This document shows positions 1 to 64,000 of a stretch of 64,000 nucleotides of DNA, piece by piece. Below the pieces are notes generated by a model. That model saw nothing but the letters and a program-made list of their open reading frames with translations, made no database searches and was not told where the DNA came from. The number at the start of each line of letters is the position of its first letter. Positions within the stretch are counted from its first letter, which is position 1. Location: positions 1 through 64,000 of IMG/VR virus record IMGVR_UViG_3300046690_000279, one strand, 5' to 3'. This DNA comes from a virus. A program made the position numbers and the translations under genes.

Positions 1-545
1 GCAGCGACAGGGGCGAACAGCTCTACCGGTGCAAGGCTGGGCACGTAGCCATCTACGCCCGTGTGCTCGACGAGAAAGTTGAGGCCGAATTCATGACCAG
101 GTTCGGCGGCATGGCTGAGTACGTGGTGCGACTTGAAGGCGGTAACGATCTCAGCGACCAACTGACGGAGGCGGAGGAGCAAGCGAAGCGTCTGTCCAAG
201 CGCATGGCTACCGCTGGTCCGCTGATGCTCGGATCGCTCGAAGAGCTGGGCGCTGAGCTGGAAGCCACGTACGCCGCTCTAAGGGCCGCGCACGACCCTG
301 ACGTACGCGAGGTGCTTGAGCCCACTGGAAGGGCGGTAGGCGACGCGTGGGAGGCCTCCCCGGGGTCGCGTGGCCGCTTGCTCCGGGACCTAGGGCTACA
401 TGTAGTGCTGGCCGCCAACGGGCGGGGACGAATCAGCGCGGAGCGGGTAGGCGAGCGCGTGTCGGTCTCATGGGCCATCGGGGGCGATGATCATGACCTT
501 GCCGAAATGCTCGGCGACCTTGACGCAGAGATGGTGTCCCAGTGA
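1..545 (+). CDS. int: Large serine integrase, C-terminal part (copy A, 5'-truncated)
   Basis: Near-identical to the C-terminus of 39451..40920. Confidence 0.95.
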   Translation, partial: SDRGEQLYRCKAGHVAIYARVLDEKVEAEFMTRFGGMAEYVVRLEGGNDLSDQLTEAEEQAKRLSKRMATAGPLMLGSLEELGAELEATYAALRAAHDPDVREVLEPTGRAVGDAWEASPGSRGRLLRDLGLHVVLAANGRGRISAERVGERVSVSWAIGGDDHDLAEMLGDLDAEMVSQ

Positions 546-1045
546 TTCACTGCACGATTTGCCAGCACGACAAACAGCGAAGCGAATTCGCTGACAGCGA
601 GGTGCGGAACGAGACCACCGGTTGGTGTAAGTCCTGCATGGTCCTGTACAGGGAAGCGGTCCGCTTGGGTGTCCGGGACCCCGCGCAGCACGTACGCAAC
701 GCCCTGCCTCCCATTGAGTGCTCTAAGTGCGGCGAGACCAGGCCCACCCGAGAATTCGCCCCGGGCGCGCAGGTAGCCACCTGTGTGGCGTGCTGGGACG
801 GAGGCAAGGGCGAGCGCAGGCGGGAGTCAATGCGCAAGATCCGGGCAGCTACCCCAGCGGAGGACAAGGCGAAGGCACAGGCGGCATTCCGCGCTGGCAT
901 GCGCAAGGACAAGTGCGCCATCTGCGGAAGCCCCATCGAAGGGCACGGCATCTGCGTGCAGTGTGAAGGCCACGTGATGGCGCTGGGCGGGCTCGACGGG
1001 TTGAAGCAAGCCGTTCGCGCTGTGCGGTATCTGCAAAGCGAGTGA
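542..1045 (+). CDS. Multi-CxxC zinc-finger protein downstream of int
   Basis: Six CxxC motifs; 4-nt overlap with int stop; conserved in copy B. Confidence 0.8.
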   Translation: MIHCTICQHDKQRSEFADSEVRNETTGWCKSCMVLYREAVRLGVRDPAQHVRNALPPIECSKCGETRPTREFAPGAQVATCVACWDGGKGERRRESMRKIRAATPAEDKAKAQAAFRAGMRKDKCAICGSPIEGHGICVQCEGHVMALGGLDGLKQAVRAVRYLQSE

Positions 1046-1177
1046 GCTGGGTCACACTGTTTGGTAACGGGGCGATCACGGGCGAGTGCCGGTGGTCGCC
1101 CTTCGGCGCTACAGCGCACAGGGTCGGTGACGTTTTGTTTTCAGCGCCCAAGATCAAGACCCCCTCTGACCAGCAAG

Positions 1178-1272
1178 AAGTGATGAAGTGACGATTTAGC
1201 CCATGTCTTACCAACACCTATGGGGCTACTAAGGGAAACCGGGGAGGCATGGTCGAGCGTCACTTCGTCACT
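1178..1272. repeat. Inverted iteron-like element AAGTGATGAAGTGACG-N64-CGTCACTTCGTCACT (candidate replication origin)
   Basis: Same arms and spacing at 24774 and 41553. Confidence 0.6.
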
Positions 1273-1291
1273 CCCCCGGTCCGGTGCCTCT

Positions 1292-1308
1292 GGTAACCGA
1301 CTCGCTAG
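1292..1308 (+). promoter_or_regulatory. Phage-specific promoter motif GGTAACCGACTCGCTA upstream of the tRNA/ncRNA cluster
   Basis: Motif recurs 8 times, same strand, at or between gene boundaries; analogous to phiC31 phage-specific lytic promoters. Confidence 0.7.
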
Positions 1309-1316
1309 ATATATGG

Positions 1317-1430
1317 TATGGGCCGGTTGTTCCCGCGCATCAAGATGCAAGCGCACGGCGGACTGCGGACCCGTCCCATAAACGGCCCCGAGCGCTCCCC
1401 TGCCTCTCTCCCAGGGTTGAGCCCGGGGCT
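1317..1430 (+). ncRNA. Two-domain structured RNA; second hairpin has a CCUCUCUCC loop
   Basis: Compensatory changes vs 41706..41821 (TATGGG/CCCATA to GTAGGG/CCCTAC; CCCTG/CAGGG to CCGTG/CACGG; CCCCG/CGGGG to CCCTG/CAGGG). Confidence 0.65.
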
Positions 1431-1432
1431 AC

Positions 1433-1508
1433 GCCGCATTAGCTCAGTCTGGCTAGAGCGCCCGCTCGTTGAGGCGGGAGGTCCTCGGTTCAAATCCTGG
1501 ATGCGGCA
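1433..1508 (+). tRNA. tRNA-like gene with an atypical 8-nt anticodon loop (TCGTTGAG)
   Basis: Acceptor GCCGCAT/ATGCGGC, D-arm GCTC/GAGC, TTCAAAT T-loop; anticodon stem CCCGC/GCGGG closes 8 nt; one T-stem mismatch. Confidence 0.7.
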
Positions 1509-1573
1509 CGGAGCGCGGGACATATGCGGGGCATACACTCCCTAGGCACTGGCAGACAGTGGCTCTCGCGCAA

Positions 1574-1644
1574 CGGCGTATAGCTCAAGGGTAGAGCGTC
1601 CGACAAGGGTCGGAAGACTGTTGGTTCGATTCCAACGGCGTCGA
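1574..1644 (+). tRNA. tRNA-like gene with a 6-nt anticodon loop (CAAGGG)
   Basis: D-arm GCTC/GAGC, T-arm GTTGG-TTCGATT-CCAAC, anticodon stem TCCGA/TCGGA; weak acceptor stem. Confidence 0.65.
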
Positions 1645-1648
1645 CGTA

Positions 1649-1936
1649 GGTGCAGGCAGTAGGCCTTGACCGGTCCACGGTATGCACCCTGGGTGAAACC
1701 GGCTCGTACTGGCCAGCTAGTCACTGGTTGCAGCGCGCGGCGAGTAGCCCTAAATCTTGCTTCGCGTGCGGTGTGCTGGCTATTGGCGCGGCCAGTGGGA
1801 ACACAATTCCCAGCCCGTTAAAGGGCGCCGGTTCGATTCCGGACCATGCGAAGCACTTGGTAAGGGGCAGCGTCAGCGCTGGAAATGCCACCACCCCCAA
1901 GCATCGGTGCCGCGTAGCGGAATGGCCTGGTGCCAA
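1649..1936 (+). ncRNA. Unidentified multi-stem structured RNA with a 100-nt insert
   Basis: Conserved with 41902..42080; stems GGTGCA/TGCACC, CCGG/CTGG, CAGCGC/GCGCTG, CCCT/AGGG; covarying terminal hairpin. Confidence 0.65.
1757..1856 (+). ncRNA. tRNA-like insert: long closing stem, three hairpins and a T-arm
   Basis: TGCTTCGCGTG/CATGCGAAGCA stem; CCGG-TTCGATT-CCGG T-arm; absent in copy B; CTTG direct repeat at the junctions. Confidence 0.6.
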
Positions 1937-2009
1937 TGACACGTAGCTCAACAGGCAGAGCGCCGGACTGTTAATCCGGAGGTCGCAGGTTCGAGCCCTG
2001 CCGTGCCAG
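1937..2009 (+). tRNA. tRNA-Asn(GTT)
   Basis: Cloverleaf; anticodon arm CCGGA-CTGTTAA-TCCGG; one acceptor mismatch. Confidence 0.9.
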
Positions 2010-2063
2010 CGGGGGCAGACTGACGCCCCTAAGCGGTGAAACATCCGTGAAGTCAGTCACTAC

Positions 2064-2146
2064 CCGCTGGTGGTGGAACGGTAGACACGCCAGGCTTAGA
2101 CCCTGGTGCCTGTGAGGGTGTGCGCGTTCGAATCGCGCCCAGCGGA
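2064..2146 (+). tRNA. tRNA-Leu(TAG)
   Basis: Class II cloverleaf with long variable arm; CCAGG-CTTAGAC-CCTGG. Confidence 0.9.
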
Positions 2147-2194
2147 CGAGCCCTGTACGGGGCGCCTGGTTAGCACACCATGAACGTGCGAAGC

Positions 2195-2270
2195 GTGGGT
2201 ATGGCCCAGTTGGTAGGGCGCCTGGTTTGGGACCAGGAAGTCACAGGTTCGAGCCCTGTTACCCGCACCA
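2195..2270 (+). tRNA. tRNA-Pro(TGG), with encoded CCA
   Basis: Cloverleaf; CCTGG-TTTGGGA-CCAGG; ends ACCA. Confidence 0.9.
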
Positions 2271-2290
2271 CATACGGATATCCGGAGGTG
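2269..2290. promoter_or_regulatory. 22-bp palindromic operator (GGAGGTG/SD variant)
   Basis: CACATACGGATATCCGGAGGTG; family of 17 intergenic copies; like phiC31 conserved inverted repeats. Confidence 0.8.
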
Positions 2291-2295
2291 CCCTG

Positions 2296-2793
2296 GTGGG
2301 CGAGCATGTCCCCCAGCCTGGCGACTTCGGCCTATGCCGGATATCCGGGCTCACTGGTGTTGCCGTGTCCGCTGGCCAACGCCTGATCGGCTCCGGTAGC
2401 TATTTCACGCACGCGTTTGTCTATGTCGGCAACGGCGAAGTGGTTCAGGCCCAACCGGGCGGAGCTAAGCGCATGCCGCTGAGCGACGCAGTGAGCAACC
2501 ACAGCCGCGTAGCGTACTCATCCTTTCCGCTGGCCCCTGTTCAGCGTGCTGCCATTTTGGGTGCGGCGACGTACCTGATTGGCACCCCGTACAGCTTTGC
2601 GGATTACGCGGCCATTGGTGCTCGTCGGCTGCTTGGCATTGCTGCGCTAGAACGCTTTGTGCGTGATAGCGGCCACATGATTTGTAGCCAGTTCGTCGAC
2701 GAGTGTTATCGGCGCGCTGGCTTTGAACTTTTCCCCGGGCGAATTCCGGGCGACGTTGCACCGGGCGACCTTGCCAGACTGATTGGAGCGTAG
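2296..2793 (+). CDS. Permuted NlpC/P60 (YiiX/YaeF-like) cysteine hydrolase
   Basis: THAFVY His motif N-terminal; GTPYSF and CSQFV Cys motif C-terminal; GTG start after GGAGG. Confidence 0.75.
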   Translation: MGEHVPQPGDFGLCRISGLTGVAVSAGQRLIGSGSYFTHAFVYVGNGEVVQAQPGGAKRMPLSDAVSNHSRVAYSSFPLAPVQRAAILGAATYLIGTPYSFADYAAIGARRLLGIAALERFVRDSGHMICSQFVDECYRRAGFELFPGRIPGDVAPGDLARLIGA

Positions 2794-2795
2794 CT

Positions 2796-3098
2796 ATGCC
2801 AGCCTGCGGAGCATGCGGCAGCACTGCGCTTGTCGTCTGGGTAAGGCGCCCTAGCGATGCTGAGCTAGCGGCGATTCCTGCTGAGCATGGCGGAGAATCC
2901 GCGAACGCCGGTAATACCACGGTCGCTGTGTACGCCTGCGGATCACATGCCATTTCCGCTGATCTAGGCGCCCTAGTCCACCAGGCCGCATGCGCTGGTC
3001 CTTCTAGCCCTGCCTTGCCTGACTGCACGTGCACCCCGGAGCCTGCCCCTGTGGCTGTACCGGAGCCTGTGCAGGAGCTACCGGCTGGGTGGCAGTAG
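2796..3098 (+). CDS. Hypothetical Cys-rich protein
   Basis: Conserved with 43096..43398. Confidence 0.75.
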   Translation: MPACGACGSTALVVWVRRPSDAELAAIPAEHGGESANAGNTTVAVYACGSHAISADLGALVHQAACAGPSSPALPDCTCTPEPAPVAVPEPVQELPAGWQ

Positions 3099-3102
3099 GC
3101 CC

Positions 3103-3441
3103 ATGGCTAAGCGTCCCTGCCTGGTGTGCAGGCGTCTGACTACCAACCCTTCCCGCTGTGCTGTATGCCAGGCCAAGTACATGGCAGGGCGTGAGCGGCA
3201 GCGTGGCAGTGCTAGCCAGCGTGGGTACACCAGTGCCTACCGAGTAGTAGCTAAGCAGGTGGTGACAGAGCACAGGGCAAGGCACGGCGGTTGGTGTCCT
3301 GGCTACGGCGTGCCCGATCACAGGACCCACGATCTGACCATTGACCACATCATTCCGCTTGCCCATGGTGGCACGCACGACCGTGCCAATCTTCGTGTGC
3401 TGTGCAGGGGCTGCAATGCCCGCAAGCGTGACTCTCTGTAG
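3103..3441 (+). CDS. HNH endonuclease (terminase-associated, HK97 gp74-like)
   Basis: DHIIPLAHGG...NLRVLCRGCN motif; directly upstream of cos/terS. Confidence 0.9.
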   Translation: MAKRPCLVCRRLTTNPSRCAVCQAKYMAGRERQRGSASQRGYTSAYRVVAKQVVTEHRARHGGWCPGYGVPDHRTHDLTIDHIIPLAHGGTHDRANLRVLCRGCNARKRDSL

Positions 3442-3564
3442 GGCTATGCCCGCACTCCCCTGCCCCGCTGTGATGGCATAACCATGCATGGTCGTGCCCC
3501 GCGAAGTGCATATGTATGCGATGACGGGGGGTGGGTCAAAGTCCAGCGAAGATCATCCCAGGGA

Positions 3565-3575
3565 CCCGGCTCCCA
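3565..3575 (+). other. Candidate cos site CCCGGCTCCCA
   Basis: Conserved in both copies within an otherwise diverged HNH-terS gap; resembles the phiC31 cohesive end as recalled (CCCGGCCCCA). Confidence 0.5.
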
Positions 3576-3680
3576 TGGCTGGGGACACCGCTGCGAAATT
3601 AGGGCCCCGGGGGTCTAGCCCAGAAACGCTCTAGAACTGCATAAAAATGCAGAATTCACGTCCGGCAGGGGGTAAAGCGC

Positions 3681-4148
3681 ATGGCTGTGGGCCGTCCGCC
3701 CGTCCCCACGGAGCGTAAGCGAAAACTGGGAAATCCTGGCGCCCGCCCTTTGCCTGATCCCGCCACTGTCCTTGACACTGCGCCAGTCGCCATGGCTGCA
3801 CCTGCACATTTGGGCCCGTCCGGCGCTGAGCTTTACTCACGGATCGTTACCGGCGCTGCCTGGCTTGCTGACACGGACCGCCCGACGCTGGAATTGCTCT
3901 GCGAAAAGGTCGACCGACGCGAGCAGATGAAGGCCGAGCTAGCGCGCGGCGATTTGGTGCTCTTCACGGATAAGGCTTACGCCTATCCCAACCCGCTCGT
4001 CGGCATGCTCAGCACCATCGAAACCGAGATTGCGAAGCTATTCAGCGCGATGGGTCTGACGCCTACCGACCGCACGCGCATGGGGCTCGCCGAGGTGAAA
4101 GCCCGAAACGCATTCGAAGACTTCCTAGCCAAAAAGGCTGGGGCGTAG
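3681..4148 (+). CDS. terS: Terminase small subunit (P27-like)
   Basis: GRPP..P...GNPG start; NPLV and GLTPTDR motifs; position. Confidence 0.9.
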   Translation: MAVGRPPVPTERKRKLGNPGARPLPDPATVLDTAPVAMAAPAHLGPSGAELYSRIVTGAAWLADTDRPTLELLCEKVDRREQMKAELARGDLVLFTDKAYAYPNPLVGMLSTIETEIAKLFSAMGLTPTDRTRMGLAEVKARNAFEDFLAKKAGA

Positions 4149-4170
4149 CACATACGGATATCCGGAGGTG
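4149..4170. promoter_or_regulatory. 22-bp operator (SD variant)
   Basis: CACATACGGATATCCGGAGGTG. Confidence 0.8.
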
Positions 4171-4175
4171 ATGGC

Positions 4176-4382
4176 GTGCCACGCTGGCTTACGCGGTTCC
4201 TCCATTGGAGCCACATCGTTCGGTCACCTGCGCTGGCTTTCCACGATTCCGTCAAGAACATTGACTGGTCGTCTGTCGCTGAGGGCATGGCCAAGTATGA
4301 GGACGCGTACCGCAAGGAAGACGGCGCACGCATCCTGGCTTGGTATGAGGCGCGCGAGGCTTGGCGTAAGGCGAACGAATGA
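4176..4382 (+). CDS. Small hypothetical protein, copy A only
   Basis: SD inside the operator; overlaps terL start. Confidence 0.6.
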   Translation: MPRWLTRFLHWSHIVRSPALAFHDSVKNIDWSSVAEGMAKYEDAYRKEDGARILAWYEAREAWRKANE

Positions 4383-5896
4383 GTGCCCCCTATCTGCTGA
4401 CCCCGGTCACTAAGGCGGATGTCAAGCGGGGCGATGGCGCTGACTTCGTCGACTTCTCGCAATCCTTCCTGCGGATCACCAAAGACTCTGTCGGTGGGTC
4501 CAGCGGCGAACTGCTTGTCTTCCGGGACTGGCAGTGCCAACTGTTCGGCCGGTTGCTCGCACGGCGCCCTGACGGCCGTTACAAGCATCGCCAGGCACTC
4601 GTGGGCATGCCCCGCAAGAACGGCAAGAGCGCCGTAGGTGCCGCGCTGGCTATCTTCGGCCTGGTGTCCGGTCCCCGTGGTGGTGAGGTCTACTCCATCG
4701 CCGCTGACAAGGAACAAGCGCGAATCGTCTTCGGCACTGCCAAGAAAATGATCGAGATGGCGCCAGAGATGGCGAACTCTTTCAGGGTGTACCGGGACGC
4801 TGTTGAGCTACCGGCAACCGGGTCTGTGTACCGCGTGCTGTCTGCGGAAGCCTTCACCAAAGAGGGACTCAACCCGCATCTGACGATAGCCGACGAAGTC
4901 CACGCACAGCCCACCCGTGAACTCTGGGACGTCATGAGCCTTGCCTCTGGCGCTCGCGTAGAACCCATGATGGTGGGCATCACCACCGCTGGCGTGAAGT
5001 CGGATAGCTCCGGTGGCGACAGCCTGTGTTACGGCATGTACCAGTACGGCGAGAAGATCATTCGGGGCGAGATCAACGACCCCGCTTTCTACTTTGAGTG
5101 GTGGGGGGCGCCGGAAGGTGCCGACCACAAGGACCCAGCGGTATGGGCAGCAGCGAATCCGGGCTTCAACGACATTGTGAGCGAAGAGGATTTCCACTCC
5201 TCCGTGCTGCGGACCCCGGAAGCGGAGTACCGAACCAAGCGGATGAACCAATGGGTGTCGACGGCGCAAGCCTGGCTACCCGCTGGCGCTTGGGACGAGT
5301 GCGCTGGCGACGCTGAGAGCATCGAGCCGGGTACCGAGGTGGTCCTAGGCTTTGACGGCTCGTTCAACAACGACTCAACGGCGCTTGTGGTGGTTACCTG
5401 CCCCCGGGGCGAGGATGACAAGCCCCACATTGACGTCGTGGCAGCGTGGGAAAAGCCTACGGATGCCGGGCAAGACTGGTCAGTCCCCATCTTCGATGTT
5501 GAGGACGAGATACGTAAGGCTTGCCGACGCTGGCAGGTTCGCGAGATTGTCTGTGACCCGTTCCGCTGGGCGCGCACGTATCAGATCCTCGAATCTGAGG
5601 GCCTCCCGATCGTTGAGTTCCCGCAGTCCCCCGCGCGCATGGTTCCGGCGACGCAGCGCTATTACGAAGCCGTCATGAATAAGACGCTGACTCACAGCGG
5701 CGACCCGCGCCTAGCGCGCCATCTCTCGAACTGTGTCCTGCGGACCGATTCGCGCGGCTCGCGCCTGAGTAAGGACGCGAAGGGCTCGCCCCGGAAAATC
5801 GACCTTGCCGTTTCCGCTGTCATGGCGCTGGAACGAGCCTGCCAAGAGGCGGAAGTCATTCCCGAACCCCAGTTCTTCAGTTGGGCGGATCTATAA
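4379..5896 (+). CDS. terL: Terminase large subunit
   Basis: Walker A PRKNGKS, Walker B IADEVH, ITTAG, GFDGS nuclease motif, KIDLAV. Confidence 0.97.
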   Translation: MSAPYLLTPVTKADVKRGDGADFVDFSQSFLRITKDSVGGSSGELLVFRDWQCQLFGRLLARRPDGRYKHRQALVGMPRKNGKSAVGAALAIFGLVSGPRGGEVYSIAADKEQARIVFGTAKKMIEMAPEMANSFRVYRDAVELPATGSVYRVLSAEAFTKEGLNPHLTIADEVHAQPTRELWDVMSLASGARVEPMMVGITTAGVKSDSSGGDSLCYGMYQYGEKIIRGEINDPAFYFEWWGAPEGADHKDPAVWAAANPGFNDIVSEEDFHSSVLRTPEAEYRTKRMNQWVSTAQAWLPAGAWDECAGDAESIEPGTEVVLGFDGSFNNDSTALVVVTCPRGEDDKPHIDVVAAWEKPTDAGQDWSVPIFDVEDEIRKACRRWQVREIVCDPFRWARTYQILESEGLPIVEFPQSPARMVPATQRYYEAVMNKTLTHSGDPRLARHLSNCVLRTDSRGSRLSKDAKGSPRKIDLAVSAVMALERACQEAEVIPEPQFFSWADL

Positions 5897-5907
5897 GGAC
5901 GTGACAC

Positions 5908-6060
5908 ATGAAGTTCAGTCGACGCCTGATAGGCGAAATCGCCGATGTCACTGGCATTGGTTGTCTGGTAGGCGCCGGTTGGGCGTTCAACACGATTCTT
6001 GGTCTGGCGCTCGCTGGCGTAGGGCTTATCGTCATTAGCGCTGTGGTGGTGGACAAGTGA
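5908..6060 (+). CDS. Small membrane protein between terL and portal
   Basis: 50-aa hydrophobic ORF; conserved at 46081..46233. Confidence 0.7.
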   Translation: MKFSRRLIGEIADVTGIGCLVGAGWAFNTILGLALAGVGLIVISAVVVDK

Positions 6061-7319
6061 GCCTTGCCCGTAGAGCCGGTAAGGCCATTCGAGAGACCCG
6101 CTTTTATGCGCCCTCTGGCGCCGGTGATCCGTGGTCCATTCCCAGTAACGGCAGTCTCGCCGCGTACACGTCCGCTGGCGTCCCTGTCAACGACGAAACA
6201 GCGATGCAGCTACTTGCCGTGTCTGCCTGCGTTCGTCTGCTGTCTGATGCTGTCAGCGGTCTGCCCTTCGATTCCGTCAAGGCGGATGGTGAGCTGCGGA
6301 AGACCGTCGAGCCACCACCTGTCATCATCGCTGACCCGTTCGGCGGAGGTGCTACGCCCGGTCTGCCTACGCGTCGCCAAGGCTTCGTTCAGATGATGGT
6401 TTCGCTGCTGCTGCGCGGGAACGCCTATTGTCTGGTGCTGTCTAAGGACAGTTACGGGCGCCCCACACGGCTGATGGTGGTTCACCCCGATCGTGTGGAC
6501 TGTGAGTTTGACGGGAGCGGTCGCCGGAAATACGCGATTGACCGTAAGCCCGTGCCCGACGCTGGCGACATTGTCCACATCATGGGAATGGGCTTCCCGG
6601 AGTCTCCCACGGGCCTAAGCGTCATCAGCTACGCACGACAGGCCATCGGCCTAGGCCTTGCCGCTGAAGAGTTCGGCGCACGGTTCTTCGGTGAGGGCGC
6701 CCACATGACGGGTGTCGTCGAGATTGAGGCGGACCTAGACAAGGATCGCGCGCGCACCATTAAGGAGAATTTCTCTGCCTCGCACAGCGGGCTGAAGAAT
6801 TCCCACACGGTGGGCGTGCTGACTGGCGGAGCCAAGTGGAAGCCAATCAGCGTCACGCCCGAAGACGCGCAGTTCCTCGGCACGCGCGCTGCGCAGAATC
6901 TCGATATTGCCATGCTGTTCGGCATCCCGCCACACATGCTGGGGCAGGTCGACAAGACAACCTCTTGGGGCACGGGCATTGAGCAGATGGGCCTAGGGTT
7001 CCTCGCCTACTCGCTGTCCGCGTGGCTGGGCCGTTTCGAAGACGCCTGGTCGACCATGCTGCCCCGCCCGCAAAGCGCCCGTTTCAATGCTGACGCACTT
7101 CTGCGCACTGATACAGCGGGTCGGTATGCGGTTTACTCCGCTGCCCGTTCGGCCGGAATCCTCACCACCAACGAAATACGCGCTCTTGAGAATTACGCGC
7201 CGGTTGATGGTGGCGACGATATCGCGGCGCCGCTGAATTCATCCGCACCGAAGCTGACCAAAGACAACGGCGCTTCGCCGAGTGCACAGAAAGCCGACGC
7301 GTTGGGAGCTGTTCTCTGA
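6057..7319 (+). CDS. Portal protein (HK97 family)
   Basis: LLLRGNAY, IAMLFGIPPHMLG, TTNEIRALEN motifs. Confidence 0.95.
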   Translation: MSLARRAGKAIRETRFYAPSGAGDPWSIPSNGSLAAYTSAGVPVNDETAMQLLAVSACVRLLSDAVSGLPFDSVKADGELRKTVEPPPVIIADPFGGGATPGLPTRRQGFVQMMVSLLLRGNAYCLVLSKDSYGRPTRLMVVHPDRVDCEFDGSGRRKYAIDRKPVPDAGDIVHIMGMGFPESPTGLSVISYARQAIGLGLAAEEFGARFFGEGAHMTGVVEIEADLDKDRARTIKENFSASHSGLKNSHTVGVLTGGAKWKPISVTPEDAQFLGTRAAQNLDIAMLFGIPPHMLGQVDKTTSWGTGIEQMGLGFLAYSLSAWLGRFEDAWSTMLPRPQSARFNADALLRTDTAGRYAVYSAARSAGILTTNEIRALENYAPVDGGDDIAAPLNSSAPKLTKDNGASPSAQKADALGAVL

Positions 7320-8002
7320 TGACCGATTTTTCAAGCCGTGACTCACGGCGCAATGTCCGCGAGGATCGCAGGCGCCCGTTCGAGGGTATGGAGCTGCGGG
7401 AGCAGTCCAACGGCACGTTGCGCTTTACGGGCTATGCGTCTGTGACTGAGACCCCGTATGACATGCAGGACTTCCTAGGTGACTACACAGAGGTTGTCCG
7501 GCGCGGGGCGTTCAGTAAGACGTTGGCCGAGGGCGCTGATGTCCCGTTCAAGTTGAACCATGACGGCATGACGCTCGCTCGCACGAAGAGCGGCACCATG
7601 CGACTGTCGGAAGACTCCACGGGCCTGCACGTCGAGGCGGACCTAGACCCGGGCAACGGGCAGGTGCGGGATATCCGCTCCGCCATGGACCGGGGCGACC
7701 TTGACGAGATGAGCTTTGCCTTCCGCGTGACTCGCCAGGAGTGGTCACCGGACTGGACGCAGCGCGACATCACCGAAGTGAACCTCAACAAGGGTGACGT
7801 CAGCATCGTGAACTACGGGGCCAACCCGCACACTCAGGGGCTTACCTCGCTGCGTAGTGCGCTGACTGACGGCACGATCACACGTGACCAACTCGAAGCG
7901 CTCCTGCGGTCCGTCAGTGACTCCCCTGCCCCGCCTGAGCCTGTGATCGCCCCTGCGGATCTCTCGCTGTACGAAGCGCGCTTGCGCGCCCTGAATCTCT
8001 AA
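7319..8002 (+). CDS. Prohead protease (HK97 family)
   Basis: GYASV, NHD, MSFAFRV, DVSIVNYGANP motifs. Confidence 0.93.
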   Translation: MTDFSSRDSRRNVREDRRRPFEGMELREQSNGTLRFTGYASVTETPYDMQDFLGDYTEVVRRGAFSKTLAEGADVPFKLNHDGMTLARTKSGTMRLSEDSTGLHVEADLDPGNGQVRDIRSAMDRGDLDEMSFAFRVTRQEWSPDWTQRDITEVNLNKGDVSIVNYGANPHTQGLTSLRSALTDGTITRDQLEALLRSVSDSPAPPEPVIAPADLSLYEARLRALNL

Positions 8003-8015
8003 CTCTCGCGTCGGT

Positions 8016-8037
8016 CACCTACGGATATCCGTATGTG
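8016..8037. promoter_or_regulatory. 22-bp operator
   Basis: CACCTACGGATATCCGTATGTG. Confidence 0.8.
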
Positions 8038-8166
8038 CCTTCGCTGCCCGCCCGGTTTACGCCGGAGCCTACGCCGGACCCCGCGCAACAAGGGGCACCA
8101 CCTAGGCCACCACCTAACGCAAGTGGTGGGCGATTCCCAAAGAATCGAACCTAGGAAAGGTCCCAA

Positions 8167-9510
8167 ATGCCTACGCACAAGCGTGCACTTATTGCCGGTC
8201 TGGTCGCTCAGCGCTCTGAGGAGCGTGCGAAGCTAGATGTTCTTCTGGGCGAGGCTCGCTCCGCTGAGGGCGGCATGACCGACGAGCAGCGCGCCGAGTT
8301 TGACAAGGGCGAAGCCGAGATTCGTTCGCTCGACGAGCGGGTTTCCGAGCTAGACGCACAGGTTCGCGCCGACGACGCTGCGGCGGACATGGCCAAGCGC
8401 TATGCGCCGAAGGCTTCGGGTGTCACTGTCACTTCCGAGCCTGAGATCTACCGTTCCGGGCTGAACGGCCAGTCGTACTTCCGTGACATGTGGAATGCGC
8501 GCCAGAACGGCGACCGTGACGCCATGGACCGACTTCAGCGCAACAACAAGGGCCGTGCGGCCGAGCAGCGTGCGCTGACCACGGTTAACGGCGCCGGTGG
8601 TGAGTTCGTTCCTCCCCTGTGGCTAGAGAAGGAGTTCGTCCGCCTGGCTCGCGCGGGTCGCATTACCGGCAACCTGGTCCCGACCAGCGCGCTCCCTGCG
8701 GGCACTGACTCGATCAACGTGCCCAAGGTGAACACCGGCACCGCTGTCGCCGTTCAGGCCACGCAGAACTCTGCGGTTCAGCAGACCGACCTGACCACTA
8801 CGTCGATTTCGTCCACCGTGACGACCATTGCCGGTGGCCAGACTGTGAGCCTTCAGCTCCTAGAGCAGTCGCCGCTGAACGTGGATGACGTCATCCTTGC
8901 TGACCTTGCTGCGGCGTATGCCACTCAGTACAACACCCTGATTCTGAGCGGTTCCGGTTCCGGTGGTAGCCCGACCGGAATTCTGACGCTGTCGGGCACC
9001 AACGCGATCACCTACACGCAGGCCTCCCCGACTGTCGCGCTTCTGTACTCGCAGATCGCGAACGCGATTCAGACCGTCCACACCAACCGGTTCCTGCCGC
9101 CCGACACGATCATCATGCACCCTCGTCGCTGGGCCTACCTGCTTGCGGCGTCTGACACCACGGGTCGCCCGCTGGTCACCCCTTCGGCCAACTCGCCGAT
9201 GAACGCCGTTGGTAACCAGGGTGAGGTGGCCGCACAGGGCTACGTCGGCACGATTCAGGGTCTCCCTGTGTTCGTTGACGCGGTCATCCCGACCACGGTC
9301 GGTGGTACGCAGGACCAGATCATCGTGGCTCGCATGGCCGACCTGATGGCTTGGGAGGGCAACGTCAAGGCGGAGGCCTTCCCGCAGACGTACGCCAACC
9401 AGCTATCCGTGTTCGTGCGGCTGTACAACTACATGTCCTTCCAGCCTGCGCGCTACCCGAAGAGCATTTCGGTTATCTCCGGTACGGGTCTGGTCGCTCC
9501 GACTTTCTAA
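8167..9510 (+). CDS. Major capsid protein (HK97 fold, N-terminal delta domain)
   Basis: Coiled-coil N-terminus, GGEFVPP motif, position after protease. Confidence 0.93.
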   Translation: MPTHKRALIAGLVAQRSEERAKLDVLLGEARSAEGGMTDEQRAEFDKGEAEIRSLDERVSELDAQVRADDAAADMAKRYAPKASGVTVTSEPEIYRSGLNGQSYFRDMWNARQNGDRDAMDRLQRNNKGRAAEQRALTTVNGAGGEFVPPLWLEKEFVRLARAGRITGNLVPTSALPAGTDSINVPKVNTGTAVAVQATQNSAVQQTDLTTTSISSTVTTIAGGQTVSLQLLEQSPLNVDDVILADLAAAYATQYNTLILSGSGSGGSPTGILTLSGTNAITYTQASPTVALLYSQIANAIQTVHTNRFLPPDTIIMHPRRWAYLLAASDTTGRPLVTPSANSPMNAVGNQGEVAAQGYVGTIQGLPVFVDAVIPTTVGGTQDQIIVARMADLMAWEGNVKAEAFPQTYANQLSVFVRLYNYMSFQPARYPKSISVISGTGLVAPTF

Positions 9511-9534
9511 GTCTGACCTAGTGGCGGTGGGGGT

Positions 9535-9556
9535 CACATACGGATATCCGTATGTG
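9535..9556. promoter_or_regulatory. 22-bp operator
   Basis: Perfect palindrome after the capsid stop. Confidence 0.8.
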
Positions 9557-9588
9557 CCCCTGCCCCCTCCCCTACCCGAGAGGAACGC

Positions 9589-9840
9589 ATGAATCCCATC
9601 AACTACGCCAACGGCCTTGTGGTCGAGCTTGGCTTTGCGCAGCAGGACAAGGACAAGGCACACGAAGTGGCCGTTCGCGAGCAACTCGCGTTGGTGTCCG
9701 CTGAGCTAGACAAGGTCAACCCGGAACCCCTCAGCGAAGGCACCCGCGCACTGCTAGCGGAGGCTGTATCCGCTGTTGCCGATGCGCTGGCCAACAAGCC
9801 CAAGCGGGCCGCTAAGCCTGCCGCTGACCCTACGGAGTAG
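9589..9840 (+). CDS. Small head-region protein
   Basis: Homologue at 49765..50013. Confidence 0.7.
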   Translation: MNPINYANGLVVELGFAQQDKDKAHEVAVREQLALVSAELDKVNPEPLSEGTRALLAEAVSAVADALANKPKRAAKPAADPTE

Positions 9841-9846
9841 TGACCC

Positions 9847-10737
9847 ATGCCGCTGATCTACTTTGCCGGGCAGGATGTAGCGCTTTCGGCGACCCCGCTC
9901 GATGACAGCGGCAACCCCGTGCAGGGCGCTGTGAGCGTCTCTGTGGCCATCACAGACCCGTCCGGGGGGATTACCCACCCCACCCCGTCAGGGCCCGTTA
10001 GCGGGGCGTACACGGCCGTCGTGCCGTCTGTCAGCGTTAGCGGCGTCTGGCTTGCTCGCTGGACTGCTACCGGCACGGGCGTGGCCTGGTCGTCTGAGAC
10101 TCAGTTTCAGGTGCGCCCCCTCGGCGTCGAACAGCTCGTCGACCTGCCCAGCGTCAAGGCCCATCTGAACATCAATCCTGCGGATACGCGCCAGGATGAC
10201 GAGCTACAGGGCTTCATTCTCGCTGCGGCTGAGATAGCCCGGAACCATTGCGGCCCGTTCATCCCGGAATCCCACACGGAGTATTTCGACGGCGGGGTTT
10301 CACAGATCGTGCCAGCGTTCACACCGGTTTCGAGTGTGCTGAGCATCACGGAGTACTACGGGCTTTCAGCCTTTCCGCTGACTGAGCAAGCCCTAGGCGG
10401 GCAAACCAACGCGTTTGCCTTCACCGTGGACACCAACACGGGGCAGATAACCCGCCGCACGTTCGGGGGCGAGGCTGCAACGTTCGCTTTCGGTGCGAAG
10501 AACATCAAAGTCGTGTACACAGCGGGCCGCGCGGGACAAGTCCCGTGGACTGTTCGCCTAGGCGTGCTTGAGCTGATCCGGCATCTGTGGCAGATGACTC
10601 AGCAAGGCGGAGGGCGGCCGAAGTTCAACTCTGGCGCCTACGACGGTGGCGAAGCCGTTGTTCACACGGGCTTTGCCATTCCCTCGCGCGTCCTCGAACT
10701 CTGGCAGGCCTATTACCGGGGGCCGGGTATCGCATGA
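9847..10737 (+). CDS. Head-tail connector (gp6-like) with an N-terminal beta-rich domain
   Basis: VKAHLNI...DDELQGFI and VYTAG motifs; position. Confidence 0.75.
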   Translation: MPLIYFAGQDVALSATPLDDSGNPVQGAVSVSVAITDPSGGITHPTPSGPVSGAYTAVVPSVSVSGVWLARWTATGTGVAWSSETQFQVRPLGVEQLVDLPSVKAHLNINPADTRQDDELQGFILAAAEIARNHCGPFIPESHTEYFDGGVSQIVPAFTPVSSVLSITEYYGLSAFPLTEQALGGQTNAFAFTVDTNTGQITRRTFGGEAATFAFGAKNIKVVYTAGRAGQVPWTVRLGVLELIRHLWQMTQQGGGRPKFNSGAYDGGEAVVHTGFAIPSRVLELWQAYYRGPGIA

Positions 10738-11201
10738 GCATCCCTTCCAGCACAGCGCCAGCGGTCCGACAGTGGCTTTTTGACCAGTGCACCGCTGGGC
10801 TTGCGCCCGACCCTGACAACGTCCGCGCGTCGTTGCTCGTCTGCTTTGACCAACCGGGGCCGAACGAGCCTGATGACATTGTGGCTATCGGCCAGGTGCG
10901 CAGGCATCTGAACGTTGCTTCGATGGTTGGCGGGGGTGGCGCCGGTTGGCTTGACGAGTCGTATTCCGTCGCTGTCGTCGTCGATGTGTTCCGGGGCAGT
11001 GACAGCGGGCAGGTGGCCTACTCGCGCGCCATGGATCTAGCCAACGCCGTCATTGCAATCGTGCGATCGGATATCACGCTGGGTGGCCACGTCATCAAAA
11101 GCGCCCCGACTGGCGATACGGCCGAAGTCGAGTGGGACAGCGAACACGGCGGTAAGCGCGCCTGCGTAACTGTCGAAATTGAATGCGTTACGAGGATCTG
11201 A
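10734..11201 (+). CDS. Putative tail terminator / neck protein
   Basis: ATG overlapping the upstream stop; D.TLGG motif; position before the tail tube. Confidence 0.65.
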   Translation: MSIPSSTAPAVRQWLFDQCTAGLAPDPDNVRASLLVCFDQPGPNEPDDIVAIGQVRRHLNVASMVGGGGAGWLDESYSVAVVVDVFRGSDSGQVAYSRAMDLANAVIAIVRSDITLGGHVIKSAPTGDTAEVEWDSEHGGKRACVTVEIECVTRI

Positions 11202-11204
11202 CAC

Positions 11205-11426
11205 ATGCCTGAATTCACATACAGCGGCGACGACGAGCGCTATTACCCGTCACTTGCGCTGAACGTCCACCCTGGCGATCGCGTGACGCTCGACGCTGAC
11301 CCTGGGGACGGCCGTTTCGTACCTGCCGATGGCGCCCCCACTCCCCTGCCTGTCTCTGACAGCGCTCCCGATCCTGCGCCAGTCGCTGACTCTGCGCCCA
11401 CTGACACCCCGGAGGTAGGCAACTAA
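11205..11426 (+). CDS. Small hypothetical protein
   Basis: Conserved at 51380..51583. Confidence 0.7.
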   Translation: MPEFTYSGDDERYYPSLALNVHPGDRVTLDADPGDGRFVPADGAPTPLPVSDSAPDPAPVADSAPTDTPEVGN

Positions 11427-12391
11427 TGCCCAAGGCAACAGCTCTCTCATTCCTCGGTATTGCCAAGGAAGTTACGCCCGGCACGCCGGTTGCGTCGTCG
11501 CAGTACATCCCGGTCACGACCATTACGCCGAAGGACAATCAGCAGCTACTCGACGATAAGGGCTATCGCGGCTCGCTCGTCGACGTCTACGACCAGGTGG
11601 CGGGAGTCCTAAGCGGCTCGCTGGACTTTGACGGGGACGTTTTCCCGGACACGATCGGTTTCCCGCTGGCTGGTGTGCTCGGCGATGTCGTCACGTCCGG
11701 CGCGTCTGCCCCGTTCACTCACACTTTCTCTGTGCTGAACACGGGTTCGGGCCAGCCCAAGACTTACACGCTGAATGACAACTACGTTGCGGGTAACCGG
11801 CAGTACCCCAGCGCGAAGTTTTCTGAGATCGGTTTCAAGTTCACGGCCGATGGCCTGCTGACGTACAGCGCTAAGACCACGACGTTCGGGTCTGTCCCCG
11901 TTGTGGCCCCGACCACGTCCTTTACTGCCATTCCGCCGCTGGTCGGCTGGACGGGTGTCGTGCAGATTGCGGCCGTCACTCAGGCTGGCGTACTTGATGG
12001 CGAAGTCACCATTAAGCGCCCGGTCACCGTGATTAACCCGGTCGATGGTACGCAGGCCCCTTCCACGCTGTGGAGTGGTCCCGTTCAGGTCGACGGTAAG
12101 GCCACGCTCATCATGGAAGATGACACGGCGCTTACGCAGTACCTCACCACGGTAAAGCCTGCGATTGACTTCAATTTCTCGTCTGGCACTGGCGCTACTG
12201 CCGTTCAGCTCAAGCTACACATGAGCAAGTGCAGCATTTCGGCCGCTGATATCACGCGCGGCAAGGACTACATCGAGGTCCCGATTACGTGGACTGCGCT
12301 TGCCAACACCACCGACATTGGCGCGTCGGGCGGGTATTCGCCTATCAAGGTGACCGTTCAGAACGCCGTGACCTCCGGGACGTACAACTGA
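11426..12391 (+). CDS. Major tail (tube) protein
   Basis: LGIAKE.TPGTPV start; size, composition and position. Confidence 0.85.
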   Translation: MPKATALSFLGIAKEVTPGTPVASSQYIPVTTITPKDNQQLLDDKGYRGSLVDVYDQVAGVLSGSLDFDGDVFPDTIGFPLAGVLGDVVTSGASAPFTHTFSVLNTGSGQPKTYTLNDNYVAGNRQYPSAKFSEIGFKFTADGLLTYSAKTTTFGSVPVVAPTTSFTAIPPLVGWTGVVQIAAVTQAGVLDGEVTIKRPVTVINPVDGTQAPSTLWSGPVQVDGKATLIMEDDTALTQYLTTVKPAIDFNFSSGTGATAVQLKLHMSKCSISAADITRGKDYIEVPITWTALANTTDIGASGGYSPIKVTVQNAVTSGTYN

Positions 12392-12822
12392 TGATCCACC
12401 TGACTCTCCCTTCCGGCGCGACCGCTGATCTCCGCGAAGTTGCCGACGTTACCGAGCGCCAGCGCAGGCCCATTAAGCGCATTCAGACGAAGCTAGCGGG
12501 TCTCCCCGCGTTCACTTCGGCCGTTGCTGAGGCGCAGGCGCAGGGCGACGGCATCGACCTAACCCCTGAGCAGCAGCTACGTATCGCGGCGGGCATGGGC
12601 GAGGCTTTCGACCTACTTGAAGAGCTGAACGACGCGCTGGTGGTCGCGCTGGTCGCCGGTTGGTCCTATGGCTTCGGCGTGACTGTGGATGCTGTGCAGG
12701 ATCTTCCGGGGCGTGACCTTGACGCGCTGCGTAAGGCCGTGTCGCCGTACCTGGCGCAGCTAAACCCTGACTTCGAGCCGAACCCTGACCCAGCGTCCCC
12801 TTCCGGAGCCTCCGTCGCCTAA
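12391..12822 (+). CDS. Tail assembly chaperone (G)
   Basis: Between tail tube and tape measure; followed by a -1 frame extension. Confidence 0.8.
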   Translation: MIHLTLPSGATADLREVADVTERQRRPIKRIQTKLAGLPAFTSAVAEAQAQGDGIDLTPEQQLRIAAGMGEAFDLLEELNDALVVALVAGWSYGFGVTVDAVQDLPGRDLDALRKAVSPYLAQLNPDFEPNPDPASPSGASVA

Positions 12823-13037
12823 CGGAGGCTCTTTCCCACAACGGGCAGGGAAGCACCTACACAGCGGATGAAATCCCGTCCGAGGAGTATCGGGTGTGGC
12901 GACTGTGCACGCTGCTGCGCTGTCGCCCATCCGAACTCAGCGGGGAATCCGCCGTGACCCTGGATTGGCTGCTAGCCGTAGACGACGCCGTTGGCAAGGC
13001 TCGCAAGATAGTTGAGGAGCGGGCCGCTAATGGCTGA
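12796..13037 (+). CDS. Tail assembly chaperone frameshift extension (G-T), -1 frame
   Basis: Open -1 frame (...EEYRVWRLCTLLRCRPSEL...ERAANG*) with no good start; conserved in copy B; TCC-CCT slip site conserved. Confidence 0.7.
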
Positions 13038-13524
13038 TGGTTTCGGCGCGGTAGTCAAGGGTGTTGGCGAGGTTGGCGCCGCCATTGAAAAGATGCAGCT
13101 TGCTTCCGATGAAGCGACCCGCGCAGCGCTGGGCAAGGCAACCGCGTATACCAAGCGGCGAATTAAGGGCGGCATGCGCGGTATGCCCCGCTGGGGTGGC
13201 AAGGGCCCCGACCCTGAATCCGGTTCACCAGCTTTCCGCACCGGTCGCACGCCGGACCACATCCCCCGGTCTGGTGGACCAGGTCAACTAACCGGCGAAC
13301 TACTCCAGTCCATCCGCAAGAGCAAAAGGGCCCGACGTGGGGGCACTGGGGAATGGTCGCAAGTCGTAATGGCGGGCGGACGGGGCGGCTACCAAAACCG
13401 CTACAAAGCTGAAATTGAAGCCCGGTACCCGTACTTCAAACCTGGGGTGGATAAGGCATCGCCCAAGGTTCGCGGCTATTTCGAGGGCGCGTGGGCTGCG
13501 GCCGTCAACGGAAAGAAATTCTAG
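13030..13524 (+). CDS. HK97 gp10-like tail completion protein
   Basis: TGEL..SI and YPYFKP motifs; basic. Confidence 0.6.
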   Translation: MADGFGAVVKGVGEVGAAIEKMQLASDEATRAALGKATAYTKRRIKGGMRGMPRWGGKGPDPESGSPAFRTGRTPDHIPRSGGPGQLTGELLQSIRKSKRARRGGTGEWSQVVMAGGRGGYQNRYKAEIEARYPYFKPGVDKASPKVRGYFEGAWAAAVNGKKF

Positions 13525-13539
13525 GGAGGTAGCTTCGCT

Positions 13540-16500
13540 ATGGGTGCTCTGCCTCCCGTATTCATTGAGTTTCTCGGCCGCTCTACGGGCTTTATGACCA
13601 CGGCCAAGGGTGTCAAGACTGAGCTAGCCAGCGTGGAACGCGAGGGTGGCGGCAACATGGCCAAGATGGGCGGTGTGGCCAAGGCTGCATTGCTCGGCAT
13701 TGGCGTAGCCGCTGGCGTGGTCGCAGTCAAGACAGCGCACATGGCCGCTGACTTTCAGACTCAAATGACCCGTGTTCGCACTGGTGCTGGCGAGTCTGCC
13801 AAGAACATGAGCCTGGTCGGCGATGGTGTGCTGGCCATGGCGGGTAAGGTCGGTGAGTCGACCAAGGATCTAACCGCAGGCCTGTACATGGTTGAGTCCG
13901 CTGGCTTCCACGGACAGAACGCGCTCGACGTGCTTCGCGTAAGCGCGCAGGGTGCCAAGGTTGGTGCCGCTGACTTGGCCACGGTTACCGACGCCGTGAC
14001 CACGGCCATGAACGCCTACAACCTGCAAAGCTCGAACGTAGCCAAGAACACGCAGAACACGACCGACGTCATGAACGCGCTGGTCGGCACTGAGGCCGAA
14101 GGCAAGACGAATCTGGAAGCCCTTGCTGGCTCCATGTCCGGCATTCTGCCTGTGGCTGCTGCTGCGCACGTGAAGCTAAACGAAGTGCTCGGGGCCATGG
14201 CCACGATGACTTCGCAGGGTACGGATGCGCGCGTGTCGGCTACCTATCTGCGCCAGACGATTGGGCAGTTGTCCAACCCATCGGCCAAGGCAGCGACGAC
14301 CATGAAGGGGCTGGGGCTTAATGCCAACGCCGTTTCCAAGGAGCTGGGCTCGAAGGGGCTCGCGGCGACGCTGAACACGCTTACGGACGCCATCAAGAAC
14401 AAGATGGGCCCCGGTGGCGATGTCTTCATCAAGACCCTGGAAAAGGCCTCGAAGAGTAGCAAGGACTTTCAGGGCGAACTCAACAAGGCCAGCGGCGCGA
14501 AGAAGACCTATATCGGCGCGCTGTCCACCATGGTCGGCGGAACTAAGTCGATGATGGGTGCGCTGATGCTTACGGGCTCACACATGGACACGTTCAAGAA
14601 GAACGTGGACGGCATCGGCAAGCACGTCAAGGAAGGTGGAAAGTCCGTTGAAGGCTGGGCGGACGTGCAGAAAACATTCAATCAGCGCATGGCCGAATTC
14701 AAGGGCACTGCCGAAGCCATCGGCATCAAGATAGGTCAGTCGCTGCTGCCTGCGTTCACGCAGTTCGTGGGGGCCCTGGTCGATGGTGTCGGGTGGCTGA
14801 CTAAGCACAAGGACGTTGTCATCGCGGTGGGTGGCGCCATCGGCGGTGTGTTGACCTACGGCCTTTACGCGGCGGCAGGTGCAGCGCTGGTATTCGCCGA
14901 TGCGATGCTTATGAACCCAGTGACGTACATCGTTCTTGGCGTGATGGCGCTGGGTGCAGCAATTGCGCTTCTGTTCACGCACTGGAAGTCAGTTTCATCG
15001 TGGCTTTCCGGCGCGTGGCACACGGTAGTGCAGGGGCTTGGTACCGCTTGGCATTGGCTGGCGGACCAGACCATGAGCACTTGGCACACGATCGAGAATC
15101 TCGTAACGGTGGCCTGGCGCGCTGTGGCCAACTTCTTTTCCTCCGCGTGGCACACGGTCACTGACCCAATCGTCAAGGCTTGGCACTGGGTGGCTAACGC
15201 CACGTCCACGGTATGGAACGCCATCGCCGGATTCTTCCGGAAGTGGTGGCCGCTACTGCTGATCATCTTCGCGCCGTTCGTCGCCCTACTCGTCGCCCTC
15301 TGGAATCGCTTCCACACGACCGTTTGGAACAAGGTCAAGTCGACCTGGTCCGCTGTCGCCGGATTCCTAAGCGGCACCTGGGACGGCATCAAGTCGGTAG
15401 CAAAGTCGGTCTGGGCATCCGTACAGCGGAACATTGTCAACCCGGTCATGTCGGTCTGGCACAAGCTAGTCAGCGTTTGGGACGCCGTATCGAGCTACCT
15501 TGGCGGTAAGTGGTCTGACATCAAGGCCGTTGCGCTGATTACGTGGCTGGAAATCAAAAAGTCGATGATTGACCCGATCACCGGCGCTTGGCACACCATC
15601 ACCAAAACGATGGGCGATATCAAGGACACGATTTCCAAGAAACTCAATGACGCCTGGTCCGCTGTCAAGAACATCGGTTCCAAGTTCCTGAGCATCGGTA
15701 CGGCCATCGTTCAGGGCATCATTACCGGCATCAAGAACAAGGTCGGTGATCTGTTCAGTTCGCTCGGCGGGTTGGCCGAAGACGCGCTCGCGCACGCTAA
15801 GGCTGCTTTGCACGTCAACAGCCCGTCAAAGAAGTTCCGGGACCAGGTCGGTAAGGCCATCCCCGAGGGAATCGCCGCAGGTGTTCGGCAGAATGCTGGA
15901 ATGGCTCACGCCGCAGTGCGGGAAACCGCAGGCGACATGGTGACGCACTTCAAGGGCGCACTCGGCATCAACTCCCCCAGCAAGGTGTTCCGGCAGCTAG
16001 GCATTTGGGTCAACCAGGGTCTAGTTGACGGGCTAACCGGCTCGCTGTCGCAGGTAAAGAGCGCGATTAAGAAGACCGAGACTGAGCTGATACAGGCTCG
16101 GAATCGGCTCGCTGACATGCTCGGTACGAAGGCAGGCAAGGGTCACTCGGGGTGGATCAAGGCGCATGAGGCTGCAATCTCGCATCTTGAGTCGTACGTC
16201 AAGCAAGAGGGCGTGCAGCTAGAGAAACTCGCTAAGCAGCGTGACAGCGTCGCAAAGCGGCTGAAGGCAGCGCAGTCCCACCTGAAGGACATTCAGAAGG
16301 AATGGACGTCCGAACGGGACAGCATAGCCAGCGGCATCATGCAGGGCGCTTCGGTGGTCATGCAGGCGCAGGCGGACGGCGCTGTCCTCACTACGGGCGA
16401 CGTGCTGGCGAACATGCAGAACCAAATGCAGGCTGCTGTCCAGTTCGCGAATGAGCTGAAGGAGCTTAAGAAGCGCGGGCTTTCGTCTTCGCTGATTGAG

Positions 16501-17091
16501 CAGCTAGCTTCGGCCGGTGTTGATCAGGGTGGCGCTACAGCGCAGGCCTTGATGGGCGCCAACGGCAGTCAGATAGCGCAGCTCAACAACATGCAGTCGA
16601 CGCTGACCAGTTCGGCAAAGTCCACTGGTGCGGTTGTCGCTGACAGCATGTACGGAGCGGGCATCAACGCCGCAAAGGGACTGGTCCGGGGACTTCAATC
16701 CCAGGAAAAGGCCATCGACAAGCAGATGTTGAAGATAGCGAAGTCGATGGAGACGGCTATCAAGCGCGCGCTGGGCATCAAGTCGCCATCGCGCTTGTTC
16801 CACCAGATTGGCCAGTTCATCACGGCTGGCCTGGTAGGCGGCATCGACAGCGGCAACCGGGACGTGCAGAGCGCTGCGGCGCGCATGTCTGACGCTGTGA
16901 TCCGGGGTTCCGACGCTCCTACGCTGAGTGGCTCGGCTATCGGCTCGACTGCTGCGGGTGTGGTCCACATGGTTCACATTGAAGTCCATGGCTCCGTGCG
17001 AACGGACCAGGACCTACGGGACGTCATCCAGCGGGAAATGTATCGCTTCGGCGGACGCAACTCCCGTACCTGGGTCGAAGCTAAGCGCTAG
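13540..17091 (+). CDS. Tape measure protein
   Basis: 1183 aa, Ala/Gly-rich, periodic Trp repeats, three SPS[KR] motifs. Confidence 0.95.
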   Translation: MGALPPVFIEFLGRSTGFMTTAKGVKTELASVEREGGGNMAKMGGVAKAALLGIGVAAGVVAVKTAHMAADFQTQMTRVRTGAGESAKNMSLVGDGVLAMAGKVGESTKDLTAGLYMVESAGFHGQNALDVLRVSAQGAKVGAADLATVTDAVTTAMNAYNLQSSNVAKNTQNTTDVMNALVGTEAEGKTNLEALAGSMSGILPVAAAAHVKLNEVLGAMATMTSQGTDARVSATYLRQTIGQLSNPSAKAATTMKGLGLNANAVSKELGSKGLAATLNTLTDAIKNKMGPGGDVFIKTLEKASKSSKDFQGELNKASGAKKTYIGALSTMVGGTKSMMGALMLTGSHMDTFKKNVDGIGKHVKEGGKSVEGWADVQKTFNQRMAEFKGTAEAIGIKIGQSLLPAFTQFVGALVDGVGWLTKHKDVVIAVGGAIGGVLTYGLYAAAGAALVFADAMLMNPVTYIVLGVMALGAAIALLFTHWKSVSSWLSGAWHTVVQGLGTAWHWLADQTMSTWHTIENLVTVAWRAVANFFSSAWHTVTDPIVKAWHWVANATSTVWNAIAGFFRKWWPLLLIIFAPFVALLVALWNRFHTTVWNKVKSTWSAVAGFLSGTWDGIKSVAKSVWASVQRNIVNPVMSVWHKLVSVWDAVSSYLGGKWSDIKAVALITWLEIKKSMIDPITGAWHTITKTMGDIKDTISKKLNDAWSAVKNIGSKFLSIGTAIVQGIITGIKNKVGDLFSSLGGLAEDALAHAKAALHVNSPSKKFRDQVGKAIPEGIAAGVRQNAGMAHAAVRETAGDMVTHFKGALGINSPSKVFRQLGIWVNQGLVDGLTGSLSQVKSAIKKTETELIQARNRLADMLGTKAGKGHSGWIKAHEAAISHLESYVKQEGVQLEKLAKQRDSVAKRLKAAQSHLKDIQKEWTSERDSIASGIMQGASVVMQAQADGAVLTTGDVLANMQNQMQAAVQFANELKELKKRGLSSSLIEQLASAGVDQGGATAQALMGANGSQIAQLNNMQSTLTSSAKSTGAVVADSMYGAGINAAKGLVRGLQSQEKAIDKQMLKIAKSMETAIKRALGIKSPSRLFHQIGQFITAGLVGGIDSGNRDVQSAAARMSDAVIRGSDAPTLSGSAIGSTAAGVVHMVHIEVHGSVRTDQDLRDVIQREMYRFGGRNSRTWVEAKR

Positions 17092-17102
17092 TTACTGGGG
17101 AG

Positions 17103-17124
17103 CACATACGGATATCCGTATGTG
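17103..17124. promoter_or_regulatory. 22-bp operator with extended arms (GGGGAG/CTCCCC)
   Basis: 34-bp perfect palindrome 17097..17130. Confidence 0.8.
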
Positions 17125-17147
17125 CTCCCCTCACTGAAGGGTTACCG

Positions 17148-19976
17148 ATGGCACTGAATCCCAACTACCCCGTGATTGAGGAGATTTGGGGGCCCTCGTG
17201 GGGCGCTGCGGGTGCCTCGCTGCCCTCAACCAGACTGGTGAACCTTGTTGACCGCACGCTGTCATCGGCGTCCGCGCGGCGGGGAAAGCAGTACGAACTA
17301 GACCAGATAAACGCTGGCGAGTACGGCGTCACGCTGGGCTCACAGGATGGCGTGCTAGACCCGACCAACACCAGCGGCCCCTACGGCGGGAAGATCCTGC
17401 CGCTTCAGCCCTACCGGCGCCGTGCCCAGTGGCCACCTACGGCCAACATCCTTGACGCTGTGGTGGCAACCGCTGGCGAGGGTTACACCGCTGGCACGGT
17501 CCCCGCATCCTTCAACATGATTTTCCCGACCGGGGCCATTACCAGCACCATTGCAGTGCCGACGGCCGGTTACGCGTGGCAGGGCTCAAACGTCTTCTCG
17601 TTCGCCATTCCGGCAAACCAGGGGGCTAACTCGAACATCTTCAAGACTGAGGCGTACGGCATTCGCCCCGGCAAGAAACTCACGTTCTCTGCGTACATGG
17701 CGAACATAACGCCGAGCACTACGGCGCCGGTAAACCTGTTCATTTCCTGGCTCAACGCCGATGGCTCCGCCGTGTTCGCCAACGGTGTCTCGGTCACCCT
17801 GAACGGCGCCTCTGGCTCCCCTGCCTGGCAGCGCGTCACGGTCACCGCTACGGCCCCCACCACGGGCGCTGTGTATGGCATGCGCATTGGACTCAACGTA
17901 CCTGGCAGTGGCTTCGGCACGTCCGCCGCTACGGTCTACGTCGATGGGCTACAGGCTGAGTGGGCGAGCACGGCGAGCACATGGGTTTCTCCCGGCACTT
18001 GGTACCCGATCTTCAGCGGTTTCACGGAGCGCTGGCCAACCACTTGGGCCGAAGGGGGTACGTACGGCCAGGTGTCCCCTACCGCCGTTGACTCCTTCGC
18101 ACTGCTCTCGCAGGTGCAACTACGGGAAGTGTTCGCCGAGGAAATCGCCGCGCACTCCCCACGGTTCAACTACACCATGGGCGACGCAACCGGGGTCACC
18201 TCATTCGCGGACGCCACAGGCAACATGCCTTCTGCGCCGTTGGTGAACGCCAAGACAGGTTCAGGCAACTGGACTTCCGGCAACGCCGTAACAGCGGCGA
18301 ACCTGGCTACCGGCACATTTACCGGCAGTACGGGCACGGTCACCACCTCTGCGCCGCTGACTCCGGGGGTCAACGGTGCCCCTAACCCTGCAACCATGCT
18401 CGCGCTGAGCGACGCTGGCGTTAAGGGTCCCGCTAGCTCCGCGTGGACGCGAATGATCGCGTTTCGCTACACCGCTGGCAGTAACCCGGCAGATCTTGCC
18501 TACGTCTGGAATTCGCAGACCACGGCCACGCCCGATATTCACGCGGGGCAGATCACGGTCTACATCGAGTCGACCGGGCATCTTCGCATCTCCACGCAGG
18601 CTGTCGGATTCATTACCGGCTCAACGCCGTTCAATGACTCGCAGTCTGTGACTGATGGGAACTGGCACCTGGCCGTGTTCGGGATCAGCGGAACGACCAT
18701 GACCATTTCCCTCGACGGTGTCACCACGACGCAGACCATTTCGTCGTCGCAGATTCCGCCGCTGAATTCCATGTTTGACTACGTCGGCGCTAACTACATG
18801 CCCGGCACGAAGACAGCGAACTGCGTTTACAAGGGTGATCTGGCATTCGTCGCTGAGTTCCCGTCGCTGCTGTCGTCGGCTGACATGGGGCAGCTTTACA
18901 GCACGTGGCGCACCAGCGCTTCGGGCGAGTCCAGTGCAGCGCGGTACGCACGTATCCTGCGCTACTCCGGTTACGGGGGTGCCAGCAACATCGGCACAGG
19001 CTTGACGACGTCCATGGGGCCTGCCAGCGACATCGGCGGGGCGGACGTCATGTCAGCGCTGAACAATGTGGTGACTACCGAGAATGGCGAGCACTTCGTA
19101 ACGGCGGATGGCACGGTGACATTCCGGGGCCGTGGCTACCGGTACAACGCGCTGACTCCGGTCTGGACGTTCGGCGACGGCACGGGCGAATACCCGTACG
19201 AAGATCTCCAGTTGGACTTTGACAGCACGCACCTAAGCAACGTGGTAACGGTCACTCAGCAGAGCACCGGAACCAACCTCGTGGCGCAGGACAGCGCGAG
19301 CATTGCGAGCTATTACACGCGCACCATGACGCGAACTCTCAACGTCACCAGTGGCCTTGAGTGCCAGGATGCCGCCGACTATTTCGTGAGCCGGTACAAG
19401 GACCCGCTTACGCGAGTGCAGAGCATCAAACTGCACCCGTCGGCTGCGCCTGCGCTGTGGCCCCTTCTGCTGGGCCTAGAGCTGGGCACCCGCGTGCGTA
19501 TCAACCGGCGCCCGCCCGGGGCCCCCCTGGTGTCCGTCGACTGCTTTGTTGAGCAAATCCAGTGGGACATGGACAGCTCTAACGAAGCCTTTGTGACGTT
19601 GCAGTGCAGTCCGGTCGACCCGCACGTCTACGGGCAGTTCGGCGCGTTCTATACGACGCTGAACAACTCGCCTTCGGCCGGTGCCACCTCGATCACGCTG
19701 AACGCTGGCGCGGACAACATCAACCCGCTGGCCGCGCAGTTGCCCGCTGGCACTCAGCTAGTGGTGGGGCTCGGCACGGCCAATCAGGAAACGGTGACTC
19801 TGACGGCCGTCGGCGTGACCACTTCAGGGTGGACGACGTCCGCTTGTGGTGTGAGCGCGCTAACTAAGTCGCATGCCGCAGGCGAAACCGTGTGTGAGGT
19901 GCTGCCCGCTGGCGTCAGCGATCCCGTGGCATTCGATGCGCCGCAGAAATTCGACCAGGTTGTTTTCGCCTATTAG
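17148..19976 (+). CDS. Minor tail / tail-tip protein with carbohydrate-binding and LamG-like domains
   Basis: DGNWHLAV LamG-like motif; WQRVTVTATAP...DGLQ CBM-like segment; position. Confidence 0.8.
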   Translation: MALNPNYPVIEEIWGPSWGAAGASLPSTRLVNLVDRTLSSASARRGKQYELDQINAGEYGVTLGSQDGVLDPTNTSGPYGGKILPLQPYRRRAQWPPTANILDAVVATAGEGYTAGTVPASFNMIFPTGAITSTIAVPTAGYAWQGSNVFSFAIPANQGANSNIFKTEAYGIRPGKKLTFSAYMANITPSTTAPVNLFISWLNADGSAVFANGVSVTLNGASGSPAWQRVTVTATAPTTGAVYGMRIGLNVPGSGFGTSAATVYVDGLQAEWASTASTWVSPGTWYPIFSGFTERWPTTWAEGGTYGQVSPTAVDSFALLSQVQLREVFAEEIAAHSPRFNYTMGDATGVTSFADATGNMPSAPLVNAKTGSGNWTSGNAVTAANLATGTFTGSTGTVTTSAPLTPGVNGAPNPATMLALSDAGVKGPASSAWTRMIAFRYTAGSNPADLAYVWNSQTTATPDIHAGQITVYIESTGHLRISTQAVGFITGSTPFNDSQSVTDGNWHLAVFGISGTTMTISLDGVTTTQTISSSQIPPLNSMFDYVGANYMPGTKTANCVYKGDLAFVAEFPSLLSSADMGQLYSTWRTSASGESSAARYARILRYSGYGGASNIGTGLTTSMGPASDIGGADVMSALNNVVTTENGEHFVTADGTVTFRGRGYRYNALTPVWTFGDGTGEYPYEDLQLDFDSTHLSNVVTVTQQSTGTNLVAQDSASIASYYTRTMTRTLNVTSGLECQDAADYFVSRYKDPLTRVQSIKLHPSAAPALWPLLLGLELGTRVRINRRPPGAPLVSVDCFVEQIQWDMDSSNEAFVTLQCSPVDPHVYGQFGAFYTTLNNSPSAGATSITLNAGADNINPLAAQLPAGTQLVVGLGTANQETVTLTAVGVTTSGWTTSACGVSALTKSHAAGETVCEVLPAGVSDPVAFDAPQKFDQVVFAY

Positions 19977-19991
19977 GAAAGGTGACCCCGT

Positions 19992-20513
19992 ATGGGCACT
20001 GTCCCCACCCCTGCCACGGTCGCAACGGGCAACTTTCTGACGTCCGCGCTGTGGAATGCGCAGGTGCGCGACCCGAATAACTTCCTTTTCGGCGTCCCGG
20101 TATTCCGTGGATTCCAGAACGCAGCGCAGTCATTCGCGTCTAGTTCGTCGTACGCCCCTATTTTGCTGGACTCTGAGAGTTTCGACCCTGAGGGTGGGCA
20201 CAGCACCACCACTAACACGAGCCGGTTTACCGTGCAGACAGCGGGCTATTACTACGTGTCTGTTTTCGCTTCCTTCCTGGGGAGCGCCACTGGTGGCCGA
20301 GCAATTGCCGTGTCAGTCAACGGCACTGCGACTGTTCAGTCACAGCAGGCGCCACCGCCATCTAACTCATGGTCCGGGGGTACCAATTGGCTCGGGTACC
20401 TCAACGTCGGTGACTACGTGGAAGCCACGGCGTGGCAAAACAGCGGCGCCAGCCTGTCTATGACCACAGGGGCGTTCTCCGCTTCACTCTCCCTCTTCTG
20501 GGTCGCTAGGTAA
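19992..20513 (+). CDS. Tail fibre / receptor-binding protein (C1q-like)
   Basis: SRFTVQTAGYYYV...LNVGDYVE pattern. Confidence 0.65.
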   Translation: MGTVPTPATVATGNFLTSALWNAQVRDPNNFLFGVPVFRGFQNAAQSFASSSSYAPILLDSESFDPEGGHSTTTNTSRFTVQTAGYYYVSVFASFLGSATGGRAIAVSVNGTATVQSQQAPPPSNSWSGGTNWLGYLNVGDYVEATAWQNSGASLSMTTGAFSASLSLFWVAR

Positions 20514-20521
20514 GGAATCAC

Positions 20522-20770
20522 ATGCAGACATTCCAAGGTACTGACTACAACATCACGGTCACGGACACCTCGGGTAACCAACTAGCGTTTCTTGACCTGT
20601 CAAGCACGGGTGGCATGACCGACACGGCCGCGCTTGCGCTGGTCGATACGCTTCGCAATTTCGCTTGGCCGTCCGCAATGGCCCCCGTAACTGTCTACGC
20701 GACCAAGTCAGAAAGCAACGTCACAACTACGCAGTGCAGCGCCAGCACCACTCCCCCGACCTTCAGCTAA
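20522..20770 (+). CDS. Small tail-associated protein
   Basis: Good SD; homologue at 60696. Confidence 0.65.
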   Translation: MQTFQGTDYNITVTDTSGNQLAFLDLSSTGGMTDTAALALVDTLRNFAWPSAMAPVTVYATKSESNVTTTQCSASTTPPTFS

Positions 20771-20780
20771 GGAGCAACAC

Positions 20781-21467
20781 ATGGCAGTTCTAGGCGTAGA
20801 TGTTTCCGGATATCAGGCGGTCGACTTCCCTACCAAGGGTCTGGCGTTTGCCTTCGTCAAGGCCACTGAGGGTACAGGTTACGTGAACCCTCGTTACAGC
20901 GGGCAGGTTGCGCATGCGCGTTCCGCTGGCCTGGTGGTCGGTCACTATCATTTCGGCAAGAATGGCGGTGCCGCTGAGGCCGATTACTTCCTGAGCAAGG
21001 TGCAGCTACACACGGGCGATATTCTCGCGTTCGATTGGGAGACCAGCGGCGTAAGCCAGGCCGAGCGTGATGCCTTTGTGGCGCGCGTGAAGGCTAAGGC
21101 GCCCCATCACAAGGTCGTGCTGTACTGCAACACGGATTACTGGCACAACCGCGATGCCGACAACGGCGGGCCGATGGACGGGCTATGGATCGCCGACCCC
21201 AACCACCCCGCTGGCAAGCCCGGCATCAAGGCGCCGTGGCGCTTCCACCAGTATTCGTGGGCGGGTGGTATCGACCGCAACGTGGCGAACTTCAAGGACG
21301 CTGCTGCGCTTCGCGCTTGGGCCAATCCTCCTGCGGCTAAGCCTCCGGTCGTCACGAAGCCTGCGCCCGTTCCGGCGAAGCCTGCACCCGCCCCTGCGCC
21401 GACGCTGGAATACCGCGTATCCGCTCTTGAGGCCACCGTGAAGGCCATTCAGGCGAAGCTCAAGTAA
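20781..21467 (+). CDS. Endolysin, GH25 muramidase
   Basis: GVDVSGYQ, FVKATEG, GHYHF, DWE, HQYS...DRN motifs. Confidence 0.93.
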   Translation: MAVLGVDVSGYQAVDFPTKGLAFAFVKATEGTGYVNPRYSGQVAHARSAGLVVGHYHFGKNGGAAEADYFLSKVQLHTGDILAFDWETSGVSQAERDAFVARVKAKAPHHKVVLYCNTDYWHNRDADNGGPMDGLWIADPNHPAGKPGIKAPWRFHQYSWAGGIDRNVANFKDAAALRAWANPPAAKPPVVTKPAPVPAKPAPAPAPTLEYRVSALEATVKAIQAKLK

Positions 21468-21474
21468 CCAGGCT

Positions 21475-21491
21475 GGTATCCGACCCGCTAG
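21475..21491 (+). promoter_or_regulatory. Phage promoter motif variant (GGTATCCGACCCGCTAG) in the 5' arm of a hairpin
   Basis: One mismatch to consensus. Confidence 0.5.
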
Positions 21492-21541
21492 CTTCCCAGG
21501 GAAGAGGGCGGGTCGGGCACCCGATCGGCAAGGGCATTCCC

Positions 21542-21850
21542 ATGATTGATGGAGCAAGTATTGCCCCTGGTATGGCGTGGGTCATTGGAGCCATCGGCGC
21601 AAGCCTGGTGACCACTGGCCCCGCTTACTTGGCTGCACGTAAGTCCCGTGGCGCTGCACGTGAAGAAGGAGCGCTCACACGCGATGCAGTCGTGGGCGCT
21701 ATCGGCGAGCTAAACGGGCGCCTCGATGGCCTCAGGGATGACCTGTCAGAAGTACGCGAGTGGCAGGCAGCACACACGACCGAGCACGCCATTTCGGCAT
21801 TTCAGCGAACGGACCCACATCCGCGCCTAGAGCGCAGAAACACGGAGTGA
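21542..21850 (+). CDS. Membrane protein of the lysis cassette
   Basis: N-terminal TM helix plus coiled coil; conserved in copy B. Confidence 0.7.
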   Translation: MIDGASIAPGMAWVIGAIGASLVTTGPAYLAARKSRGAAREEGALTRDAVVGAIGELNGRLDGLRDDLSEVREWQAAHTTEHAISAFQRTDPHPRLERRNTE

Positions 21851-21855
21851 AACGA

Positions 21856-22209
21856 ATGGCCATTTCCGGCAAGGTAACTGCGTCCACCGTTGCGGCGGCA
21901 GGGACCACGATTGTTGCGGGCATCATCGCGCCGCATGTGTTCAGTCACAGCGTGCCCAGTGACGTGCGGGGGCTCATCGAGGGTGGCGTGACCGCCGTTC
22001 TTACCTTCGTGTCTGGCTACCTCGCGAAGCACGGCATTTCTTACGAGCGGCTCGCCGCTGACACTGCCGCTGTGGCCGAGGATCTTGGGGTCCCGTACAT
22101 GGCCCTGCCTGACGTCACTGCGGAGGCTTCGCCGGACGTCGTCGCCGCTGGTGCTGGCTCGGTCGCTGTCGGCGCAGTTGTGACCCGTGAGGCTCAGCCG
22201 CTGGCGTAG
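21856..22209 (+). CDS. Putative holin
   Basis: Two TM segments; KVTAST.A and GYLAKH actinophage holin-like motifs. Confidence 0.7.
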   Translation: MAISGKVTASTVAAAGTTIVAGIIAPHVFSHSVPSDVRGLIEGGVTAVLTFVSGYLAKHGISYERLAADTAAVAEDLGVPYMALPDVTAEASPDVVAAGAGSVAVGAVVTREAQPLA

Positions 22210-22213
22210 CGCC

Positions 22214-22230
22214 GGTAACCGACTCGCTAA
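22214..22230 (+). promoter_or_regulatory. Phage-specific promoter motif
   Basis: GGTAACCGACTCGCTAA. Confidence 0.7.
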
Positions 22231-22266
22231 CCCTCTCCTAGGTAGCCCCTAGGAGAGGGATTTTTT
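22231..22266 (+). terminator. Intrinsic terminator at the end of the late operon; its 3' arm contains the SD of the next gene
   Basis: CCCTCTCCTAGG/CCTAGGAGAGGG plus T-tract. Confidence 0.75.
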
Positions 22267-22267
22267 C

Positions 22268-22828
22268 GTGTACAACATCGCTCTTATCGGTAAGGCCCGT
22301 TCCGGCAAGGACACTGCCGCCGCTTTCCTGGTTCGCGAGCGCGCTTATACCCGCGTGGCGTTCGCCGATCCGCTGAAGGAAATGGCGCTGAGCATTGACC
22401 CGTGGATACCCACCCACCCTTATGGGGATCGGCGCATCCATGTGCGCCTGTCTGCGCTCGTCCGTGACGCTGGCTGGGAATACGCAAAGGACCACTACCC
22501 GGAGGTGCGCCACACACTTCAGCGCATCGGGCAGACACAGCGCGAATTCGACGCCGATTACTGGGTGAACGTCGCAGCGCGGAAGATTGCGGGTGCAGAG
22601 CGCTGGAACCTGCCCGTAGTGGTCACAGATGTGCGCTACCGGAACGAGGCGGACATGTTGCGCGCCCGTGGTTTCCGCATGGTGCGGATCATCCGCCCGT
22701 TCGCTGAGATGCGACAGGGGGCGTCAGCCCAGCACGCCAGCGAGACGGAGCTTGACGACTACCCGGCGGACGTCCTGATCCGCAACGATGGCGACCTGGC
22801 GCAGCTTCAACGCGCGATTCTCTTCTAG
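22268..22828 (+). CDS. Deoxynucleoside monophosphate kinase
   Basis: GKARSGKDT P-loop, FADPLKE, VVTDVRY.NE, HASE motifs. Confidence 0.92.
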   Translation: MYNIALIGKARSGKDTAAAFLVRERAYTRVAFADPLKEMALSIDPWIPTHPYGDRRIHVRLSALVRDAGWEYAKDHYPEVRHTLQRIGQTQREFDADYWVNVAARKIAGAERWNLPVVVTDVRYRNEADMLRARGFRMVRIIRPFAEMRQGASAQHASETELDDYPADVLIRNDGDLAQLQRAILF

Positions 22829-22833
22829 ACCTG

Positions 22834-22873
22834 AGCCCCTGGCTTGCGCTTCCCGCGCAGGTCGGGGGCTTTT
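22834..22873 (+). terminator. Intrinsic terminator
   Basis: GC hairpin plus TTTT; identical at 62995. Confidence 0.75.
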
Positions 22874-22885
22874 CTGCGTTCAGGG

Positions 22886-22939
22886 CACATACGGATATCC
22901 GTATGTGGTTTGACAGCGCTAGACGCGCGCCGCTAGTCT
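22886..22939 (+). promoter_or_regulatory. Operator (22886-22907) abutting a housekeeping-type promoter TTGACA-N18-TAGTCT of the repressor gene
   Basis: Same geometry at 36391, 63047 and 63451. Confidence 0.8.
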
Positions 22940-22977
22940 CTGCGATGTAAGTTCAAAACAACGAAGGGGCGGGGACA

Positions 22978-24225
22978 GTGAACGTGGTCAGCGTGAACGG
23001 CGGCAAGGTCCACTCGATGATGTCGGGCATGGATGAGCACCCGTACCCGCTGTGCCGTGGCGGTGGCCAGAACCAAATGGTGACCAAGTTCCGCGCTGTC
23101 GACGCCCCACTGTCCTGCAAGACCTGTCTGACCTATGAAGCGCGGCGCAATGCTGCTGCCGCCAAGGCTGAGGGAGAGACCACCATGACGGACCGTAACG
23201 ACGTGAACACGGACCAGGGCAAGGCCGTAATCGAGCAGGTCGACGCCAACATCGAGCGCGCTGCCTCGCTGATTGCCGACGGAAGCGACACGACGGAAGC
23301 GGTTGCTGAGCTGGACACGGAGACAGAGGCGCTGATTTCCTCGCTCAGCGGCAAGGGCTCCATCGCGATCAAGACTGCGAAGCGCGCCGCGTGGACTGCT
23401 GCTGTCACCACTCCCCCGGAGCCTGCACCGAAGGCAGAGATCGTCAAGTCTGAGGTGGTGGAAGGGGTCGTAGCCCCCAAGACGTGGGACCAGTACGAGG
23501 GCGTGCAGGAACTTGTCACCATGGGCGCCGAAAAGGTCGCCGACGGAGTCAAGGCCCATCTCAAGACGTCCACGCTGGCGAAGGAGGTTGCGGCGATCGG
23601 TCTGGACATGTGGCTCCGCATGCCGAACAAGGCTGGCCAGCCCGATTTGCTGGGCGACACGGACCCCGCGAAGAAAGCGTCTGGTGCGTTGCTGCGCGAG
23701 GCTGGCGAGCACTTCGATGACAACTACGACACGAAGACGGCGCTTAAGAAGCTGATGCGCAGCGTGCAGGACCAGCGCAGCGACGTTCGGGCCGAATGGC
23801 TGCGCTCGCTGGATGAGGACACCCCGATTGCCCTTGAGCGCCGAGCAATCATGGCAAAGGTGCTGGAGGGCAAGCCCGACGACGAGCCTGCCTCTGAGTG
23901 GGTCGCCAACGTCTACGGCACTAGCACGATCGGCCAGACCGAGCGCAAGAGGCTGGAGTACGAGGCCAAGAAGGCACTTTCGGCTAGCGAGAGCACCGGC
24001 GCGGGAAGCGACAGTGACAGCGAAGGAGAGGGCGACGGCGACGGCGCAGAGCAGAGCACCCCGGACGAGCGTGTGAAGCTGGTGGCAAAGAAGATCTATA
24101 CCGACATCAGCAACGCGAGCGTCGACGACTTCGAGAACGCCAGCGAGGAGACCAAGGAAGCCATCAGGACTGAGCTGGAAAACGCGCTTGAAGGCCTGCG
24201 CGCCATGATCAAGGCCACTATCTGA
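22978..24225 (+). CDS. Immunity repressor, phiC31 c-like; internal in-frame start at 23185
   Basis: Position between dNMP kinase and the early genes; own host-type promoter with adjacent operator; copy B starts at the equivalent of 23185. Confidence 0.65.
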   Translation: MNVVSVNGGKVHSMMSGMDEHPYPLCRGGGQNQMVTKFRAVDAPLSCKTCLTYEARRNAAAAKAEGETTMTDRNDVNTDQGKAVIEQVDANIERAASLIADGSDTTEAVAELDTETEALISSLSGKGSIAIKTAKRAAWTAAVTTPPEPAPKAEIVKSEVVEGVVAPKTWDQYEGVQELVTMGAEKVADGVKAHLKTSTLAKEVAAIGLDMWLRMPNKAGQPDLLGDTDPAKKASGALLREAGEHFDDNYDTKTALKKLMRSVQDQRSDVRAEWLRSLDEDTPIALERRAIMAKVLEGKPDDEPASEWVANVYGTSTIGQTERKRLEYEAKKALSASESTGAGSDSDSEGEGDGDGAEQSTPDERVKLVAKKIYTDISNASVDDFENASEETKEAIRTELENALEGLRAMIKATI

Positions 24226-24285
24226 CGCACCGTCACACGGGGCCCTGGGAACGATCCTGGGGCCCCTTCCCACTCGGAGGGGACC

Positions 24286-24624
24286 ATGGACGAATACACA
24301 CAGGCACGCAACGCGCTGAACGATGCCTCTGAGTCGCTCAACGCACTGATCTACGGCCCGGGGTTCAACTACCTCACGGAAGAGCAGCAGACGGCCGTAC
24401 AGGGCGCCTTTGATGCCCTGGCAGATAACGGCGCCACCGCCGAGCCGCAGGCTGCGCCCGTGGAGTTCACGGAGGTGCGCCCCGAGGTCTGGAAGACAGC
24501 TACGCCAGCGGACGGCGAACGGCTCGACTCGCTGATTGATGACGCGCTGGGCAAGTTCGGTACGTCGCTGGAAGAACTGCGCACCACGGCCGCTGAGCAC
24601 GAGGACGGCCCACAGCGCCCCTAG
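24286..24624 (+). CDS. Hypothetical acidic protein
   Basis: Strong SD GGAGGG; followed by a terminator. Confidence 0.7.
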   Translation: MDEYTQARNALNDASESLNALIYGPGFNYLTEEQQTAVQGAFDALADNGATAEPQAAPVEFTEVRPEVWKTATPADGERLDSLIDDALGKFGTSLEELRTTAAEHEDGPQRP

Positions 24625-24645
24625 CTGCCCGCGTAGCGCCCTTAC

Positions 24646-24682
24646 AGCCCTGGTAGGCCTCCCTGGTCCGCCAGGGCTTTTT
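24646..24682 (+). terminator. Intrinsic terminator
   Basis: AGCCCTGG/CCAGGGCT plus T-tract. Confidence 0.7.
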
Positions 24683-24773
24683 CATGCCAGCAGACGGCCG
24701 TACAGGGCTTCGGGCCGCAGGCGTGACGGACAGCGCGAAGGCAAACAGCGCAAGAACCTCTCTGACCTGCAAG

Positions 24774-24868
24774 AAGTGATGAAGTGACGATTTAGACCAC
24801 ACTCCAGTAATCCCTAAGGAGTTCTATAGGGATTCTGAGACTGCCCTCCAAATCGTCACTCCGTCACT
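24774..24868. repeat. Second inverted iteron-like element (N64 spacer)
   Basis: AAGTGATGAAGTGACG ... CGTCACTCCGTCACT. Confidence 0.6.
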
Positions 24869-24885
24869 GGTAACCGACCCGCTAG
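24869..24885 (+). promoter_or_regulatory. Phage-specific promoter motif
   Basis: GGTAACCGACCCGCTAG at the start of the early region. Confidence 0.7.
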
Positions 24886-24923
24886 CCCCTCTTCGACAGA
24901 GAAATCAACTGAAGGGGGCCACA

Positions 24924-25766
24924 GTGGCCATCCGCACTGTCCACAAGACTGGCGGGCGTTTCTACTTCAACGAGGATTTCCCGGATATCAAGTACCCGGG
25001 CGTTACCTCCGTTGTCGGCATGGTGCCCAAACCCTTTCTCGCGTACTGGCAGGCGAAGGAAGCGGCCGAACTGGCTGTCGACTCCATCGACTTCATTAAG
25101 GACATGGCCGCGCGGGATCGGCAGGGCGCTGTCGACTACGTCAAGGGTGCCGCGAACCGCTACACGAAGCGACGCAGTCAGGTTGGCAGCGACGCGCACG
25201 ATCTGTTCGAGCGGATGATCAGGGGCCAGCGCGTAGGCCGTGTCCACCCCGACATGGTCCCGTACCAGCGCAACTTTGCTGAGTTCCTCGACGGCGTGCA
25301 GCCTGAGCTAGTCCGCGCCGAAGATGTCGCCTGGTCCGACGAGCACCAGTACGCGGGCAGCTTCGACGGCATTCTGCGCCTGCGCCTCGACGAGCACGGC
25401 AAGCCTGCGAAGCATGGCGAGCCCTCCCTTGTGATGGCCGACTGGAAGACAAGCAAGGCCACCTACCCGGACGTGGCGCTTCAGATGAGCGCTTACGCAC
25501 ACGCTGAGCACATCATCAGCCCGGACGGAACCCGCACGGACATGCCCGACTTTGATGGGGCTGTGGTCCTGCACATCACCCCGGATCAGGCGGCGTTCAA
25601 GCCCGTGCGCATCGCCGATGAGAACGGCCAGCCTGATGTGTTCGCACACTTCCTGAGCCTTCGGCACACGTTCGAGTGGGTCAACAAGGTGTCCAAGACC
25701 GTACTCGGGGACCCGATTTGGTCGACCGATGGCGCCCTGGTTACCGGCACTCAGCGAAGGGCGTAG
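24924..25766 (+). CDS. PD-(D/E)XK exonuclease (Cas4-like)
   Basis: PGVTSV, GSDAH, YAGSFD, ADWKT, LQMSAY motifs. Confidence 0.85.
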   Translation: MAIRTVHKTGGRFYFNEDFPDIKYPGVTSVVGMVPKPFLAYWQAKEAAELAVDSIDFIKDMAARDRQGAVDYVKGAANRYTKRRSQVGSDAHDLFERMIRGQRVGRVHPDMVPYQRNFAEFLDGVQPELVRAEDVAWSDEHQYAGSFDGILRLRLDEHGKPAKHGEPSLVMADWKTSKATYPDVALQMSAYAHAEHIISPDGTRTDMPDFDGAVVLHITPDQAAFKPVRIADENGQPDVFAHFLSLRHTFEWVNKVSKTVLGDPIWSTDGALVTGTQRRA

Positions 25767-25846
25767 CCCGTGGCACACAAGCACACCGGCCAGTGCTGCG
25801 GGCATGGGTACTGCGCGTGCGGGAAGTCCTGCAAGGTGGCGAAGCC

Positions 25847-25951
25847 GTGACGCTCATGAATGTGCTGTCTAGCCCCTGGTTTTGGGCCTTCGCGCCCCTG
25901 TGGCTGATTGCCGTTGTCCTGTTCGCTGCCTGGCTCGACGGCGACTGGTAA
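25847..25951 (+). CDS. Small membrane peptide
   Basis: 34-aa hydrophobic ORF, translationally coupled. Confidence 0.5.
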   Translation: MTLMNVLSSPWFWAFAPLWLIAVVLFAAWLDGDW

Positions 25952-25963
25952 CCGACCCGCTAG
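25947..25963 (+). promoter_or_regulatory. Phage-specific promoter motif
   Basis: GGTAACCGACCCGCTAG. Confidence 0.7.
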
Positions 25964-26104
25964 GACCACTTCGAAGGGGGACGGGCGGCAGGCTACGCCG
26001 AACTAGCGACCCTGCATGGGTTGCACGTAAGCGATGCGCCCCGCCCGTTCCCGTTCCACATTCACAGCCTGCGCGCGAGCGCTTCACAGATACGGCGGTA
26101 ACCC

Positions 26105-26833
26105 ATGGCCCTGCGCATTTTCGACACCGACCCTGACGCAAAGCCGAAGCCTCGCACGGCGAAGGTTGAGTACGAGCGGCCCGTGTTTCAGTTCCGATCC
26201 GGCATGCAGGTGCGCAACCCTGACACGCGCCGCATGGAGCCTGTCAGCCTCTCCAACTGGCGTGTCCTGACGGACGATCCGACTGTGGCCGAGAGCATCG
26301 CCGAACTTCTGGGCGGCAGCGCTGAGGAGCACGACCCGACGAAGGCGATGCACCTTCAGGTACTCACTGAGACTCCCTCGGTTGAGATCGTCATTGCGGG
26401 CTCGCGCGCCATTGAGGACAAGCTCATCCTGTGGGGCATCGGCGGACCCGCCCACGAGTGCGACGGCGAGTATTCGCTACTGCCCGACGACAAGGGCGAG
26501 CCGTGTGGTTGCCCGCGCACCATGGCCGAGCGCAAGGACCTGGCGAAGCGCCGTCCGCCCAAGGGTCCGTCCCCGTCCATCAACGTGACTTTCCGGCTCG
26601 CTGGGCTGGGCTACGAGCTGGGCGCTGGACGCCTGATAGCTACCGCCTGGTCGCTGGCCGAGGTCATCCACGAAGTGAAGGATGCGCTAGACCAGGTCGA
26701 CGGAGAAGCCCTTTGCCGACTGGAGCTTGAGCACGTCCAGTACACCAACAAGGCGGGCATTGACGTCAGCTATCGCAAGCCGGTTATCACGGTGCTCGGG
26801 TCCTACAACGACGCCATCGGCGAAGAGCGGTAG
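26105..26833 (+). CDS. Recombination directionality factor, phiC31 gp3-like
   Basis: H.CDG...PCGCP...ERK, SYRKP.ITVL.SYNDAI motifs match phiC31 gp3 as recalled. Confidence 0.85.
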   Translation: MALRIFDTDPDAKPKPRTAKVEYERPVFQFRSGMQVRNPDTRRMEPVSLSNWRVLTDDPTVAESIAELLGGSAEEHDPTKAMHLQVLTETPSVEIVIAGSRAIEDKLILWGIGGPAHECDGEYSLLPDDKGEPCGCPRTMAERKDLAKRRPPKGPSPSINVTFRLAGLGYELGAGRLIATAWSLAEVIHEVKDALDQVDGEALCRLELEHVQYTNKAGIDVSYRKPVITVLGSYNDAIGEER

Positions 26834-26840
26834 GCAAGCC

Positions 26841-27026
26841 GTGCCGCTGAACGAAACTCAGCGGGTGAACGTGGTGGCTGTGCTGGCTCGCGCATCAGAT
26901 GAGTACCTGGCCCAGCCACTCTGGAACTTCCACCCGTACTACGCGCCGTTCGTGCTGTCTGCGCGAGCGCGCCGCAATGTCCTGCAACACGACCCTGAGC
27001 CTTCGGGCGATCCCGAATACAGCTAG
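26841..27026 (+). CDS. Hypothetical early protein
   Basis: Fills the gap in the operon. Confidence 0.55.
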   Translation: MPLNETQRVNVVAVLARASDEYLAQPLWNFHPYYAPFVLSARARRNVLQHDPEPSGDPEYS

Positions 27027-27039
27027 GAGAGCGAAGCAC

Positions 27040-27309
27040 ATGGCCCTTTACGAGGTTATCCGCACCGACGACGTTGCCCCCGGTGAGTTCGTCTCTGCGT
27101 TCGTCATCGCTGGCGGTGCGGCGCAGGCACGTAACGCTGTGGCGCACCTGGCGGGCGTGGTGGCTACCGGCAAGCGGACGAACATTCTCGCTGCCAAGGT
27201 CGACACCACGAAGCGAGTCCAGATCATCAGCATTTACGACGACGAGCGCGCTCCTGACGCTGCCGCCGACCACATCACGGCGTTCCCTGAGGCTCACGAA
27301 GCCTGGTAG
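27040..27309 (+). CDS. Hypothetical early protein
   Basis: SD AGGAG; followed by a terminator. Confidence 0.7.
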   Translation: MALYEVIRTDDVAPGEFVSAFVIAGGAAQARNAVAHLAGVVATGKRTNILAAKVDTTKRVQIISIYDDERAPDAAADHITAFPEAHEAW

Positions 27310-27316
27310 GCCGATT

Positions 27317-27354
27317 GCCCGGAGCTTCCGCACTGCGCGGAGGTTCCGGGCTTT
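27317..27354 (+). terminator. Intrinsic terminator
   Basis: GCCCGGAGCTTCCGC/GCGGAGGTTCCGGGC plus TTT. Confidence 0.65.
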
Positions 27355-27432
27355 AGGCAGTAGCGAAGCAAGGAGAGAGGCTACGCCGATGGCTTTCATC
27401 TTTACGTCCGAACGTGACCCGAGGAGAGAAAA

Positions 27433-27745
27433 CGTGGCTGCTTTCAAGGCTGGCGACAAAGTCAAGTACCGGGGCATGGTGATGCCCGCTGAGGTGCTGT
27501 CCGGCCCGCACCAGTCCAACGGCCGTAACCGCTACCTGATTACCAAGGCCGACGGCAACGTCTCGCTGGTGCCTGTCACCGACCTTGAGCGAGTGGTCCC
27601 CCGACTCGACCAGGTGGCGGGAACGCTGTCCGTGGTCCTTTACGGGCGCGCGTTCGTGTCGCTCCCGCGCCACACTCAGTTGCAGTTGGCGCAGGCCGCT
27701 TCCCGCGTAATCGCCATCGCTGATGACACGAAGGGCCAGGCGTAG
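27433..27745 (+). CDS. Hypothetical protein (SH3-like FKAGDKV start)
   Basis: SD GAGGAG; alternative start at 27388. Confidence 0.6.
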
Positions 27746-27748
27746 CGC

Positions 27749-28039
27749 ATGGGAAAGCGCGGAGTAGTCACCGACTACGCAGGCGAGGAACTCTACGCTG
27801 GCGACCTGATCACGTTCGCTACACGGCACGCTAACCGGGTCCGCATGTCCGATGCGGTGGTCCTGGATGTGACCACAAAGTCTGTTGGTGGCCGCCTGGT
27901 GCCCACGCTGATGGTTCAGCCCACGGGCAGGGACAGCGGATGGGGGCTGGGCGCTCGCAAGACGCTTCGGCCGGTTGAGGTCAGCGCGGAGCATGTGCGC
28001 CTGGTCACGCCCGATTTCGCTGTGCAGGACCGCAAGTAA
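27749..28039 (+). CDS. Hypothetical early protein
   Basis: Operon-packed ORF. Confidence 0.7.
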   Translation: MGKRGVVTDYAGEELYAGDLITFATRHANRVRMSDAVVLDVTTKSVGGRLVPTLMVQPTGRDSGWGLGARKTLRPVEVSAEHVRLVTPDFAVQDRK

Positions 28040-28094
28040 CAGAAGGGGGGTCAGTGTTGCGCTCTGCGCTCGCTGGCCCCTTTTCGTGTCGGAC

Positions 28095-28116
28095 CACATA
28101 CGGATATCCGGAGGTG
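28095..28116. promoter_or_regulatory. 22-bp operator (SD variant) after terminator 28043-28084
   Basis: CACATACGGATATCCGGAGGTG. Confidence 0.8.
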
Positions 28117-28121
28117 ACCCC

Positions 28122-28293
28122 TGTGACTATCTCGGGGACGGCTGCACCCGCGCTGGGTGATGTGCGGGCAGCAGCGTACGGAGAAACCATCTGGCTTAAG
28201 CCAGGTGCAACGAAGCGTAAGGACTGGCCCCGGTACATGGACGCGCTCACTGTGGCGCTGACTCGGGGCGTTGACGTTAGGTGGGTCCGATGA
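28122..28293 (+). CDS. Small hypothetical protein (start approximate)
   Basis: SD inside the operator. Confidence 0.55.
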
Positions 28294-28351
28294 CAACGCT
28301 GAATGCTCTTTGCTGGGGCCTGCTACTCGGGTACCTGATTTGGGGGAAGCG

Positions 28352-28774
28352 GTGAAGGTCTGCCGACTATGCGGGCGGGGAAAGCCCGCCGAACAGTTCC
28401 TCGCTGGCAAGGCCCAGAAGCCGTCTTCGACGTGTAGCACATGCCGCCGCAAGGCCCAGCAGCAACACATCAAGAATTTCTACCGCCGGTTGCCGCCAGA
28501 CAAGCGCCATGAGCTAACCCACAAGCGGCGCGCGGAGTCCTACGGCGTCGAGCATGCCCCTTACAGCCGTACGGCCATCCTCGCTCGCTGGAAGCACAAG
28601 TGTGCCTACTGCAACCGTGTTGCCACGCACCTTGACCACGTCCACCCGCTGAGCAAGGGCGGGGCAGATGCAGAGCACAACATCGTTCCGGCATGTGCCC
28701 CGTGCAATCTGAGTAAGGGGGCTAAGACGCTGGCCGAGTGGGCGCTCACCTTCACATACGAGCCACCCTTCTGA
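28352..28774 (+). CDS. HNH endonuclease with N-terminal zinc finger
   Basis: CAYC...DHVHPLSKGG...NIVPACAPCNLSK. Confidence 0.9.
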   Translation: MKVCRLCGRGKPAEQFLAGKAQKPSSTCSTCRRKAQQQHIKNFYRRLPPDKRHELTHKRRAESYGVEHAPYSRTAILARWKHKCAYCNRVATHLDHVHPLSKGGADAEHNIVPACAPCNLSKGAKTLAEWALTFTYEPPF

Positions 28775-28779
28775 GCGCT

Positions 28780-28796
28780 GGTAACCGACTCGCTAT
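28780..28796 (+). promoter_or_regulatory. Phage-specific promoter motif
   Basis: GGTAACCGACTCGCTAT upstream of the primase. Confidence 0.7.
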
Positions 28797-28818
28797 ACCC
28801 CCGTGAACGACAGAGAGG

Positions 28819-31272
28819 ATGCTGCACATGCAGTTCACTGAAATGCTCGACCGCTTCACGGGGGTCAGCGAACAGGATGACGGCGGGTACCTGGCGCACT
28901 GCCCAGCGCACGCCGACAGTAAGCCTAGCCTTCGGCTGTGGCGGGGCGACGACAACAAGGTTCGGATCACATGCCGCGCGGGGTGTTCAACGGGCGCTGT
29001 GATACAGGCAGTTGGGCTCACATGGTCCGATCTGTTCAACGCCGAGGGCGACGGCGCCACCGTTCCGAAGGAGCGCCCTGCCATGGTCGGCATAGCCCAC
29101 ATCGCTGGCCTTCAGAGCTACGTCGACATTGCCGGGCAGAACTTGCGCGGTAGCGGGTCACGCAACGCAGACCATGCAGCGCGCTATGCGGCACACAGGT
29201 TCGGCATCACCCCAGCCATGTTCGAGGATCTTGAGCTTGGGCTCAGCGACGACGACACACGGGCCACGTTCCCGTACCTGAGTCGTGCGTTCCTGGCGTT
29301 CCCTCGCCTGGTTGTCCCCCTGTGTGACTTTGACGGGACCGTGCGCGGGTTGCAGGGACGTGACCTTACCGGCGAATGCCCAGGGCGCTGGGTATCGCTG
29401 AGCAACCCTCAGGGCCACCGTTGGGCGCCGTACGGCGTCTTTCGCGGGCAGGGTGGCTACGGGGTCACGCTCATCACTGAGGGCCCCGGAGACGGGCTTA
29501 CAGCGGTTGCGGTGGGCTACGACGTCGTCATGGTCCGGGGCGCTGCGCTCGCTGGCTCACCCGAGTTGCTGGCAGAGATTGCCGAAGGGGTGCGCGGTAC
29601 CCAGGTAATCGCCTGCGGTGACGCTGACAAGTCAGGGCAGGACTTCAATCAGAAGTTGGCCGATGGCCTGAAGGCCCATGGCATTGAGGTCTACGCGCTG
29701 CCCCTGCCTACCTCGCTGCCCAATAAGGGCGACCTTACTGACTGGCGCGCGCTCGACCCTGACGCGTTCCCGTGGGCAATCCACAACGCCATCAAGGCCG
29801 CTCGACCCGTGGCCAAGCCTGAAGAGGCACGGCGCGAAGCTGTCAGTGTTGAGCTGAACGAAGCCACCGGCGCGGACACAGTCAGCCGTGACCAGGGCAG
29901 TGAAGCGGGCCGCATCCTGGCTTCGGTCATGGAACGCTACGGCGAGTCTGATGCGATGAACGCTCACGCACTGGTCGCTTGGACGGACGGCCGCATCAAG
30001 TACGCCCCGGGGCTTGGCTTCTATGTGTGGAACGGCCGCACGTGGGAGCGCAGCGAAGTCAAGGTTCGCCAAGAGATTCACCGTATGGGCGCCGCCCTGG
30101 TGCTCGCTGGCAAGCTGCAAGAGTCCAAGGGTTTCACCATGACGACGCGTATAGACGCGCTCATGACGGAGCTGCGCAGTGTGCCCAGCGTGTACGTGGC
30201 GGTGCAGGATTTCGACAACCGGCCCGACCTGCTGAGCTTCCGTAACGGCACCGTCGAGCTACGCACGGGCCACCTGCGGCCACATGCAAAGCAAGACATG
30301 CTCACGTATTGCCTGGCGCTGGACTACGACGCTGCCGCGCAAGCTCCGCGCTGGGAAGCGTTCCTACAAGAAATCATGCCTGGCATGCCTGAGATGCCTG
30401 CCTACCTGCAACGCCTCATTGGCTACGGCGTCACCGGCAACACGGATGAGCAGTGTTTCGCCGTGCTGTGGGGTAAGGGCGCCAACGGCAAATCTGTCCT
30501 CACCGAGACGCTATCCAGCGTGTTCGGCAACGTCACGAAAACGACACCCTTTGCAACCTTCGAAGAAAAGCAGTCAGGCGGCATTCCGAACGATATTGCT
30601 GCGCTGCGCGGTGCGCGTCTGGTCATGGCTTCGGAGGGCGAGTCGGGCAAGCCCATGAGTGAGGCTGTGCTAAAGCGGGTCACCGGTAAGGACATGGTCA
30701 GCGCACGATTCCTGCGCCAAGAGTTCTTTGAGTTCCGGCCGTCCTTTCTGCTGATGCTGGCCACCAACCACAAGCCGAAGTTTCGCGGGCAGGATGACGG
30801 GCTTTGGCGACGGGTCAAGATGATCCCGTTCAAGCGGTTCTTTGCGCCCCATGAGCGTGATTACGACCTTGACAGCAAGCTGCGGGCAGAGGCGCAGGGC
30901 ATCGCAGCGTGGGCGGTCCGGGGCGCTGTCGAGTGGTACTCCAACGGCTTGCAGGACCCCAGCGTCATCACAGCGGCTAGCCGCGAGTACCGCGAAACGT
31001 CTGACGCGCTGGTCGGTTTCTTCCCCGGAGTCTTCGAGCGGGACGAGTCGCACAGCGTGCCCGGGGCGGACGCATACAACGCCTACCGCGAGTGGTGTGA
31101 GGCCGAGGGACTCCCGTCCAAGGAAATCTGGACGCGTCGCAGCTTCTATGACGCGATGGAAGAGCGGCAGGTGTCGCGAAAGAAGACGAACAAGGGAATC
31201 ACGCTGGTGGGTATCCGCCCCGCCGACGCTGCCACGAAGGCAACGGGTCCGGGCATCTTCGGGAAGGACTAA
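28819..31272 (+). CDS. Primase-helicase (Zn finger, Toprim and P4/D5-like SF3 helicase)
   Basis: CPAH.D..PSL, ITEGPGD, DAD, GKGANGKS, ATNHKP, WRR motifs. Confidence 0.93.
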   Translation: MLHMQFTEMLDRFTGVSEQDDGGYLAHCPAHADSKPSLRLWRGDDNKVRITCRAGCSTGAVIQAVGLTWSDLFNAEGDGATVPKERPAMVGIAHIAGLQSYVDIAGQNLRGSGSRNADHAARYAAHRFGITPAMFEDLELGLSDDDTRATFPYLSRAFLAFPRLVVPLCDFDGTVRGLQGRDLTGECPGRWVSLSNPQGHRWAPYGVFRGQGGYGVTLITEGPGDGLTAVAVGYDVVMVRGAALAGSPELLAEIAEGVRGTQVIACGDADKSGQDFNQKLADGLKAHGIEVYALPLPTSLPNKGDLTDWRALDPDAFPWAIHNAIKAARPVAKPEEARREAVSVELNEATGADTVSRDQGSEAGRILASVMERYGESDAMNAHALVAWTDGRIKYAPGLGFYVWNGRTWERSEVKVRQEIHRMGAALVLAGKLQESKGFTMTTRIDALMTELRSVPSVYVAVQDFDNRPDLLSFRNGTVELRTGHLRPHAKQDMLTYCLALDYDAAAQAPRWEAFLQEIMPGMPEMPAYLQRLIGYGVTGNTDEQCFAVLWGKGANGKSVLTETLSSVFGNVTKTTPFATFEEKQSGGIPNDIAALRGARLVMASEGESGKPMSEAVLKRVTGKDMVSARFLRQEFFEFRPSFLLMLATNHKPKFRGQDDGLWRRVKMIPFKRFFAPHERDYDLDSKLRAEAQGIAAWAVRGAVEWYSNGLQDPSVITAASREYRETSDALVGFFPGVFERDESHSVPGADAYNAYREWCEAEGLPSKEIWTRRSFYDAMEERQVSRKKTNKGITLVGIRPADAATKATGPGIFGKD

Positions 31273-31319
31273 GGCTGGCGCCAACGGCGACCAGTGACAC
31301 AAAGCATGCCCGAGGGGGT

Positions 31320-31341
31320 CACCTACGGATATCCGTATGTG
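31320..31341. promoter_or_regulatory. 22-bp operator with extended arms
   Basis: Within the hairpin 31311..31350. Confidence 0.8.
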
Positions 31342-31372
31342 ACCCCTTCGCGCTGAACAGAGGGGCTTCGCA

Positions 31373-33229
31373 GTGAAGATCTACCCGTACGAGATTGCTG
31401 GCGAGCCGGTTACCGTCAAGGTTCCGGAGACGCGCGAGGATCTAAGCGAGTTCCAAGAGTGGTTTATGCGCGCCAACTCTGCGGGACCGATCGCGCTGGA
31501 TACCGAAACCACCGGCCTCGACATCTACTCCCACGGATACCGCCTGCGCACCATTCAGTTCGGCGATCGGCGCACAGCGTGGGTCGTCCTGTACGAGCTG
31601 GGCGGGCATTTCGTCGCTGCTGCGCTGTGGGCCCTGCGCCGTGGTCGGAAGTTCCAGATTCACAACGCGCCCTTTGACTGGGCCGTCATCGACCGCCATG
31701 CAGGCGTCAGCATTGAGTCGCTCGCCCCGCGAACCATTGACACTCGCCTAAAGGCTGGCCTGGTTGATCCGCGCCAGCCGCAGGAAGGTGGGCGAGGCAC
31801 GGCCCTTAAGCCCCTCAGCGCGTACTACGTCGACCCCGCAGCGCCGGATACTCAGGGCGACCTGACAGCAGTCTTCCGCTCGCTGAAACTGACGAAGGCA
31901 ACGGGCTGGGCCGGTATTCCGCTGGACCACCCCACTTACCTTCTGTACGCGGGTCTCGATGTGCTGCTCACGGCGCGTCTTGATGTGGAACTGGACCGTG
32001 AACTCAGCGCGCTTGATGTGCGTCCGCGCCTGGTCCAGTACGAGCACGAGATAGCGCGCATATGTGCGGTCATGCAGCGCAAGGGCATGGTCCTTGACGT
32101 CGACTACACGCGCACGCTCGACGAGTCGCTACAGGCTGAGGCCGCTGAGTTTGAGTTGAAGGCCCAGCGCTACGGCGTGACCAACGTCAACGCTCCCGCA
32201 CAGTTGCGCGAGGCACTCTTCGCCATGGGTGAAACCTGGCTGTCTGACGAGCGCACAGCTTCCGGCGCACTGAAGGTAGACAAGGCGGTCTTGCACCGCT
32301 TTGCAGACCTTGACCAGAACAGCGGGGCACCCCTCGGCACGCGCAGGCCCAACCCGCTGGCCGAAGCCATCATTCGCAGTAAGCGGGCGGGGAAATGGCG
32401 CAGTGCCTACACACAGACGTTCCTCGACACCATGGACGCTGAGGGCAGGGTGCACAGCTTCATCAACAGCATGCAGGCACGCACCGGCCGTATGTCCATC
32501 ACTCGTCCGGCGCTGCAAACCCTGCCGTCCGGTGATGCCATGGTCCGGCGCGCGCTACTCGCTGATGAAGGCGAGGTGATCGTGTCCACTGACTTCGCTG
32601 CCGTTGAACTGCGCGTGCTCGCTGCGCTGGGTGATGTGAAGCGTATGAAGGAAGCCATCACGAAGGGCGAAGACCTGCACTCCTTCACTGCCCGACTCGT
32701 CTTCGGCGAAGGCTTCACAGCGAAGCACCGGAAGATCTCTAAGGGGATTGCCTTCGGCAAGGTCTATGGGGGTGGCGCTGCAACCATCAGCCGACAGACC
32801 GGAGCACCGATCGAGGATGTTCGCCGCGCGATGGCCGCCTATGACCGGGTCTACCCGGAGGTGCGGCGCATGTCGAACGCGTGGCAGCGCGAAGCGTACG
32901 AGACGGGCATGGTGCATGTGTCTGTGACCGGGCGCAGGCTTCCGCTGGACCGTGATCGGACGTACGCCGTTGTGAACTACGGGGTGCAGAGCGCTGCCCG
33001 TGACTGCCTGGGGCAGAGTCTCATCAACCTTGAAGAGGCTGGCGTGCTTGATGCGCTCCGCTTGCCGATTCATGACGAGGTGCTGGCGAGTGTGCCGCGC
33101 GCTGAGGCCAGCGACTACGCGAAGATCATTCAGGACTGTATGACGTTCGACCTGTACGGGGTCCCGATCGAGGCAGAGGCAGAGATAGGCGGGCGGTCCT
33201 GGGGCTCGCTCTACGGCGCTGACTTCTAG
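31373..33229 (+). CDS. DNA polymerase family A (3'-5' exonuclease plus polymerase)
   Basis: DTETTG ExoI; RTGRMS; DFAAVELR motif A; K...FGKVYG motif B; IHDE motif C. Confidence 0.96.
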   Translation: MKIYPYEIAGEPVTVKVPETREDLSEFQEWFMRANSAGPIALDTETTGLDIYSHGYRLRTIQFGDRRTAWVVLYELGGHFVAAALWALRRGRKFQIHNAPFDWAVIDRHAGVSIESLAPRTIDTRLKAGLVDPRQPQEGGRGTALKPLSAYYVDPAAPDTQGDLTAVFRSLKLTKATGWAGIPLDHPTYLLYAGLDVLLTARLDVELDRELSALDVRPRLVQYEHEIARICAVMQRKGMVLDVDYTRTLDESLQAEAAEFELKAQRYGVTNVNAPAQLREALFAMGETWLSDERTASGALKVDKAVLHRFADLDQNSGAPLGTRRPNPLAEAIIRSKRAGKWRSAYTQTFLDTMDAEGRVHSFINSMQARTGRMSITRPALQTLPSGDAMVRRALLADEGEVIVSTDFAAVELRVLAALGDVKRMKEAITKGEDLHSFTARLVFGEGFTAKHRKISKGIAFGKVYGGGAATISRQTGAPIEDVRRAMAAYDRVYPEVRRMSNAWQREAYETGMVHVSVTGRRLPLDRDRTYAVVNYGVQSAARDCLGQSLINLEEAGVLDALRLPIHDEVLASVPRAEASDYAKIIQDCMTFDLYGVPIEAEAEIGGRSWGSLYGADF

Positions 33230-33622
33230 TTACCAACCCGTACGGTGAGGGTGAGGCCATGTTCCGGTTGCGGAGCGTGGCCTTTTCCTACTTTTTACCA
33301 AATCCGTTGAACGCTGGTCACGCCTTCAAATCTGTGTGCGCCACATGTGAAGGAACCGTGTCTTCCGATCATTCCAAGGGATGAACCCCGGTCTCGCCTT
33401 CGAAACCGCTACAACGATCTTGCCTAGTAGCAGGTCTAACGGGTGCTCAGCGCAGAAAAGATCGTTGACCACCTACGAAAAACGGCGTTGAGTGCACACA
33501 GCAACGACGAGTGATCCGGCCGGACACTCGTCCACGCAGACACCCCACCGAGTGGGAGTCGTCTGGTACCCCGCGCCGCCCTCACATGCTTTGAGTTGCG
33601 CAAATCCGGCCGAACTCCGCTT

Positions 33623-33639
33623 GGTAACCGACTCGCTAG
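33623..33639 (+). promoter_or_regulatory. Phage-specific promoter motif
   Basis: GGTAACCGACTCGCTAG. Confidence 0.7.
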
Positions 33640-33672
33640 GGCCCCTAGCAAGCCAACCGAACGGAGTCCCCC

Positions 33673-34803
33673 ATGTCTCTCACCATCGAGCACATTCGCG
33701 CCGCGCAGGACAACGACCTTGCCGCCATCACGGCAGTCATCGCCGACATGGACGAGCGCATATCCCGGCTCGCTGCGCAGGCTGCACGACGACTGAACGG
33801 CGACCACCGCGAAGACTTCGAGCAGGACGCACGCGAGGCACTCTTCAGGGCGCTCCCGCGCTTCGACGCTGACACCGTGGACGCGTTCCACGGGTTCATG
33901 TTCAGCAGCATTCAGGACGCACTGAAGGACAAGGTTCGCTCTGCGCGATACGTCGGTGTGGACAAGGACGCAGTGAAGGTCTTCATGTCGATGCTGGGCG
34001 ACGCTGAGGGCGACCCGTACCGCGCTGAGCAGATGGCGCAGACCGTTCCCGCTAAGGGGCTCCGACTCAGCGCCGACCGTGCCCACGCTGCGCGGCTCGC
34101 ATGGCAGGGCATCGTGTCTGTGGACCAGGTGGCCGGTTCGGGTGGCACACAGCACGGGAACGGGTTCGCAGGTAACGGCACGATTGCCGACACGCTGGCC
34201 GTGACTGACGAACTCCCCCAGGTTCAGCCGAAGGTTGGTCACGGTGCCGCTCTGGAAGCGCTGGCCGTGCTCAACCGGTACGTGTGCGTGGGTGTCCGGC
34301 GCATGACTCCGGGCGAGTTTTCTGCCAACCTGCCCGCGCTGGTCGAGGCGCTGGAAGACACCGTGCGGGTGCCCAGTGACCCGACGATTCGCCGCTATGT
34401 GCTGGACGCGATGGCCATCCTGCGTTCCGCTGTGTCGACTGCTTCCGATGGCGACCTTGCCGATGAACTGCGGGATGTGTCCGACGATCGGCGCGACGAG
34501 CGGGTAGCCAAGATCGAAATGATTCGCAATGCGCTGGGCAGGGTGAGCGCGCAGCAGTACACCATCTTGGTTCACTCGTTCGGCATCGGCGGCGCGGAAG
34601 ACTTCGGGTGGGGCGATGGCTCCGACCTTGACGGGCTTGCCAAGTTCCTCGGCACGACACCTGGCAACGTCAAGAAGCAGCGCTCGGCCGGACGGCTGGC
34701 GTTTACGAAGCACTTCATAGCCTTGGCGGTGCACACCCTCGAAGCTGCGATGGCGTGGGAAGCTGCCGCCGCTGAGATGCGCAAGCCTGCTGGCCGCAAG
34801 TGA
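33673..34803 (+). CDS. Sigma-factor-like transcription regulator (phiC31 gp12-like)
   Basis: Sigma region-2-like EDFEQDAREALFRALPRFD; C-terminal HTH LAKFLGTTPGNVKK; position after pol. Confidence 0.8.
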   Translation: MSLTIEHIRAAQDNDLAAITAVIADMDERISRLAAQAARRLNGDHREDFEQDAREALFRALPRFDADTVDAFHGFMFSSIQDALKDKVRSARYVGVDKDAVKVFMSMLGDAEGDPYRAEQMAQTVPAKGLRLSADRAHAARLAWQGIVSVDQVAGSGGTQHGNGFAGNGTIADTLAVTDELPQVQPKVGHGAALEALAVLNRYVCVGVRRMTPGEFSANLPALVEALEDTVRVPSDPTIRRYVLDAMAILRSAVSTASDGDLADELRDVSDDRRDERVAKIEMIRNALGRVSAQQYTILVHSFGIGGAEDFGWGDGSDLDGLAKFLGTTPGNVKKQRSAGRLAFTKHFIALAVHTLEAAMAWEAAAAEMRKPAGRK

Positions 34804-35114
34804 CCGACGAATGTTGTGAGTGCGGAGGGGCTAAGCGTCCCTCCGCCTCTCGTCGTCCGCGCGCGACCCAGCCCCCTGACATGACGGCGCTGTACATGCG
34901 CACTCGGAGGCGCAGGAAGGCCCCTTACAGGCGCGCGGATGTGTTCGCCCACTGGGGAGGGCGCTGTGTGTACTGCGGGGCGCCAGCGGAGCATCTAGAC
35001 CACGTGCAGCCGCTATCGCGCGGTGGCCGAGACATCTTGTCGAACGTGGTCCCCGCATGTGCCGACTGCAACCTATCCAAGGCAGCGCTCACCCTCGCTG
35101 AGTGGCTGGCGTAG
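34800..35114 (+). CDS. HNH endonuclease
   Basis: CVYC...DHVQPLSRGG...NVVPACADCNLSK. Confidence 0.85.
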   Translation: MTDECCECGGAKRPSASRRPRATQPPDMTALYMRTRRRRKAPYRRADVFAHWGGRCVYCGAPAEHLDHVQPLSRGGRDILSNVVPACADCNLSKAALTLAEWLA

Positions 35115-35118
35115 CCCT

Positions 35119-35135
35119 GGTAACCGACTCGCTAG
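35119..35135 (+). promoter_or_regulatory. Phage-specific promoter motif
   Basis: GGTAACCGACTCGCTAG. Confidence 0.7.
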
Positions 35136-35170
35136 GCCCCAAGCACAGAACGAGAAATGGAGAGATTCTC

Positions 35171-35335
35171 ATGACCTACAACCTGCGCAACGGTTACAGC
35201 GTGGTCACTCGCAAGGCTGAGGGCGGGACGGAGTTTGAGACCCGTAACCCGCAGGGCGCCACCATCAGTACTGTGACGCTGCCCTACGTCGAGGCGAACG
35301 CGCTGGTGCGCAAGCTGTATCTGGGCCGTGTCTGA
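35171..35335 (+). CDS. Small hypothetical protein
   Basis: SD GGAG; ATG at 35171. Confidence 0.6.
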   Translation: MTYNLRNGYSVVTRKAEGGTEFETRNPQGATISTVTLPYVEANALVRKLYLGRV

Positions 35336-35508
35336 TGGCGCACGTTGATGGTTCGCTGAACGACCCGACTCCCACCAGCGGACTAGCGGGGCGAGCGGAT
35401 GTGTACCGGATTGCTGCCGCATTGATCAAACAGGTCGGATTGGTCGCAGAGGCCACCGCCGATGATGTGCTGCGGCTGGCCGAGTTTCTTGCAGGCGGCG
35501 ACTTTTAG
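35335..35508 (+). CDS. Small hypothetical protein (57 aa)
   Basis: TGATG coupling; open frame to TAG. Confidence 0.55.
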   Translation: MAHVDGSLNDPTPTSGLAGRADVYRIAAALIKQVGLVAEATADDVLRLAEFLAGGDF

Positions 35509-35516
35509 TTGGGAGG

Positions 35517-35538
35517 CACATACGGATATCCGTATGTG
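35517..35538. promoter_or_regulatory. 22-bp operator
   Basis: Perfect palindrome. Confidence 0.8.
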
Positions 35539-35564
35539 CTCCCATCATCCCTAAGGCGGAGAGA

Positions 35565-35921
35565 GTGACACGCATCACAACAGACCCGCGTGAAGAGCGC
35601 TTGCCTAAGTGGGCGCAAGAGGAACTGCGGAGCCTGCGCATGCGAGTGCGCGTTGCGGAATCCAAGATCGAAGATCTAAAGGGCAACACCCCCGAGACGG
35701 ACACGTACCTACTCGATTACGGCTCGCTGGATAACTTCCCGCTTCCGAAGGGTGCGCGCGTTGCGTACCACCTGACTCCCCCGGGCTTTGAGCGGAAAGT
35801 GCGCCAGGCAATTCAGGTCTATATCAGCGATAGCGCGTTGCACATTCAGGGTGATACCTCGCTGGTTATCTACCCGCAAGCGTCAAGTTCCCTTAATATC
35901 GAATTGGAGCGTTACCGCTAA
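35565..35921 (+). CDS. Hypothetical protein
   Basis: SD; LPKWAQ motif. Confidence 0.7.
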   Translation: MTRITTDPREERLPKWAQEELRSLRMRVRVAESKIEDLKGNTPETDTYLLDYGSLDNFPLPKGARVAYHLTPPGFERKVRQAIQVYISDSALHIQGDTSLVIYPQASSSLNIELERYR

Positions 35922-36134
35922 ATGCGCAGGCTCGTAATCCTCGCCATTCCCGCAGTGCTCGCCCTCAGCGCATGCGGGGCCGACCCGTATAACACAGGAG
36001 ACTGCGGCACGGTAGTGCACCACCACGTGATTCATCACACAGGCACACACCGTGTAGTTACACGCCACCAGCGGGTTACCATCAAGTCCGCTCGACGGCA
36101 TGTGTCGCTGAGCAAGTCAACCCGGAAGAGGTAA
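35922..36134 (+). CDS. Small lipoprotein
   Basis: Signal peptide with LSAC lipobox; His-rich and basic tail. Confidence 0.65.
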   Translation: MRRLVILAIPAVLALSACGADPYNTGDCGTVVHHHVIHHTGTHRVVTRHQRVTIKSARRHVSLSKSTRKR

Positions 36135-36138
36135 AAAG

Positions 36139-36333
36139 ATGAGAGTCCTGGCCATCCTGTTCGGCACGGTGGCGCTGACAGTGGGTGCTCCCGCGTACGC
36201 GTCCGATGCCCCGCACCCTCCGACTCCTCCGCAGGCGCACGCTCCGCACACGGTGCATCTGCCGTCCGGTGCCCCGCGCTGGGTCAAGTGCCCGGGTAAC
36301 CCGCGCATCTTGATGGCCTGCTTCACGCACTAA
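36139..36333 (+). CDS. Small secreted Pro/His-rich protein
   Basis: Sec signal ending AYA. Confidence 0.6.
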   Translation: MRVLAILFGTVALTVGAPAYASDAPHPPTPPQAHAPHTVHLPSGAPRWVKCPGNPRILMACFTH

Positions 36334-36344
36334 GGCTCAGCGAG

Positions 36345-36377
36345 AAACCCCCTGGTCAGCGCGACCGGGGGGTTTTT
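36345..36377 (+). terminator. Intrinsic terminator
   Basis: AAACCCCCTGGTC/GACCGGGGGGTTTTT; related to 63404. Confidence 0.8.
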
Positions 36378-36390
36378 CTATGCCTCGGAT

Positions 36391-36444
36391 CACATACGGA
36401 TATCCGTATGTGGGTTGCGCGAGTGCCCCACATGCCCCTAGGTT
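36391..36444 (+). promoter_or_regulatory. Operator plus promoter TTGCGC-N18-TAGGTT
   Basis: Same geometry as the repressor promoter. Confidence 0.75.
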
Positions 36445-36480
36445 GAGACCACAACAACAGCAACGAAGGGGCAGGACACG

Positions 36481-36846
36481 ATGGAGATCACGGTTCGAGT
36501 CAGCGGCGGAATGTACTGCGCACAGGTCCGCGACGGCCGCAAGCTCGTGCACTGCACCCAGCGTTTCTACACGGAAGGCATGGCGCTCGCAGACGCGAAG
36601 TGCTGGGTGGCGTTCCACGGAGAGGGAGAGATCATGAACGACCTGGTCAAGCCTGGTGACAAGTTCGAGGCGCACCGGAAGGTTACGGGTGAGCTGCGCC
36701 CGGTCGGCGCTGGTGAGATGCTGCGGCTGATCGCTGAGGCTAAGTCGTTCGGGCTGGAAGTCGTCGAAAAGATGGGCACGGAGCGGGCTTACATCGAGAT
36801 TGGCCGGAACGGAAGCTCTTACGGCCAGTACTTCCGCGTGGCCTAG
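36481..36846 (+). CDS. Hypothetical protein with an internal start at 36634
   Basis: CAACGAAGGGG leader; internal SD GAGGGAGAG. Confidence 0.65.
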   Translation: MEITVRVSGGMYCAQVRDGRKLVHCTQRFYTEGMALADAKCWVAFHGEGEIMNDLVKPGDKFEAHRKVTGELRPVGAGEMLRLIAEAKSFGLEVVEKMGTERAYIEIGRNGSSYGQYFRVA

Positions 36847-36902
36847 TCGCATCAGCAGAATGCCCGGGGCCGTAGCTGCGACCCCGGGCTGGGGAGGGAA
36901 CC

Positions 36903-37148
36903 ATGTTCGTTCACACTGAGAACATCAAGCGCGTGGTGGCTGTGACGACCGAGACGGGCGAGGATGGCAACTTTGTTCTCTGCCTCGAAGTGCAGACCAC
37001 CGGGAATGTGCGCAAGGTGCTTCGCGTGCCGCACTACTTCGCTGACTTTCTTCGGGCATCGCTGGAAAGCGAATTTGATATGATGCCCGAAGATGAGCGC
37101 AAGCGCAGTTTTCAAGCCAGCATGGCCAGCGTCCGTAAGGGGAAGTAG
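36903..37148 (+). CDS. Hypothetical protein
   Basis: SD GGGAGG. Confidence 0.65.
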   Translation: MFVHTENIKRVVAVTTETGEDGNFVLCLEVQTTGNVRKVLRVPHYFADFLRASLESEFDMMPEDERKRSFQASMASVRKGK

Positions 37149-37149
37149 C

Positions 37150-37347
37150 GTGCCGCAAATCAAGCTCGATATCCTGGAAATCACGGGCTTCGAAGAGTTC
37201 GCCGATCGCAGCGTTGATATTCAGGTGGTCGACCGGGTCCGGGGGCCGGTTGTCCTCCGCATGCAGGAAGATACGGCGCGCTGGCTGTTCGCTCTGGGTA
37301 CGGATAAGCTCACTTCGTGGCGCAAGGCTGATGGAGAGGACGACTGA
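37150..37347 (+). CDS. Hypothetical protein
   Basis: Operon-packed; GTG start. Confidence 0.55.
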   Translation: MPQIKLDILEITGFEEFADRSVDIQVVDRVRGPVVLRMQEDTARWLFALGTDKLTSWRKADGEDD

Positions 37348-37348
37348 C

Positions 37349-37519
37349 ATGGAATACCAGACGCGAGAGTTCCGGGCGGACATGACGTGCGAGTACTCCA
37401 CGCGGGATCGCTGGGACGGAGTCAGGGCGGTAACGCTGATTGATTGCGGGCCAGTGGTCGGCATGGTGGCAGCGTGCCAGGAGTGCGCGGACATGTACGA
37501 GCGCCTGCAAGCGAAGTAA
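37349..37519 (+). CDS. Small CxxC protein
   Basis: SD GAGGA; followed by a terminator. Confidence 0.55.
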   Translation: MEYQTREFRADMTCEYSTRDRWDGVRAVTLIDCGPVVGMVAACQECADMYERLQAK

Positions 37520-37524
37520 GGAAC

Positions 37525-37551
37525 GGGGCCCCTTCGGGGGCCCTTTCTTTT
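37525..37551 (+). terminator. Intrinsic terminator (UUCG loop)
   Basis: GGGGCCCC-TTCG-GGGGCCCT plus T-tract. Confidence 0.85.
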
Positions 37552-37702
37552 GGCCTCAATAAGGTTGCTTGACTCAATTAATGAACACAACATGAATGTA
37601 ATGTACAGGTTTGGCAAACCATACGGCGTATGTCGGAGTATTTGATTCCGGAACCTTTACGCTTCCTGTGAGCCCCCCACCCGTCGCCCCTAGTTAGCGA
37701 TC

Positions 37703-38110
37703 ATGACTTGTATTGAGCCGACCCCCACGACAGACCTTTATTTGTTCATACCCGGACCGCTGGGCCACGGTTCCTGGGCATGGTCCGAACACCCGCGCTG
37801 GCCTGGTGTGCTGGCCTCTGACTTCGCTTACAGCGCCCGTGAAGCCTCAGCGCTCGTACGGGCCTACGCAACGACCGTGGCGCGCCTGATAGCCCCCCGC
37901 GAAGCCAACCGGTTCATAGTGCTCGGGCGTGGCCGAGTGACTGGCCTGGTGCTCGCCCGGGACGAGTGGGAGTGGCACCAGCGGGATAGGGAGTACGCGC
38001 CGACCGACGACGAGCCTTGGAACACGTGGCGTACTGCCGCCCGCGCCTACTACGAAATCACGGGCAAGTTGATCGAGCGTCAGAAGTTCAGACCTAGGCT
38101 GGACGTGTAG
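37703..38110 (+). CDS. Hypothetical protein
   Basis: ORF after an AT-rich promoter region. Confidence 0.55.
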   Translation: MTCIEPTPTTDLYLFIPGPLGHGSWAWSEHPRWPGVLASDFAYSAREASALVRAYATTVARLIAPREANRFIVLGRGRVTGLVLARDEWEWHQRDREYAPTDDEPWNTWRTAARAYYEITGKLIERQKFRPRLDV

Positions 38111-38133
38111 CACGCACCGGTACGCTCGCCTGC

Positions 38134-38352
38134 ATGAACGACGAGACGAACGGGATCACCCCGCCCAAGATCAAGACCTACCGCAGCGTCCCCGAGCTAC
38201 TCGCCAAGCTTGAGGGGCGTGCAGCCATGTGGGAGCGCGTATCGCGGGAGAACAAGGAACGGGCGGAAGACTTCGAGCGCGCTGCCCAAGAGATCAGGAA
38301 CGGTGCAGCAAGCGTTGTCGTAGGGCGTACAACGTACGTGCTAGGGGAGTAG
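38134..38352 (+). CDS. Hypothetical protein, probably leaderless
   Basis: TACGCT -10 box 7 nt before the ATG. Confidence 0.6.
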   Translation: MNDETNGITPPKIKTYRSVPELLAKLEGRAAMWERVSRENKERAEDFERAAQEIRNGAASVVVGRTTYVLGE

Positions 38353-38410
38353 CCTGATTCAACTAGTCCGGTAACGGGCCGGGCGTGGTGGTGAGTTAGG
38401 ACAACCGAAG

Positions 38411-38635
38411 ATGACCCAAGCGGACAGCGTGCAAGCGCTGCGAATGTCGCTTGACTCGGAGCCTGCGGGTGCCGGGCAAGCGAAGATCGTTTTCCCGGAG
38501 TCGTGGGCTCTCTGCGTTCTGTGCGGCGGGCCGACTGAAGTCCTGGTGGTGATCGCTTACTTTGAGTCTGCGTCGAACTCTGGCGCACTCAAGGGGTGCG
38601 GGTACTGCGCTGACCTACTCGGGGTGGCGGCATGA
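38411..38635 (+). CDS. Small zinc-binding protein
   Basis: Two CxxC motifs. Confidence 0.5.
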   Translation: MTQADSVQALRMSLDSEPAGAGQAKIVFPESWALCVLCGGPTEVLVVIAYFESASNSGALKGCGYCADLLGVAA

Positions 38636-38844
38636 GCGAGGGAACGGGGCCCACGGTCCCACAAGAGGGCTACCAGGCAGCGTGGGCGGCGTACGTAGAC
38701 CACGTACACCCCAGGGACGGAGAGACCCCGCCGTGCCCCGTCTGTGTCAGTTCCAAGGGGCCGAGCCTGGGTTGCGAAGAGGGCCAGAGGCTTCACGGTA
38801 ACTACCGGCTCGCGAGGATCGGCAAGCCCATAACGGCTGGCTAG
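38632..38844 (+). CDS. Small zinc-binding protein
   Basis: H...CPVC...C motif; ATGA coupling. Confidence 0.6.
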   Translation: MSEGTGPTVPQEGYQAAWAAYVDHVHPRDGETPPCPVCVSSKGPSLGCEEGQRLHGNYRLARIGKPITAG

Positions 38845-38851
38845 CCTCAAA

Positions 38852-38895
38852 CAGAAAAAGACCCGTCCGGGCGGCATCCCGGACGGGTCTTCTGT
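38852..38895. terminator. Probable bidirectional terminator
   Basis: 14-bp stem AAGACCCGTCCGGG/CCCGGACGGGTCTT with an upstream A-tract. Confidence 0.75.
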
Positions 38896-39186
38896 GTCTA
38901 GTAAGGGGGCGCAGGTACCCGCCAAAGGGCCCACCCCTGCCCATACGTGCGGAGCGCGCAGCGAAACGGCATTTGCAGCCTGGTGTACAACTGTGCGGTT
39001 TCATGCCAGCGGACGAGCGAGTCATGCCGACTGAGACAACCCGATATCTGAACGGCGCCCGGGGGAAGCGGCGCACCCTTGCTCTTTCCCATGCCTCAAC
39101 TGTACGAATTCCGGCCCGTTACCGAATCGGCCTGCGGTATGGGAAAGGGGTCACACCAGGGTCACGGCGCCCATATGATCATGGGC

Positions 39187-39396
39187 ATGAATCGCAGATA
39201 CGTAATCAGGCGTTCCCCGGGCGGTTGGGGAATACGCGACCTAGTGGCACCAGGCCTCTGCACGCTGCAAGACGACCAGGGCGCCACAGTGCCGCTTGAG
39301 TGGGACGACCCCACAGGGGCCGAAGAGTGGCTGTACCGGTGCCGCGTAGCTTGGGGCGCTGGCCTGGTCACAGCGCCGGACGGCTGGCGCGGATAG
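39187..39396 (+). CDS. Small hypothetical protein next to attP, probably leaderless
   Basis: TATGAT -10 box 7 nt before the ATG. Confidence 0.55.
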   Translation: MNRRYVIRRSPGGWGIRDLVAPGLCTLQDDQGATVPLEWDDPTGAEEWLYRCRVAWGAGLVTAPDGWRG

Positions 39397-39397
39397 G

Positions 39398-39455
39398 TCC
39401 ATGTACTCAAGGGTGTGCATGTGACCCCTGACGTGTGTAGCCTTGAGTACATGGA
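39398..39455. other. attP-like site of the serine integrase (central CC at 39426-39427)
   Basis: Perfect 15-bp inverted repeat TCCATGTACTCAAGG/CCTTGAGTACATGGA with 28-bp spacer, overlapping the int ATG. Confidence 0.75.
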
Positions 39456-40920
39456 TCAGAAAACGTTGAACGTCGCGCTGTACCTGCGCCTGAGCCGGGA
39501 CGCCGAAGGCAGCGCCAGCATCGAGACCCAGCGTGCTGCGGCCCTTGCCTGGCTGGCCGCGAACGGGATCACTGACTACGTGCTCACTGAGTACCTAGAC
39601 GCTGGCGTGTCCGGCGCGAAACCCCTGGAAGCCCGTAAGGGCATGGCCCAGCTCATGACCGACGTACAGGAGCGTGTCACGGCCGCAGGGCGGAACGGGC
39701 CGGGAGAGACGATTGTCATAGCGTGGAAGCTGGACCGGTACGCGCGCAGCGTGAGTGAGTTCCTCCGCCTGGTCGCGTGGGGCCAGCCTCGCAATGTGCG
39801 GTTGGCCACGACAGACAACACGATCAACACCACCACCGCCACGGGCCGCATGGTCGCAACGTTCCTTGCAGCGCTGGCCGAGTGGGAACGCGACCTGATC
39901 AAATCGCGCATCACCGAGGGGCAGGCCACTCGACGGACGCAGGGCCGATGGGGCGCCGGAAACCCCCCGTACGGGTACCGAATCGTGTTTCGGGACGGCG
40001 CTGCGTATCTCGAAATACACGAAGAGCAAGCGGCCGTAATCCGGAAAGCCGTCGACGAGCTGTTGAACAATGAAGACAGTTCGGTAGCGAGCACAGCGCT
40101 GATGGTGGACGTGTCAGAGGCCCAATGGCGCCGGTTGCTCAAAGCGCCGACGCTGAAAGGCCAGCGCACGCACCATGGCCAACTTGTCGTTGCCGATGAT
40201 GGAATTACGCCCGTGCAATTCGCTGAGCCGATCATCGGCGCCGCTGAATTCAAAAAGATTCAAGCCAGGCTGGCGAGGCTGTCCACTGGGGCGCAGCAGA
40301 CGCCTAGGGCGGGGGCTAACCTCTGCGCCGGTATGTCCTGGTGCGCTGTCTGCAACGGGCGACTGAACGGCGGACGCAGCGACAGGGGCGAACAGCTCTA
40401 CCGGTGCAAGGCTGGGCACGTAGCCATCTACGCCCGTGTGCTCGACGAGAAAGTTGAGGCCGAATTCATGACCAGGTTCGGCGGCATGGCCGAGTACGTG
40501 GTGCGACTCGAAGGCGGTAACGACCTCAGCGACCAACTGACAGAAGCGGAGGAGCAAGCGAAGCGTCTGTCCAAGCGCATGGCTACCGCTGGCCCGCTGA
40601 TGCTCGGATCGCTCGAAGAGCTGGGCGCTGAGCTAGAAGCCACGTACGCCGCTCTAAGGGCCGCGCACGACCCTGACGTACGCGAGGTACTCGAACCCAC
40701 TGGAAGGACGGTAGGCGAAGCGTGGGAGGCCTCCCCGGGGTCGCGTGGCCGCTTGCTCAGGGACCTAGGGCTGCATGTAGTGCTGGCCGCCAACGGGCGG
40801 GGGCGAATCAGCGCGGAGCGGGTAGGCGAGCGCGTGTCGGTCTCATGGGCCGTCGGGGGCGATGATCATGACCTGGCCGAGATGCTCGGCGACCTTGACG
40901 CAGAGAGGGTTTCCCAGTGA
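39451..40920 (+). CDS. int: Large serine integrase (copy B)
   Basis: YLRLS catalytic Ser, D.GVSG, WKLDRYAR, recombinase domain, CAVC...YRC zinc ribbon, coiled coil. Confidence 0.96.
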   Translation: MDQKTLNVALYLRLSRDAEGSASIETQRAAALAWLAANGITDYVLTEYLDAGVSGAKPLEARKGMAQLMTDVQERVTAAGRNGPGETIVIAWKLDRYARSVSEFLRLVAWGQPRNVRLATTDNTINTTTATGRMVATFLAALAEWERDLIKSRITEGQATRRTQGRWGAGNPPYGYRIVFRDGAAYLEIHEEQAAVIRKAVDELLNNEDSSVASTALMVDVSEAQWRRLLKAPTLKGQRTHHGQLVVADDGITPVQFAEPIIGAAEFKKIQARLARLSTGAQQTPRAGANLCAGMSWCAVCNGRLNGGRSDRGEQLYRCKAGHVAIYARVLDEKVEAEFMTRFGGMAEYVVRLEGGNDLSDQLTEAEEQAKRLSKRMATAGPLMLGSLEELGAELEATYAALRAAHDPDVREVLEPTGRTVGEAWEASPGSRGRLLRDLGLHVVLAANGRGRISAERVGERVSVSWAVGGDDHDLAEMLGDLDAERVSQ

Positions 40921-41420
40921 TTCACTGCACGATTTGCCAGCACGACAAGCCGCGTAGCGAGTTCGCTGACAGCGAGGTGCGGAACGAGACCACCGGTTGG
41001 TGTAGGTCCTGCATGGTCCTGTACAGGGAAGCGGGGCGCTTGGGTGTGCGTGACCCCGCGCAGCACGTACGTAACGCCCTGCCACCCATTGAGTGCTCTA
41101 AGTGCGGTGAGACCAGGCCCACCCGAGAGTTCGCCCCGGGCGCGCCGGTAGCCACCTGTGTGGCGTGCTGGGACGGAGGCAAGGGCGAGCGCAGACGGGA
41201 GTCAATGCGCAAGCTCAGGTCGGAGACTCCGCTAGAAGAGTTGGCAGCCAAACAGGCGGCCTACCGCGCGGGCATGCGCAAGGACAAGTGCGCCATCTGC
41301 GGCGGGCCCATCGAAGGGCAGGGCATCTGCATGCGCTGCGAAGGCCACGTGATGGCGCTGGGCGGGCTGGAGGGGCTGAAGCAGGCCGTTCGCGCTGTGC
41401 GGTATCTGGAAGGACAGTGA
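40917..41420 (+). CDS. Multi-CxxC zinc-finger protein (copy B)
   Basis: Homologue of 542..1045. Confidence 0.8.
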   Translation: MIHCTICQHDKPRSEFADSEVRNETTGWCRSCMVLYREAGRLGVRDPAQHVRNALPPIECSKCGETRPTREFAPGAPVATCVACWDGGKGERRRESMRKLRSETPLEELAAKQAAYRAGMRKDKCAICGGPIEGQGICMRCEGHVMALGGLEGLKQAVRAVRYLEGQ

Positions 41421-41552
41421 CCTAGGTCACACTGTTTGGTCACGGGGCGATCACGGGCGAGTGCCGGTGGTCGCCCTTCGGCGTTACAGCGCACAGGGTC
41501 GGTGACGTTTCTTTTTCAGCGCCCAAGATCAACATGCCATCTGACCTGCAAC

Positions 41553-41648
41553 AAGTGATGAAGTGACGTTTTACCCCTACTTCTCAGAATCACATAAGAA
41601 AACCTATAGGGATTACAGAAGTGCCATCCATATCGTCACTTCGTCACC
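41553..41648. repeat. Inverted iteron-like element (N65 spacer)
   Basis: AAGTGATGAAGTGACG ... CGTCACTTCGTCAC. Confidence 0.6.
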
Positions 41649-41681
41649 ACGGCGCCGTTACCCACCTGTGGCCGCCCGGGG

Positions 41682-41697
41682 CCTTTCACCCGATCTA
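41682..41697 (+). promoter_or_regulatory. Candidate copy-B-specific promoter motif CCTTTCACCCGATCTA
   Basis: Occupies the position of the copy A motif; related motif at 61650. Confidence 0.45.
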
Positions 41698-41705
41698 TAT
41701 ATAGT

Positions 41706-41821
41706 GTAGGGCGGTTGTTCCCGCGCACTGAGGAACGATGACCCGGCGGTCTGAGGACCCACCCTACAAAGCGGCCCTGTGTGCTCCCGTGCCTCTCTCC
41801 CACGGTCTGAGCACCAGGGCT
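41706..41821 (+). ncRNA. Two-domain structured RNA with CCUCUCUCC loop (copy B)
   Basis: Covaries with 1317..1430. Confidence 0.65.
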
Positions 41822-41823
41822 AC

Positions 41824-41897
41824 GCCCCCTTAGCTCAGTGGTCTAGAGCGTCCGCTTGTCGTGCGGAGGGTCACCGGTTCGAATCCGGTAGGGGGCG
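41824..41897 (+). tRNA. tRNA-Asp(GTC)
   Basis: Cloverleaf; TCCGC-TTGTCGT-GCGGA; G73 discriminator. Confidence 0.85.
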
Positions 41898-41901
41898 CGC
41901 A

Positions 41902-42080
41902 GGTGCAGACAATAGGCCGTGACTGGCGCGACGATATGCACCCTGGGTGAAACCGGCGCAGACTGGCCAGCTTGTCACTGGTTGCAGCGCGCGGCGAGTA
42001 ACCCTAAATCTTGGTAAGGGGCAGCGTTAGCGCTGGAAACGCCACCACCCCCATGCAGCGGTGAACTGGTCCGCTGCCAA
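41902..42080 (+). ncRNA. Unidentified multi-stem structured RNA (insert-free form)
   Basis: Homologue of 1649..1936. Confidence 0.65.
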
Positions 42081-42153
42081 TGGCGTGTAGCTCAATCGGT
42101 AGAGCGCCGGACTGTTAATCCGGGGGTTGCTGGTTCGAATCCAGCCGTGCCAG
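42081..42153 (+). tRNA. tRNA-Asn(GTT)
   Basis: Cloverleaf; CCGGA-CTGTTAA-TCCGG. Confidence 0.9.
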
Positions 42154-42272
42154 CTCGCTTCGCGACAGTCACTGAGATTGGTCCCGGCCGTACTCCGGGC
42201 AAGTGCAACGGCGAAGCGCACCGTTCCCCAGCGTCAAAAGAGTGAGACGGCCCGCAAGGGTGCTGGGGCTAA

Positions 42273-42353
42273 CCGCTGATGGTGTAACGGTAGCCACGCC
42301 AGGCTTAGGCCCTGGTGCCTTCGGGCGTGGGGGTTCGAATCCCTCTCAGCGGA
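42273..42353 (+). tRNA. tRNA-Leu(TAG)
   Basis: Class II cloverleaf; CCAGG-CTTAGGC-CCTGG. Confidence 0.9.
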
Positions 42354-42401
42354 CGAGCCCTGTACGGGGCGCCTGGTTAGCACACCATGAACGTGCGAAG
42401 C

Positions 42402-42475
42402 GTGGGTATGGTCCAGTTGGTTAGGGCGCCTGGTTTGGGACCAGGAAGTCACAGGTTCGAATCCTGTTACCCGCA
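42402..42475 (+). tRNA. tRNA-Pro(TGG)
   Basis: Cloverleaf; CCTGG-TTTGGGA-CCAGG. Confidence 0.9.
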
Positions 42476-42492
42476 CGGGTCCGATCGGACCA

Positions 42493-42566
42493 GGGCAGGG
42501 GCAGACGTGCCCATTAGGTTGAAGTGCCGCCAAGGCACGAGGGGTTCAAATCCCGCCTGCCCGCCA
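42493..42566 (+). ncRNA. tRNA mimic without a canonical anticodon arm
   Basis: Acceptor GGGCAGG/CCTGCCC plus G-CCA, TTCAAAT T-loop, two small hairpins; copy B only. Confidence 0.55.
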
Positions 42567-42567
42567 C

Positions 42568-42589
42568 CACATACGGATATCCGGAGGTG
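42568..42589. promoter_or_regulatory. 22-bp operator (SD variant)
   Basis: CACATACGGATATCCGGAGGTG. Confidence 0.8.
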
Positions 42590-42594
42590 CCCCG

Positions 42595-43092
42595 TTGGGC
42601 GAGCATGTCCCCCAGCCTGGTGACTTCGGCCTATGCCGGATATCCGGGCTCACTGGCGCTGCTGTGTCCGCTGGCCAACGCCTGATCGGTTCCGGTAGCT
42701 ACTTCACGCACGCGTTCATCTACCTCGGCGACGGCGAAGTGATTCAGGCCCAACCGGGCGGAGCTAAGCGCATGCTGCTGAGTGACGCCGTGAGCGACCA
42801 CAGCCGCGTAGCGTACTCGTCCTTCCCGCTGGCCCCTATTCAGCGCGCTGCCATTCTGGGCGCAGCGACGTACCTGATTGGCACCCCGTACAGCTTCGCG
42901 GATTACGCGGCCATTGGTGCCCGTCGACTGCTTGGCGTTGCCACGCTGGAACGATTTGTGCGCGATAGCGGCCACATGATTTGTAGTCAGTTCGTCGATG
43001 AGTGTTATCGGCGCGCTGGCTTTGAGCTTTTCCCCGGGCGAATTCCGGGCGATGTTGCCCCTGGCGACCTTGCCAACCTGATTGGAGCGTAG
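42595..43092 (+). CDS. Permuted NlpC/P60 hydrolase (copy B)
   Basis: Homologue of 2296..2793. Confidence 0.75.
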   Translation: MGEHVPQPGDFGLCRISGLTGAAVSAGQRLIGSGSYFTHAFIYLGDGEVIQAQPGGAKRMLLSDAVSDHSRVAYSSFPLAPIQRAAILGAATYLIGTPYSFADYAAIGARRLLGVATLERFVRDSGHMICSQFVDECYRRAGFELFPGRIPGDVAPGDLANLIGA

Positions 43093-43095
43093 CTA

Positions 43096-43398
43096 ATGCC
43101 AGCCTGCGGAGCATGCGGCAGCACTGCGCTTGTGGTCTGGGTAAGGCGCCCTAGCGAGGCTGAGCTAGCGGCGATTCCCGCTGAGCACGGTGGCGATAGC
43201 GCGGACGCCACTAATACCACGGTCGCTGTATATGCCTGCGGATCACATGCTATTTCCGCTGATCTAGGCGCCCTAGTCCATCAGGCCCTATGTGCTGGCC
43301 CCTCTAGCCCTGCCCTGCCTGACTGCACCTGCACCCCTGAGCCTGCCCCTGTGGCTGTGCCTGAGCCTGTGCAGGAGCTACCGGCAGGGTGGCAGTAG
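43096..43398 (+). CDS. Hypothetical Cys-rich protein (copy B)
   Basis: Homologue of 2796..3098. Confidence 0.75.
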   Translation: MPACGACGSTALVVWVRRPSEAELAAIPAEHGGDSADATNTTVAVYACGSHAISADLGALVHQALCAGPSSPALPDCTCTPEPAPVAVPEPVQELPAGWQ

Positions 43399-43402
43399 GC
43401 CC

Positions 43403-43741
43403 ATGGCTAAGCGTCCCTGCCTGGTGTGCAGGCGTCTGACTACCAACCCTTCTCGCTGTGCTGCATGCCAAGCCAAGTACATGGCAGAGCGTGAGCGGCA
43501 GCGTGGCAGTGCTAGCCAGCGTGGGTACACCAGTGCCTACCGAGTAGTGGCTAAGCAGGTAGTGGCAGAGCACAGAGCAAGGCACGGTGGTTGGTGTCCT
43601 GGTTACGGCGTGCCCGACCACAGGACCCACGATCTGACTGTGGACCACATCATCCCGCTTGCCCATGGTGGTACGCACGACCGTGCCAATCTGCGCGTTC
43701 TGTGTCGGGGCTGCAACTCGCGCAAGCGTGACTCCCTGTAG
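43403..43741 (+). CDS. HNH endonuclease, terminase-associated (copy B)
   Basis: HNH motif. Confidence 0.9.
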   Translation: MAKRPCLVCRRLTTNPSRCAACQAKYMAERERQRGSASQRGYTSAYRVVAKQVVAEHRARHGGWCPGYGVPDHRTHDLTVDHIIPLAHGGTHDRANLRVLCRGCNSRKRDSL

Positions 43742-43861
43742 GTGTTAGCGCTGGGCCCTGCCTCGCTGTGTTGTGTGCCAGCCACCCTTGGGAACCGTGC
43801 CAATTCGGACATGTATGCCATAGGGGGGCAGGTCAATCTATAGCGGTGCATACCCAAAAGA

Positions 43862-43872
43862 CCCGGCTCCCA
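43862..43872 (+). other. Candidate cos site CCCGGCTCCCA (copy B)
   Basis: Identical to 3565..3575. Confidence 0.5.
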
Positions 43873-43977
43873 TGGCTCTGCGCATCGCTGCGAAATTCTG
43901 ACCCCGGGGGTCTAGCCCAAAAACGCTCTAGAACCGCTAAACAGCGCGGAATTCACGTCCGGCAGGGGGTAAATCGC

Positions 43978-44448
43978 ATGGCCGTTGGCCGTCCCCCGGT
44001 CCCCGCTGAGCGTAAGCGAAAACTGGGAAATCCTGGCGCCCGCCCGTTGCCTGACCCCGCCGCTGTCCATGACGCTGCACCGGTCACCATGGCTGCGCCT
44101 GCGCATTTGGGCCCGTCCGGCGCTGAGCTTTACTCACGCATTGTCACTGGTGCTGCCTGGCTCGCGGAGACGGACCGCCCGACGCTGGAATTGCTGTGCG
44201 AAAAGGTCGACCGGCGAGCGCTGATGAAAGCACAGCTAGATCACAGCGAAATGGTGCTCTTCACGGACAAGGCTTATGCCTATCCCAATCCCCTGGTCGG
44301 CATGCTCAGCACCATCGAAACCGAGATTGCGAAGCTATTCGGCGCGCTGGGTCTGACGCCTACCGATCGCACGCGTATGGGGCTCGCTGAGGTGAAGGCG
44401 CGCAACGCGTTTGAAGACTTCCTAGCGAAGAAAGCGGGGCCAGCGTGA
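43978..44448 (+). CDS. terS: Terminase small subunit (copy B)
   Basis: Homologue of 3681..4148. Confidence 0.9.
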   Translation: MAVGRPPVPAERKRKLGNPGARPLPDPAAVHDAAPVTMAAPAHLGPSGAELYSRIVTGAAWLAETDRPTLELLCEKVDRRALMKAQLDHSEMVLFTDKAYAYPNPLVGMLSTIETEIAKLFGALGLTPTDRTRMGLAEVKARNAFEDFLAKKAGPA

Positions 44449-44522
44449 GCCGGTGGGGTGAACTGATTCCGCACGACGAAGACGCAGGCACCGCATGTCT
44501 CTGTGGCTGCAACGACGAGTAG

Positions 44523-44544
44523 CACATACGGATATCCGGAGGTG
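44523..44544. promoter_or_regulatory. 22-bp operator (SD variant supplying the terL RBS)
   Basis: CACATACGGATATCCGGAGGTG. Confidence 0.8.
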
Positions 44545-44549
44545 ACCTA

Positions 44550-46070
44550 GTGGGCAGCACGCCTTATCTGCTGACCCCGGTCACGAAGGCGGACGTTAAG
44601 CGGGGCGACGGAGGAGACTTCGTCGACTTCTCGCAGAGCTTCCTGCGGATCACCAAAGACTCTGTCGGCGGGTCCAGCGGCGAACTGCTTGTCTTCCGGG
44701 ACTGGCAGCGCCAACTGTTCGGCCGGTTGCTCGCACGGCGCCCTGACGGCCGTTACAAGCATCGCCAGGCACTCGTGGGCATGCCCCGCAAGAACGGCAA
44801 GAGCGCTGTCGGCGCAGCCTTGGCTATCTTCGGCCTGGTGTCCGGTCCCCGTGGTGGTGAGGTCTACTCCATCGCCGCTGACAAGGAACAAGCGCGCATC
44901 GTTTTCGGCACTGCCAAGAAAATGATTGAGATGGCGCCAGAGATGGCGAACAGCTTTCGCGTGTACCGGGACGCTGTGGAGCTACCGGCGACCGGGTCTG
45001 TGTATCGCGTGCTGTCCGCTGAGGCGTTCACGAAGGAGGGACTTAACCCTCACCTGACGATCGCCGACGAAGTCCACGCGCAGCCCACCCGTGAACTCTG
45101 GGACGTCATGAGCCTCGCCTCTGGCGCCCGTGTTGAACCCATGATGGTGGGCATCACTACCGCTGGCGTGAAGTCGGATAGCTCCGGTGGCGACAGCCTG
45201 TGTTACGGCATGTATCAGTACGGCGAGAAAATCATTCGGGGCGAAATCAAGGACCCCGCCTTTTACTTTGAGTGGTGGGGAGCGCCGGAAGGTGCCGACC
45301 ACAAGGACCCAGCGGTATGGGCTGCCGCTAACCCGGGCTTCAACGACATTGTCAGCGAAGAAGACTTCCACTCCTCCGTACTGCGTACCCCGGAAGCGGA
45401 GTACCGCACTAAGCGGATGAACCAATGGGTATCGACGGCGCAGGCCTGGCTACCCGCTGGCGCTTGGGACGAGTGCGCTGGCGACGCTGAGAGCATCGAG
45501 CCGGGTACCGAGGTGGTCCTAGGCTTTGATGGCTCGTTCAACAACGACTCAACGGCGCTTGTGGTGGTCACCTGCCCGCAGGGTGAGGATGACAAGCCAC
45601 ACATCGACGTAGTCGCAGCGTGGGAAAAGCCTACGGATGCCGGGCAGGACTGGTCGGTACCCATCTTCGACGTTGAGGACGAGATACGTAAGGCCTGCCG
45701 ACGCTGGCAGGTTCGCGAAATCGTCTGCGACCCGTTCCGCTGGGCGCGCACGTATCAAATCCTCGAATCTGAAGGCCTCCCGATCGTGGAGTTCCCGCAG
45801 TCTCCCGCGCGCATGGTTCCGGCGACGCAGCGCTATTACGAAGCCGTCATGAACAAGACTCTGACTCATAGCGGTGACCCTCGCCTAGCGCGCCATCTCT
45901 CGAACTGCATTCTTCGCACGGATTCGCGCGGCTCGCGCCTGAGTAAGGACGCTAAGGGTTCGCCCCGGAAAATCGACCTTGCCGTTTCCGCTGTCATGGC
46001 GCTGGAACGAGCCTGCCAAGAAGCGGAAGTTATCCCCGAACCCCAGTTCTTTAGTTGGGCGGATCTATAA
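44550..46070 (+). CDS. terL: Terminase large subunit (copy B)
   Basis: Walker A/B and nuclease motifs. Confidence 0.97.
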   Translation: MGSTPYLLTPVTKADVKRGDGGDFVDFSQSFLRITKDSVGGSSGELLVFRDWQRQLFGRLLARRPDGRYKHRQALVGMPRKNGKSAVGAALAIFGLVSGPRGGEVYSIAADKEQARIVFGTAKKMIEMAPEMANSFRVYRDAVELPATGSVYRVLSAEAFTKEGLNPHLTIADEVHAQPTRELWDVMSLASGARVEPMMVGITTAGVKSDSSGGDSLCYGMYQYGEKIIRGEIKDPAFYFEWWGAPEGADHKDPAVWAAANPGFNDIVSEEDFHSSVLRTPEAEYRTKRMNQWVSTAQAWLPAGAWDECAGDAESIEPGTEVVLGFDGSFNNDSTALVVVTCPQGEDDKPHIDVVAAWEKPTDAGQDWSVPIFDVEDEIRKACRRWQVREIVCDPFRWARTYQILESEGLPIVEFPQSPARMVPATQRYYEAVMNKTLTHSGDPRLARHLSNCILRTDSRGSRLSKDAKGSPRKIDLAVSAVMALERACQEAEVIPEPQFFSWADL

Positions 46071-46080
46071 GGACGGACAT

Positions 46081-46233
46081 ATGAAGTTCAGGCGGCGCCT
46101 GGTAGGCGAAATTGCTGACGTCACTGGCATTGGTTGCCTGGTCGGCGCTGGTTGGGCATTCAACACGATTCTGGGTCTGGCGCTGGCTGGCGTCGGGCTT
46201 ATCGTCATTAGCGCTGTGGTGGTGGACAAGTGA
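46081..46233 (+). CDS. Small membrane protein (copy B)
   Basis: Homologue of 5908..6060. Confidence 0.7.
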   Translation: MKFRRRLVGEIADVTGIGCLVGAGWAFNTILGLALAGVGLIVISAVVVDK

Positions 46234-47492
46234 GCCTAGCTCGCAGAGCCGGTAAGGCTATTCGAGAGACCCGCTTTTACGCCCCTTCTGGCGCCGGTGA
46301 TCCCTGGTCTATCCCCAGTAATGGCAGTCTCGCCGCGTACACATCCGCTGGCGTTGCCGTCAACGATGAAACGGCCATGCAGCTACTCGCTGTGTCCGCC
46401 TGTGTCCGCCTGTTGTCTGATGCTGTCAGCGGCCTGCCCTTCGATTCCGTCAAGGCTGACGGCGAACTGCGCAAGACTGTTGAGCCCCCGCCTGCGATCG
46501 TTGCTGACCCGTTTGGCGGAGGTGCTACGCCCGGTCTGCCTACGCGGCGCCAGGGCTTCGTGCAGATGATGGTTTCGCTGCTGCTGCGCGGGAACGCCTA
46601 CTGCCTGGTGCTGTCTAAGGACAGCTACGGCCGTCCAACGCGCCTGATGGTGATTCACCCCGATCGCGTTGACTGTGAGTTTGACGGGAGCGGGCGCCGG
46701 AAGTACGCGATTGACCGTAAGCCCGTGCCCGACGCTGGCGACATTGTCCACATCATGGGAATGGGTTTCCCCGAGTCCCCCACGGGCCTAAGCGTCATCA
46801 GCTACGCACGGCAGGCCATCGGCCTAGGCCTGGCCGCTGAAGAGTTCGGCGCACGGTTCTTCGGCGAAGGCGCCCACATGACGGGTGTCGTCGAGATTGA
46901 GGCGGACCTAGACAAGGATCGCGCGCGCACCATTAAGGAGAATTTCTCTGCCTCGCATAGCGGGTTGAAGAATTCCCACACGGTTGGTGTGCTGACTGGC
47001 GGAGCTAAGTGGAAGCCAATCAGCGTCACGCCCGAAGATGCGCAGTTCCTCGGCACCCGCGCGGCGCAGAATCTCGACATTGCCATGTTGTTCGGCATCC
47101 CGCCGCACATGCTGGGGCAGGTCGACAAAACCACGTCGTGGGGCACGGGCATTGAACAGATGGGCCTAGGCTTTCTCGCCTATTCGCTGTCTGCATGGCT
47201 GGGCCGTTTTGAAGACGCCTGGTCGACCATGCTGCCCCGCCCGCAAAGCGCCCGTTTCAATGCTGACGCGCTGCTACGCACTGATACAGCGGGCCGGTAT
47301 GCGGTTTATTCCGCTGCCCGTTCGGCCGGAATCCTCACCACCAACGAAATCCGCGCCCTTGAGAATTACGGGCCCGTGGACGGTGGCGACGATATCGCGG
47401 CCCCGCTGAATTCATCCACGCCGAGCCTTACCAAAGACAACGGCGCTTCACCGAGTGCGCAGAAAGCTGACGCGTTGGGAGCAGTCCTCTAA
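46230..47492 (+). CDS. Portal protein (copy B)
   Basis: HK97 portal motifs. Confidence 0.95.
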   Translation: MSLARRAGKAIRETRFYAPSGAGDPWSIPSNGSLAAYTSAGVAVNDETAMQLLAVSACVRLLSDAVSGLPFDSVKADGELRKTVEPPPAIVADPFGGGATPGLPTRRQGFVQMMVSLLLRGNAYCLVLSKDSYGRPTRLMVIHPDRVDCEFDGSGRRKYAIDRKPVPDAGDIVHIMGMGFPESPTGLSVISYARQAIGLGLAAEEFGARFFGEGAHMTGVVEIEADLDKDRARTIKENFSASHSGLKNSHTVGVLTGGAKWKPISVTPEDAQFLGTRAAQNLDIAMLFGIPPHMLGQVDKTTSWGTGIEQMGLGFLAYSLSAWLGRFEDAWSTMLPRPQSARFNADALLRTDTAGRYAVYSAARSAGILTTNEIRALENYGPVDGGDDIAAPLNSSTPSLTKDNGASPSAQKADALGAVL

Positions 47493-48175
47493 TGACCGAC
47501 TTTTCAAGCCGTGACTCACGGCGCAATGTCCGCGAGGACCGCAGGCGCCCCTTTGAGGGTATGGAGCTGCGCGAGGCACCTAACGGCACGCTTCGTTTCA
47601 CTGGCTACGCGTCTGTGACTGAGACCCCATATGAGATGCAGGACTTTCTCGGCGATTACACAGAGGTCGTCCGGCGCGGTGCGTTCAGTAAGACGTTGGC
47701 CGAGGGCGCTGACGTCCCGTTCAAGTTGAACCATGACGGTATGACGCTGGCGCGGACTAAGTCCGGGACCATGCGACTGTCGGAAGACTCTACGGGCCTG
47801 CATGTTGAGGCTGACCTAGACCCCGGCAACGGGCAGGTGCGCGACATTCGCTCAGCGATGGAGCGGGGCGACCTTGACGAGATGAGCTTTGCGTTTCGCG
47901 TGACTCGTCAGGAGTGGTCGCCGGATTGGACGCAGCGCGATATCACTGAGGTGAACCTCAACAAGGGTGACGTCAGCATCGTGAACTATGGCGCCAACCC
48001 GCACACGCAGGGGCTTACCTCGCTGCGTAGCGCGCTGACTGACGGCACGATCACACGGGACCAGTTGGAAGCGCTCTTGCGGTCCGTGAGTGACTCCCCT
48101 GCCCCGCCTGACCCTGTTATCGCCCCTTCGGATTTCGCGCTGTATGAGGCGCGCCTCCGCGCCCTGAATCTCTAA
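47492..48175 (+). CDS. Prohead protease (copy B)
   Basis: HK97 protease motifs. Confidence 0.93.
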   Translation: MTDFSSRDSRRNVREDRRRPFEGMELREAPNGTLRFTGYASVTETPYEMQDFLGDYTEVVRRGAFSKTLAEGADVPFKLNHDGMTLARTKSGTMRLSEDSTGLHVEADLDPGNGQVRDIRSAMERGDLDEMSFAFRVTRQEWSPDWTQRDITEVNLNKGDVSIVNYGANPHTQGLTSLRSALTDGTITRDQLEALLRSVSDSPAPPDPVIAPSDFALYEARLRALNL

Positions 48176-48189
48176 CTCTCGCGACTGAG

Positions 48190-48211
48190 CACATACGGAT
48201 ATCCGTACGTG
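48190..48211. promoter_or_regulatory. 22-bp operator
   Basis: CACATACGGATATCCGTACGTG. Confidence 0.8.
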
Positions 48212-48341
48212 CCTTTCGCTGCCCGCCCGGTTTACGCCGGAGCCTACGCCGGACCCCACGCAACAAGGGGCACCACCTGGGCCACCACCTAACGCAAGTG
48301 GTGGGCGATTCCCAAAGAATCGAACCTAGGAAAGGTCCCTA

Positions 48342-49682
48342 ATGGACAAGCGTTCCCTTATTTCTGACCTGGTTGCCAAGCGCAGCGCCGAGCGTACGAA
48401 GCTAGATGCCCTTCTGGGCGAGGCTCGCTCCGCTGAGGCTGCGGACCTTACCGACGAGCAGCGCTCCGCTTTCGACGCTGGCGAGACTGAGATTCGGGCG
48501 CTGGACGACCGCATCAAGGAGCTTGACGAGCAGGTTCGCGCCGACGACGCTGCGGCTGACATGGCCAAGCGTTATGCGCCGAAGCCTTCGGGTGTTCAGG
48601 TCGTTTCCGAGCCTGAGATCTACCGTTCCGGTCTGAACGGCCAGTCGTACTTCCGCGACATGTGGAATGCGCGCCAGAACGGCGACGCTTCCGCCATGGA
48701 CCGACTTCAGCGCAACAACCGGGGCCGTGCGGCTGAGCAGCGTGCGCTGACCACGGTTAACGGCGCTGGTGGCGAGTTCGTTCCGCCCCTGTGGCTGGAG
48801 AAGGAGTTCGTCCGCCTGGCTCGCGCGGGTCGCATTACCGGCAACCTGGTCCCGACCAGCGCGCTTCCTGCGGGTACCGACTCGATCAACGTGCCGAAGG
48901 TGAACACCGGTACGGCCGTTGCTGTGCAGGCGACTCAGAACACGGGCGTTCAGCAGACCGACCTGACCACCACGTCGATTTCGTCCACCGTGACGACCAT
49001 CGCCGGTGGCCAGACCGTTTCGCTTCAGCTCCTAGAGCAGTCGCCGCTGAACGTGGATGACGTCATCCTTGCTGACCTCGCTGCGGCGTACGCCACTCAG
49101 TACAACACCCTGATTCTGAGCGGCTCTGGTTCCGGTGGTAACCCCACCGGCATCTTCACTCTGGCGGGCACCAACGCAGTTGCGACGAACGCTGCGACCA
49201 CGGCCGGTATGTACGCGGCTGTTGCCAACGCCATTCAGCAGGTTCACACGAACCGGTTCCTTCCGCCTGACACGATCATCATGCACCCTCGCCGCTGGGC
49301 TGCGCTGCTAGCTGCGTCTGACACCACGGGTCGCCCGCTGGTGACTCCGTCCGCGAACGCGCCGATGAACGCGCTGGCCAACCAGGATGGCGTTAACTCT
49401 CAGGGTTACGTCGGCACGATTCAGGGTCTGCCGGTTTACGTTGACGCGCTGATTCCGACCAACGTCGGCGCTGGCACTAACCAGGACCGCATCATCGTGG
49501 CTCGCATGGCCGACCTGATGGCTTGGGAGGGCAACGTCAAGGCGGAGGCCTTCCCGCAGACGTACGCCAACCAGCTATCCGTGTTCGTGCGGCTGTACAA
49601 CTACATGTCGTTCCAGCCTGCGCGCTACCCGAAGTCGATTTCGGTCGTCGACGGTACCGCCCTGGTGACTCCGTCCTTCTAG
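48342..49682 (+). CDS. Major capsid protein (copy B)
   Basis: Homologue of 8167..9510. Confidence 0.93.
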   Translation: MDKRSLISDLVAKRSAERTKLDALLGEARSAEAADLTDEQRSAFDAGETEIRALDDRIKELDEQVRADDAAADMAKRYAPKPSGVQVVSEPEIYRSGLNGQSYFRDMWNARQNGDASAMDRLQRNNRGRAAEQRALTTVNGAGGEFVPPLWLEKEFVRLARAGRITGNLVPTSALPAGTDSINVPKVNTGTAVAVQATQNTGVQQTDLTTTSISSTVTTIAGGQTVSLQLLEQSPLNVDDVILADLAAAYATQYNTLILSGSGSGGNPTGIFTLAGTNAVATNAATTAGMYAAVANAIQQVHTNRFLPPDTIIMHPRRWAALLAASDTTGRPLVTPSANAPMNALANQDGVNSQGYVGTIQGLPVYVDALIPTNVGAGTNQDRIIVARMADLMAWEGNVKAEAFPQTYANQLSVFVRLYNYMSFQPARYPKSISVVDGTALVTPSF

Positions 49683-49711
49683 TCCAGTGACCCCGTAGCG
49701 GTGGGGGTTGG

Positions 49712-49733
49712 CACCTACGGATATCCGTATGTG
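49712..49733. promoter_or_regulatory. 22-bp operator
   Basis: CACCTACGGATATCCGTATGTG. Confidence 0.8.
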
Positions 49734-49764
49734 GTGGCCCCCGCCGTTTGGCTGAGAGGAATTC

Positions 49765-50013
49765 ATGAATCCCATCAACTACGCGCGTGGCCTGGTCGAC
49801 GAGCTTGAAGGGTGCCTGCGGACCGCTGACAAGGTGCGGGAAGCCACCGTGCGCGAACAGCTCGCTTGGGTCTCTGGTGAGCTGGACAAGGTCGTTCCGG
49901 AGGGTCTCAGCGACACCGTGCGCGCCCTGTACGACGAAGCCAAGGCAGCTACGGCCGATGCGCTGGCAAGCAAGCCAAAGAGGGCAGCGAAGGCGCCCGC
50001 TCCAACTGAGTAG
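49765..50013 (+). CDS. Small head-region protein (copy B)
   Basis: Homologue of 9589..9840. Confidence 0.7.
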   Translation: MNPINYARGLVDELEGCLRTADKVREATVREQLAWVSGELDKVVPEGLSDTVRALYDEAKAATADALASKPKRAAKAPAPTE

Positions 50014-50021
50014 GGGTTGAT

Positions 50022-50912
50022 ATGCCGCTGATCTACTTTGCCGGGCAGGATGTAGCGCTTACGGCGAACCCGCTCGACGACAGCGGCAGCCCCGTGCAGG
50101 GCGCTGTGAGCGTCTCTGTGACCATCACAGACCCGTCCGGGGGGATTACCCATCCCACCCCGTCAGGGCCCGTCAGCGGGGCGTACACGGCCGTTGTGCC
50201 GTCCGTAGGACTGCCCGGGGTATGGCTTGCCCGCTGGACTGCTACCGGCACGGGTGTTGCCTGGTCGTCAGAGACTCAATTTCAGGTGCGCCCCCTCGGC
50301 GTCGAACAGCTCGTCGACCTGCCCAGCGTCAAGGCCCATCTGAACATCCCGCCCAACGACACGCGCCAGGATGACGAACTACAGGGCTTCATTCTCGCTG
50401 CGGCAGAGATAGCCCGGAACCATTGCGGCCCGTTCATCCCGGAATCCCACACGGAGTATTTCGACGGCGGGGTTTCACAGATCGTGCCAGCGTTCACGCC
50501 GGTTGCGAGCGTGCTGAGCATCACGGAGTACTACGGGCTTTCAGCCTTTCCGCTGACTGAACAGCCGCTAAGCGGGCAGGTAAACGCATTCGGTTTCACC
50601 GTGGACTACAACACGGGGCAGATCACGCGCCGCACGTTCGGGGGCGAGGCTGCAACGTTCGCTTTCGGCGCGAAGAACATCAAGGTCGTGTACACGGCGG
50701 GGCGCGCTGGTGCGGTGCCTTGGACCGTGCGCCTGGGCGTGCTTGAGCTGATCCGGCATCTGTGGCAGATGACGCAACAGGGTGGCGGACGGCCGAAATT
50801 CAACTCTGGCGCCTACGACGGTGGCGAAGCCATTGTCCACACGGGCTTTGCCATTCCCTCGCGCGTCCTCGAACTCTGGCAGGCCTACTACAGGGGGCCG
50901 GGTATCGCATGA
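50022..50912 (+). CDS. Head-tail connector (copy B)
   Basis: Homologue of 9847..10737. Confidence 0.75.
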   Translation: MPLIYFAGQDVALTANPLDDSGSPVQGAVSVSVTITDPSGGITHPTPSGPVSGAYTAVVPSVGLPGVWLARWTATGTGVAWSSETQFQVRPLGVEQLVDLPSVKAHLNIPPNDTRQDDELQGFILAAAEIARNHCGPFIPESHTEYFDGGVSQIVPAFTPVASVLSITEYYGLSAFPLTEQPLSGQVNAFGFTVDYNTGQITRRTFGGEAATFAFGAKNIKVVYTAGRAGAVPWTVRLGVLELIRHLWQMTQQGGGRPKFNSGAYDGGEAIVHTGFAIPSRVLELWQAYYRGPGIA

Positions 50913-51376
50913 GCATCCCTTCCAGCACAGCGCCAGCGGTCCGACAGTGGCTTTTCGACCAGTGCACCGCTGGGCTCGCGCCCGACCCAAACAATGTCCG
51001 CGCGTCGTTGCTTGTGTGCTTTGACCAACCGGGGCCGAACGAGCCTGATGACATTGTGGCCATCGGCCAGGTGCGCAGGCATCTGAACGTTGCCTCGATG
51101 GTTGGTGGGGGTGGCGCCGGTTGGCTCGACGAGTCGTACTCAGTCTCTGTCGTAGTCGACGTGTTCCGGGGCAGCGACAGCGGGCAGGTGGCCTACTCGC
51201 GGGCCATGGACCTAGCCAACGCCGTCATTGCCATCGTGCGGACGGATATCACGCTGGGCGGCCACGTCATTAAGAGCGCCCCGACTGGCGATACGGCCGA
51301 AGTCGAGTGGGACAGCGAACACGGCGGTAAGCGCGCGTGCGTGACTGTCGAAATCGAATGCGTTACGAGGATCTGA
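50909..51376 (+). CDS. Putative tail terminator (copy B)
   Basis: Homologue of 10734..11201. Confidence 0.65.
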   Translation: MSIPSSTAPAVRQWLFDQCTAGLAPDPNNVRASLLVCFDQPGPNEPDDIVAIGQVRRHLNVASMVGGGGAGWLDESYSVSVVVDVFRGSDSGQVAYSRAMDLANAVIAIVRTDITLGGHVIKSAPTGDTAEVEWDSEHGGKRACVTVEIECVTRI

Positions 51377-51379
51377 CAC

Positions 51380-51583
51380 ATGCCTGAATTCACATACAGC
51401 GGCGACGACGAGCGCTATTACCCGTCGCTTGCGCTGGACGTCCGCCCGGGTGACCGAGTGACGCTCGACGCTGACCCCGGGGACGGCCGTTTCGCACCTG
51501 CCGAAGGCGCCCCCACTCCCCTGCCTGTCTCTGACAGCGCCCCCGACCCTGAGCCCGCTGATATCCCGGAGGTTGGCAACTAA
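51380..51583 (+). CDS. Small hypothetical protein (copy B)
   Basis: Homologue of 11205..11426. Confidence 0.7.
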   Translation: MPEFTYSGDDERYYPSLALDVRPGDRVTLDADPGDGRFAPAEGAPTPLPVSDSAPDPEPADIPEVGN

Positions 51584-52548
51584 TGCCCAAGGCAACAGCT
51601 CTTTCATTCCTCGGTATTGCCAAGGAAACCACGCCCGGCACGCCCGTTGCGTCTACGCAGTACATCCCGGTCACGACTATCACGCCGAAGGACAATCAGC
51701 AGCTACTTGACGACAAGGGCTATCGCGGCTCGCTCGTCGAGGTCTACGACCAGGTGGCGGGTGTCCTAAGCGGCTCGCTGGATTTCGACGGGGACGTTTT
51801 CCCGGACACGATCGGTTTCCCGCTGGCGGGTGTGCTCGGCGATGTTGTTACGTCCGGCGCTTCGGCCCCGTTCACTCACACTTTCTCGGTTCTGAACACG
51901 GGCTCGGGCCAGCCGAAGACGTACACCCTGAATGACAACTACGTTGCCGGTAACCGGCAGTACCCCAGCGCCAAGTTTTCTGAGGTCGGTTTCAAGTTCA
52001 CGGCCGATGGACTGCTGACGTACAGCGCGAAGACTACGACGTTCGGGTCTGTCACCGCTTCCGCGCCGACCACGTCCTTTACTGCCATTCCTCCGCTGGT
52101 TGGCTGGACTGGTGTCGTGCAGATTGCGGGTGTCACTCAGGCGGGTGTGCTCGATGGTGAGGTCACCATTAAGCGCCCGGTCACCGTGATTAACCCGGTC
52201 GACGGTACGCAGGCGCCTTCCACCCTGTGGAGTGGTCCCGTGCAGGTAGACGGTAAGGCCACCCTCATCATGGAAGATGACACGGCGCTTACGCAGTACC
52301 TCACCACGGTAAAGCCTGCGATTGACTTCACTTTCTCGGCTGGTGCTGGCGCTGCGGCCGTTCAGCTAAAGCTGCACATGACTAAGTGCAGCATTTCTGC
52401 CGCTGATATCACGCGCGGCAAGGACTACATAGAGGTGCCGATCACGTGGACGGCCCTTGCCAACACCACCGACATTGGCGCGTCGGGCGGGTATTCGCCG
52501 ATCAAGGTGACCGTTCAGAACGCCGTGACCTCCGGGACGTACAACTAA
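51583..52548 (+). CDS. Major tail protein (copy B)
   Basis: Homologue of 11426..12391. Confidence 0.85.
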   Translation: MPKATALSFLGIAKETTPGTPVASTQYIPVTTITPKDNQQLLDDKGYRGSLVEVYDQVAGVLSGSLDFDGDVFPDTIGFPLAGVLGDVVTSGASAPFTHTFSVLNTGSGQPKTYTLNDNYVAGNRQYPSAKFSEVGFKFTADGLLTYSAKTTTFGSVTASAPTTSFTAIPPLVGWTGVVQIAGVTQAGVLDGEVTIKRPVTVINPVDGTQAPSTLWSGPVQVDGKATLIMEDDTALTQYLTTVKPAIDFTFSAGAGAAAVQLKLHMTKCSISAADITRGKDYIEVPITWTALANTTDIGASGGYSPIKVTVQNAVTSGTYN

Positions 52549-53194
52549 TGATCCACCTGACTCTCCCCTCTGGCGCTACCGCTGATCTTCGCGAAGTTGC
52601 CGACGTTACCGAGCGCCAGCGCAGGCCCATCAAGCGCATTCAGACGAAGCTAGCGGGTCTGCCTGCGTTCACTTCGGCCGTTGCTGAGGCGCAGGCACAG
52701 GGCGACGGCGCGGAGCTATCGCCTGAGCAGCAGCTACGTATCGCGGCGGGCATGGGCGAGGCTTTCGACCTGCTAGAGGAGCTAAACGACTCCCTGGTGG
52801 TCGCGCTCGTCGCCGGTTGGTCCTATGGCTTCGCGGTGAACGTTGATGCGGTGCAGGATCTCCCCGGGCGTGACCTTGACGCGCTGCGTAAGGCTGTGGC
52901 GCCGTACCTCGGCCAGCTAAACCCTGACTTCGAGCCGAGCCCGGATGCAGCGTCCCCTACCGAAGCCTCCGTCGCCTAACGGAGGCTCTTTCCCACAACG
53001 GGGCAGGGAGCAACTACTCAGCGGACGAAATCCCGTCAGAGGAGTATCGGACGTGGCGCCTGTGCACATTGCTGCGCTGTCGCCCGTCCGAACTCGACGC
53101 CGAATCCGCTGTAACCCTGGATTGGCTACTCGCCGTTGATGACGCCGTTGGCAAGGCGCGCAAGATAGTTGAGGGGCGTGCCGCCAATGGCTGA
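52548..53194 (+). CDS. Tail assembly chaperone G (to 52979) and -1 frameshift G-T product (to 53194), copy B
   Basis: Slip site TCCCCT at 52953-52958; open -1 frame. Confidence 0.75.
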
Positions 53195-53681
53195 TGAATT
53201 CATGGCGGTAGTCAAGGGTGTTGGTGAAGTTCGCACCGCCATTGAGAAGATGCAGCTTGCTTCGGACGAGGCGACCCGCGTAGCGCTGGGCAAGGCAACC
53301 GCGTACACGAAGCGACGAATTAAGGGCGGCATGCGTGGCGCCCCTCGCTGGGCTAGCAAGGGCGACGACCCTGAGTCGGGCTCGCCTGCTTTCAGTCTCG
53401 GTCGCAAGCCTAACCACATCCCCCGGTCTGGCGGACCAGGTCAGCTAACCGGTGAGCTATATCAGTCCATCCGCAAGAGCAAAAAGGCTCGTCGCGGAGG
53501 CACGGGGGAATGGTCGCAAGTCGTTATGGCTGGCGGGCGGGGCGGATACCAAAACCGCTACAAAGCAGAAATTGAAGCCCGGTACCCGTACTTCAAACCA
53601 GGGGTGGACAAGGCATCGCCCAAGGTTCGTGGTTATTTCGAGGGCGCGTGGGCTGCGGCTGTAAACGGAAAGAAATTCTAG
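53187..53681 (+). CDS. HK97 gp10-like protein (copy B)
   Basis: Homologue of 13030..13524. Confidence 0.6.
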   Translation: MADEFMAVVKGVGEVRTAIEKMQLASDEATRVALGKATAYTKRRIKGGMRGAPRWASKGDDPESGSPAFSLGRKPNHIPRSGGPGQLTGELYQSIRKSKKARRGGTGEWSQVVMAGGRGGYQNRYKAEIEARYPYFKPGVDKASPKVRGYFEGAWAAAVNGKKF

Positions 53682-53696
53682 GGAGGTAGCTTCGCT

Positions 53697-56600
53697 ATGG
53701 GTGCTCTGCCTCCCGTATTTATTGAGTTTCTAGGTCGCTCTACTGGCTTTATGACCACGGCCAGGGGTGTCAAGACCGAGCTAGCCACCGTGGAACGCCA
53801 GGGCGGCAAGAGCATGGCCAAACTGGGCGCCGTGTCCAAGGCTGCGCTGCTTGGTGTTGGTGTTGCTGCTGCTGTCGCTGCGGTGAAAACCGCCCACATG
53901 GCCGCTGATTTTCAGACTCAGATGACCCGCGTGCGCACTGGTGCTGGCGAGTCGGCGCAGAATATGAAACTCGTCGGTGATGGCGTGCTGTCGATGGCGG
54001 GCAAGGTTGGTGAGTCGACTAAGGATCTCACCGCAGGCTTGTACATGGTCGAATCAGCGGGTTTCCACGGCCAGAAAGCCCTTGACGTGCTTCGCATAAG
54101 TGCGCAGGGTGCCAAGGTTGGTGCCGCTGACCTGGCCACGGTGACTGACGCTGTGACCACGGCAATGAACGCCTACAACCTGCAATCCTCCAATGTGGCC
54201 ACCAACACTCAGAACACGACCGACGTGATGAACGCGCTGGTTGGTACTGAGGCCGAGGGTAAAACCAACCTTGAAGCGCTCGCGGGCTCTATGTCCGGCA
54301 TTCTCCCTGTGGCCGCTGCTGCGCACGTGAAGCTAAACGAAGTGCTCGGGGCCATGGCCACGATGACGTCACAGGGTACGGATGCGCGCGTTTCGGCAAC
54401 CTATCTGCGGCAGACGATCGGGCAGTTGTCCAACCCCTCGGCCAAGGCAGCGACCACCATGAAGGGGCTGGGGCTTAACGCCAACGCCGTTTCTAAGGAG
54501 CTGGGCTCGAAGGGTCTCGCGGCGACGCTGAACACCCTTACGGATGCCATCAAGAACAAGATGGGCCCCGGCGGGGACGTCTTCATTAAGACGCTGGAAA
54601 AGGCATCGAAGAGCAGCAAGGACTTTGAAGGCGCGCTCAACAAGGCCAGCGGCTCGAAGAAGACGTATATCGGCGCGCTGTCCACCATGGTCGGCGGTAC
54701 TAAATCCATGATGGGCGCCCTGATGCTTACGGGCCAGCACATGGACACGTTCAAAAAGAACGTGGACGGCATCGGTAAACACGTCAAGGACGGCGGCAAG
54801 AACATTGAGGGCTGGTCGGACGTTCAGAAGACGTTCAATCAGCGCATGGCCGAATTCAAGGGCACCGCTGAGGCCATCGGCATCAAAATAGGCCAGTCCC
54901 TTCTTCCGGCGTTCACGCAGTTTGTCGGGGCCCTGGTCGACGGCGTGGGGTGGCTGACAAAGCACAAAGACGTACTCATTGCGGTGGGTGGCGCCATTGG
55001 CGGTGTGCTGACCTACGGGCTTTACGCGGCGGCAGGTGCAGCGTGGACGTTTACAGCGGCGATGCTCGCCAACCCTGTCACGTACATCGTTCTCGGCGTG
55101 ATGGCGCTGGGCGCGGCGATTGCGCTCCTGTTCACGCACTGGAAGTCAGTTTCAGCGTGGCTATCCGGCGCCTGGCACACGGTCGTGCAGGGGCTCGGGG
55201 ATGCCTGGCATTGGCTAGAGAACAAGACGCTGAGTGTATGGCACTCCATTGAGGGCGGCCTAAAGACAGCGTGGCACTCCGTGGCCAACTTCTTTTCCTC
55301 GGCCTGGCACACGGTCACTGACCCGATCGTCAAGGCTTGGAACTGGGTAGCTAACGCCACATCAACAGTGTGGAACGCCATCGCCGGGTTCTTCAAAAAG
55401 TGGTGGCCCCTACTGCTGCTCATTTTCGCGCCCTGGCTAGTCGGGCTTATATACCTGTGGAATCACTTCCACACGACGGTATGGAACAAGGTCAAGTCGG
55501 TCTGGTCCACTGTCTCTGGCTTCCTGGTCGGCACATGGCACGGCATAAAGTCTGTGGCAAAGTCGGTTTGGTCATCCGTCCAGCGGAACATTGTCGACCC
55601 GATCATGGGCGTCTGGCACAAGCTAGTCAGCATTTGGGACAGCGTATCGAGCTACCTGAGTGGCAAGTGGTCTGACCTAAAGGCCGTAGCGCTGATCACG
55701 TGGCTTGAGATCAAAAAGTCAATGATTGACCCGATCACGGGCGCCTGGCACACCATCACCAAAACGATGGGCGATATCAAGGACGCGATATCCAAGAAAT
55801 TGGATGATGCGTGGACCGCTGTAAAGAACATCGGCACCAAGTTTGCGACCATCGGTAAGGCAGTCGTTGACGGCATCGTTACCGGCATCACAAACGCGGC
55901 CAGCGGACTAATGGACAAGGTTGGGGGTCTGGCTAACGACGCACTTGCCGCTGCTAAGCACGCGATCGGCATCAAGAGCCCCTCTCGCGCGTTCCGGGAC
56001 CAGGTGGGTAAGTGGATACCGCTCGGCATCGCCGAAGGCGTCAGGGCGCACGCCAGCCACGCTCACGACTCCGTCCGGGAAACCGCTACGGGCATGGTGA
56101 GCACTTTCTCTAACGCGCTGGGCATCGCCTCCCCCAGCAAGGTGTTTCGGCAGCTTGGCATCTGGGTCCATCAGGGACTAGTCGACGGGCTAACCGGCTC
56201 GCTGTCGCAGGTGAAGAGCGCGATTAAGAAGACTGAGACTGAGCTGATACAGGCTCGGAATCGGCTCGCTGACATGCTCGGCACGAAGGCTGGCAAGGGG
56301 CACTCTGGCTACATCAAGTCGCACATGGCTGCAATCTCGCACCTTGAGTCGTACGTCAAGCAAGAGGGCGTGCAGCTAGAGAAGCTCGCTAAGCAGCGTG
56401 ACAACGTCGCAAAGCGGCTGAAGGCAGCGCAGTCCCACCTGAAGGATCTTCAGAAGTCTTGGGCATCTGAACGGGACAGCATCGCCAGCGGCATCATGCA
56501 GGGCGCTTCTGTGGTCATGCAGTCGCAGGCGGACGGTGTCGCCGTTACCGCTGGTGACGTGCTGGCGAACATGCAGAGTCAGGTGCAGGCTGCGACGCAG

Positions 56601-57248
56601 TTCGCGAATGAGCTGACGGCGCTTAAGAAGCGTGGGCTATCGTCCGCGCTGATTGAGCAGATTGCATCGGCGGGTGTCGACCAGGGGGGCGCTACCGCGC
56701 AAGCCTTGATGGGCGCCAACAGCGATCAGCTTAAGCAACTCAACGCCATGCAGACGCAGCTAACCGGTTCGGCGAAGTCCACTGGCGCGGTTGTCGCTGA
56801 CAGCATGTACGGGACTGGCATCGACGCTGCGAAGGGACTGGTTAAGGGGCTGCAAAGCCAGGAAAAGGCCATCGACAAGCAGATGTTGAAAATTGCGAAG
56901 TCGATGGAGACCGCTATTAAGCGCGCGCTGGGCATTAAGTCGCCCTCGCGCCTGTTCCATCAGATCGGCCAGTTCATTACGGCTGGCCTGGTCGGCGGAA
57001 TCGACAGCGGAAACCGGGACGTTCAGAGCGCTGCGGCGCGCATGTCTGACGCTGTGATCCGGGGAACTGACGCCCCCACGCTGAGTGGTTCGGCGATCGG
57101 CTCGACTGCTGCGGGTGTGGTCCACATGGTTCACATTGAGGTGCACGGCTCTGTGCGCACGGACCAGGACCTACGGGACGTCATCCAGCGGGAAATGTAT
57201 CGCTTCGGCGGGCGCAACTCCCGCACGTGGCAGGAAGCAAAGCGCTAG
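53697..57248 (+). CDS. Tape measure protein (copy B)
   Basis: 1183 aa, same length as in copy A. Confidence 0.95.
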   Translation: MGALPPVFIEFLGRSTGFMTTARGVKTELATVERQGGKSMAKLGAVSKAALLGVGVAAAVAAVKTAHMAADFQTQMTRVRTGAGESAQNMKLVGDGVLSMAGKVGESTKDLTAGLYMVESAGFHGQKALDVLRISAQGAKVGAADLATVTDAVTTAMNAYNLQSSNVATNTQNTTDVMNALVGTEAEGKTNLEALAGSMSGILPVAAAAHVKLNEVLGAMATMTSQGTDARVSATYLRQTIGQLSNPSAKAATTMKGLGLNANAVSKELGSKGLAATLNTLTDAIKNKMGPGGDVFIKTLEKASKSSKDFEGALNKASGSKKTYIGALSTMVGGTKSMMGALMLTGQHMDTFKKNVDGIGKHVKDGGKNIEGWSDVQKTFNQRMAEFKGTAEAIGIKIGQSLLPAFTQFVGALVDGVGWLTKHKDVLIAVGGAIGGVLTYGLYAAAGAAWTFTAAMLANPVTYIVLGVMALGAAIALLFTHWKSVSAWLSGAWHTVVQGLGDAWHWLENKTLSVWHSIEGGLKTAWHSVANFFSSAWHTVTDPIVKAWNWVANATSTVWNAIAGFFKKWWPLLLLIFAPWLVGLIYLWNHFHTTVWNKVKSVWSTVSGFLVGTWHGIKSVAKSVWSSVQRNIVDPIMGVWHKLVSIWDSVSSYLSGKWSDLKAVALITWLEIKKSMIDPITGAWHTITKTMGDIKDAISKKLDDAWTAVKNIGTKFATIGKAVVDGIVTGITNAASGLMDKVGGLANDALAAAKHAIGIKSPSRAFRDQVGKWIPLGIAEGVRAHASHAHDSVRETATGMVSTFSNALGIASPSKVFRQLGIWVHQGLVDGLTGSLSQVKSAIKKTETELIQARNRLADMLGTKAGKGHSGYIKSHMAAISHLESYVKQEGVQLEKLAKQRDNVAKRLKAAQSHLKDLQKSWASERDSIASGIMQGASVVMQSQADGVAVTAGDVLANMQSQVQAATQFANELTALKKRGLSSALIEQIASAGVDQGGATAQALMGANSDQLKQLNAMQTQLTGSAKSTGAVVADSMYGTGIDAAKGLVKGLQSQEKAIDKQMLKIAKSMETAIKRALGIKSPSRLFHQIGQFITAGLVGGIDSGNRDVQSAAARMSDAVIRGTDAPTLSGSAIGSTAAGVVHMVHIEVHGSVRTDQDLRDVIQREMYRFGGRNSRTWQEAKR

Positions 57249-57258
57249 CACTGGGGAG

Positions 57259-57280
57259 CACATACGGATATCCGTATGTG
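57259..57280. promoter_or_regulatory. 22-bp operator with extended arms
   Basis: Perfect palindrome. Confidence 0.8.
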
Positions 57281-57303
57281 CTCCCCTCTTCGGAGGGTTA
57301 CCA

Positions 57304-60126
57304 ATGGCACTGAATCCCAACTACCCCGTGATTGAGGAAATTTGGGGCCCATCGTGGAACGCTGCGGGTGCCTCGCTGCCCTCGGCCAGACTGGTGAACC
57401 TTGTTGACCGGACACTGTCGCAGGCCAGCGCTCGGCGCGGTAAGCAGTATGAGCTAGATCAGATCAACGCTGGCGAATACAGCGTCACGCTGGGCTCGCA
57501 GGATGGCGTGCTGGACCCGACGAACACCAGCGGCCCCTACGGCGGGAAGATCCTGCCCCTACAGCCTTACCGGCGCCGTGCCCAGTGGCCACCTACGGCC
57601 AACCTCCTAGACGCGCCTATCGCGACCGGGGGCGAGGGTTTCACCGCTGGGTCGTTTCCCGCGTCTTTCAACCTGACGGTGCCCAGCGGAGGCGTTACGG
57701 GCTCGGTCGCTGTGCTCGGCGCTGGTAACGCATGGCAGGGGGCGAACGTCTTCAGTTTCGCCATCGCCAATGGCACAACGGTTAACTCTGGAATCGTGCG
57801 CACGGACACCGTGGCCATTCGCCCCGGTAAGCAGTTCACGTTCTCGGTCTACCTCGCGAACACTACGGCCAGCACATCGACTAACGTTATTGCCTACGTT
57901 TCGTTCCTGAACGCTGATGGCTCGAACACTTTCGGCTCGGGCTCCAATGTCACCCTTGTTGGTGCCTCTGGTACCCCTGCGTGGCAGCGTCTCAGCGTCA
58001 CGGTGACTGCCCCGACTACCGGATCTGTCTACGGCCTGCGTGTTGGCTTGAACGTGGGTGCGACGACTACAGCGGCAAGCACGATCGTTGCAGATGGCTT
58101 CCAGGGTGAGTGGGGCGCTGCCGCAACTACCTGGGTTTCCCCGGGCACTTGGTACCCGATCTTCAGCGGTTTCACGGAGCGCTGGCCGACCACTTGGGCC
58201 GAGGGCGGCACGTACGGGCAGGTGTCCCCCACCGCCGTTGACTCCTTCGCGCTGCTGTCACAGGTGCAGTTGAAGGAAGTGTTTACGGAGGAAATCGACT
58301 CGCACTCCCCGCGATTCAGTTACACCCTCGGCGATGCCGCTGGGGCTACCTCCTTTGCAGACGACACGGGCAACATGCCTGCGGCGCCACTGGTGAACAC
58401 CAAGACAGGTTCGGGCAACTGGACTTCCGGCAACGCCGTTACGGCCGCGAACCTACCGTCGGGCACGTTTACCGGCAGCACGGGGACAGTCGTCACCTCC
58501 GCGCCGCTGACGCCTGGGGTTAACGGTGCACCCAACCCTGCAACGATGCTGGCACTCAGCGACGCAGGCGTTAAGGGCCCCGGTAGCGCAAGCTGGACGC
58601 GAATGATTGCGTTCCGCTACACCGCTGGAAGCAACCCGACCGACCTTGCATATCTCTGGAATTCGTCGACCACGTCAACGCCCGACATTCACGACGGACA
58701 CGTCACGGTGTATATCGAGTCGACCGGCCATCTGCGCATCAGCACGCAGGCCGTTGGGGTAATCACGGGCTCGCAGCCGTTCAATGACTCGCAGTCCGTG
58801 ACTGATGGGAATTGGCACCTGGCCGTGTTCGGCATCAGCGGGACGACCATGACGCTTTCGCTCGATGGCGTCACATCGTCGCAGACCATTTCTGCCTCGC
58901 AGACTCCGCCCCTGAACGCCATGTACGACCATATCGGCGCGCTGTACCAGCCCGGAACCAAGACTGCTACCTGCGTTTACAAGGGCGACATTGCGTTCGT
59001 CGCTGAGTTCCCGTCGCTGCTCTCGTCTGCGGACATGGGGCAGCTTTATAGCACGTGGCGCGCGAGCGCTTCGGGCGAGACCAGCGCGGCACGTTATGCG
59101 CGCATCCTGCGGTATTCCGGGTATACGGGCGCCAGCAACATCGGTACGGGCCTGACGACGTCTATGGGCCCCGCCAGTGACTTCAGCGGGTCCGATGTCA
59201 TGACGGCGCTGAACAACGTGGTGACCACCGAGAATGGCGAGCACTTCGTAACAGCGGATGGCACGGTGACATTCCGGGGCCGTGGCTACCGGTACAACGC
59301 TCTGACTCCGGTATGGACGTTCGGCGACGGCGCAGGCGAATTCCCGTACGAAGATCTACAACTCGACTTCGACAGTACGCACCTAAGCAACGTGGTGACG
59401 GTCACTCAGCAGAGCACCGGAACCAACCTCGTTGCGCAGGACAGCGCGAGCATCGCGAGCTACTACACGCGCACCATGACGCGCACGGTAAACACGGCCA
59501 GCGCGCTAGAGGCGCAGGATGCAGCCGACTACTTCGTGAGCCGTTACAAGGACCCGCTGACCCGCGTACAGAGCGTCAAACTGCACCCGTCGGCTGCACC
59601 CGCGCTGTGGCCCGTGTTGCTGGGCCTAGAGCTGGGCACCCGCGTGCGTATCAACCGGCGACCCCCGGGCGCTCCCCTGATCTCTGTCGACTGCTTTGTT
59701 GAACAGATCCAGTGGGACATGGACAGCGCGAACGAAGCGTTCGTGACGTTGCAGTGCAGCCCGGTCGACCCGCGCGTCTACGGCCAGTTCGGCGCGTTCT
59801 ACACGACGCTGAACAACTCGCCCTCGGCTGGCGCTACCTCGATCACTCTGAACGCTGGCGCGGACAACACCAACCCGCTCGCGGCGCAACTGCCAGTAGG
59901 CACTCAGCTAGTGGTGGGGCTCGGCACGGCCAACCAGGAAACGGTGACTCTGACGGCCGTCGGCGTGACCACTTCAGGGTGGACGACGTCCGCTTGTGGC
60001 GTTAGCGCGCTGGCTAAGTCTCACAGCGCCGGTGTGACCGTGTGCGAAGTGCTTCCCAGCGGTGTCAGCGATCCCGTGGCGTTCGATGCGCCGCAGAAAT
60101 TCGACCAGGTTGTTTACGCCTACTAG
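57304..60126 (+). CDS. Minor tail / tail-tip protein (copy B)
   Basis: Homologue of 17148..19976; CBM-like segment diverged. Confidence 0.8.
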   Translation: MALNPNYPVIEEIWGPSWNAAGASLPSARLVNLVDRTLSQASARRGKQYELDQINAGEYSVTLGSQDGVLDPTNTSGPYGGKILPLQPYRRRAQWPPTANLLDAPIATGGEGFTAGSFPASFNLTVPSGGVTGSVAVLGAGNAWQGANVFSFAIANGTTVNSGIVRTDTVAIRPGKQFTFSVYLANTTASTSTNVIAYVSFLNADGSNTFGSGSNVTLVGASGTPAWQRLSVTVTAPTTGSVYGLRVGLNVGATTTAASTIVADGFQGEWGAAATTWVSPGTWYPIFSGFTERWPTTWAEGGTYGQVSPTAVDSFALLSQVQLKEVFTEEIDSHSPRFSYTLGDAAGATSFADDTGNMPAAPLVNTKTGSGNWTSGNAVTAANLPSGTFTGSTGTVVTSAPLTPGVNGAPNPATMLALSDAGVKGPGSASWTRMIAFRYTAGSNPTDLAYLWNSSTTSTPDIHDGHVTVYIESTGHLRISTQAVGVITGSQPFNDSQSVTDGNWHLAVFGISGTTMTLSLDGVTSSQTISASQTPPLNAMYDHIGALYQPGTKTATCVYKGDIAFVAEFPSLLSSADMGQLYSTWRASASGETSAARYARILRYSGYTGASNIGTGLTTSMGPASDFSGSDVMTALNNVVTTENGEHFVTADGTVTFRGRGYRYNALTPVWTFGDGAGEFPYEDLQLDFDSTHLSNVVTVTQQSTGTNLVAQDSASIASYYTRTMTRTVNTASALEAQDAADYFVSRYKDPLTRVQSVKLHPSAAPALWPVLLGLELGTRVRINRRPPGAPLISVDCFVEQIQWDMDSANEAFVTLQCSPVDPRVYGQFGAFYTTLNNSPSAGATSITLNAGADNTNPLAAQLPVGTQLVVGLGTANQETVTLTAVGVTTSGWTTSACGVSALAKSHSAGVTVCEVLPSGVSDPVAFDAPQKFDQVVYAY

Positions 60127-60134
60127 GAGCGACA

Positions 60135-60680
60135 TTGCCTCTCGTCCCACCCGTGCCGTTTACGGCGACTACGGGCAACTTTCTGACGTCCGCAGTGTGG
60201 AACACGCAGGTTCGCGACGCTTCCGCATTCTTCGCTGGCGTGCCTACATTCATCGGCTATCAGACCGTGGCGCAGTCCGTTCCCAACGGCAACGCGTGGA
60301 CCGTAATCACCATGGATTCCGAGCAGGTCGACAACTACGGCGGGCACTCCACCACAACCAACACATCCCGCTACACCGCACAGATACCCGGCACGTACGC
60401 CGTGTTCGGAAGCGTTGCGTGGCAGCAGAGCGCGACGGGTGACAGGCGAGTGCAGATAACCCTGAACGGCAACCCAGTTATCGGTTCCGCAAACTCTATG
60501 GACCCGACGCAGTCTGTGTTGATGGCGCAACAGGCGGTTGGGTTTGTGCCGATGGTTGCAGGCGATTACGTGGAAGTTCAGGGCTGTCACACATCATCCG
60601 CAGCGCTGAGCACAAACAACGGAAGCGGCGTTAGCGCCATGTTCACGTCTAGCCTTCGTGTTGTGTGGCTCAGCAGCTAA
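60135..60680 (+). CDS. Tail fibre / receptor-binding protein (copy B, strongly diverged)
   Basis: TTG start after AGGAG; shares GNFLTSA.WN and GHSTTTNTSR with 19992..20513. Confidence 0.65.
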   Translation: MPLVPPVPFTATTGNFLTSAVWNTQVRDASAFFAGVPTFIGYQTVAQSVPNGNAWTVITMDSEQVDNYGGHSTTTNTSRYTAQIPGTYAVFGSVAWQQSATGDRRVQITLNGNPVIGSANSMDPTQSVLMAQQAVGFVPMVAGDYVEVQGCHTSSAALSTNNGSGVSAMFTSSLRVVWLSS

Positions 60681-60695
60681 CCGAATAGAGGAAGC

Positions 60696-60944
60696 ATGCA
60701 GACCTACTCCAGCACCGACTACCAACTATTCGTCCAAACCGGCGGCGGGGACGTCGTCTTCAATATGGGCCTGTCGAGTAACCACGGAATGGACGACGAA
60801 ACATGCGCGGCCCTGGTGCAGACGCTCCGGGATTTCCCGTGGCCAACTGCCATGCAGCCGGTAGGCATTTCGGCCGGTAAGACGTCCAACACGGCCGACA
60901 ACTACACGTGCGCTGTTAACGCCACTCCCCCGACCTTCAGCTAA
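60696..60944 (+). CDS. Small tail-associated protein (copy B)
   Basis: Diverged homologue of 20522..20770. Confidence 0.65.
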   Translation: MQTYSSTDYQLFVQTGGGDVVFNMGLSSNHGMDDETCAALVQTLRDFPWPTAMQPVGISAGKTSNTADNYTCAVNATPPTFS

Positions 60945-60954
60945 GGAGCAACAC

Positions 60955-61641
60955 ATGGCAGTTCTAGGCGTAGATGTTTCCGGATATCAGGCGGTCGACT
61001 TCCCTACCAAGGGTCTGGCGTTCGCTTTCGTCAAGGCCACTGAGGGCACTGGCTACACCAACCCTCGTTACAGCGGGCAGGTGGCGCATGCGCGTTCCGC
61101 TGGCCTGGTCGTCGGTCACTACCATTTCGGCAAGAATGGCGGTGCCGCTGAGGCCGATTACTTCCTGAGCAAGGTGCAGCTACACACGGGCGATATTCTC
61201 GCGTTCGATTGGGAGACCAGCGGCGTAAGCCAGGCCGAGCGTGATGCGTTCGTGTCCCGCGTGAAGGCTAAGGCGCCCCATCACAAGGTGGTCCTGTACT
61301 GCAACACGGATTACTGGCACAACCGCGATGCCGACAACGGCGGGCCGATGGACGGGCTATGGATCGCGGACCCGAACCACCCCGCTGGCAAGCCTGGTAT
61401 CAAGGCGCCGTGGCGCTTCCATCAGTACTCGTGGGCGGGTGGCATCGACCGCAACGTTGCGAACTTCAAGGACGCTGCTGCGCTTCGCGCTTGGGCCAAT
61501 CCGCCTGCGGCGAAGCCTCCGGTAGTCACTAAGCCTGCGCCCGTTCCGGCGAAGCCTGCACCCGCCCCTGCGCCGACGCTGGAATACCGCGTAGCGGCTC
61601 TTGAGGCGTCCGTGAAGGCGCTACAGGCAAAGCTCAAGTAA
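60955..61641 (+). CDS. Endolysin GH25 (copy B)
   Basis: GH25 motifs. Confidence 0.93.
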   Translation: MAVLGVDVSGYQAVDFPTKGLAFAFVKATEGTGYTNPRYSGQVAHARSAGLVVGHYHFGKNGGAAEADYFLSKVQLHTGDILAFDWETSGVSQAERDAFVSRVKAKAPHHKVVLYCNTDYWHNRDADNGGPMDGLWIADPNHPAGKPGIKAPWRFHQYSWAGGIDRNVANFKDAAALRAWANPPAAKPPVVTKPAPVPAKPAPAPAPTLEYRVAALEASVKALQAKLK

Positions 61642-61649
61642 CCCATAGG

Positions 61650-61665
61650 CCGTTCACCCGATCCA
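61650..61665 (+). promoter_or_regulatory. Candidate copy-B promoter motif CCGTTCACCCGATCCA in the 5' arm of a hairpin
   Basis: Positional equivalent of 21475; similar to 41682. Confidence 0.45.
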
Positions 61666-61710
61666 CTCTCAGCGGAGGGGTGAACGGCCCCCACACAAGG
61701 GCATTCCCAC

Positions 61711-62019
61711 ATGATTGATGGAACGAGTATTGCCCCTGGTATGGCGTGGGTTATTGGGGCCATCGGCGCAAGCCTGGTGACCACTGGCCCCGCTTACTTG
61801 GCTGCACGTAAGTCCCGTGGCGCTGCACGTGAAGAAGGAGCGCTCACACGCGATGCAGTCGTGGGCGCTATCGGCGAGCTGAACGGGCGCCTCGATGGCC
61901 TCAGGGATGACCTGTCAGAGGTACGCGAGTGGCAGGCAGCACACACGACCGAGCACGCCATTTCGGCATTTCAGCGAACGGACCCACATCCGCGCCTTGA
62001 GCGCAGAAACACGGAGTGA
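61711..62019 (+). CDS. Lysis-cassette membrane protein (copy B)
   Basis: Homologue of 21542..21850. Confidence 0.7.
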   Translation: MIDGTSIAPGMAWVIGAIGASLVTTGPAYLAARKSRGAAREEGALTRDAVVGAIGELNGRLDGLRDDLSEVREWQAAHTTEHAISAFQRTDPHPRLERRNTE

Positions 62020-62024
62020 AACGA

Positions 62025-62363
62025 ATGGCCATTTCTGGCAAGGTAACGGCGTCCACGGTTGCGGCCACTGGCGCCACGATCGTTGCGGGCATCATCGCGC
62101 CGCATGTGTTCAGCCACAGCGTGCCCAGCGACGTGCGGGGGCTCATTGAGGGCGGCGTGACTGCCGTTGTCACCTTCGTGTCTGGCTATCTCGCGCGGCA
62201 CGGCATTTCTTACGAGAAGCTCGCCGCTGACACTGCTGCGGTGGCCGAGGATCTTGGGGTCCCGTACATGGCGCTGTCTGATGTCACTGCGGAGCCTGCG
62301 CCTTCGGCACCCGTGGTCGACGCTGCCCCGGCCATCACTGGCGAGGCTCAGCCGCTCGCGTAG
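62025..62363 (+). CDS. Putative holin (copy B)
   Basis: Homologue of 21856..22209. Confidence 0.7.
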   Translation: MAISGKVTASTVAATGATIVAGIIAPHVFSHSVPSDVRGLIEGGVTAVVTFVSGYLARHGISYEKLAADTAAVAEDLGVPYMALSDVTAEPAPSAPVVDAAPAITGEAQPLA

Positions 62364-62431
62364 TTCTACTGCCCCTCTTCCTGGCCAGCGCTGGGAAGGG
62401 GGGCGTTTCGTTAACCCACAGAGGAGAGACT

Positions 62432-62989
62432 GTGTACAACATTGCACTTATCGGTAAGGCCCGTTCCGGCAAGGACACTGCCGCTGGTTTCCTGGTGCGT
62501 GAGCGCGCTTATACCCGCGTGGCGTTCGCCGATCCGCTGAAAGAGATGGCGCTGAGCATTGACCCGTTGATACCCGCGCGGGAGCGACTCATCCACGTAC
62601 GCCTGTCAGCGCTCATCCGTGACGTTGGGTGGGAATACGCGAAGGATCACTACCCCGAAGTGCGCCGCATCTTGCAGAGCATCGGGCAGACGCAACGCGA
62701 ATTCGACGCCGATTACTGGGTAAACGTCGCAGCGCGGAAGATAGCGGGCGCAGAGGCTTGGAACCTGCCCGTGGTCGTGACCGATGTCCGTTACCTGAAC
62801 GAGGCCGTAATGTTGCGCGCCCGTGGTTTCAAAATGATTCGGATCATGCGGCCCCGGATTGGCGTGACCATGAAGGAGGCTCGCGCTGCGATGCACGCCA
62901 GCGAAAACGAGCTGAACGACTACCCGACAGACGCAGTCATCTACAACGATGGCGACCTAGACCAGCTTCGCAACGCGATTCTTGGCTAG
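62432..62989 (+). CDS. dNMP kinase (copy B)
   Basis: P-loop GKARSGKDT. Confidence 0.92.
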   Translation: MYNIALIGKARSGKDTAAGFLVRERAYTRVAFADPLKEMALSIDPLIPARERLIHVRLSALIRDVGWEYAKDHYPEVRRILQSIGQTQREFDADYWVNVAARKIAGAEAWNLPVVVTDVRYLNEAVMLRARGFKMIRIMRPRIGVTMKEARAAMHASENELNDYPTDAVIYNDGDLDQLRNAILG

Positions 62990-62994
62990 ACCTG

Positions 62995-63034
62995 AGCCCC
63001 TGGCTTGCGCTTCCCGCGCAGGTCGGGGGCTTTT
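62995..63034 (+). terminator. Intrinsic terminator
   Basis: Identical to 22834..22873. Confidence 0.75.
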
Positions 63035-63046
63035 CTGCGTCCGGGG

Positions 63047-63100
63047 CACATACGGATATCCGTAGGTGGGTTGCGCCAGCCGTGCCGCAGCGCTTTACTG
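63047..63100 (+). promoter_or_regulatory. Operator (63047-63068) plus candidate promoter (TTGCGC -35, weak -10)
   Basis: Same geometry as 36391. Confidence 0.65.
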
Positions 63101-63128
63101 GCACTCCGCACAACGAAGGGACGAAACG

Positions 63129-63401
63129 ATGACCAGACAGCGACCGATCGAACACACCCCCAAGACACGCCAGCCGCGCATGCTCAAGGTGGGAGACCGG
63201 GTCGTGCACAAGACAGATCTTGCCGACGCTGGCACGGTCGTTGAGCTTGTGGACCACACGGGATACGGGCCGGGCTACGGGCAGGGGAACGCCGGTGGCC
63301 CCGGGGCACGGCGCACGGTCACGAACTACCGCGTTCGCTGGGATGCCTCTGGCGAGGTGCCAGCGTCCAAGTACTTCCGTTCGGAACTGAAAGCAATCTA
63401 A
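63129..63401 (+). CDS. Extra cassette gene, copy B only (SH3-like LKVGDRV protein)
   Basis: Own operator, promoter, CAACGAAGGG leader and terminator. Confidence 0.65.
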   Translation: MTRQRPIEHTPKTRQPRMLKVGDRVVHKTDLADAGTVVELVDHTGYGPGYGQGNAGGPGARRTVTNYRVRWDASGEVPASKYFRSELKAI

Positions 63402-63403
63402 GC

Positions 63404-63440
63404 GAAACCCCCTGGTCACTCCGGTGGCTGGGGGGTTTCT
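63404..63440 (+). terminator. Intrinsic terminator
   Basis: GAAACCCCCTGGTCAC/GTGGCTGGGGGGTTTC. Confidence 0.75.
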
Positions 63441-63450
63441 GCGCGCCGAG

Positions 63451-63504
63451 CACCTACGGATATCCGTATGTGGTTTGACAGCGCCGAGCGCCAGCCGCTA
63501 GGTT
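63451..63504 (+). promoter_or_regulatory. Operator plus promoter TTGACA-N18-TAGGTT of the repressor (copy B)
   Basis: Equivalent to 22886..22939. Confidence 0.8.
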
Positions 63505-63542
63505 CATCCATGTAAGTCGAAAACAACGAAGGGGCAGACACC

Positions 63543-64000
63543 ATGACCGACCGTAACGACGTGAACACGGACCAGGGCAAGACTGCGATTGACCAGGCTG
63601 AGGCCAACATCGAGCGCGCTGCCGCCCTGGTCGCGGACGGGAGTGACACCACGGAGCTGGTAGCGGAGCTGCACACGGAGACAGAGGCGCTGATCTCATC
63701 CCTCAGCGGCAAGGGCTCCATCGCCGTTAAGAAGCAACTGCGCGACGCGTGGACCGATGTAACCTCCGCTCCAGCGCCGAAGGCAGAGATCGTGAAGTCT
63801 GAGGTCACGGAAGGGGTCGTAGTCGCCAAAACGTGGGACCAGTACGAAGGCGTGCAGGAACTCGTCACCATGGGTGCCGAGAAGATCGCGGACGGCGTCA
63901 AGGCCCATCTGAAGACTTCCACGCTGGCGAAGGACGTTGCGGCGTTGGCGCTGGACATGTGGCTGCGCATGCCGAACAAGGCTGGGGCGCCGGACTTGCT
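63543..64000 (+). CDS. c-like repressor (copy B), 3'-truncated, without the N-terminal extension
   Basis: MTDRNDVNTDQGK... matches copy A from 23185. Confidence 0.7.
   Translation, partial: MTDRNDVNTDQGKTAIDQAEANIERAAALVADGSDTTELVAELHTETEALISSLSGKGSIAVKKQLRDAWTDVTSAPAPKAEIVKSEVTEGVVVAKTWDQYEGVQELVTMGAEKIADGVKAHLKTSTLAKDVAALALDMWLRMPNKAGAPDL

Follow-up and report, generated by a model that had tools for sequence, protein, structure and literature searches.

A probable accessory RNA operon of tRNAs, non-decoding tRNA shapes and structured RNAs in a phiC31-like Streptomyces phage

We suggest that the ORF-poor RNA array at 1317-2270 of IMG/VR record IMGVR_UViG_3300046690_000279, which is a phiC31-like Streptomyces phage, is probably an accessory RNA operon whose tRNAs, non-decoding tRNA shapes and structured RNAs are released by tRNA enzymes. 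The window, i.e., the whole stretch of DNA analysed here (64,000 nucleotides, positions 1 to 64,000 of the record), holds a second copy at 41706-42568, and the two are referred to as copies A and B. A single ORF-free transcription unit would run from the integrase/attP module to the HNH-terminase late genes and would comprise three parts. These are working tRNAs (Asn, Leu-UAG and Pro-UGG, with Asp in addition in copy B), tRNA shapes in which the acceptor/T-arm body is retained but no usable anticodon is present, and at least three, probably four, non-tRNA structured RNA families, named the leader, S1, X1 and X2. Comparison with related loci shows that the non-tRNA modules are conserved on the plus strand with covarying helices, that their occurrence is confined to phages and prophages, and that they are shuffled between related arrays. 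Thus, as the first-pass annotation of this DNA had proposed, the locus is not just a tRNA cluster: between the tRNAs or tRNA shapes lie non-tRNA RNAs that are conserved and covary.

Results

Location and layout of the array

The array sits between the integrase gene and the HNH/terminase genes. A phage promoter had been proposed upstream of it, and a conserved promoter-like motif is present at 1291-1316, preceded by inverted repeats at 1178-1272. The motif and the inverted repeats recur at 24774-24886, ahead of the early region. A sigma-70 scan gave no match, and the putative promoter is proposed from the conserved motif only. No terminator-like site was found within 1000-2600, a range that spans the array.

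In copy A, the order is leader, scaffold, S1, tRNA-like element, X1, tRNA-like element, X2 and tRNA (Table 1). This bears out the described alternation of tRNAs or tRNA mimics with structured RNAs, and the non-tRNA RNAs of this copy are directly flanked by tRNA-shaped elements. The presence or absence of individual modules varies over about 60 related arrays, in agreement with the claim that modules are swapped in and out.

Table 1. Features of the two array copies and the evidence for each
Feature	Position	Strand	Evidence
Promoter-like conserved motif GGTAACCGACNCGCTAG, then AT-rich -10-like stretch	1291-1316	+	Motif conservation
Leader RNA, two domains	1317-1432	+	Recurrence and covariation
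tRNA-shaped scaffold, tRNA-Ile-derived body, 8-nt anticodon loop UCGUUGAG	1433-1509	+	ARAGORN anticodon 'gttg'; Rfam tRNA 48.4 bits
S1, 64-nt three-way-junction RNA, 8-bp closing stem and two hairpins	1510-1573	+	14 related loci
tRNA-shaped RNA, anticodon arm a 6-bp stem with 4-nt loop	1574-1645	+	Rfam tRNA 46.4 bits; MFE cloverleaf z = -3.0
X1, ~110-nt structured RNA	1646-1756	+	Model R1 112.6 bits
tRNA-shaped insert (element 1759-1854), absent from copy B	1757-1855	+	A/B alignment; MFE z = -3.2
X2, two-hairpin RNA with conserved single strands GGUAAGGGG and GAAAUGCCACCACCCCC	1856-1936	+	5 other loci
tRNA-Asn (GUU)	1937-2010	+	ARAGORN; Rfam 66.9 bits
Spacer with candidate H-type pseudoknot (GACUGAC with GUCAGUC)	2011-2063	+	One relative; MFE z = -1.1
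tRNA-Leu (UAG)	2064-2147	+	ARAGORN; Rfam 54.6 bits
47-nt spacer	2148-2194	+	MFE z = +0.4
tRNA-Pro (UGG)	2195-2270	+	ARAGORN; Rfam 67.5 bits
Leader RNA, copy B	41706-41823	+	Comparison with copy A
tRNA-Asp (GUC), copy B	41824-41898	+	ARAGORN; Rfam
X1, copy B	41899-42012	+	Model R1 123.1 bits
X2, copy B; second hairpin without inner stem	42013-42080	+	A/B alignment
tRNA-Asn, copy B	42081-42154	+	ARAGORN; Rfam
118-nt spacer, copy B	42155-42272	+	MFE z = -0.4
tRNA-Leu, copy B	42273-42354	+	ARAGORN; Rfam
47-nt spacer, copy B, between tRNA-Leu and tRNA-Pro		+	
tRNA-Pro, copy B	42402-42476	+	ARAGORN; Rfam
Copy-B-only hairpin, then tRNA-shaped RNA (~42493-42566)	42477-42568	+	MFE cloverleaf z = -2.6

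tRNAs and tRNA-shaped elements

ARAGORN and Rfam identify five tRNA-shaped genes in copy A (1433-1509, 1574-1645 and the three tRNAs of Table 1) and four in copy B, and all nine ARAGORN calls score 46-73 bits with the Rfam tRNA model RF00005 (cut-off 29). Two further tRNA-shaped elements, at 1759-1854 in A and ~42493-42566 in B, were missed by ARAGORN. A 7-nt anticodon loop with a 3-nt anticodon is present in the canonical tRNAs only, i.e., Asn, Leu and Pro in both copies and Asp in copy B. The other elements cannot decode, because their anticodon loops have 8 nt (1433-1509), 4 nt on a 6-bp stem (1574-1645) or 5 nt (1759-1854 and ~42493-42566).

The body of the scaffold at 1433-1509 recurs with five forms of the anticodon arm; in place of the 8-nt loop, homologues have a GAU or a UUA loop, one of 6 nt, or a 13-bp palindromic hairpin. 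Across these forms, the acceptor, D and T arms are kept and the body is 77-91% identical. Fixed acceptor, D and T arms with a freely replaced anticodon arm are consistent with the look expected of a pure processing signal. The element at 1574-1645 has a 5-bp acceptor stem and a 7-bp T stem, with G3.U70 and A73 invariant. In its six homologues, 97% of cells are paired and compensatory changes occur in the anticodon and T stems.

The insert at 1757-1855 combines an acceptor stem of 10-11 bp with an extra arm and a T arm, and its 'anticodon' loop, CACAA, has 5 nt. Two other loci carry its frame, GCUUCGCG...GCGAAGC, 8 nt downstream of X1; the frame is 62 and 94 nt long there and 96 nt here. The tRNA-Sec model RF01852 scores 19.2 bits over 1766-1849 (E = 0.86), below its gathering threshold of 47. 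The element at ~42493-42566 encodes its CCA and has a 5-nt loop, GCCAA; Rfam does not call it, and it has one distant homologue, in the related locus L041.

Structured RNAs between the tRNAs

The two-domain leader, the branched hairpin at 1510-1573 and the multi-stem RNA at 1646-1936 that had been described from the two copies are all conserved elements that covary in related phages. The last of these was read as one RNA of about 180 nt; it is conserved, but it consists of two separable modules, X1 and X2.

The fold of X1 has a helix P1 that encloses hairpin P1a, followed by P2 (GGGU/RCCC), an internal loop GAAA/GAGUA, P3 and hairpin P4, the loop of which, CUAGUCA, is conserved. A loop-loop contact between P1a and P4 is possible, with pairs always formed at three of the five positions. 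Over 55 distinct sequences, 96.0% of cells are paired, compared with 85.1% in shuffled and 37-52% in slid controls; 13 of the 23 pairs show double changes, and there are 123 double-change cells vs 27. The plus strand is fixed because one pair is U.G in 33 and U-A in 21 sequences. About 35 positions, mostly in loops and junctions, are invariant.

X1 occurs exactly once per phage locus, including unannotated copies in the Streptomyces phages TG1, Shawty, Shaeky, Shady and Rowa, and as a single prophage copy in 4 Streptomyces genomes, with none in 149 others sampled. It starts 2-6 nt past the 3' end of a tRNA or tRNA-like element in 53 of 58 contexts, involving 13 different tRNA identities, and ends no more than 14 nt from the next tRNA in 36 of 56. 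Its slot within the arrays ranges from first to fourteenth, and the short 5' linker is not conserved. In TG1, which has a single tRNA, tRNA-Thr, X1 is kept; its 3' end there cannot come from RNase P, because a CDS and not a tRNA comes next. Among the X1-bearing phage loci, no conserved neighbouring protein gene suggests a partner, and a search of the literature on Streptomyces phage tRNA-array RNAs found nothing on X1.

The leader has a long-range stem as domain 1 and a hairpin at 1384-1430 with an invariant loop CCUCUCUCC as domain 2. It recurs in 27 related loci, also ahead of the single tRNA-Thr of phiC31. In 13 sequences, 90.8% of its cells are paired vs 82.9% when shuffled, 10 pairs have double changes and one pair is represented by four pair types. 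We rejected CCUCUCUCC, a CU-rich loop, as an antisense seed for phage Shine-Dalgarno sites: complementary phage sites are rarer than chance (6 vs 15.7 expected) and thus not enriched. S1 has 98.8% of cells paired vs 35-61% slid, with five double-change pairs in 10 distinct sequences; an exact search with a 25-nt S1 pattern gave no additional loci. For X2, 94.6% of cells are paired vs 41-49% slid in six sequences, and its three double-change pairs are not beyond shuffles for that count. Structural support from these comparisons is weaker for X2 than for X1, S1 and the leader.

The remaining spacers are less informative. The candidate pseudoknot at 2012-2058 shows one compensatory change in one relative, L043 (GACUGGC with GCCAGUC). 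The spacer at 2148-2194, with a candidate pseudoknot at 2167-2189, is invariant, being identical in copy B and one other contig only. The copy-B-only spacer at 42155-42272 has no homologue in related loci or cultured phages.

Folding energies contribute nothing to this picture. That nearly every base folds does not go beyond chance as far as energies are concerned: the MFE z-scores of the non-tRNA modules lie between +1.1 and -2.1 (0.0 for X1), values that are not significant and are ordinary for the G+C content. We discarded thermodynamic stability as evidence, and the support for the non-tRNA modules, as judged from sequence, is comparative and not energetic.

Known RNA families and coding potential

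Rfam 15 names only tRNAs, both over the whole window at the gathering threshold and in the two arrays (1100-2400 and 41500-42700) at E<=10, and the same is true of 17 related loci. The spacers, X1 included, match no Rfam family. Several candidates were followed individually and rejected. Antisense 'Plastid-ycf2' matches proved to be tRNAs read backwards. No tmRNA gene was called by ARAGORN in the window, and RF00023 and its relatives had no Rfam match there. Bacterial RNase P RNA (RF00010) had no match at E<=10, and a mimic of the RNase P S-domain was dismissed, the Streptomyces RNase P alignment having only the octamer GGGUGAAA in common, in a different helical context. A hammerhead-like core picked out by eye in the 152-nt spacer of three related loci (L008, L012 and L041) had no Rfam match at E<=5.

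It had also been stated that the array has no credible ORF. The statement needs qualifying: mechanical ORFs of 60-107 aa do exist, and small proteins could be encoded, e.g., by a 98-aa ORF at 1650-1946 or a 107-aa ORF at 1721-2044 on the minus strand. But there is no Pfam match and no codon-position GC signal, third position included, in 1380-1950. The ORFs run into tRNA genes, the alignment of A with B shows their frames broken by a 100-nt indel in copy B, and substitutions follow the covariation of paired helices. We therefore regard the coding explanation as extremely improbable.

Discussion

Proposed release of the RNAs and alternative explanations

In the operon that we favor, each tRNA-shaped element would be cut by host enzymes, at its 5' end by RNase P and at its 3' end by RNase Z, which is proposed because the tRNA genes mostly lack an encoded CCA. 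Modules that lie between two tRNA shapes would be freed as discrete small RNAs of about 64 to 115 nt, and the non-decoding tRNA shapes would serve mainly as processing signals or stabilising scaffolds. Release by these two enzymes is plausible because one scaffold keeps its body while the anticodon arm varies freely. The way in which X1 abuts tRNA ends fits excision by RNase P and a 3' tRNA nuclease, as predicted. In the most speculative step, the RNAs set free might act in trans by binding a protein or an RNA of the host's tRNA/translation or defence machinery; X1, which has invariant loops and an AGUA/GAA-type internal loop, would be the foremost candidate. The observation from which this study started largely holds and is partly confirmed. 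Its interpretation is partly supported, by the alternation and by the exchange of modules among relatives, and the 'effector' role assigned to the spacer RNAs is unsupported. A broader idea, which we put forward tentatively as a possibility short of probable, is that phiC31-like Streptomyces phages use tRNA shapes that have lost decoding as processing and stability scaffolds, by which exchangeable effector RNAs (X1, S1, X2 and the leader) reach the infected cell. X1, with a loop-loop contact and an AGUA/GAA-type loop, would then be a new compact class that binds a host tRNA/translation or defence factor.

The locus could instead be a plain tRNA cluster in which the odd tRNAs are decaying pseudogenes, while the structured spacers act only in cis, as insulators against misfolding or as RNase entry or stop sites, and are degraded after processing without further function. 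Many spacers are indeed lineage-specific or lack a homologue, the energies are unremarkable, and neither a target nor a partner was identified. In the large arrays, the gaps between tRNAs are mostly only 0-5 nt, so processing does not need spacers. We still consider this explanation rather unlikely. An insulator has no use for some 35 invariant positions placed mostly in loops and junctions, TG1 keeps X1 with a single tRNA, and the non-decoding tRNA shapes, unlike pseudogenes, maintain their stems by compensatory changes and their bodies at the identity given above.

Two other readings concern individual modules. X1 might be a ribozyme that cleaves itself and so removes the 3' trailer of the tRNA before it, as the HDV-like theta ribozymes that adjoin phage tRNAs do in gut phages (PMC10879173). 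Like them, X1 is a structured RNA immediately 3' of a phage tRNA, whichever tRNA that is, and it has many invariant unpaired nucleotides. However, none of the known self-cleaving ribozymes (hammerhead, HDV-like, twister, pistol and hatchet) gave an Rfam match at E<=10 in 1100-2400 or 41500-42700, X1 is about twice as long as the theta ribozymes, and conservation is lacking in the 2-6 nt linker where cleavage would presumably occur. The consensus, on inspection, shows the helix order P1, P1a, P1', P2, P3/P4 and P2', in which P1 encloses P1a and P2 then encloses P3/P4, the possible loop-loop contact being the only crossing, so this is not the HDV-like nested double pseudoknot, with P1, P2, P3, P1.1 and P4 starting at the cleavage site. 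A ribozyme is thus improbable. We give similarly little credence to the reading of the leader, and perhaps also of X1, as a cis-acting influence on RNA polymerase or mRNA stability, comparable to a put-type antiterminator or a 5' stabiliser, so that transcription reaches the late genes with the tRNAs as passengers. No part of the unit is more constant than the leader, which even single-tRNA phiC31 has, and the HNH and terminase genes follow directly downstream of the array, with no terminator-like site in 1000-2600. Against this, the slot of X1 varies, cleavage by RNase P would detach the leader from the downstream RNA, and no terminators that need overriding were identified.

Relation to known systems and significance

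The tRNA region of phage T4 encodes the small stable RNAs C and D (species 1 and 2), which are co-transcribed with the tRNAs and freed by tRNA processing. They resemble the modules described here in being small structured non-tRNA RNAs inside a phage tRNA cluster. T4 belongs to an unrelated phage lineage with an unrelated host. The Streptomyces array differs in having several RNA families, modular presence and absence, and non-decoding tRNA scaffolds. tRNA-like processing signals are familiar from mitochondrial tRNA punctuation, the tRNA-linked small RNAs of MHV68, MALAT1-mascRNA and the engineered 'tRNA scaffold'. There, too, other RNAs are bordered by elements whose anticodon arms are reduced or replaced, and only the acceptor/T-arm body recognised by RNase P and RNase Z is conserved. 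Those systems are eukaryotic, viral-eukaryotic or man-made, whereas the phage elements are putative cleavage sites.

The large GOLLD and ROOL RNAs sit near phage tRNA arrays (PMC12286853), and like the present modules they are conserved structured RNAs that tend to adjoin tRNA genes in phages and prophages. They differ in their multimeric form, their length of 500-800 nt and their hosts, which include Firmicutes; the present modules measure 64-115 nt and have no Rfam match. YrlA and the bacterial and phage Y RNAs are tRNA-like small RNAs found in actinophage tRNA arrays. The best score of the Y RNA model RF02553 in our array is 20.2 bits vs a cut-off of 69, over tRNA-Asn, and a Ro60/TROVE gene has no match in the 81.7-kb record, so we rejected this assignment. 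By analogy, then, the arrangement is not new in kind, being preceded by the T4 RNAs, the theta ribozymes and GOLLD/ROOL.

Phage tRNA clusters are usually annotated as a codon supply and their spacers ignored, yet in this locus they contain RNA families on which structural selection is clear. The tRNA bodies whose anticodon arms are freely replaced would be the equivalent in nature of the engineered tRNA scaffold, and would parallel the tRNA-like processing signals of eukaryotes; they open a route to ask what phage 'tRNA' genes that are unable to decode are for. If the released RNAs do act on host translation or defence, they would form an RNA-based layer in the conflict between phages and the main antibiotic-producing bacteria. 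The function of X1 can be tested directly, because phages amenable to laboratory culture, i.e., TG1, Shawty, Rowa and Shaeky, carry unannotated copies. The public sequencing runs that contain the array sequence are exclusively rhizosphere DNA metagenomes.

Results

The array of copy A (1317-2270) and its counterpart in copy B (41706-42568) lie in an IMG/VR virus record of 81.7 kb that has terminal repeats and consists of two diverged copies of a ~40-kb genome. These phiC31-like copies stand head to tail (window 1-40400 vs 40400-64000), and the record class is direct terminal repeats. Two co-occurring relatives joined in assembly could produce such a record, as could a heteroconcatemer or a tandem double prophage. 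In both copies the gene order is a serine-integrase-sized ORF, an Stc1-domain ORF, the RNA array, a C92-like peptidase, an HNH endonuclease, and the small and large terminase. At the end of their genomes, the cultured phiC31-group Streptomyces phages phiC31, TG1, Shawty and Rowa share the core of this order: integrase, then tRNA gene(s), then HNH endonuclease. Alignment of the two arrays gives shared blocks with insertions between them, and copy A alternates strictly, in the order leader, scaffold, S1, tRNA-like, X1, tRNA-like, X2, tRNA-Asn.

Coordinates and form of the array elements
Element	Position	Strand	Description
Leader	1317-1432		long-range stem domain and hairpin domain; 27 loci
Scaffold (tRNA-shaped)	1433-1509		8-nt anticodon loop; first element after leader
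S1	1510-1573		8-bp closing stem and two hairpins; 14 loci
Tetraloop element (tRNA-shaped)	1574-1645		6-bp 'anticodon' stem, four closing nucleotides
X1	1646-1756	+	match to covariance model R1 at 1643-1758
96-nt tRNA-shaped element	1759-1854		10-11-bp acceptor stem, 5-nt loop, extra arm; insertion in copy A only; missed by ARAGORN
X2	1856-1936		two hairpins with compensatory changes; five other loci
X1, copy B	41896-42012	+	R1 match
tRNA-shaped element	~42493-42566		5-nt loop, encoded CCA; copy B only; missed by ARAGORN

Both ARAGORN and Rfam report the same tRNA-shaped genes, five in copy A and four in copy B; the canonical tRNAs are Asn-GUU, Leu-UAG and Pro-UGG, with Asp-GUC additionally in copy B. 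The arrays match no Rfam 15 family besides tRNA, even at E<=10. Mechanical ORFs of 60-107 aa are present; these overlap tRNAs, are disrupted by a 100-nt insertion, match nothing in Pfam and show none of the third-position GC signal that the flanking genes have. The impression in the first-pass annotation that nearly every base folds does not count as evidence at 62% G+C. The minimum free energies of the non-tRNA modules lie within ~2 sd of shuffled sequences (z of 0.0 for X1, +1.1 for X2, -1.4 for the leader and -2.1 for S1), and the sole outliers are the tRNA-shaped elements (-2.6 to -3.2).

The 19-nt core of X1 was found in 11 IMG/VR contigs, and a degenerate X1 pattern in 56 contigs and four Streptomyces genomes; its remaining genome matches, in coding DNA, were rejected as chance. 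By BLAST, the Streptomyces phages TG1, Shawty, Shady, Shaeky and Rowa carry X1, unannotated. Searches with R1 gave exactly one X1 copy per phage locus (73-123 bits) and two in the window. The four Streptomyces genomes hold X1 as a single prophage copy, and a sample of 149 other Streptomyces genomes yielded none. Judged by this distribution, X1 is phage-specific.

Across 55 distinct X1 sequences, standard pairs fill 96.0% of pair cells, compared with 85.1% in shuffled sequences and 37-52% with slid partners. Both sides change at 13 of the 23 pairs, and the double-change cells number 123 vs 27 expected. Inside the stem P1 (GGUGCA/UGCACC) sits a small hairpin, P1a, whose loop is (G/U)UGAC(U/C). 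After P2 (GGGU/RCCC) comes an invariant internal loop in which GAAA faces GAGUA; we read its sequence as that of a putative bulged-G (loop E) motif. P3 and the hairpin P4, with the loop CUAGUCA, come next. The U.G/U-A alternation in P2 shows that the plus strand is the one that folds. The P1a and P4 loops are mutually complementary; of the five loop-loop pairs proposed, three are formed in every one of the 52 sequences, and in a minor clade both loops are altered together, from UGACU:AGUCA to (G/A)ACC:GGUU. This joint change, from a single clade, is suggestive of a loop-loop contact.

In S1, 98.8% of cells are paired, with double changes at five pairs. The leader also lies upstream of the single tRNA-Thr of phiC31, and the 9-nt loop of its hairpin, CCUCUCUCC, is invariant, whereas one stem pair occurs in four forms. 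Statistics for X2 are weak (six sequences). A single relative of the spacer at 2011-2063 was found, and it carries one compensatory change in the putative pseudoknot. Since related arrays hold many more recurrent spacer families, the module repertoire exceeds that visible in the window. Among the related phage loci (L numbers), a 152-nt spacer family (L008 10497-10648, L012, L041) has by eye a hammerhead-like arrangement, CUGAUGA...GAAAC...GUC, with no Rfam match at E<=5. A loop motif, GGGUGGUUC, is shared by an 83-90-nt S1 variant (L016, L036, L048) and minor-class X1 (L016, L023, L040, L048), sometimes within one phage, which suggests a common ligand or an RNA-RNA contact.

Several tRNA shapes do not decode. 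The acceptor, D and T arms of the scaffold are 77-91% identical to those of homologues in other phages, whose anticodon arms carry a normal Ile-GAU loop (L021, Rowa), a 6-nt loop (L056) or a UUA loop (L015). The last, at L015 863-935, is an Ile-type scaffold with a 7-nt loop that ARAGORN calls as an ochre-suppressor-like tRNA. In the first array element of L018, L019, L035 and L046, a 13-bp hairpin that includes the palindrome CCAUGGGCCCAUGG takes the place of the arm; the 86-nt tRNA-Trp called there by ARAGORN is a miscall of this scaffold. In the tetraloop element the usual 12-bp stack is built from an acceptor of 5 bp and a T stem of 7 bp, and the stems are kept via compensatory changes. 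A second tRNA-like frame (GCUUCGCG...GCGAAGC), 62, 94 or 96 nt long, always starts 8 nt after X1.

Discussion

It is by its body, not its decoding part, that a tRNA is recognised by RNase P, by RNase Z and by the CCA-adding enzyme. Because tRNA bodies are kept while anticodon arms vary and stems compensate, selection acts on the part that these enzymes would recognise and not on decoding. Alanine tRNAs and tmRNA are marked by a G.U at the third acceptor pair and an A discriminator; the tetraloop element has both, the G.U being invariant, and although anticodon-less it might be aminoacylated with alanine. An 81-nt element in a relative's 22-tRNA array (L054 10221-10301) scores 58.9 bits, above the Rfam tmRNA threshold; the match covers the tRNA-like domain only, and this is another anticodon-less tRNA shape.

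We suggest that a single transcript would start at a phage-type promoter and be cut by host tRNA-processing enzymes, which would free the tRNAs, the tRNA-shaped RNAs and the structured RNAs between them. Such excision, the core idea of the first-pass annotation, is the most likely reading and is moderately supported by the comparative data. The conserved core of X1 starts 43-52 nt past a tRNA(-like) 3' end in 53 of 58 cases (60 contexts), a distance made up of X1's own 5' domain and a 2-6-nt linker, and the upstream tRNA has 13 different identities. In 36 of 56 cases no more than 14 nt separate the X1 3' end from the tRNA that follows. In TG1 a CDS, not a tRNA, follows X1, so there its 3' end would be made otherwise, or X1 is perhaps left on the mRNA.

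That the array holds a set of real RNA genes is well supported by sequence comparison. The array arrangement has precedents. Two stable RNAs, C and D, are encoded within the tRNA region of phage T4, and mitochondria, MHV68 and MALAT1 have tRNA-like processing signals. Theta ribozymes (PMC10879173) and GOLLD/ROOL (PMC12286853) adjoin phage tRNAs. To judge by Rfam 15, the annotation of phages in GenBank and the literature that could be searched, the RNA families X1, S1, leader and X2 are new, and so is the evidence that tRNA bodies are retained as scaffolds whose anticodon arms can be exchanged. That the X1 loops are invariant speaks for a partner that is specifically recognised. X1 matches no Rfam ribozyme family; an HDV-like fold and a Y RNA were ruled out, the record also being without a Ro60 gene, and only an octamer is in common with RNase P RNA. 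The CU-rich loop of the leader has no excess of complementary sites within the phage.

At the putative array promoter a sigma-70 scan gave no match; the conserved promoter-like motif there recurs ahead of the early region. Inverted repeats GAAGTGATGAAGTGACG and CGTCACTTCGTCAC, ~64 bp apart, stand before the RNA array and the early region (1178-1272, 24774-24868, 41553-41648), followed by GGTAACCGACNCGCTAG in two of the three places, and similar repeats lie ahead of the phiC31 tRNA-Thr (L120 1880-2050). A perfect 20-bp palindrome, ACATACGGATATCCGTATGT, is located near the repressor region (22887-22906). Its half-site ACATACGGATATCCG (2270-2284; 42569-42583) starts with the final base of either RNA array and immediately precedes the ribosome-binding site of the gene that follows; the palindrome looks like an operator.

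Follow-up and report, generated by a model that had tools for sequence, protein, structure and literature searches.

A probable string of independent, tRNA-sized structured RNA genes in the tRNA operons of phiC31-like Streptomyces phages

The region studied here, in a window of 64,000 nucleotides of IMG/VR virus record IMGVR_UViG_3300046690_000279, is probably a string of independent, tRNA-sized non-tRNA RNA genes lying in the tRNA operons of two phiC31-like phages of Streptomyces. Two of these genes, modules A and B, are real structured RNAs with well-supported shapes, and they constitute two new covariation-supported RNA families of ~110 and ~75 nt. In copy 2 (41902-42080), a CUU linker joins module A (~108 nt) to module B (~70-80 nt). 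Both modules recur in copy 1 (1649-1936), where a 97-nt tRNA-like insert lies precisely at the A/B junction (Table 1). An earlier note on this DNA had aligned the two copies, and the alignment holds apart from one large difference, a 99-column gap at 1759-1855. Since the two genome copies in the window are ~87% identical overall, their likeness is no evidence by itself; the evidence comes from distant homologues. The tRNA flanks that had also been remarked upon are confirmed, as a tRNA or tRNA-like gene adjoins both copies on either side (0-3 nt).

Table 1 Features of the two copies in the window and their tRNA neighbours.
Feature	Position	Strand	Details
Upstream tRNA-like gene, 6-nt anticodon loop	1574..1645	+	ARAGORN; Rfam tRNA model 46.4 bits; 3' end 3 nt before module A copy 1
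Module A copy 1	1649..1755	+	Covariance model R1: 114.1 bits, E 4e-25; 56 distinct homologues support structure
P1 hairpin, module A copy 1	1649-1688	+	Tip loop UUGACC, UGAC at 1667-1670
P1a helix GGTGCA/TGCACC	1649-1654 / 1683-1688	+	Compensatory changes in 5/6 pairs, 56 homologues
P2 helix, module A copy 1	GGGU 1691-1694 / GCCC 1747-1750	+	
S-turn-like internal loop, module A copy 1	GAAA 1695-1698 / AGUA 1743-1746	+	
P3a helix, module A copy 1	GCUC 1702-1705 / GCGC 1735-1738	+	
P3 tip, module A copy 1	CCAG-CUAGUCA-CUGG 1713-1727	+	Loop GUCA at 1720-1723
Module A copy 1 tail	UAAAU 1751-1755	+	
CUU linker after module A	1756..1758	+	Same 3 nt precede B, C, tRNA-like insert or tRNA in many relatives
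tRNA-like insert	1759..1855	+	Only in copy 1; acceptor-like stem GCUUCGCG/UGCGAAGC, T-loop UUCGAUU, 5-nt 'anticodon' loop
Module B copy 1	1859..1936	+	CUU leader 1856-1858; covariance model R2: 94.9 bits
tRNA-Asn(GUU)	1937..2010	+	Begins at base after module B copy 1; ARAGORN, Rfam
tRNA-Asp(GUC)	41824..41898	+	Ends 3 nt before module A copy 2; ARAGORN, Rfam
Module A copy 2	41902..42009	+	R1: 121 bits, E 1e-26; tip loops GUGACU and CUUGUCA
Module B copy 2	42013..42080	+	CUU linker 42010-42012; R2: 83 bits
tRNA-Asn(GUU)	42081..42154	+	Begins at base after module B copy 2; ARAGORN, Rfam

The earlier note had read each copy as one ~180-nt RNA held together by long-range helices, and proposed a miniature GOLLD-like domain or a ribozyme. 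In favour of a single multi-domain molecule, A and B are adjacent and 3 nt apart in six loci (a count that takes in both window copies), and GGGUG in A is complementary to CACCC in B, with no variation in either. Against it, the complete genomes of phages Shawty, Shaeky, TG1 and Shady contain A and lack B, and most contigs also have A without B. The order is B-tRNA-A at locus L048, B occurs without A beside it at L049 and L051, and A-C-B, A-C and A-tRNA-like-C are found elsewhere, module C being a cloverleaf-like element with a GCCA end. Because the modules occur alone and in varied orders, the element is not a single RNA domain but splits into two. The proposed long-range partners moreover sit in local helices with compensatory changes. 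GGGY pairs with RCCC within module A and CAGCG pairs with CGCTG within module B, each in a covarying helix, so the suggested GGGTG/CACCC and CAGCGC/GCGCTG pairings between independent modules are not upheld. The distribution of the modules largely refutes the single-RNA model. A and B may nevertheless remain joined as one ~180-nt RNA in the copy-2 phage, because no tRNA lies between them there.

A covariance-model check against GOLLD, ROOL and ribozyme models had been suggested with that reading, and all were without match. Rfam 15 (4227 models) was searched at gathering thresholds over the whole window and at E<=10 on three sub-regions, including 1300-2400 and 41899-42081 (183 nt), and returned only tRNAs and chance matches. 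For the 183-nt element, the single match among all families at E<=10 was an SAH-riboswitch fragment (11 bits, E 7.4), which lies on the opposite strand and is due to chance. The GOLLD model (RF02032; gathering score 150 bits) had no match at E<=10 in the whole 81.7-kb record, and cmscan gave none at the gathering score in the window or at E<=10 on 1300-2400 or the 183-nt element. The ROOL model (RF03087; gathering score 99.1 bits) also had no match at E<=10, a negative for which the controls were silent too and which the all-family cmscan negatives back. No ribozyme family of Rfam 15 matched at E<=10, and the conserved core has no pointer to a known self-cleaving fold. Neither module drew a match from the tRNA model (RF00005) or a call from ARAGORN. 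A literature search found no description of the motifs of module A or module B. The part of the note that spoke of a new class of phage non-coding RNA flanked by tRNAs is borne out, in the form of two covarying families with no Rfam 15 match at E<=10.

GOLLD and ROOL are structured RNAs of phages and prophages, often near tRNA islands, and kissing loops are a key element of their build (PMC12286853). In GOLLD, tRNAs sometimes occur in the linkers (PMC12286853), a feature reminiscent of the tRNA-like insert of copy 1. Each is one large RNA, modelled over 416 (GOLLD) and 574 (ROOL) positions, with lengths above 800 nt in many members (PMC12286853), and GOLLD has a conserved 3' domain, whereas here the modules are independent, ~110 and ~75 nt long, and their oligomerisation is hypothetical. 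Like modules A and B, GOLLD is encoded near or in phage tRNA islands; the resemblance is limited to this genomic context, which is insufficient for membership. Taken with the module distribution, these searches make a single A+B molecule, whether GOLLD-like or self-cleaving, very improbable.

Module A consists of two tandem hairpins and, unlike a canonical tRNA (RF00005), has no acceptor stem. The 62 matches yielded 56 distinct sequences with a median pairwise identity of 68%. Across these, pairing holds in 97.2% of cells, 138 cells are compensatory and both sides have changed in 13 of 24 pairs. Such statistics were reached by none of 500 shuffles, and sliding the partners out of register as a control lowered pairing to 22-47%. 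The GGTGCA/TGCACC helix described earlier is real and corresponds to P1a, and the CCAG/CTGG hairpin (1713-1727) is the best-covarying helix of all (3/3 pairs, 19-25 compensatory cells each). A CCGG/CTGG hairpin with a freely varying loop, proposed from the two window copies, is confined to them and their close kin; in the homologues, GCNC (1702-1705) pairs with GNGC (1735-1738) in its place and shows compensatory change. Thermodynamic folding of whole elements was tried and set aside as uninformative for GC-rich RNA: the ensembles were unstable, the covarying helices were not reproduced, and the whole-element MFE z-scores were unremarkable (+1.1 and -1.3).

The longer arm of module A contains an internal loop. 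GAAA and AGUA are invariant in all 56 sequences and face each other, which sustains the earlier remark on a loop-E-like GAGTA strand. The positions equivalent to A117 and G62 adjoin the Y-R closing pair of P2, the register expected of a sarcin-ricin motif. With AGUA opposite 5'-GAA-3' and stacked on P2 in the required register, the loop looks like a sarcin-ricin (loop E) motif, judged by sequence and register only; this motif is a local building block and not a family.

Pairing also gives the strand. Helices in a 26-sequence alignment of module A contain 21 G.U against 8 A.C, and U.G is the commonest pair at columns 66/124 (33 of 56 sequences); this bias places the RNA on the + strand. It bears on whether the locus is instead a protein-coding remnant or a DNA site (attP, cos or operator) making no RNA, as could be supposed from an ORF of 98 aa (1650-1946) that spans copy 1 and from the position of the locus between the integrase and terminase genes. 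No frame is open in more than 5 of 26 members, neither indels nor lengths keep to multiples of three, and no ORF spans copy 2. Substitutions in stems are compensatory, with G.U tolerated on the + strand only. Nor does the element show the break expected of an attP core after integration, because it is intact on Streptomyces contigs of more than 250 kb. We therefore regard a coding or DNA-site origin as extremely improbable.

Module B comprises two stem-loops plus the invariant unpaired segments GGUAAGGGG and GAAANNCCACCA. In copy 1, GGUAAGGGG is followed by the hairpin CAGCG/CGCUG, then by GAAAUGCCACCA-CCCC and by a 7-bp hairpin, GCAUCGG/CCUGGUGC, which encloses an inner hairpin; the 3' end, CCAA, abuts the 5' end of tRNA-Asn. 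The 3' stem-loop of copy 2 does without the inner hairpin. Pairing is complete (100% of cells) across its nine distinct sequences, with compensatory change at 9 of 15 pairs. The covariation noted earlier for the 3' hairpin (GCATCGG/CCTGGTGC in one copy, GCAGCGG/CCGCTGC in the other) extends to 5 of its 7 pairs in these nine sequences.

The placement of the modules is as regular as their structure. A tRNA called by ARAGORN ends 1-4 nt upstream of module A in ~50 of 59 loci, and a tRNA, B or C starts directly after the CCCYNAA(+CUU) tail of A in most. Downstream of module B, a tRNA usually starts at a distance of 0-1 nt. Overall, tRNAs lie within 0-4 nt on both sides and on the same strand in most of the 59 loci. 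The modules resemble canonical tRNAs in size class, operon and strand, and their boundaries coincide with tRNA processing sites. They would most likely travel as passengers in the transcript of the tRNA operon and be excised by tRNA-processing enzymes, a reading that we infer from their position and from the established biology of RNase P and RNase Z. The modules would be transcribed on the + strand along with the tRNAs and released by host tRNA-processing enzymes. RNase P cleavage at the 5' end of the next tRNA would set the 3' end of a module, and 3'-end processing of the preceding tRNA would set its 5' end, 1-4 nt downstream of that tRNA. No base separates module B copy 1 from tRNA-Asn, so the 3' end of B would be fixed by the RNase P site of that tRNA. 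Where modules touch, short A/U-rich linkers (UAAAUCUU, AAUUU) probably separate them. The mature module A RNA of copy 1 probably spans about 1646-1758. A consensus scan for promoters and terminators found no site.

The closest parallel is found in phage T4, whose RNAC and RNAD are small non-tRNA RNAs transcribed from the tRNA region and whose role is still unknown (PMC3014915). Like modules A and B, these RNAs (species 1 and 2) occupy slots among phage tRNA genes. They have no sequence similarity to the modules, and a 'distant' BLAST of a 50,697-record phage collection returned only Streptomyces phages and no homology to RNAC or RNAD. The host phylum and the phage type also differ, the present phages being temperate phiC31-like siphophages, and expression and processing have been shown for the T4 RNAs whereas here they are inferred. 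Released in this way, the mature modules would be stable trans-acting molecules, in a role parallel to that of the small RNAs of the T4 tRNA cluster. Module A folds into two hairpin arms whose lengths are fixed at ~18 and ~27 nt per strand; on the longer one, the putative sarcin-ricin/loop-E-type loop (GAAA facing AGUA) sits just above a 4-bp helix. The invariant loops and the S-turn probably dock a conserved partner in translation or tRNA metabolism, or each other.

The modules could instead act purely in cis, as structured spacers that help the tRNAs beside them to fold, to be processed in order or to stay stable, and that serve no purpose after release. They are always found inside tRNA arrays and in line with the tRNAs, and the commonest slot of module A is between tRNA-Asp and tRNA-Asn or tRNA-Leu. 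Ordinary tRNAs in the same arrays are often 0-3 nt apart, so no spacer is needed. The tRNAs that flank A also vary, with 18 upstream identities and several downstream, yet its loops and internal loop are invariant. Neither invariant unpaired nucleotides nor fixed arm lengths would be expected of a spacer, and we judge a purely cis-acting role improbable.

The arrays contain more than decoding tRNAs and modules. The insert of copy 1 folds as a cloverleaf (z = -3.25), and positions 1766-1849 of it score 19.2 bits with the tRNA-Sec model RF01852, for which the cut-off is 47 bits. ARAGORN makes no call on the insert, which is not a canonical tRNA. Shorter relatives occur at the same junction in two other loci (L006 and L020). 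Both the insert and module C are tRNA-like, being cloverleaf-like with a T-loop or a GCCA end, and the arrays hold several further non-decoding tRNA-like genes with 6-nt or 8-nt anticodon loops.

These look-alikes and the modules might together form a decoy for a host tRNA-directed enzyme, such as an anticodon nuclease or one that modifies or processes tRNA, or the modules might bind tRNA in the manner of T-box stem I or RNase P. Genes unable to decode, the cloverleaf-like module C and the ruler-like fixed arm lengths of module A would suit such roles. It is general knowledge that RNAs which bind tRNA can be built around an S-turn and defined loops, an architecture that module A would fit. In addition, GGUAAGGG, GGGUGAAAC and GGUGUAAG are all present in one 27-nt stretch of the tRNA-elbow-binding region of Streptomyces RNase P RNA, but these shared motifs are 8-9 nt each and expected by chance. 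The GGUAAGGGG segment of module B joins helices arranged unlike those of P12 in RNase P. RNase P, T-box and tRNA models found no match on A or B at E<=10, and there is no link between these phages and a tRNA-targeting defence system. A decoy or tRNA-binding role is accordingly one that we hold to be unlikely. A narrower idea, that the modules derive from host RNase P RNA as pieces of it or imitate it, is no more than a weak lead, given such short matches, differing helical contexts and no model match.

The tip loops of the two arms of module A are mutually complementary, UGAC (1667-1670) with GUCA (1720-1723), as the earlier note had pointed out in proposing a pseudoknot. At least three contiguous pairs are possible in all 56 sequences; the pairing is putative, and since the contact is invariant it is essentially without covariation support, the sole exception (L005/L019) having a shifted alternative, GACC:GGUU. 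The P1 tip loop conforms to NUGACY in 56 of 56 sequences and the P3 tip loop to CUAGUCA in 51 of 56, while the stems beneath turn over freely. Arm lengths per strand are 17.8 +/- 0.7 nt for arm 1 and 26.6 +/- 0.7 nt for arm 2, and stay fixed despite complete replacement of the middle of P1 in several lineages. The sum of the arm lengths varies less than their difference (sd 0.81 vs 1.12; r = -0.32), a weak statistic drawn from related sequences. A reading of the P3 loop as a mimic of the tRNA-Asp anticodon (GUC), or of the P1 loop as an Asp-codon specifier (GAC), was discarded, the register of the 7-nt loop being off by one and no other observation favouring it.

Module A might be a rod-like RNA that self-assembles, its end loops pairing between molecules into dimers, rings or filaments in the manner of phi29 pRNA. 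Such a rod would agree with tip loops that are essentially invariant over changing stems, and a constrained loop-to-loop distance would be expected to hold the sum of the arm lengths steadier than the difference. With a difference of ~9 layers between the arms, a joint of only 2-3 nt and no closing helix, straight arms could not bring their tips together in cis. GOLLD and ROOL, near phage tRNA islands, assemble via kissing loops (PMC12286853). On the other side, two loops share 4-nt complementarity by chance ~5-10% of the time, and the arm-length statistics are weak. Because the tip loops do not covary, proteins could just as well recognise them, or they could kiss in cis through a bend of arm 2 at its internal loops. 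Self-assembly is in our estimation rather unlikely. We hold as tentatively a fuller picture, in which module A would be a stiff rod whose loops join head to tail and whose sarcin-ricin-type loops would capture a translation or tRNA factor or the tRNA look-alikes.

The phi29 pRNA is a ~120-nt phage RNA in which two loops with 4-nt complementary sequences pair between molecules. Module A is of similar size and has conserved 4-nt complementary loops, which may pair in cis or in trans. It differs in that Rfam gave no pRNA match, at permissive thresholds on 1300-2400 and 41899-42081 or at gathering thresholds in the window, and in that it lies in a tRNA array and not as a packaging gene at the genome end. 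These phages carry small and large terminase genes plus an HNH endonuclease, and with such ordinary terminases no pRNA-type motor is expected. If module A does self-assemble, the RNA-only quaternary assembly of GOLLD and ROOL would be a general trait of phage tRNA-island RNAs, and module A, at 110 nt, an easily studied example of it.

Structured RNAs of obscure purpose turn up again and again in phage tRNA islands. To our knowledge, T4 RNAC and RNAD have lacked an explanation for decades, and it was reportedly only recently that GOLLD and ROOL were shown to form nanocages. The two compact families added here (~110 and ~75 nt) covary strongly, have invariant loops and include a recognisable S-turn. 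The arrays are a cassette-like mix of decoding tRNAs, non-decoding tRNA look-alikes and non-tRNA modules, which argues for a role beyond the supply of rare-codon tRNAs.

Module A is carried by Streptomyces phages TG1, Shawty, Shaeky and Shady, in all four of which it is unannotated, by ~50 IMG/VR contigs and by three Streptomyces genomes. Since these four are cultivable phages of a genetically tractable host, the function of passenger RNAs in phage tRNA arrays becomes directly testable. BLAST found no match to modules B and C in isolated phages. Module A appears to be specific to phages, the R1 model having matched in only 1 of 151 sampled Streptomyces genomes. Pattern scans of genome collections and metagenomes yielded as true members three Streptomyces genomes, each with A inside a like tRNA array, and one metagenome contig, the other matches failing the model. 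When A+C+B was compared by BLAST with the three Streptomyces genomes as a search for a host homologue, the only copies were inside phage-like tRNA arrays. The R1 and R2 covariance models could annotate genes left blank by current pipelines. Of the sequencing runs that contain the sequence, 24 are listed, every one of them a DNA rhizosphere metagenome.

Modules A and B are two new structured RNA families of Streptomyces phage tRNA arrays. Both lie on the tRNA strand, occupy tRNA slots, are specific to phages and combine invariant unpaired nucleotides with fixed geometry; they are most likely phage tRNA-island passenger RNAs. The record holding the window is an IMG/VR virus of 81,716 bp with direct terminal repeats, in which two ~40.2-kb phiC31-like phage genomes lie in tandem, ~87% identical over most of their length. 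This tandem may have arisen in assembly, by the joining of two co-occurring strains, and may not be one genome. The order at the element (serine integrase, small endonuclease-VII-like gene, tRNA array, C92-amidase-like gene, HNH endonuclease, small and large terminase) is as in phiC31-like Streptomyces phages. Among isolated phages, the closest relatives with the element are the Streptomyces phages Shawty (Lomovskayavirus), TG1 (Tigunavirus), Shaeky and Shady. Since the whole genomes are 87% alike, similarity between the two copies of the element is no proof by itself and the test needed more distant homologues.

An earlier note took 1649-1936 (copy 1) and 41902-42080 (copy 2) as one ~180-nt RNA. 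The two do align, with a 99-column gap (1759-1855, copy 1 only) as the sole large difference. BLAST matches in isolated phages are confined to the first ~110 nt. This piece has no annotated feature beneath it; in Shawty, Shaeky and Shady, the three with a downstream tRNA, it occupies precisely the interval from one annotated tRNA to the next, and in TG1 it has tRNA-Thr on one side and the next ORF on the other. In IMG/VR, a pattern scan found that different things can follow module A: a tRNA, one of two further elements or a tRNA look-alike. What was flagged as one RNA is therefore a string of modules. The Shawty, Shaeky, TG1 and Shady genomes, all complete, contain module A without B; among relatives' loci, B precedes a tRNA and then A in L048, B stands with no adjacent A in L049 and L051, and a third module, C, gives the orders A-C, A-C-B and A-B-tRNA-C. 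Because A and B occur independently, the long-range GGGTG/CACCC and CAGCGC/GCGCTG helices proposed earlier cannot be required, and each partner sits in a local covarying helix. A CCGG/CTGG hairpin, also proposed, is unconserved beyond the window's close kin. The window's two tRNA arrays differ by clean insertions and deletions of module size.

A covariance model of module A (R1), with the collection then widened by a relaxed pattern, yielded 62 matches (56 distinct sequences, 65-127 bits, median pairwise identity 68%). Across the 56 sequences, standard pairs fill 97.2% of cells, 13 of 24 pairs change on both sides and compensatory cells number 138. None of 500 shuffles reached these values, and sliding the pairing partners by 1-3 columns lowers pairing to 22-47%. 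The + strand is the one read as RNA; at one position U.G is the most frequent pair, and the helices of a 26-sequence alignment hold 21 G.U against 8 A.C. A coding role was rejected, since at most 5 of 26 members keep any given frame open and no ORF spans copy 2.

Helix P1 is a long irregular hairpin whose base (GGUGCA/UGCACC) and 3-4-bp tip stem both covary, whose middle is entirely replaced in several lineages and whose tip loop is NUGACY in 56/56. After a 2-3-nt linker follows P2 (GGGY/RCCC, usually containing a U.G pair) and then an invariant internal loop, GAAACCG on one strand and GGCGAGUA opposite. Beyond it lie the covarying P3a (GCNC/GNGC), a variable middle, a 3-bp tip stem in 13 different sequences and the P3 tip loop, CUAGUCA in 51/56. 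The GAGTA strand that the earlier note likened to loop E is conserved, with AGUA facing GAA in the invariant loop, directly stacked on P2. Judged by sequence, this has the signature and register of a sarcin-ricin/loop-E (S-turn) motif, a putative assignment.

The tip loops that the earlier note suggested to pair are complementary, UGAC to GUCA, and at least 3 contiguous pairs are possible in every member. The one divergent lineage (loci L005 and L019), with P3 loop GUGGUUC, keeps a shifted alternative, GACC:GGUU. Since the loops hardly vary, the contact has almost no covariation support. At 17.8 +/- 0.7 and 26.6 +/- 0.7 nt per strand, the arms are strikingly constant in length, and the sum of the two lengths is less variable than the difference. 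The inequality of the arms and their lack of a closing helix, together with this better conserved sum, mildly favour head-to-tail self-assembly of module A through UGAC/GUCA, the most interesting alternative to action on a partner, if an unlikely one.

Module B comprises 9 distinct sequences with 100% pairing and compensatory change at 9 of 15 pairs; its model (R2) scores the window copies at 95 and 83 bits. From 5' to 3', invariant GGUAAGGGG precedes a covarying 4-6-bp hairpin, invariant GAAANNCCACCA, a CCCC pairing back to GGGG and a covarying 7-bp stem, which the earlier note had recognised as a 3' hairpin. The loop of this stem is UG...AAUGG, with an extra hairpin possible within.

An ARAGORN tRNA ends 1-4 nt upstream of the first paired base of A in ~50 of 59 loci. 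Directly after the tail of A (CCCYNAA, often then CUU) comes a tRNA, B or C. Upstream tRNAs have 18 different identities, tRNA-Asp most frequently; downstream, tRNA-Asn or tRNA-Leu is most common. Module B mostly has a tRNA 0-1 nt downstream. A scan for promoter and terminator consensus found none. RNase P cuts every tRNA at its mature 5' end and 3' trailers are removed just past the discriminator, so a module in a tRNA slot should be released as a discrete RNA. Module-module joints are short A/U-rich single strands (UAAAUCUU, AAUUU) in otherwise GC-rich RNA and would be plausible endonuclease sites. From position and known tRNA processing, we propose that tRNA-processing enzymes would release A and B as discrete RNAs; that the modules, so released, act in trans through the putative S-turn and the loops is our overall reading and, on balance, a probable one. 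The default guess for the partner would be a conserved translation or tRNA-metabolism protein of host or phage. Purely cis-acting spacers are very improbable, because ordinary tRNAs in these arrays sit only 0-3 nt apart and the core of A is invariant while its neighbours change.

Rfam 15 (4227 families) gave no real match in the whole window at gathering score, or at E<=10 in three sub-regions including the 183-nt element alone. The GOLLD (RF02032) and ROOL (RF03087) models, a check the earlier note advised, find nothing in the whole record. Its expectation of a new phage ncRNA class near tRNAs is thus upheld as to novelty, but not as a GOLLD-like or single ~180-nt RNA, given these results and the independence of the modules. 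The Streptomyces genomes searched contain no module homologue outside tRNA arrays like the phage's, and a literature search found no description of the modules. Closest in kind are T4 RNAC and RNAD, small RNAs of unknown role from the T4 tRNA region (PMC3014915); closest in context and kissing-loop use are GOLLD and ROOL (PMC12286853), the kissing contact of the modules being predicted. Neither sequence nor structure places the modules in any of these groups. The finding is solid and experimentally accessible. Each module shares 8-9-nt identities with one 27-nt stretch of host RNase P RNA; kinship was rejected, as chance would give matches this short and they sit in different helical contexts, leaving a weak lead.

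Coordinates of modules and neighbouring features in the window and in relatives' loci (L numbers)
Feature	Window	Relatives	Remark
Module A	1649-1755; 41902-42009		copy 1; copy 2
Module B	1859-1936; 42013-42080		copy 1; copy 2
tRNA-like insert	1759-1855		copy 1 only, exactly at A/B joint, CUU linker each side
Module C	absent	L021 5085-5154; L006 4713-4782; L010 5168-5244; L053 1689-1766; others	
tRNA-like genes unable to decode normally	1433-1509; 1574-1645	L006 4311-4382; L017 4162-4233; L021 5268-5339, 5404-5478; L022 2605-2676; L011 863-935	
tRNA look-alike family	1759-1855	L006 ~4646-4709; L020 ~2740-2804; L048 ~305-328	
~120-nt conserved leader	~1300-1432; ~41690-41823	L048 1-175; L053 1380-1560	
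~100-nt repeat	1185-1275; 41545-41650; 24761-24867		
tRNA-Asn/tRNA-Leu spacer	2011-2063		
Extra ~90-nt element	42477-42570		copy 2 only
Serine integrase	39415-40920		

Module C is a third new element, cloverleaf-like and ~65-78 nt long. It is closed by a 4-5-bp stem, has three hairpins in the order of a tRNA and carries the 3' end GGGUCGCCA. It can follow A, precede B or stand by itself downstream of tRNA-Asn. The non-decoding tRNA-like genes recur in the arrays, with anticodon loops of 8 nt or 6 nt and stems that show covariation among relatives. The anticodon in one relative is UUA, as in an ochre suppressor. Instead of decoding, these genes may serve as decoys or regulators. The look-alike family of the copy 1 insert, found at module boundaries, has a common acceptor-like stem (GCUUCGCG/CGCGAAGC) and members 97 nt to 62 nt long; in L048 only a bare hairpin remains, and the similar element of L020 has another stem. 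So many non-decoding look-alikes in the same arrays suggest that modules A and B could themselves be tRNA decoys or binders, an explanation we find doubtful.

Directly upstream of the array's first tRNA, the conserved ~120-nt leader (GGTTGTTCCCGCGCA ... CGGCGGAC ... CTCTCTCCC ...) may be the promoter of the operon together with a structured 5' leader. The ~100-nt repeat, bounded by the inverted repeat GAAGTGACG ... CGTCACTTC, lies upstream of the tRNA array and recurs in front of the rightward operon at ~24.9 kb. Probably it represents a class of phage-specific promoter or operator; array expression would then be tied to that operon. The extra element of copy 2 has a T-loop-like GGTTCAAATCC and a CCACCA end, and is called by neither ARAGORN nor Rfam. 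The tRNA-Asn/tRNA-Leu spacer (GGGGGCAGACTG.CGCCCCTAAGCGGTGAAACATCCG.GAAG.CAGTCAC) is conserved in relatives, also in L017 and L052, and may be another small structured module.

What the first reader, a model, noticed from the sequence alone, without database searches (positions are those of the whole stretch)
1757..1856. 100-nt tRNA-shaped insert nested inside the large RNA, flanked by CTTG direct repeats
Seen: copy B reads TAAATCTTGGTAAGGGG. Copy A has exactly 100 extra nt at this point, with CTTG at both junctions. The insert is self-contained: an 11+ bp closing stem, hairpins CTGGC/GCCAG, GGGAA-CACAA-TTCCC (5-nt loop) and GCCC/GGGC, then a CCGG-TTCGATT-CCGG T-arm. This resembles a class II, tRNA-Sec or allo-tRNA-like shape without a readable anticodon. 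It sits in the loop of the CCCT/AGGG stem, so the host RNA fold can be kept. Inference: a mobile or excisable tRNA-mimic module, or a processing site that splits the large RNA.
Basis: partly seen in the sequence, partly recalled or inferred. Interest (0 to 1): 0.72.

Follow-up and report, generated by a model that had tools for sequence, protein, structure and literature searches.

The report
Non-decoding tRNA look-alike cassette in phage
The 100 extra bases are a real, evolutionarily conserved tRNA-shaped RNA gene that cannot read codons; it is one exchangeable cassette in the tRNA gene array of soil Streptomyces-type phages and sits between two separate small RNAs, not inside one large RNA.

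Summary
Copy A (1757-1856) has exactly 100 nt that copy B lacks at 42010-42013, with CTTG at both junctions, and all the named hairpins are present. The insert (core 1759-1854) belongs to a conserved family, with 8 distinct full-length and 2 short members in uncultured TG1/phiC31-like Streptomyces phage contigs. All lie in tRNA arrays, but in different slots. The fold is a 10-bp closing stem, a long D arm with a UGGC loop, an "anticodon" hairpin with a 5-6-nt loop, a variable arm and a 4-bp T arm with UUCGAUU. It is kept by compensatory changes in every helix. The short members lack the anticodon and variable arms altogether, so the family does not work by decoding.

The "large RNA" reading fails. 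The upstream 107-nt RNA closes on itself: its CCC pairs upstream with GGG, with covariation in 23 sequences. The downstream module has its own UUGG/CCAA stem, and in relatives other tRNAs or modules occupy this junction. The CTTG repeat consists of module-boundary sequence and is not a target-site duplication.

The most likely role is a tRNA mimic excised by tRNA-processing enzymes that acts through its tRNA shape. Its function is untested.

This scan has already noted similar anticodon-less tRNA mimics in other Streptomyces-phage arrays.

The parts
1759..1854 (+). Long-stem tRNA-like element (LS-TLE), the functional core of the 100-nt insert
   Evidence: Covariance model R1 scores it at 110.6 bits and finds relatives at 83-118 bits. 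The five-helix fold is 96.4% paired, with 10 pairs changed on both sides.
1759..1768 (+). 5' strand of the 10-bp closing stem (GCUUCGCGUG), which pairs with 1845-1854
   Evidence: 4 of the 10 pairs change on both sides across 7 sequences. Two more inner pairs differ compensatorily between the two short forms.
1769..1775 (+). Conserved junction CGGUGUG. GUGUG is invariant in all full-length members.
   Evidence: Alignments A4 and A5. It can alternatively pair with CAUGC (1845-1849). That pairing is 98% compatible but shows no change on both sides.
1776..1795 (+). D-arm analogue: stem CUGGC/GCCAG with loop UAUUGGCGCG. RNAalifold extends it to 9 bp with a UGGC tetraloop.
   Evidence: Pairs 18-37 and 21-34 change on both sides. 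RNAalifold and the single-sequence MFE folds of L008 and L282 give the long stem with a 4-nt loop.
1797..1811 (+). Anticodon-arm analogue GGGAA-CACAA-UUCCC with a 5-nt loop
   Evidence: The stem covaries (GGGAA/UUCCC, GGGGA/UCCCC, AGGGA/UCCCU). The loop is CACAA, CGCAA, CCGCAA, or a 10-nt loop in other members, and the arm is absent in the short forms.
1813..1826 (+). Variable-arm hairpin GCCC-GUUAAA-GGGC
   Evidence: The stem covaries: GCCC/GGGC, ACCU/AGGU, ACCC/GGGU, ACCCG/CGGGU.
1828..1842 (+). T arm: a 4-bp stem CCGG/CCGG with the canonical T loop UUCGAUU
   Evidence: It is invariant except in L282, which has CUGG/CCAG, a compensatory change.
1845..1854 (+). 3' strand of the closing stem (CAUGCGAAGC)
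   Evidence: See the 5' strand.
1646..1758 (+). Upstream neighbour: a conserved ~107-nt structured RNA ending ...GGCGAGUAGCCCUAAAUCUU. It is a separate unit and not part of the element.
   Evidence: It is present in Streptomyces phages TG1, Shawty, Shaeky and Shady and in about 19 IMG/VR contigs. RNAalifold on 23 sequences finds 12 covarying pairs and closes the RNA with GGGU/RCCC. Rfam has no family for it.
1857..1936 (+). Downstream neighbour ('module G'): UUGGUAAGGGGC...CCACCACCCCC...CCAA, running up to tRNA-Asn
   Evidence: It occurs directly after the 107-nt RNA (copy B, L015, L016, L027) or after a different module (L011, L033), always starting with UUGG. No covariation was tested, and its single-sequence fold is not better than shuffles.
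42010..42013 (+). The empty junction in copy B (AAAU CUUG GUAAGG)
   Evidence: R1 finds no family member anywhere in copy B.

Best explanation
The insert is a gene for a non-decoding tRNA mimic. It belongs to a conserved family, here called the long-stem tRNA-like element (LS-TLE), which is carried as an exchangeable cassette in the tRNA arrays of TG1/phiC31-like Streptomyces phages.

Shown:
- It has a five-helix, tRNA-Sec-like cloverleaf maintained by compensatory substitutions.
- It occupies tRNA-type slots, 0-4 nt from neighbouring tRNAs, in at least four different positions in different phages.
- In copy A it lies exactly at the boundary between two independent RNA modules.
- The anticodon-loop equivalent is 5-6 nt or 10 nt, varies in sequence, and is deleted together with the variable arm in the short family members. 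The closing stem, the D-loop GG and the T loop (the tRNA 'elbow') are kept.

Inferred:
- The array is transcribed as one precursor.
- RNase P / RNase Z-type enzymes recognise the elbow plus the stacked helix and release the element. This also defines the 3' end of the upstream 107-nt RNA and the 5' end of the downstream module.
- The released ~96-nt RNA acts through tRNA shape and not through decoding, for example by binding or titrating a host or phage protein that recognises tRNA.
- Its presence in A and absence in B reflects cassette gain or loss by recombination at the short conserved linkers (AAUCUU / CUUG), not transposition.
For: Exact 100-nt indel.

Family members found by pattern and covariance-model searches are L282, L069/72, L070/71/76, L074/75, L290, L008 and L029 (83-118 bits), plus the short forms L009/14/19 and L073.

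Covariation: 96.4% of cells are paired, 10 pairs have changes on both sides, and every helix has at least one. Slid controls give 0-3, and 0 of 500 shuffles reach the observed value. The MAFFT-only alignment gives the same picture. RNAalifold predicts the same fold de novo, and it is the MFE and centroid fold of L008 and L282 on their own.

Slots vary. The element follows the 107-nt RNA in A, L009 and L282. It takes the first slot after the leader in L069-76 and L290. It lies between tRNA-Asp and another tRNA-like gene in L008/29, and between tRNA-Asn and tRNA-Leu in L073. Rhizosphere contigs join it directly to tRNA-Leu or tRNA-Asn (tables 5 and 5c).

Where it is flanked by true tRNAs on both sides it is not needed as punctuation, which argues for a function of its own.

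The upstream RNA closes on itself, and what follows it is a tRNA or tRNA-like unit in about 18 of 23 distinct loci.

The element is not called as a tRNA by Rfam or by ARAGORN at default settings.
Against: There are no expression or processing data, because no RNA library holds the region.

Only 8 full-length and 2 short distinct sequences are known. All come from related phages, largely in similar rhizosphere or soil metagenomes, so shared ancestry inflates the apparent conservation.

A mutually exclusive, canonical-looking fold exists: a 7-bp acceptor GUGUGSU/AYCRYGC flush with the T stem, and a 7-nt loop if one A-U pair opens. It is 98% compatible. It would give anticodons ACA (A), GCA (L282) or AAA (L069/70), so a decoding or chargeable form is not excluded. 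No partner protein is known.
Confidence: 0.6

Rival explanations
1. It is an unusual but genuine tRNA of the allo-tRNA / selC*-type. After removal of a base-paired leader and trailer it adopts a 7/4-type cloverleaf. It is charged (Ser identity from the long variable arm and G73, or Cys identity from GCA) and is used for decoding or recoding by the phage.
For: ARAGORN at a relaxed threshold folds A as tRNA-Cys(ACA) and L282 as tRNA-Cys(GCA). At default settings it calls L070 tRNA-Phe(AAA). The alternative acceptor helix is 98% paired in 7 sequences and would explain the invariant GUGUG. The 4-bp T stem, long variable arm and long D stem with tetraloop are the traits of allo-tRNAs, some of which are active in translation (PMC5389517). 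L008 and L029 would have U at the discriminator position and GCA in the loop.
Against: The alternative acceptor shows no change on both sides. It also overlaps the D stem, whose pairs 18-37 and 21-34 do covary, and copy A itself breaks alternative pair 18-92 while keeping 18-37. The leader-trailer pairs covary, which is not expected for discarded flanks. Loops are 5, 6 or 10 nt, with C at position 33 if opened. The anticodons would be inconsistent across the family and include A34. The short forms have no anticodon arm at all yet keep compensatory changes. No CCA is encoded. The Rfam tRNA-Sec score is 19-27 bits against a gathering score of 47.
Confidence: 0.12
2. It is pure punctuation: a tRNA-shaped cutting signal whose only role is to let RNase P / RNase Z separate the neighbouring small RNAs. 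The released piece itself is inert.
For: In three lineages it directly follows the 107-nt RNA, at the place where most relatives have a true tRNA. The short forms retain just the 'top half' of a tRNA (acceptor-like helix, elbow, T arm), which is what processing enzymes recognise.
Against: In L008/29, L073 and L069-76 it is flanked by real tRNAs or by the leader, so no extra signal is needed there. Copy B, L015, L016 and L027 join the same two RNAs with no tRNA-like unit between them. The anticodon-like and variable hairpins and the outer closing-stem pairs are kept by compensatory change, which a mere cutting signal would not require.
Confidence: 0.15
3. It is a decaying tRNA pseudogene, a leftover of array turnover with no function.
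For: It has a non-standard anticodon loop. Copy A also carries two other tRNAs with 8-nt and 6-nt loops. Presence or absence varies between 90%-identical phages.
Against: There are compensatory changes in all five helices across members that differ at about a quarter of variable positions. Pairing is 96% against 26-48% in slid controls. The same odd architecture is kept in at least 8 distinct sequences and in different array slots.
Confidence: 0.05
4. It is a DNA-level mobile element (MITE-like, with terminal inverted repeats and a CTTG target duplication), or an insertion nested in, and excisable from, one large RNA.
For: CTTG lies at both junctions in A. AATCTT lies at both junctions of the short form in L009. 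The closing stem looks like terminal inverted repeats.
Against: Both repeats are explained by conserved module ends. There are no flanking repeats in L069-76, L073, L008 or L290. The record holds a single copy. No true copy turned up in pattern scans of 185,579 species genomes or in a model search of 151 Streptomyces genomes. Every true copy lies in a phage tRNA array. The supposed host stem CCCU/AGGG is contradicted by covariation.
Confidence: 0.04

Closest known systems
allo-tRNAs and selC* tRNA-Cys (tRNA-Sec-like tRNAs with 8/4 or 9/3 acceptor branches; Mukai et al. 2017, PMC5389517)
   Same: Both have a 4-bp T stem, a long variable arm and a long D stem capped by a tetraloop. Both give a weak hit to the tRNA-Sec model. 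Both occur in soil metagenomes and phage tRNA clusters, and some allo-tRNAs are suspected to be non-translational.
   Different: Here the closing helix is 10 bp and is separated from the T stem by a 2x2 mismatch, so it is not a continuous 12-bp branch. The anticodon loop is 5-6 or 10 nt, not 7. No free or encoded 3' CCA end lies next to the helix. The short isoforms lack the anticodon and variable arms.
Bacterial Y RNAs: D. radiodurans Yrn1 and YrlA (Chen et al. 2014, PMC4201824; Rfam RF02553)
   Same: These are non-decoding tRNA mimics with D- and T-arm analogues closed by a long stem formed by the 5' and 3' ends. Yrn1 has the same D - short 'anticodon' hairpin (6-nt loop) - T order. YrlA-type RNAs occur in phages.
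   Different: The phage record has no Ro60/TROVE gene. The GNCGAAN0-1G Ro-binding motif is absent from the 5' strand. YrlA has the permuted T - acceptor - D order. The element gives no RF02553 hit.
Phage T4 species 1 and 2 stable RNAs (rnaC, rnaD) in the T4 tRNA cluster (from my own knowledge, not checked in a paper here)
   Same: They are small stable non-tRNA RNAs encoded within a phage tRNA gene cluster. They are presumably released by the tRNA-processing machinery, and their function is unknown.
   Different: There is no sequence or structural relation. The T4 RNAs are not cloverleaf-shaped with a T loop in the way this element is.
Viral and cellular tRNA-like processing modules (MHV68 vtRNA-miRNA units, MALAT1 mascRNA) (from my own knowledge)
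   Same: They are uncharged tRNA-shaped units placed next to other small RNAs, so that RNase P or RNase Z cutting defines the neighbours' ends.
   Different: Those are eukaryotic systems. Here the element also occurs between true tRNAs, where no extra signal is needed.

Membership tests
Canonical decoding tRNA (Rfam RF00005) | Score at or above the family threshold, or a call by a tRNA finder | tested here: not met
   There is no RF00005 match on 1757-1856 even at E<=10. ARAGORN at default settings makes no call in the window.
Canonical decoding tRNA (Rfam RF00005) | 7-nt anticodon loop with U33 and a consistent anticodon | tested here: not met
   The loops are CACAA, CGCAA, CCGCAA, or a 10-nt loop. 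The arm is absent in the short forms.
Canonical decoding tRNA (Rfam RF00005) | 7-bp acceptor stem stacked directly on a 5-bp T stem (12-bp branch) | tested here: not met
   The covariation-supported fold has a 10-bp stem, two unpaired nt on each side, and a 4-bp T stem. An alternative 7/4 fold is compatible but lacks covariation.
Canonical decoding tRNA (Rfam RF00005) | T loop UUCRANY with G53-C61, and GG in the D loop (elbow) | tested here: met
   UUCGAUU is closed by G-C, and GG is invariant in the D loop of all members, including the short forms.
tRNA-Sec (Rfam RF01852) | Gathering score of 47 bits | tested here: not met
   19.2 bits for copy A and 26.9 bits for L008.
tRNA-Sec (Rfam RF01852) | UCA anticodon and an 8/5 (bacterial) acceptor branch | tested here: not met
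   No member has UCA, and the branch is 10+4 with an internal mismatch.
tRNA-Sec (Rfam RF01852) | Long D stem with a 4-nt loop, and a long variable arm | tested here: met
   RNAalifold and single-sequence folds give a 9-bp D stem with UGGC and a 4-5-bp variable arm. The inner three D pairs are G-U rich and show no change on both sides.
allo-tRNA / selC* tRNA (Mukai 2017) | Continuous 12-bp acceptor branch composed as 8/4 or 9/3 | tested here: not met
   The T stem is 4 bp, but the closing stem is 10 bp and is not contiguous with it.
allo-tRNA / selC* tRNA (Mukai 2017) | Aminoacylation (Ser, Ala or Cys identity) and use in translation | not testable with these tools
   This needs charging assays. 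Column 98 is G in most members and column 99 is U in L008/29, so the identity elements are ambiguous.
YrlA / Y RNA | Encoded next to a Ro60 (TROVE) gene | tested here: not met
   PF05731 is not found in the 81.7-kb phage record, while the controls rang.
YrlA / Y RNA | Ro60-binding helix motif (GNCGAAN0-1G on the 5' strand) and a match to the RF02553 model | tested here: not met
   The 5' strand is GCUUCGC (CGCACGC in L008). CGAAG occurs only on the 3' strand and is not conserved in L008. There is no RF02553 match on the element.
MITE-like mobile element | Consistent target-site duplication and many dispersed copies | tested here: not met
   Flanks differ between contexts. The record holds one copy. 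There is none in 151 Streptomyces genomes and no true hit in the genome-wide pattern scans.

The most novel reading that the evidence does not exclude
LS-TLE RNAs are phage-made decoys: stable, uncharged tRNA-Sec-shaped molecules that titrate a host factor that recognises tRNA shape. That factor could be a tRNA-targeting anti-phage nuclease, a nucleotidyltransferase toxin, or a processing or modification enzyme. On this reading, cassette swapping between closely related phages records an arms race. A second unexcluded twist is that the element is bistable, switching between the locked long-stem form and a canonical cloverleaf that could be processed and charged.
Probability: 0.2. Interest if true: 0.8.

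Novelty: new variant of a known kind. Interest (0 to 1): 0.55.

Why it matters
tRNA genes in phages are usually explained by codon usage or by escape from host tRNA nucleases. Here a tRNA-shaped RNA is conserved although it cannot decode, and its relatives have even lost the whole anticodon half. This suggests that phages of Streptomyces use the tRNA shape itself as a tool. Together with the other odd units in the same arrays (the 107-nt RNA, CCA-ended mimics, tRNAs with 3-, 6- or 8-nt loops), it points to an unannotated repertoire of small RNAs that ride on the tRNA-processing machinery. The family gives a compact, testable case: a 96-nt long form, a 62-nt short form, and natural presence/absence in two 90%-identical phages. 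It can be used to ask what such mimics bind and whether they affect infection.

Tried and rejected
- A scan of IMG/VR for the 15-mer GGGAACACAATTCCC gave 34 loci. All were chance matches to the palindromic hairpin only.
Essentially all were coding-sequence chance matches.
- Pattern scans of genome contigs gave only chance hits apart from one Streptomyces prophage that carries the 107-nt RNA (L155).
- blastn of three family members against 50,697 cultured phage genomes gave no real match. The best matches, the 'tRNA-OTHER' genes of Bxz1-like mycobacteriophages, share only the T arm (R1 20 bits) and are ordinary-size tRNAs.
- The model search of 151 Streptomyces genomes was blank. Only a few candidates per genome were scored, so this means 'not found in those searched'.
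- Y RNA idea: rejected for membership. The RF02553 hit in L008 at 5963-6022 is the known dimeric-tRNA artefact.
- Sequencing runs: no RNA holder is listed, so nothing can be said on expression. The DNA contigs laid on the region served only to show further module junctions.
- The sigma-70 and terminator consensus scans of 1000-2400 found nothing, which is uninformative for Streptomyces phage promoters.
- Polarity of the indel (gain in A or loss in B) could not be resolved.

Full report
**What the window is.** The window is the first 64 kb of an 81.7-kb IMG/VR virus record with terminal repeats. It holds two ~40.2-kb phage genomes head to tail. Copy A starts at 1 and copy B at about 40376, and they are 80-98% identical segment by segment. 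The closest cultured relatives are Streptomyces phages TG1, Shawty, Shaeky and Shady, which are phiC31-like. The local gene order is:
- serine integrase end
- a small Cys-rich ORF (Stc1 domain)
- about 1 kb without ORFs that holds a tRNA array
- a C92-like amidase
- HNH endonuclease
- small and large terminase

Rfam and ARAGORN call five tRNAs in A and four in B. Two of those in A have 8-nt and 6-nt anticodon loops.

**The observation.** Aligning the two arrays shows exactly 100 extra bases in A at 1757-1856. CTTG lies at both junctions, and B reads TAAATCTTGGTAAGGGG at 42005-42021. The 100-mer folds better than all 200 shuffles (z -3.66). Rfam gives only a weak tRNA-Sec match (19.2 bits, threshold 47), and ARAGORN at default settings gives nothing.

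**It is a family, not a one-off.** A scan of IMG/VR for the T arm plus 3' strand, then for closing stem plus T arm, then for the D-arm core, recovered relatives. These were confirmed with covariance model R1.
- Full-length members: L282, L069 (=L072), L070 (=L071, L076), L074 (=L075), L290, L008 and L029, at 83-118 bits.
- 62-nt short forms: L009 (=L014, L019) and L073. They share the closing stem and T arm but lack the anticodon-like and variable hairpins.

On 7 distinct full-length sequences the five-helix structure is 96.4% paired, and 10 of 28 pairs show changes on both sides. At least one such pair occurs in every helix. Sliding the 3' partners by 1-3 columns drops pairing to 26-48% and gives 0-3 such pairs, and no shuffle of 500 reaches the observed values. 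A plain MAFFT alignment of 5 sequences gives the same picture. RNAalifold predicts the same helices without being told, extending the D stem to 9 bp with a UGGC loop. The same fold is the MFE and centroid of L008 and L282 alone.

L008 and L029 change the outer closing-stem sequence (GCUUCGC to CGCACGC) with matching changes on the other strand. The stem is therefore conserved as a helix and not as a sequence. The two short forms differ from each other by compensatory changes in the closing stem (positions 8-10) and in their D-like hairpin (UGAGU/ACUCA against UGACG/UGUCA).

**It does not decode.** The loop of the anticodon-like hairpin is CACAA in A, CGCAA in L282, CCGCAA in L008/29, and a 10-nt ACUUAAAGCG-type loop in the L069, L070, L074 and L290 group. 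The whole arm is missing in the short forms. The invariant parts are the T loop UUCGAUU, the GG of the D loop and the junction GUGUG. Selection therefore acts on the tRNA elbow and the stacked helix, not on an anticodon.

**It is not nested in a large RNA.** The sequence just upstream (1646-1758) is a ~107-nt element ending GGCGAGUARCCCUAAAUCUU. It is present in TG1, Shawty, Shaeky and Shady and in about 19 IMG/VR contigs. It always begins right after a tRNA. In 23 distinct sequences RNAalifold finds 21 pairs, 12 of them with compensatory changes. It closes the molecule by pairing GGGU of UGGGUGAAACC with RCCC of CCCUAAAU. For example, Shady has GGAC with GUCC. The CCC is thus used inside this RNA, not with the AGGG downstream.

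What follows the tail AAAUCUU differs from phage to phage:
- a true tRNA (Shawty, Shaeky, Shady, L008/29, L010, L018, L020, L073)
- the module UUGGUAAGGGGC... (copy B, L015, L016, L027)
- a CCA-ended module (L011, L023, L025, L033, L034)
- an LS-TLE (A, L282, L009 group)
- another tRNA-like unit (L031, L155)
- an ORF (TG1)

The UUGG module also occurs behind the CCA-ended module (L011, L033). There it still starts with UUGG, which pairs with CCAA at its end.

So the left CTT(G) in A is the tail of the 107-nt RNA plus G1 of the element, and the right CTTG is the start of the next module. Family members in other slots have no flanking repeat:
- caat|...|gcga in L069
- gc|...|ctac in L073
- cag|...|caa in L008

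L009 has AATCTT on both sides, which is again the conserved tail repeated.

Rhizosphere contigs laid on the region show the element joined directly to tRNA-Leu (1812 to 2063) and, via 10 other letters, to tRNA-Asn (1854 to 1943). This is further evidence of module shuffling.

**Where it is and is not found.**
- One copy in the record.
- None in copy B.
- No true hit in cultured phages by blastn.
- No true hit in pattern scans of one genome per 185,579 species.
- Not found in 151 Streptomyces genomes searched with R1.

All true copies lie in phage tRNA arrays, spaced 0-4 nt from neighbouring tRNAs. This argues against a MITE-like element.

**An alternative fold.** At a relaxed threshold ARAGORN folds A and L282 as tRNA-Cys (ACA and GCA). 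It uses GUGUGSU (1771-1777) as the acceptor 5' strand against AYCRYGC (1843-1849), flush with the T stem, and opens one A-U pair to make a 7-nt loop. L070 is even called tRNA-Phe(AAA) at default settings. Counted on the alignment, this acceptor is 98% paired but has no pair changed on both sides. It overlaps D-stem positions that do covary, and copy A breaks pair 18-92 while keeping 18-37. I therefore prefer the long-stem fold. I cannot exclude a switch or a processed, chargeable form, and the invariant GUGUG still needs an explanation.

**Comparison with known families.**
- *tRNA-Sec-like allo-tRNA / selC\* group (PMC5389517).* This is the closest shape. The element shares the 4-bp T stem, the long variable arm, and the long D stem with a tetraloop. 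It fails the defining continuous 12-bp (8/4 or 9/3) acceptor branch and the 7-nt anticodon loop.
- *D. radiodurans Y RNA Yrn1 (PMC4201824).* This is the closest layout among non-decoding mimics: D arm, short 'anticodon' hairpin with a 6-nt loop, and T arm inside a closing stem. However, the phage has no Ro60 gene, the Ro-binding motif is absent, and RF02553 does not match.
- *Context.* By context it recalls the stable RNAs in the T4 tRNA cluster and tRNA-like processing units of MHV68 or MALAT1. This comparison rests on my own knowledge.

**Mechanism.**
- Shown: a conserved fold, tRNA-type placement, modular exchange, and loss of decoding features.
- Inferred: co-transcription with the array; release by RNase P / RNase Z-type enzymes that recognise the elbow and helix; and action as a tRNA-shaped ligand.

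Because the element also sits between genuine tRNAs, I rate 'mimic with its own function' above 'mere punctuation'. I cannot say whether A gained the cassette or B lost it. The adjacency of the 107-nt RNA to an LS-TLE occurs in three lineages and the adjacency to module G in four, so either could be derived by recombination at the shared CUU(G) linker.

**Relation to earlier notes of this scan.** Notes on this window (e1-6107343, e1-6107344, e1-6107346) describe the array as tRNA-punctuated structured RNAs. My results agree with the general picture and contradict the single ~180-nt RNA. Notes on other genomes (e1-5405353, e1-5948225, e1-5405356, e1-5958069 and others) report anticodon-less tRNA mimics in other Streptomyces-phage arrays, so the class has been seen before in this scan on other DNA. 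I did not test those.

Noticed in passing
window 1646-1758 and 41899-42012; L002-L005 and about 19 IMG/VR loci: A ~107-nt structured RNA (GGUGCA...UGGGUGAAACCGG...CUAGUCA hairpin...GGCGAGUARCCCUAAAUCUU) is embedded in tRNA arrays, always just after a tRNA. It is conserved in cultured Streptomyces phages TG1, Shawty, Shaeky and Shady, where it is unannotated. It has 12 covarying pairs in 23 sequences and no Rfam family.
   Followed up: partly
window 1433-1509 and 1574-1645: Two tRNA genes in copy A have an 8-nt (UCGUUGAG) and a 6-nt (CAAGGG) anticodon loop, where copy B has one normal tRNA-Asp(GTC) at 41824-41898. The alignment joins the 5' half of the first to the 3' half of the second.
   Followed up: no
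window 42493-42566 (copy B only): A 74-nt tRNA-like gene has a perfect 7-bp acceptor stem, discriminator G and an encoded CCA. It also has a D hairpin with a GACG tetraloop, a hairpin with a 5-nt loop GCCAA in place of a normal anticodon arm, and a weak T arm (UUCAAAU). It is not called by ARAGORN or Rfam. Fold z = -2.57.
   Followed up: partly
L023, L025, L033, L034, L011, L009, L015 (for example L025 just after ...CCCTAAATCTT): A recurrent ~68-nt module, CCCGCUGGUGUAAGCAGCACAUCCCGUCAAGGGAAAGUCCGGCACGCAAUCCGGGCGGGUCGCCA, has a four-way tRNA-like outline and an encoded 3' CCA but no T-loop consensus. Rfam does not recognise it.
   Followed up: no
L008:6185-6256 (-) and the equivalent in L029: The gene right after the LS-TLE scores as a tRNA (49.6 bits) and has normal acceptor, D and T arms. 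Its anticodon stem, however, is capped by a 3-nt loop (GGGG-UCG-CCCC), so it is another non-decoding tRNA look-alike.
   Followed up: no
L155 (Streptomyces sp. NPDC006540 contig), after the 107-nt RNA: Two tRNA-shaped genes with the acceptor stem UCCUCCG/CGGAGGA carry 20-30 extra structured bases in place of the anticodon loop. This is the only chromosomal (prophage) copy of the 107-nt RNA found in the genome collection.
   Followed up: no
window, 16 sites (for example 9528-9567, 17096-17135, 35510-35549, 57252-57291): A 22-bp palindrome, CACATACGGATATCCGTATGTG, with half-site variants CGGAGGTG before genes, recurs 8 times per phage genome at equivalent positions. It looks like an operator or terminator-type repeat of phiC31-like phages.
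   Followed up: no
whole record (window 1-64000; copy B starts at about 40376): Two related but distinct ~40-kb phage genomes lie head to tail in one contig classed as having terminal repeats. This may be an assembly join of two co-occurring strains and not a real tandem molecule.
   Followed up: no
window 1857-1936 and 42012-42080: Module G (UUGGUAAGGGGC-hairpin-GGAAAYGCCACCACCCCC-hairpin-CCAA) lies directly before tRNA-Asn. It is conserved in at least 6 arrays. A possible pseudoknot was not tested for covariation, and the single-sequence fold is not better than shuffles.
   Followed up: partly
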